In this document: positions 1 to 9,747 of the stretch, piece after piece | Layout of the letters: each line of letters starts with the position of its first letter | Numbering within the stretch: the stretch's first letter is position 1 | Assembly: GCA_964510585.1 (NCBI GenBank) | Contig: CAZECW010000041.1 | Location: forward strand, 1 to 9,747 | Direction of reading: 5' to 3' | Source of the DNA: an uncultured archaeon | Lineage (GTDB): Archaea > Asgardarchaeota > Jordiarchaeia > Jordiarchaeales > Jordiarchaeaceae | DNA length: 9,747 bases | Made by a program: the position numbers and the translations under genes | Notes under the pieces: model-generated | The model's database searches: none | What the model was told of the DNA's origin: nothing | The model's input: only the letters and a program-made list of their open reading frames with translations

Positions 1-187
1 ACCCAGTAGTGCACGGCGCTCTTGCTGATTTTTTAAAAAGGGGGAGTACCTTGGCGGTTCTGCGGAAGCTGCTCATGAAGATATAGTTAACCACGCCCAG
101 AACCTTGAGCTCCACGGGAACCTTGCCCCGGCGAAAAACACCCAAACCCAAAACGAAACCCCGGAAATCAAAACCATTAAAACACAT
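1..187 (-). pseudogene. IS6-family transposase, 5' part (HTH region), frameshifted and truncated by the window edge
   Basis: Manual translation from ATG at 187 gives MCFNGFDFRGFVLGLGVFRRGKVPVELKVLGVVNYIFMSSFRRTAKVLPLFKK. After the A6 run (plus 29-34) the -1 frame reads ISKSAVHYWV. FRRxKxPxExK...S(Y/F)RR...(V/I)SxxAVxxW matches archaeal IS6 transposase N-termini as I recall them. Not in the supplied ORF track. Confidence 0.7.
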
Positions 188-209
188 GAGAAAAACTACC
201 CCCAACAAG

Positions 210-217
210 TTTATAAA
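210..217 (-). promoter_or_regulatory. TATA box (TTTATAAA) for the transposase, probably giving a leaderless transcript
   Basis: TTTATAAA ends 22 nt upstream of the ATG at 187, which is archaeal TATA-to-start spacing, and there is no SD motif in between. Confidence 0.5.
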
Positions 218-223
218 ATCACC

Positions 224-240
224 CTTATTTGGACAAGTCT
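224..240 (-). repeat. Candidate IS terminal inverted repeat AGACTTGTCCAAATAAG
   Basis: Sits just outside the transposase promoter. The TGT-N4-ATAAG layout resembles Thermococcales IS6 ends as I recall them. The partner repeat is not in the window, so this is unconfirmed. Confidence 0.35.
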
Positions 241-327
241 CATAAAATATACGGAAAAACAAATAAACATTTAGCTAAAAACCAAAAAGACATCCAGTCC
301 CTAACTCTAAAAAACAAAAAAACTCCT

Positions 328-353
328 AAAATAGGATCAACCAAACAAAAAGG
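328..353 (+). repeat. Direct repeat copy 1 (aaaataggatcaaccaaacaaaaagg)
   Basis: 24/26 identical to 1900-1925 by manual alignment. Confidence 0.7.
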
Positions 354-570
354 TGTAAAACCAGTTAAAAATAGAAAGGCAGGGAAGCAATTAGCAGCAG
401 ACATTACCCAAAAAGGTTATTCGAAGCCGTCACATGAGCTTAAATGTTTCCACGATCTTAAAAATTTTGGAGCAAGCCTCCCAGTTTGAATTCTAAAACC
501 CTCCTTAGGGAAACAAAGCCAGTCAAAAAGATTATTTGAATAAAAATTAAATGTTTATGTACAATATTTG

Positions 571-582
571 AAATTTTTAAAG
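571..582 (+). promoter_or_regulatory. Putative BRE/TATA promoter for the BKACE-family gene
   Basis: gaaa-TTTTTAAAG about 45 nt upstream of the GTG start. An alternative TTTATGTA lies at 554-561. The region is AT-rich, so specificity is low. Confidence 0.35.
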
Positions 583-614
583 GAGGTCTAAAAAACAACC
601 AAAAATATTTGAGA

Positions 615-620
615 GGAGGT
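615..620 (+). promoter_or_regulatory. Ribosome-binding site GGAGGT
   Basis: 6 nt upstream of GTG at 627. Confidence 0.7.
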
Positions 621-626
621 CGAGTT

Positions 627-1571
627 GTGAGTAAAGAAGAAATTCCATTGGTTATTGCTCAACCATACGCTTTGCCCATTATGGACCTAAAGTATCAAAC
701 TAAATGGGACATTCCGGAGGAGGTTGTAATCACCGCCGCGCCCACAGGAGTCATAATTGATAGGTCTGGAAACCCGAATCAACCCTACAGTACAGATGAG
801 ATATTAAAAGAGTCAATGGCAGCCGTTGAAGCGGGAGCAACAGCACTCCACATCCACACGCGGGATCCAGCAACTGGACTGTACACTACTGAGAGGAAAC
901 CCATCCACGACGTCATAGACCCGCTGAGGAAAAAGTATGGTAAAAAGATCGTCATCGGTGGAGAAGCACTCTTCGGAACAAACTTCGAAGAATTAATGTA
1001 TCCCATCAAGGCGAAGCTCTACGAAGTCTCACCGGTTAATACCTGCGGAATGTTTGTTGGAGATGCATTATTTGCGAATCCACCACCATTCATCCAAGCC
1101 GCCACAAAGTATTTCCAGGAACACGGGGTAAAGCCTCAAGTAGCGGTTTATAACCCCGGAGACATTGACAACGCGTACCGATGGCTCATCAAACCAAAAA
1201 TAATTGAATCGCCCTTTGAGTGGATAATAGTTCCAGCCATTCCAGGAGCCATGCCCATGACCAATCCTACGGCGATGACAGAAGCCCTCCTATTTTTCGA
1301 AAGAAGAATCAGAGAAGTGGATCCCACAGGTAATCCCTTCATAACAGTGTGCTCCTCGGGAAGAGCGTCAAGCTACATAACCGCCCTAGCCATAATGCTG
1401 GGACACAATGTAAGAGTGGGAATGGAAGACACAATATACAAGTATCCCCACAAAGAAGACATACTGAAAAACAACCTAGACAGCATAAAAATAACCACAA
1501 AAATAGCGGAAGCCCTAGGCAGAAGACCAGCAACCGGCGAAGAATATAGAAAGCGCCTAAACATAAAATAA
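627..1571 (+). CDS. DUF849 / beta-keto acid cleavage enzyme (BKACE, Kce-like) family protein, 314 aa, with an atypical substrate pocket
   Basis: ITAAPTG start of the TIM barrel, AGATALHIHTRD (HxHxR Zn ligands), GHNVRVGMEDT (R-x-G-x-E-D) and a C-terminal GRRPAT..E.R..L typical of the family. The start is placed at GTG 627 rather than TTG 609 because GGAGGT lies at 615-620. Confidence 0.9.
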   Translation: MSKEEIPLVIAQPYALPIMDLKYQTKWDIPEEVVITAAPTGVIIDRSGNPNQPYSTDEILKESMAAVEAGATALHIHTRDPATGLYTTERKPIHDVIDPLRKKYGKKIVIGGEALFGTNFEELMYPIKAKLYEVSPVNTCGMFVGDALFANPPPFIQAATKYFQEHGVKPQVAVYNPGDIDNAYRWLIKPKIIESPFEWIIVPAIPGAMPMTNPTAMTEALLFFERRIREVDPTGNPFITVCSSGRASSYITALAIMLGHNVRVGMEDTIYKYPHKEDILKNNLDSIKITTKIAEALGRRPATGEEYRKRLNIK

Positions 1572-1576
1572 CCCAA

Positions 1577-1590
1577 CTCTCTCATTTTCT
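1577..1590 (+). terminator. Possible archaeal pyrimidine-rich terminator
   Basis: ctctctcattttct just after the stop codon, in otherwise A/C-rich DNA. Confidence 0.25.
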
Positions 1591-1899
1591 GTATACAAGA
1601 CTCCTCAAAGGAGGGCATAGACACCGAGGAACAAAATCCAAAAAAGCAGGCCGAAAAAGAGCTTAAAAACTCCGAAAATAAATTTGTAAAAAGCCAGAAT
1701 TAAGAGTAAGAAACTTAAAGCACACGAAGCGCCCCGGCCATCAACCAGCTATACGAATTTCGCCCTCCAGCGGAAGAACAAAGTACTAAAAGTATAAATA
1801 TAAGAGAAATTGGCAATAAGAATAAACATGTATTTCAGAAAAACATTGTACCAGTTTTGAAAAATATAGGGTATATTCCGCCAAAAGATAAAACTCTAA

Positions 1900-1925
1900 A
1901 AAATAGGAATAACCAAACAAAAAGG
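1900..1925 (+). repeat. Direct repeat copy 2 (aaaataggaataaccaaacaaaaagg)
   Basis: 24/26 identical to 328-353. Confidence 0.7.
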
Positions 1926-1933
1926 GAAACAGT

Positions 1934-2340
1934 TTAAAACCCAATTTTCGCAGATCTAACTCTCATATCCGATGTACTGCTTATTTTTCTGGGATTTATA
2001 TGAAACTGCTGAAAGTTAAAAGCAAGGGTGAAAACCAGCTGGCGCTCACTGTACCAATAATGAAGAATCACAAACATTGCCGAAAAAGTTGACAGGAGCT
2101 GCGAAGCAAGCCCCACAAACCAACCCAAGGCAAGCCACCAAAGCACCATTGAAACCCCCATAACCAACCGCCCAACCAGCCCAACCCCCACATACAGCGT
2201 CAACACCTGAACTGAAAACCTAGCCATCAAGAAACACCTGGAACACCCCCAAAACCCCTAAACGATAACAGAAAAGCCCAAACCCCAGACACCCCCAGAC
2301 CCACAAGGTTAACTGGAAAGTCTATAGTGAACGGAAACAT
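1934..2340 (-). pseudogene. Possible decayed membrane protein fragment (weakly MFS-like)
   Basis: The 98-aa hydrophobic ORF 1934-2230 (…GRLVMGVS…HYWYSER…) is preceded by another hydrophobic frame from ATG 2340 (MFPFTIDFPVNLVGLGVSGVWAFLLSFRGFGGVPGVS*). The G/T bias of this strand could give such peptides by chance. Confidence 0.3.
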
Positions 2341-2429
2341 CATATGCTCGGGATGGATGTACTCACTTCACTCGGTAGACTCATAACTTAACGGCAGGCT
2401 TTGTATATCAGAGTGAAAAGGGATTTATT

Positions 2430-2805
2430 ATGAGTTAGTTTTGAGGAACAAATCGAAAAAGCAAAGAAGCCGGCATAGCGTATGAGCTTTATCGTTTACT
2501 ACGCGGCGCGTTAAATTACGCTGGTATGCCAACAGGTATTTTGACTTATACAGGTTCTAGGTGTGAGTTTAGGGAAGTCATTTCTGAATTCCCAGTTGAA
2601 GACGAAAAGGCGGATCTAACAGTTTTTGTATCTAAATTTGGTGGCGTTATTCAACCTTTTCTAATTATCTAAGAGGGTTTATAATAGACCAGATCCACCC
2701 GTTGCGAGTGCTGTGAAACAGGCTAGAAGCTACGCCTTAAAACTAGGTGTAACCATTACGCCTTTGCCATCTTTCAGACGCTCTTCAAAATTTTGCGGAA
2801 ATTGA
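2430..2805 (+). pseudogene. Decayed PD-(D/E)xK restriction-endonuclease domain (HsdR_N-like)
   Basis: Manual translation: ATG 2430, stops at 2436 and 2442, then ...EAGIAYELYRLLRG...REVISEFPVEDEKADLTVFVSKFGGVIQPFLII* (TAA 2670-2672). A +1 frame from 2671 reads KRVYNRPDPPVASAVKQARSYALKLGVT.... This shows the E..ADL..II[ExK]..QxxxY motif order of HsdR_N-type nucleases. Confidence 0.65.
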
Positions 2806-2880
2806 ACGCTTTGGTTGATGATTTAAGGATGTTGAGTGTGAGGCTACATATTTTGGGTAACAGGTTATCTTCATGACGCG

Positions 2881-2897
2881 TATGGGGGCTTCCCATA
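2881..2897. other. Small inverted repeat (tatggg-N5-cccata) between convergent genes
   Basis: 6-bp perfect stem about 40 nt past the operon's last stop codon. Its role is unknown. Confidence 0.25.
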
Positions 2898-2939
2898 AGT
2901 GTTTGGAGCGTCCAGATTGGAGGGGTTCGTGTACTTGTA

Positions 2940-3335
2940 CTATATGTTAGGTGGGGAGTGGAAGAAACCCACGGTTTTTAGTTTTATTCTATTTCCAAAG
3001 ATAGGTGCTAGGCTGGCCTCTTTGGCTTTGTATCTTATTTTCGGTTCTCTATTGAGAATGAGTTCTCCATTTATTGGAAATTGTATGATGTGGTTTCGCA
3101 ATTTGCTTGTTGAATCGATGAGAATTTTGCGTATGTATTTGGCGGTTTCTTCTCCTGCCAGAAGTGCTTCCTCGAGTCCTGTTACTGCAATTCTTTGATT
3201 TATGGTTTGTCGCCTGTGCAGTCTCCTGAGAAATTCTAGGATGCTTATTTTGTCCTTTATTTCTTCGAATTCTTTGCCTATCATTTTTCTCTCTACGAGG
3301 TTGTATCCCACTTCCATCAGTTGTAGGTTTTTCAT
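2940..3335 (-). CDS. Hypothetical protein, 131 aa, probably BrxB (DUF1788)-like inactive P-loop-fold protein
   Basis: ATGA overlap with the MTase stop and GGTGA RBS at 3342-3346. The motif series IAVTGLEE / IQFPINGEL / SLAPIFGNRI / FFHSPPNI parallels BrxB vfLTGxGE / vmFFPGEY / LxLFGxL / YYRAFNI as recalled. The CDS is well supported; the family call is tentative. Confidence 0.7.
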   Translation of the reverse strand: MKNLQLMEVGYNLVERKMIGKEFEEIKDKISILEFLRRLHRRQTINQRIAVTGLEEALLAGEETAKYIRKILIDSTSKLRNHIIQFPINGELILNREPKIRYKAKEASLAPIFGNRIKLKTVGFFHSPPNI

Positions 3336-5905
3336 CGATTTTCACCGATAAATTCTTCAAGTGTTGTAGGCTTTACCTTTTTGGGTATTGTGGTCGCCAC
3401 TCCTGCGATTTTTGCATAAACCTCGTCCCCCGTCTTTTTATACATTAATTCCGAAACTTTTTTGACTTCCTCCCCTCCATACTCTGACAGGTATTTCAAT
3501 ATTGGTTTACCCTCAGAATAGACTGTGTACATGAGGTGAACCTTGTCTATTGCTGAGAGATCTTCTCCTTTTCTGATTTTTTCTTCTATAAATAGTTTCC
3601 TCTCTTGGGGTTTCAAAATTTTTACGTTGTTTCCTACTTTTTCTATTAGCTTTTCTTTTATGAATGCGCCTATTTCTATTCCTCCTTTGCTTAGCCTCTT
3701 ATGGAGCGCATCGTAACTTATGCTGTCAAATCCCGTAAGGTAACTGCAATAAATTCTTGTTATTTCATTAATAACTCCCGATAGTGCCTCGGTATCCCTA
3801 ATCTTAAGAAGTGAGTCAATTATGTCGTCTATGTTGCTTACAGCTTCTTCAACTTTTACCTGTTTGCCATCTTTGAATATATTCGGGTAATGTTTCGAAT
3901 AAAGCTCAAGACATTTACCCATAGCAACCACAAACATATCTTCATCCCTCAAATCTCTGTCAGAGAGCCATAACCTCTCAAGAACTTCTCTTGCTCTATC
4001 ATGAATTCTGTCCTTGAGTGTTTCCCAACTTATCCTCTCAGGCTCTTCAAATGTTTTTTGACACACTATAATTATGTCGTACCGGATGCCCCCTCCATGT
4101 ACACCAACCCTCGCCTCAGACCTAACAGGGTATATCGCTGAAATTACGAAACGCGGCCATCCCTCTTCGTAGGCTTCAAGTATTGCCCTGAGGGTAGATG
4201 CCCATGCCTTGTTCCTTTCATGATGAAAAGTGAAAACCATTAATCCATCATCTTTAAGCACTCTATTGCACTCTTTAAAAACATTGGTTAAACCTCTCAA
4301 GAAGAAATCGTCACCTTTATTCTGAACAGGATTTTTTATGATCTCTCTGGAACGCGGCGAATAATCCCCTTGATAACAATTGTACCTATCCTGAAGAGCT
4401 AATCTTTGCCAAACGTAAAAGAAGTCCGCTATTTCTGAATACATTACATTATCGTAGTATGGGGGATCCGTTATGACTGCATCGATGGATTTGTCAAGTA
4501 TAAATGAGAGATCCTCGGATGTTTGGGCTTTTAACAACGCGTTGGCCTTCCCACTCAAAATTTCATCGAAACTCTCCCCCAAACATCCTCTCAAATTATG
4601 TCCAACGATGACTTTCTCTGAATTCCCGTTTCTAGATATGGTCTCATAAGGGTGAAGTGTGTAGTTTTTGGCTCGTAGAACTTTATCAACATAGCTTATG
4701 AAAGTCCCCCTTCCATACTTCGTTCCCCAAACATTGTTTTCTACAGGAGTATTTGGAGGCCAGTAAGCGTGATGCCCAAATAATGGTTCTAGCTTCCTGG
4801 CTCCTTGATTGTACTTACAAAACATGTTATTGGCGTTTATTGAATCTGAAAATGTTAGAATCATGAACTCTCTGATGTTTTCGTCCTCTATTTTCTGAAT
4901 CTCCGTCAGGAGCATAGAAAGGCAAAGAAGTTGGCGTTCATTAAACATTTGATGGAAGTATTCGTACTGAAAATTTTTTGCCTGTCTTGTATTATAACCG
5001 TCCGGAAGCTTTTGTTTTGGTATCAGGAGCTTGCCTTTTCTCTGCTCGAAATCTTCTTTGGACACTAAAAACTGTTTCTGGTCGTACTCATCGGCTTTTT
5101 TGTATCCTCTCTCTCTGCAATATGGGCAATAATACTCTACAGCGTAAATTTCTGCCTTTGGAATTTTTCCTTCCCGCCTCACAGATCTCAAAACCTCTCC
5201 CTTATCTCCGCATGCACAGAGATAGTACTTTCCCTCGATGTATCCCTCGAACGGAATAAACGTCTTCTCACAATTTGGGCACGGAATTTCCTTATTTAGC
5301 TCCCAAGTTTCAATTATCTCTTTACACGCAGGGCAGAAAACTACGTGAAGCTTATCCCCTAGAGAGGCTATTCTAAATGAGCTGAAAAGCGTAACATCAT
5401 TTCCACACCTAAGGCATTTAATTTTTTTCACCCAGAATGTATACATTGTGTCGGCTTCTCGGCCACATTTTGGGCATATGGTTCTATAGTATTTTTTGAT
5501 TTTGTCCGCAATTTTATCTTGAAGTTTATTAAATTCCTCCCTGAATTTGTCCAAATTCAAAGATTCAATTTCCTTCTTAGTTATGAACCAAGCCACAGGG
5601 TGAATATCTATCCCAATAACTCGGCAACCAAGCTTCAGCGCCTCAACAATGGTGGTTCCACCACCCATAAAAGGATCGAGGACTATCTTCTCACCAAATT
5701 CTGTTTTTTGGTAAAATTTTCTTAAAAGCTCATTTTCGGAAATATCCGATGGCAAGAATGTGGTCAAAATTATCATTCTGAATATGCTGCCAAGTCTTCT
5801 AGCCCACCACTTGTGAATTTGATAAATAGGCTTCTTAGCATTTGCTTCCCTCAGAGCAATTTCATTGAGCCTTTCAATTGGAAAATCTTTTATTATGTAA
5901 CTCAT
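3332..5905 (-). CDS. DUF1156 / COG1743 Zn-ribbon-containing DNA amino-methyltransferase (probably m6A), 857 aa
   Basis: DUF1156 N-terminus FPIERLN...IHKWWARR, SAM-binding motif I VLDPFMGGGTT, catalytic motif IV ITDPPYYDN, and Cys clusters CPKC, CLRC, CPAC, CPNC, CAC, CPYC between the two motifs. Confidence 0.92.
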   Translation of the reverse strand: MSYIIKDFPIERLNEIALREANAKKPIYQIHKWWARRLGSIFRMIILTTFLPSDISENELLRKFYQKTEFGEKIVLDPFMGGGTTIVEALKLGCRVIGIDIHPVAWFITKKEIESLNLDKFREEFNKLQDKIADKIKKYYRTICPKCGREADTMYTFWVKKIKCLRCGNDVTLFSSFRIASLGDKLHVVFCPACKEIIETWELNKEIPCPNCEKTFIPFEGYIEGKYYLCACGDKGEVLRSVRREGKIPKAEIYAVEYYCPYCRERGYKKADEYDQKQFLVSKEDFEQRKGKLLIPKQKLPDGYNTRQAKNFQYEYFHQMFNERQLLCLSMLLTEIQKIEDENIREFMILTFSDSINANNMFCKYNQGARKLEPLFGHHAYWPPNTPVENNVWGTKYGRGTFISYVDKVLRAKNYTLHPYETISRNGNSEKVIVGHNLRGCLGESFDEILSGKANALLKAQTSEDLSFILDKSIDAVITDPPYYDNVMYSEIADFFYVWQRLALQDRYNCYQGDYSPRSREIIKNPVQNKGDDFFLRGLTNVFKECNRVLKDDGLMVFTFHHERNKAWASTLRAILEAYEEGWPRFVISAIYPVRSEARVGVHGGGIRYDIIIVCQKTFEEPERISWETLKDRIHDRAREVLERLWLSDRDLRDEDMFVVAMGKCLELYSKHYPNIFKDGKQVKVEEAVSNIDDIIDSLLKIRDTEALSGVINEITRIYCSYLTGFDSISYDALHKRLSKGGIEIGAFIKEKLIEKVGNNVKILKPQERKLFIEEKIRKGEDLSAIDKVHLMYTVYSEGKPILKYLSEYGGEEVKKVSELMYKKTGDEVYAKIAGVATTIPKKVKPTTLEEFIGENR
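3342..3346 (-). promoter_or_regulatory. Ribosome-binding site GGTGA for the 131-aa gene
   Basis: 6 nt upstream of ATG 3335, inside the MTase 3' end. Confidence 0.6.
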
Positions 5906-6762
5906 AACTTCACCTCAATTCGAGGAACTATACATTCCATGAGAGACAATCCACCGTGAACTACAACTTTACCATAGCCTTCAATAGGCCAGAAGTACCT
6001 ACCTCTAACATAACAATAATTATCGTCGATAAGCACATAACTTGCATCTTTAGGAAGCTCCCTTAGTCTCTCTAAATCCTTTTGTCCAAATCGTGATATC
6101 TCGACGTATCGGCTAGACCCGAAGATTCGTTCTTTCAAGAACCTTCTGTCACCAGCACCCAAAGCCCAGACCGAATCGACCATTATATAGCCATGGTCGG
6201 AAGTGATAGTTACGGTAACACCTTCAACCATACTCAGAATTTCGAGCAATACTTGCTTTGTTTTGTTATATGCTTCTGGAGGCGGGATAATTCTTGCCGC
6301 ATGATGTAGAATTTCGTCTGGATAAGAAACCCAAACTGGCAGCCTGAAATCTATCCCTGAAGGGACTTTACCACTCTTAACCTCTGTGTATTTAACACCA
6401 AGGATGTTTCTGAACCTTTCCGTTGTGGATGGCAGGGCAGAGAAACCATAACTGTAGTCAACGATATTATAACATTTTTCTAAGTCTTTGAAGAGAAGAT
6501 TTCCTTCTCTAATGCTCATACCATCAATAATAACAATGGGGTTCTCGAGTTTGAAAGGGAATTTTGCCATTTGTTCATAGAGATAATCATATATCTCAAA
6601 AAAGGTGTTATTTAACTCCCACTCAAACTCGGAAATGGTATCTTCTTGGCGAAAATATGCACCACCACTGAAACTTGTATCCCACAAATCAACTAATATT
6701 TTCCAAGTTTCCTTTATTGGATCATCAGACTCAACAAGTCGCCTGATGTGTTCCTCACGCAA
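5902..6762 (-). CDS. pglZ: Stand-alone PglZ-domain protein (alkaline phosphatase superfamily phosphodiesterase), about 286 aa
   Basis: PglZ motifs in order: IVIIDGMS, SALPSTT (nucleophile loop), YPDEILH, ITSDHGY, VHGGLSLMECIVP. The start is placed at TTG 6762 (GAGGCTGA SD at 6768-6775, 8-nt overlap with the ATPase stop) rather than TTG 6825. Confidence 0.8.
   Translation of the reverse strand: MREEHIRRLVESDDPIKETWKILVDLWDTSFSGGAYFRQEDTISEFEWELNNTFFEIYDYLYEQMAKFPFKLENPIVIIDGMSIREGNLLFKDLEKCYNIVDYSYGFSALPSTTERFRNILGVKYTEVKSGKVPSGIDFRLPVWVSYPDEILHHAARIIPPPEAYNKTKQVLLEILSMVEGVTVTITSDHGYIMVDSVWALGAGDRRFLKERIFGSSRYVEISRFGQKDLERLRELPKDASYVLIDDNYCYVRGRYFWPIEGYGKVVVHGGLSLMECIVPRIEVKL
5910..5916 (-). 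promoter_or_regulatory. Ribosome-binding site GAGGTGA for the methyltransferase
   Basis: 4 nt upstream of ATG 5905, and complementary to the archaeal 16S 3' tail (…GAUCACCUC). Confidence 0.7.
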
Positions 6763-9295
6763 TCTTCTCAGCCTCAATAATGGCTTTAACGCGACCCCCA
6801 CCCAGAGAAGGGGGAAGTTTGTCAATTAATTCGACGATTTCCCTCTTACTCATAGAACCTCCGATAACCAATTTTAGTTTAACTACGGAAATTGTGGGTT
6901 TTCTGATGTTCAAGGACTTGACAAATGTCTCAAATGATTTGAAATCCTTAAAAGTTCCGTCTGAGAATTCCAGTTCGACTTCCTTCACCTGCACACTATC
7001 TGGAACTTTTCTCTCTACATCAACAGATAAACTGTACGGAGATGAATGTTCAGATATTTCAATCTGTAGTGGAACTTTTCTCTTTTCTTCCTCTTCGATA
7101 GATCCAACCTTTGTTTCAGCAAACGATTCAGTAGGCTTAAATGTCCTATCGGTAATTTCCCTAGCTTTCTTTTCTTTGACCTTTTCCTCTGTGATAATTT
7201 CTTCCGGGGAGGGAACATACTTACTCAAGATAACCTTCGTATCGTCTTTAAAAGATGGAAGGGGATCTGGTGTACGTGAACGCTTACCTCTGTATTCTAT
7301 CACTATCTTGTCTTGTGCATAAAGGGATCTTAGTGCTTCCTCAAGAAGGGCTTCGACTACAACTATGGGTTTACCTGGAGTAGCCTTAAAGTCATACCTT
7401 ATGTCTTCCAGTTTAAGTCCACTACCCTTCCCTTCAAGATGCTTAAGAATTTCACTACGAATTGTTTCGGTATCGTAACTTGCTTTAACGGTGGATCTTA
7501 CTTCATCTAAGTTGCATGGAACAAGTCGGTACTTAATTTCCCCATTCTCAAATCCCGTGACTCTAACCCAATAACCATAAAAATCAGAGAGCTTCTCCTT
7601 CAAGAACCTGCTGTCACGGTCTCTAAGCTTGTCAAGAAGGGTTTTATTCTCTCCTGAAATTTCACTCTCGTACTGTTCACATAGTCGAAGTCTTTCAGCT
7701 ATAACCAGCAAGTCTTCATTTTTTGTTAAATCCCCGCTTTTAGGAACGTACAAGATTAATCTGTTAGCGAATTTCTTCCCACTGTAAAATTTATTGATTT
7801 CAGATTGATTTAAAGTCTTAAGTGAAACAACTATTCTTATGCGATCAGCTTCAGCTCCCTCTATATCGTCGCAGTACCCACTATCGGGATGATATATGAT
7901 ATAGGAGGATTCTTTTCTTATTCTTGACTTAATTATGTCCAGAGCATCTTTTGTTTTTCCTCTGCTAATGGTCTCAATGGCCTTATTCTGAATTAGTGTA
8001 ACTATGTTTGCCTGGTATCCAATAATGTATCTGCTATCCCTGATCCAAATGTGGGATGATATGTTTGGCAAATCTAAAAGAACAGAATCGATGTCGTTAA
8101 TGTTCATTCCTGGTCGAAGCGCACCTAAAATAACATCATTTCTTGAGGCTCCGATACCTTTGCCTTCGCCAAACGAATAAAGCAAAATAGTATTTAACAA
8201 ACTTCTCACATTATCTTTTCCTATGAGCTCCGCATCCTTCTGTGCATTTTCTGTGAGAATTCTATCAAGCGATAATAGATCTCCTTCGCTCATATCAATG
8301 TCAGAGGTCAAAATCATATCCACATTTTCATATTTTTTTGCAATAACTGAAGCCAATAAGCAAAGAACACCACGTGTATTCTGGTAATTGGGGGAGCTAC
8401 TATATCTGGTCAATAGAGTATCCATTAGTTCTGGATGTATTGGATATAATTCAATCATTCGCTGTTCATATAGTGGCGAGTTTACTATCTCAACTTCTGA
8501 ATCGCGATAATGTTTAACATACGAGCTTACAATTCTGGAGGCAGCCTTCTTATCAATTTCCTCAAAGATTCGGAATAGGATAATTTTGTGTCTATCCTTT
8601 GACAACGTCAAATTTTCGCGGTAAGGCTCAACTCGATTTATCCTTGCTAATATTTCACTCACTTCCCCATACAAAGAGCAGAATACCAGTAACTTGGAAT
8701 TTTCTTCACATGCAATCTCCGCCAATACTTGAAGAAAATTTAGGTTGTTCTCCTTGTCTTTGACTCCTCTATACCAGCTTTCAACTTCGTCCATAATAAT
8801 GACAGTAAGTTCCCTATCTGCTAACGCCTTTTTAAGCAGCCCACTTCCAGGAAAAGTTGTGATTTCTTTCAACAAATTATCTTTGCCAAGACCATGAAAG
8901 ATAGGCTCCCAAAGGTGATTTGGGGGATAATCCATCAGAGAAAAAGCCAAAACAGCGGAGCCTTCTGGTAGACTCAAGCTCATATTATTATCTTTAATCC
9001 ACTTTTCTCCAATATGTGGACTCTTGAATAAGTGGTACAAAAGACACAGAATGCGGCTCTTACCGGTACCGAAACCACCCATTATTTCAAAGAAACCTTT
9101 ACTACTGGTTCCCTTCAGTTTCTCATCTATTGCCTTTAACAAATTTCTTATTTCAACCGAAGGGTAGGTTCCGTCAAAAATGTATTGAGGATTTTCCTCC
9201 TTCCCATGTTCAAATATACCTCTTAAACTATCCCAACCGTGTATATCCCCCTTTACTACATCATCTCTAAGCTTAACCACATCAGCTATTTTCAT
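6755..9295 (-). CDS. DUF499 / COG1483 AAA+ ATPase (BrxC/PglY-related), 846 aa
   Basis: N-terminal LRDDVVKG...IFDGTYP, Walker A GGFGTGKS, Walker B VIIMDEVE and the YPIHPEL motif (YPFHP in DUF499/BrxC). The start is placed at ATG 9295 (MKIADVVK) because GGTGA lies at 9300-9304; the track's ATG 9334 has no SD. Confidence 0.85.
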   Translation of the reverse strand: MKIADVVKLRDDVVKGDIHGWDSLRGIFEHGKEENPQYIFDGTYPSVEIRNLLKAIDEKLKGTSSKGFFEIMGGFGTGKSRILCLLYHLFKSPHIGEKWIKDNNMSLSLPEGSAVLAFSLMDYPPNHLWEPIFHGLGKDNLLKEITTFPGSGLLKKALADRELTVIIMDEVESWYRGVKDKENNLNFLQVLAEIACEENSKLLVFCSLYGEVSEILARINRVEPYRENLTLSKDRHKIILFRIFEEIDKKAASRIVSSYVKHYRDSEVEIVNSPLYEQRMIELYPIHPELMDTLLTRYSSSPNYQNTRGVLCLLASVIAKKYENVDMILTSDIDMSEGDLLSLDRILTENAQKDAELIGKDNVRSLLNTILLYSFGEGKGIGASRNDVILGALRPGMNINDIDSVLLDLPNISSHIWIRDSRYIIGYQANIVTLIQNKAIETISRGKTKDALDIIKSRIRKESSYIIYHPDSGYCDDIEGAEADRIRIVVSLKTLNQSEINKFYSGKKFANRLILYVPKSGDLTKNEDLLVIAERLRLCEQYESEISGENKTLLDKLRDRDSRFLKEKLSDFYGYWVRVTGFENGEIKYRLVPCNLDEVRSTVKASYDTETIRSEILKHLEGKGSGLKLEDIRYDFKATPGKPIVVVEALLEEALRSLYAQDKIVIEYRGKRSRTPDPLPSFKDDTKVILSKYVPSPEEIITEEKVKEKKAREITDRTFKPTESFAETKVGSIEEEEKRKVPLQIEISEHSSPYSLSVDVERKVPDSVQVKEVELEFSDGTFKDFKSFETFVKSLNIRKPTISVVKLKLVIGGSMSKREIVELIDKLPPSLGGGRVKAIIEAEKIA

Positions 9296-9299
9296 AAAA

Positions 9300-9304
9300 T
9301 CACC
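9300..9304 (-). promoter_or_regulatory. Ribosome-binding site GGTGA for the ATPase
   Basis: 4 nt upstream of ATG 9295. Confidence 0.65.
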
Positions 9305-9400
9305 GTAAAGGTAATGAAATATTTCTGTTGGCATATGGATAGGGCGCGCTACTAGTTATTGTGGCGCACATCTCCGCTCGTGGAGACTGATACATCAACA

Positions 9401-9409
9401 TTTTTTATA
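9401..9409 (-). promoter_or_regulatory. Putative TATA box (TATAAAAAA) for the defence operon
   Basis: Just downstream of the 9415 stop, preceded by purines (AAGGGG), in the only intergenic gap ahead of the operon. Confidence 0.35.
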
Positions 9410-9414
9410 CCCCC

Positions 9415-9729
9415 TTACCGCACAATTAGCTCTTTTAACTTTTCATTGGCATCTTCATTGGCGAAGAAGTTATCCTCAGTAACAAGAACGGAACTATAAT
9501 AAATTGCACCAGCTTTATGAGTTCTTAAAACACCTCTTAATTTTTTATGAAATCTTACACTTATGGGCAAGAGTTCGTTCAAGTAAAAGTCCCATTTACG
9601 CTTGTCATCCCAATTAGCGGTATCAATGATCTCTATGGCCACTCCCTTTTCCCGCAGCTTTTCAGCTAGTTCTTTTGCCTCTTGGATTCGCTTACTTTCA
9701 AGCATCGAATCATAGAGAAATTTAAGCAT
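9415..9729 (-). CDS. Hypothetical protein, 104 aa (possible Cys-less thioredoxin-like alpha/beta fold)
   Basis: Clean ORF with GGAGG RBS at 9737-9741 and natural composition. The apparent beta-alpha-beta-alpha-beta-beta-alpha pattern is judged by eye. Confidence 0.7.
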   Translation of the reverse strand: MLKFLYDSMLESKRIQEAKELAEKLREKGVAIEIIDTANWDDKRKWDFYLNELLPISVRFHKKLRGVLRTHKAGAIYYSSVLVTEDNFFANEDANEKLKELIVR

Positions 9730-9736
9730 TTTACTT

Positions 9737-9741
9737 CCTCC
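9737..9741 (-). promoter_or_regulatory. Ribosome-binding site GGAGG for the 104-aa gene
   Basis: 7 nt upstream of ATG 9729. Confidence 0.6.
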
Positions 9742-9747
9742 AAATTG

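Follow-up and report, generated by a model that had tools for sequence, protein, structure and literature searches.

Do four overlapping genes encoding a DUF499-type ATPase, a PglZ protein, a DUF1156 methyltransferase (MTase) and one small protein, with no helicase beside them, constitute a complete BREX-related (BR) system? This question is raised by a 9,747-nucleotide stretch of DNA (the window), which spans a whole contig of a hot-spring archaeon, consistent with the archaeal locus proposed in an earlier reading made from the letters alone (the sequence-only reading). The cassette is a helicase-free variant of the Type-3 BREX-related systems, and the locus is probably a self-contained, mobile, methylation-based defence cassette.

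Organization of the cassette

The cassette comprises four overlapping minus-strand genes spanning 9295..2940 (6,356 bp), arranged in the order ATPase, PglZ, MTase and small protein, with overlaps of 8, 4 and 4 nt (Table 1). Gene starts were adjusted by comparison with homologues, and all four genes carry an SD-like GGTGA or GAGG motif 5-12 nt upstream of the start. The sequence-only reading had described four overlapping, SD-equipped genes within 6.36 kb, and its coordinates proved identical after start refinement. The four-gene locus is not a product of chance: full-length homologues number in the dozens for every one of the proteins, and their genes keep a conserved order. All three enzymes (ATPase, PglZ and MTase) retain invariant catalytic motifs even among homologues at about 25-30% identity.

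Within the window, Pfam, PADLOC and NCBIfam models detect no helicase, BrxL or nuclease domain, in line with the sequence-only reading, and no tRNA genes, att-like repeats flanking the cassette or Rfam matches were found. An 18-kb metagenome contig (L020), 100% identical to the window, covers 3.6 kb past position 9747, where only small opposite-strand genes are present; the helicase or nuclease genes envisaged just outside the window are not found in this segment, which holds no helicase or recognisable nuclease domain.

Table 1. Genes and sequence features of the four-gene cassette
Feature	Position	Strand	Size or sequence	Basis or remark
AAA+ ATPase, DUF499/BrxC superfamily	6755..9295	-	846 aa	PADLOC, NCBIfam, Walker motifs
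ATPase Walker A	9056-9079	-	GGFGTGKS	
ATPase Walker B	8786-8803	-	VIIMDE	
Standalone PglZ	5902..6762	-	286 aa	Pfam, PADLOC, structure-profile matches
DUF1156 N6-adenine DNA methyltransferase	3332..5905	-	857 aa	Pfam, PADLOC, NCBIfam, motifs
MTase DUF1156 N-terminus	5738-5884	-		
MTase motif I	5657-5671	-	FMGGG	residue 79
MTase zinc-ribbon TRD insert	5117-5476	-		residues 144-263
MTase motif IV	4457-4468	-	DPPY	residue 480
MTase conserved C-terminal tail	3335-3382	-	KKVKPTTLEEFIGENR	
DUF8076 small protein	2940..3335	-	131 aa	occupies the Type-3 BR 'iSTAND' position

Component proteins

Judged by its sequence, the ATPase is a very divergent DUF499/BrxC-type AAA+ protein. The first ATG of its reading frame lies at 9334, 13 codons upstream of the start used by homologues, and the G..GK and DE residues of the Walker motifs are invariant among homologues. 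It scores 72 bits against PADLOC HmaC, 29 bits against PADLOC DUF499 and 45 bits against NCBIfam DUF499_antiphage (N-terminal part only), while a local Pfam scan returns a weak AAA_22 match alone and the Pfam DUF499 model none. These partial matches uphold the earlier label of a DUF499 ATPase, but the label is loose, as DUF499/BrxC-type models cover only parts of the N-terminal half. Some of the 46 homologues carry PF19557 or PF04465, the latter in distant members. Beyond the AAA+ region the protein is predicted to hold a wHTH, then an acidic disordered linker and a small domain at the C-terminus. When its final 250 residues were modelled with AF2, a wHTH-like unit and a disordered stretch preceded a poorly modelled terminal domain of ~100 aa (pLDDT about 60-80, zero assigned strands). 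Type-3 BR ATPases are described with C-terminal wHTH units and an RRM/ferredoxin-like domain (PMC12839542).

PglZ starts at a TTG codon, giving the N-terminus M-REEHIRRLVE as in homologues, and consists of an alkaline-phosphatase/NPP-type catalytic core alone, with the motifs IIDGMS, PSTT, PDE, SDHGY and HGGLS. The D, S, PSxT, PD, SDHGY and HGG elements are invariant in 21 homologues, down to 31% identity, among them the metal ligands (motifs D, PSxT, DH and H). The protein scores 21 bits with Pfam PglZ and 31 bits with PADLOC PglZ, and its profile matches the BREX PglZ structures 9nv3 and 9zn5 together with PorX. The standalone family comprises 564 representatives (50% clustering, E<=1e-3), those listed being mostly ~280-360 aa, plus shorter fragments; a search of viral contigs with the PglZ profile found zero relatives. 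The mini-PglZ of the sequence-only reading is thereby confirmed as a 286-aa standalone protein with conserved catalytic-type motifs intact, and its suggested standing as the sole candidate effector enzyme is supported.

The superfamily of this core bears on a non-immune reading, namely a module for the maintenance of mobile elements, for addiction or for epigenetic regulation, where the PglZ substrate would be a nucleotide or signalling molecule instead of DNA. Members of the NPP phosphodiesterase superfamily usually hydrolyse small nucleotides, PorX-type PglZ domains function in signalling, and cassettes are located on plasmids and beside integrases. Such a module is nevertheless highly improbable: Pfam detects no signalling receiver domain in the window proteins, the distribution is sporadic and defence-island-like, and three genes are homologous, and all four syntenic, to BREX-related defence systems.

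The MTase matches Pfam N6_N4_Mtase (3.4e-17, split matches) and DUF1156 (4.5e-6), PADLOC HmaB (110 bits) and PglXI (107 bits), and NCBIfam DUF1156_antiphage (125 bits). Between FMGGG and DPPY, its TRD insert contains five CxxC pairs and one CAC, and this multi-zinc-ribbon insert, along with the Pfam and NCBIfam matches, confirms the DUF1156 zinc-ribbon MTase reported earlier. Two of the helicase-less clades have the TLEEF / QLDLEDF tail, which the helicase-bearing clade lacks.

Across matched loci, conservation of the DUF8076 protein equals or exceeds that of the enzymes, and its C-terminus, IFGNR...GYFHSPPNI, is conserved. Its structural model is a degenerate P-loop/AAA+-like alpha/beta domain lacking Walker A, suggesting a weak resemblance to the AAA+ core fold. 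Foldseek returned zero PDB matches at E <= 0.001, a PDB sequence-profile search gave nothing meaningful, and an ESM Atlas feature search produced no usable matches for DUF8076 or for the small protein of the canonical relative L028 described below. Homology to BrxB was considered and rejected for want of a sequence link: the Pfam BrxB model has zero matches in the source genome, and hhalign assigns the DUF8076 profile a probability of 0.05% against four Asgard BrxB sequences, with partner alignments so thin that non-homology is not proven. Against the 170-aa L028 protein the probability is 3.6%, again with thin partner alignments. The earlier term 'BrxB-like' thus holds at the level of fold class, through the weak AAA+-core likeness, and finds no support in sequence. 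In a three-chain complex prediction (ATPase residues 1-470, PglZ and DUF8076), one control, of a kind that cannot separate the two chains kept in it, scored as high as the complex.

Conservation, distribution and the missing helicase

All four genes are present in 41 of the 91 scanned loci, in the same order in every case. Screening with Pfam and a dedicated HMM revealed no helicase in 18 four-gene loci with at least 1.7 kb of downstream sequence, half of which (9/18) belong to the window's own clade, confirming that the four-gene unit recurs alone, a check asked for in the sequence-only reading. These helicase-less loci occupy several deep archaeal clades with ~30% mutual identity, including cultured haloarchaea, and their large flanking ORFs encode housekeeping proteins, transposases and other defence proteins.

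Names attached to the matches include the Asgard groups Freyarchaeota and Jordarchaeales, Bathyarchaeia, Thermoproteota and cultured Halobacteria, with plasmid copies in the cultured haloarchaea Halorubrum lacusprofundi (strain ATCC 49239, pHLAC01 genes HLAC_RS16270-16285), Haloplanus, Natrarchaeobaculum and Halobacterium. In the phylum of the source organism the cassette is found in 3 of 400 genomes, and in none of five congeners. Neighbours across loci include integrases, pAgo, AbiE and the PDC-S28 helicase; this sporadic distribution and the integrase and defence-gene neighbours suggest a defence character. A helicase adjoining a Haladaptatus plasmid copy was evaluated as a cassette component and rejected, being of PDC-S28 type, encoded on the opposite strand and part of another defence system; it has no relative in the source genome.

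Helicase-bearing loci form a single separate clade, with a PbeA/XPB-like helicase of ~540 aa directly after the small gene. The canonical five-gene relative, L028, has the same gene order plus a fifth gene, a BrxHII/HmaA-type SNF2 helicase, and its proteins are matched by the ATPase, PglZ and MTase family profiles. Such relatives, and the inclusion of the helicase in the published Type-3 BR definition (PMC12839542), favour a degenerate five-gene remnant that lost its helicase and persists as an orphan methylation module or in inactive form. We regard this as very unlikely, given that the four ORFs are intact and their catalytic motifs invariant, including those of PglZ, which would be superfluous in a methylation-only module. 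The helicases also derive from different families, PbeA/XPB-like and BrxHII/SNF2, and helicase-less loci occupy several deep clades, helicase-bearing ones only one, so independent additions fit better than repeated loss.

A working defence cassette could instead draw on a helicase or nuclease supplied in trans from another part of the genome. The source assembly is fragmented into 217 contigs, and its 96% completeness leaves room for such a partner. Among its genes are XPB-like SF2 helicases, 31-35% identical to the helicase linked to the cassette in the related clade, and a single SNF2 helicase, a DUF3670-SNF2/SWIM pair located mid-contig on a different contig; the HmaA model returns weak generic helicase matches only, away from the cassette. 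These candidates, however, sit in unrelated contexts, and widely divergent hosts, as well as plasmids, exchange the cassette with nothing else conserved, which argues for autonomy and makes dependence on a trans-acting helicase or nuclease very unlikely.

Comparison with known systems

The closest published description is Type-3 BR, a DUF499-centred BREX-related class reported in January 2026 (Rakesh & Krishnan, NAR 2026, PMC12839542). It combines a DUF499 ATPase of the STAND/ORC-Cdc6 AAA+ type, a DUF1156 MTase with a nested TRD (and, in a subset, two 4C zinc fingers), a standalone PglZ and a small inactive STAND protein (iSTAND) described as fast-evolving; PglZ is proposed as the primary effector, a linked nuclease is absent, and a Swi2/Snf2 (BrxHII-like) helicase, without nuclease, is counted as a retained core component (PMC12839542). 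The cassette shares the DUF499/BrxC AAA+ ATPase, the DUF1156 MTase with nested zinc-finger TRD, the standalone PglZ with intact metal ligands, a small protein predicted to be inactive and P-loop-like, the lack of a linked nuclease and the gene order of the canonical example L028. It differs in lacking the Swi2/Snf2 (BrxHII-like) helicase, in its very divergent ATPase, and in its highly conserved 131-aa DUF8076, whose sequence shows no detectable relationship with the L028 small protein (170 aa). Only the helicase absence falls outside the published description, and Supplementary Data S1 of that paper may list such loci. The novelty claimed for the minimal composition is accordingly narrowed to the missing helicase, the component class and the idea of PglZ as effector having been published as Type-3 BR.

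Type-3 BREX consists of BrxF, BrxC, PglXI, BrxHII, PglZ and BrxA (Goldfarb 2015, summarised in PMC12839542). The cassette resembles it in the PglXI-type methylase with nested TRD, the BrxC-like ATPase and the PglZ catalytic domain, and differs in lacking BrxA and BrxHII, in the DUF1156 N-terminus of the MTase, and in a PglZ devoid of accessory domains (286 aa, versus 641-855 positions in the PADLOC PglZ models). BREX types 1-6 overall combine a BrxC/PglY ATPase, PglZ and a PglX/PglXI methylase with type-specific genes such as BrxA, BrxB, BrxL, BrxHI/HII, PglW, BrxD and BrxP (Goldfarb 2015). The cassette has divergent versions of the three core activities without the type-specific genes: models for BrxA, BrxL, BrxH, PglW, BrxD and BrxP have zero matches to window proteins. 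No model in PADLOC-DB v2.0.0 (2023) matches the cassette in full, with only partial HmaC/DUF499, PglZ and HmaB/PglXI matches, supporting the earlier view that the locus corresponds to none of BREX types 1-6.

MANTIS / Gao_RL, or BR type 2, is a four-gene operon in which a DUF499 ATPase and a small co-regulator are needed to activate a DUF1156 methylase, with experimental support for ATPase-dependent hemimethylation of asymmetric sites (bioRxiv 10.64898/2026.09.23.753747). The cassette likewise has four genes, among them those for a DUF499 ATPase, a DUF1156 methylase and a small putative co-regulator, but the MANTIS effector is the PLD-nuclease/SF2-helicase MtsD, whereas the candidate effector here is PglZ, and the small protein of MANTIS is a member of the DUF3780 family, specific to BR type 2, instead of DUF8076. 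The HmaA helicase-nuclease effector of Hma (BR type 1) is neither in nor near the cassette. In type-1 BREX, BrxB bridges BrxC and PglZ, binding PglZ residues 1-98 (PMC13326643). A correspondence with the BrxB:BrxC:PglZ assembly is plausible in the roles of AAA+ ATPase, inactive AAA+-like adaptor and PglZ; the mini-PglZ, though, lacks the BrxB-binding N-terminal domain, and the cassette lacks BrxA, BrxL and PglX.

Proposed mechanism

Taking MANTIS (BR type 2) and type-1 BREX as models, we infer every step of the following scheme. The DUF1156 methylase, acting as a monomer, would use its zinc-ribbon TRD to recognise a short, asymmetric target. Methylation of a single adenine would require that the AAA+ ATPase load and activate the enzyme together with DUF8076. 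The latter, a putative catalytically dead P-loop-like domain in a BrxB/iSTAND (or MtsB) role, would regulate the ATPase and tether PglZ. When unmethylated DNA enters the cell, the complex built around the ATPase would activate PglZ, the only candidate effector enzyme and a predicted metal-dependent phosphodiesterase, which may nick or otherwise damage the invader. The missing BrxB-binding N-terminal domain of PglZ counts against this scheme, as do the ATPase's partial, N-terminal matches to DUF499 and BrxC models and its poorly modelled C-terminal domain. All published BR types, including MANTIS, the only one dissected mechanistically, need a helicase-containing effector, so motor-less restriction is unproven.

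A further reading, which we consider unlikely, regards the four-gene unit as an autonomous, possibly ancestral archaeal BR/BREX core in which PglZ alone restricts and the MTase tail docks PCNA or another partner. Helicases would then have been gained later and independently, the PbeA/XPB-like type in a single archaeal clade and BrxHII/SNF2 in the canonical form, and the TLEEF / QLDLEDF tail would link the system to the replisome and so stand in for the motor.

Significance

The published Type-3 BR definition, with the helicase as a core component, is too narrow for archaea, and the family lacks a full-match model in the PADLOC release searched. How BREX-type systems arrest viruses, and the role of PglZ in this, is unsettled, the systems studied being either six genes large or equipped with a helicase-nuclease, which hides what PglZ contributes. 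A natural four-gene system with PglZ as its only candidate effector could serve as a minimal model for PglZ-based immunity, and the plasmid copies in cultured, genetically tractable haloarchaea would make the PglZ question directly testable.

Gene organization and protein families of the cassette

The window is a complete contig of a 3.78 Mb genome (217 contigs, 96% complete), and its minus strand carries four long open reading frames between 9334 and 2940. Gene starts were set by comparison with homologue starts; the refined bounds reproduce the coordinates of the earlier sequence-only reading, and all motifs listed there are found in the proteins. Neighbouring genes share overlaps of 8, 4, and 4 nt, with GGTGA or GAGG upstream of all four starts. 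The ATPase contains Walker A (GGFGTGKS) and Walker B (VIIMDE) motifs, PglZ carries the signature IIDGMS / PSTT / PDE / SDHGY / HGGLS, and the methylase displays FMGGG and DPPY, separated by an insert of ~400 residues with five CxxC pairs.

Features of the cassette, its surroundings, and the identical longer contig L020
Feature	Location	Strand	Size and remarks
ATPase	window 9295..6755	-	846 aa
PglZ	window 6762..5902	-	286 aa, TTG start
Methylase	window 5905..3332	-	857 aa
Small protein (DUF8076)	window 3335..2940	-	131 aa
104-aa ORF	window 9415-9729	-	80 nt upstream of ATPase; weak RecX_HTH1 match only
ORF	L020, beyond window	opposite	250 aa
ORF	L020, beyond window	opposite	86 aa
ORF	L020, beyond window	opposite	69 aa
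SDH_protease	L020, beyond window	opposite	309 aa
ORF	L020, beyond window	opposite	79 aa
DUF3670-SNF2/SWIM pair	contig C167 (L019) of the same genome (G000), 6113-10152		mid-contig

None of the window's proteins reached the curated whole-protein cut-off of defence-specific models. Matches of the ATPase are partial only, comprising PADLOC HmaC (72 bits), DUF499 (29 bits), and SspC, with 45 bits against NCBIfam DUF499_antiphage (cut-off 1200). Pfam reports AAA_22 alone, and among 17 family members scanned it assigns DUF499 to two and DUF6079 to one. The methylase can be assigned clearly to the N6-adenine enzymes of DUF1156/PglXI/HmaB type. The 286-aa protein corresponds to the catalytic core of PglZ. 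The profile built from its family matches the BREX PglZ structures 9nv3 and 9zn5 as well as PorX, and an alignment of 21 sequences, down to 31% identity, retains 28 invariant positions, including all signature motifs. This standalone family comprises 564 representatives at 50% clustering.

The 131-aa protein had no match in local family libraries, and the precomputed family PF26277 (DUF8076) is present on 73/73 of its homologues; no mention of DUF8076 was found in the literature searched. At the sequence level its conservation is at least that of the cassette enzymes, with 57% identity to the window at locus L005, where the ATPase and PglZ share 49-50%. The confident AlphaFold model (pLDDT 95.3, pTM 0.89) predicts a small alpha/beta domain, and Walker A is missing from the protein. 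When compared by sequence profile, neither BrxB nor the 170-aa protein of L028, a canonical five-gene relative, matched it, so the earlier label "BrxB-like" holds as a reasonable functional analogy, supported at the level of fold class only.

The methylase also bears a conserved short C-terminal tail (window 3335-3382), reading ..K(V/A)KPTTLEEF.. in the window's clade and ..TQLDLEDFS (Qxx[L]xxF, PIP-box-like) in the haloarchaeal clade. Among the related loci compared, it is missing from the helicase-bearing clade and the L069-L080 clade. This tail could be a candidate PCNA- or partner-docking peptide.

Flanking regions and distribution

The 18 kb JGI hot-spring contig L020 matches the entire window at 100% identity and continues for 3.6 kb beyond position 9747, where the sequence-only reading had anticipated possible further genes. 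This extension contains small genes, with no helicase, nuclease, or PADLOC match among them. The 104-aa ORF was found only on near-identical contigs and at the Freyarchaeota locus L006 (79% identity), and not in the remaining cassette loci; different small HTH genes (HxlR, PF0610-like) occupy its position elsewhere, so the cassette regulators may vary between loci. The small gene is followed downstream by a 98-aa ORF and a gene for a beta-keto-acid cleavage enzyme (BKACE), the latter flanked by a 43-nt imperfect direct repeat of 77% identity (window ~311-353 and ~1883-1925; L020 12983-13025 and 11411-11453). AT skew lies between +0.25 and +0.37 over window 1-2500, which holds plus-strand genes, and between -0.27 and -0.32 over 2500-4000, with GC skew negative throughout the minus-strand cassette. 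The strong strand asymmetry in composition at 1-4000 fits purine loading of coding strands.

A PglZ profile search located the cassette in 3/400 genomes of the phylum and in 0/5 congeners. Close homologues carry names including Freyarchaeota, Jordarchaeales, Bathyarchaeia, and Thermoproteota MAGs, and more than one study contributed hot-spring metagenome runs with near-identical DNA. Plasmids of cultured Halorubrum, Haloplanus, Natrarchaeobaculum, Haladaptatus, and Halobacterium carry more distant copies (PglZ identity 27-31%). The search of viral contigs gave no relatives. On Halorubrum lacusprofundi pHLAC01 (L010), a class I pAgo (7987-9411) lies immediately upstream of the cassette and a separate DNA adenine methylase (16130-16984) immediately downstream, a neighbourhood resembling a defence island in a host that is cultured and tractable.

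Recurrence of the four-gene unit and its relation to helicases

Loci were compared through identical-protein look-ups, plasmid records, and 80 metagenome loci. The order ATPase-PglZ-methylase-DUF8076 is kept in every locus with a long enough contig, amid otherwise unrelated flanks (integrases, transposases, housekeeping genes, pAgo, AbiE, McrB-like and OLD-like ATPases), which answers in the affirmative the earlier question of whether the unit recurs alone. The cassette is complete in 38 loci of the tally, with at least 3 kb downstream in 15 and at least 3 kb upstream in 17.

A helicase directly 3' of DUF8076 occurs in only five loci (L081, L091, L100, L103, and L110), which fall in one clade of the PglZ tree (24 rows, support 98/99). 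Their helicase is a ~540-aa PbeA/XPB-like protein (PADLOC PbeA, 276 bits); at the same position, L028/L029 encode a 924-aa BrxHII/HmaA-type SNF2 helicase (BrxHI|BrxHII 336 bits, HmaA 315 bits). The 18 helicase-less loci whose contigs reach at least 1.7 kb downstream all lie outside the helicase clade: nine belong to the window's own clade of 33 rows, and others to a haloarchaeal clade that is sister to the helicase clade. Two non-orthologous helicases at one position, together with the spread of helicase-less loci over several deep clades, favour the view that helicases may have been added to a four-gene core, on a tree whose sole root is one very long branch.

The window's genome encodes XPB-like helicases elsewhere and a single SNF2 protein. 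The latter, a 1038-aa DUF3670-SNF2 protein, precedes a SWIM zinc-finger protein in a recurrent pair not related to the cassette; no SNF2 or XPB-like helicase in this genome is linked to the cassette.

Additional genes were observed in two clades. In the helicase-less L072, L073, and L080, ~4.5-5 kb is inserted between PglZ and the methylase, encoding a methylase-like fragment or second methylase-like gene, an uncharacterized protein of ~370 aa, and an AAA_22/AAA_16 ATPase of 484-532 aa that matches BrxC_BrxD faintly. In the helicase-bearing clade, either an HD-domain protein (428 aa) or a DUF3800-like protein is encoded between PglZ and the methylase (L081 10828-12111, L100 10888-11925), and in L100 a 911-aa UvrD-helicase/PD-(D/E)XK (Cas4-like) fusion comes after the PbeA-like helicase (16755-19487).

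Comparison with known systems and proposed mechanism

Rakesh & Krishnan (NAR 2026, PMC12839542) define three DUF499-centred BREX-related (BR) types. Type 3 BR, from 569 taxa (134 archaeal), is described there as comprising the ATPase, a DUF1156 methylase (with two 4C zinc fingers in a subset), a BrxHII-like helicase lacking a nuclease, a near-universal standalone PglZ, proposed as the primary effector, and the small inactive STAND protein iSTAND (82%); in their words, it "retains all three core components". No mention of helicase-less forms was found in the main text. Of these five components, the window shares the ATPase, DUF1156 methylase, and standalone PglZ, with the small protein as a tentative iSTAND counterpart, but lacks the helicase. 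The sequence-only interpretation of a minimal BREX-related system is therefore largely right, although it precedes or overlooks the Type 3 BR description.

In MANTIS (BR type 2; bioRxiv 10.64898/2026.09.23.753747), the DUF1156 methylase hemimethylates asymmetric sites, and its loading and activation depend on both the DUF499 ATPase and a small co-regulator. In type-1 BREX (PMC13326643), BrxB is an inactive AAA+ domain that links BrxC to PglZ and tunes the ATPase. By analogy, the four cassette proteins would assume corresponding roles. What is new beyond Type 3 BR is the helicase-free composition, conserved across deep archaeal lineages, the DUF8076 partner, and a hint that helicases are accessory.
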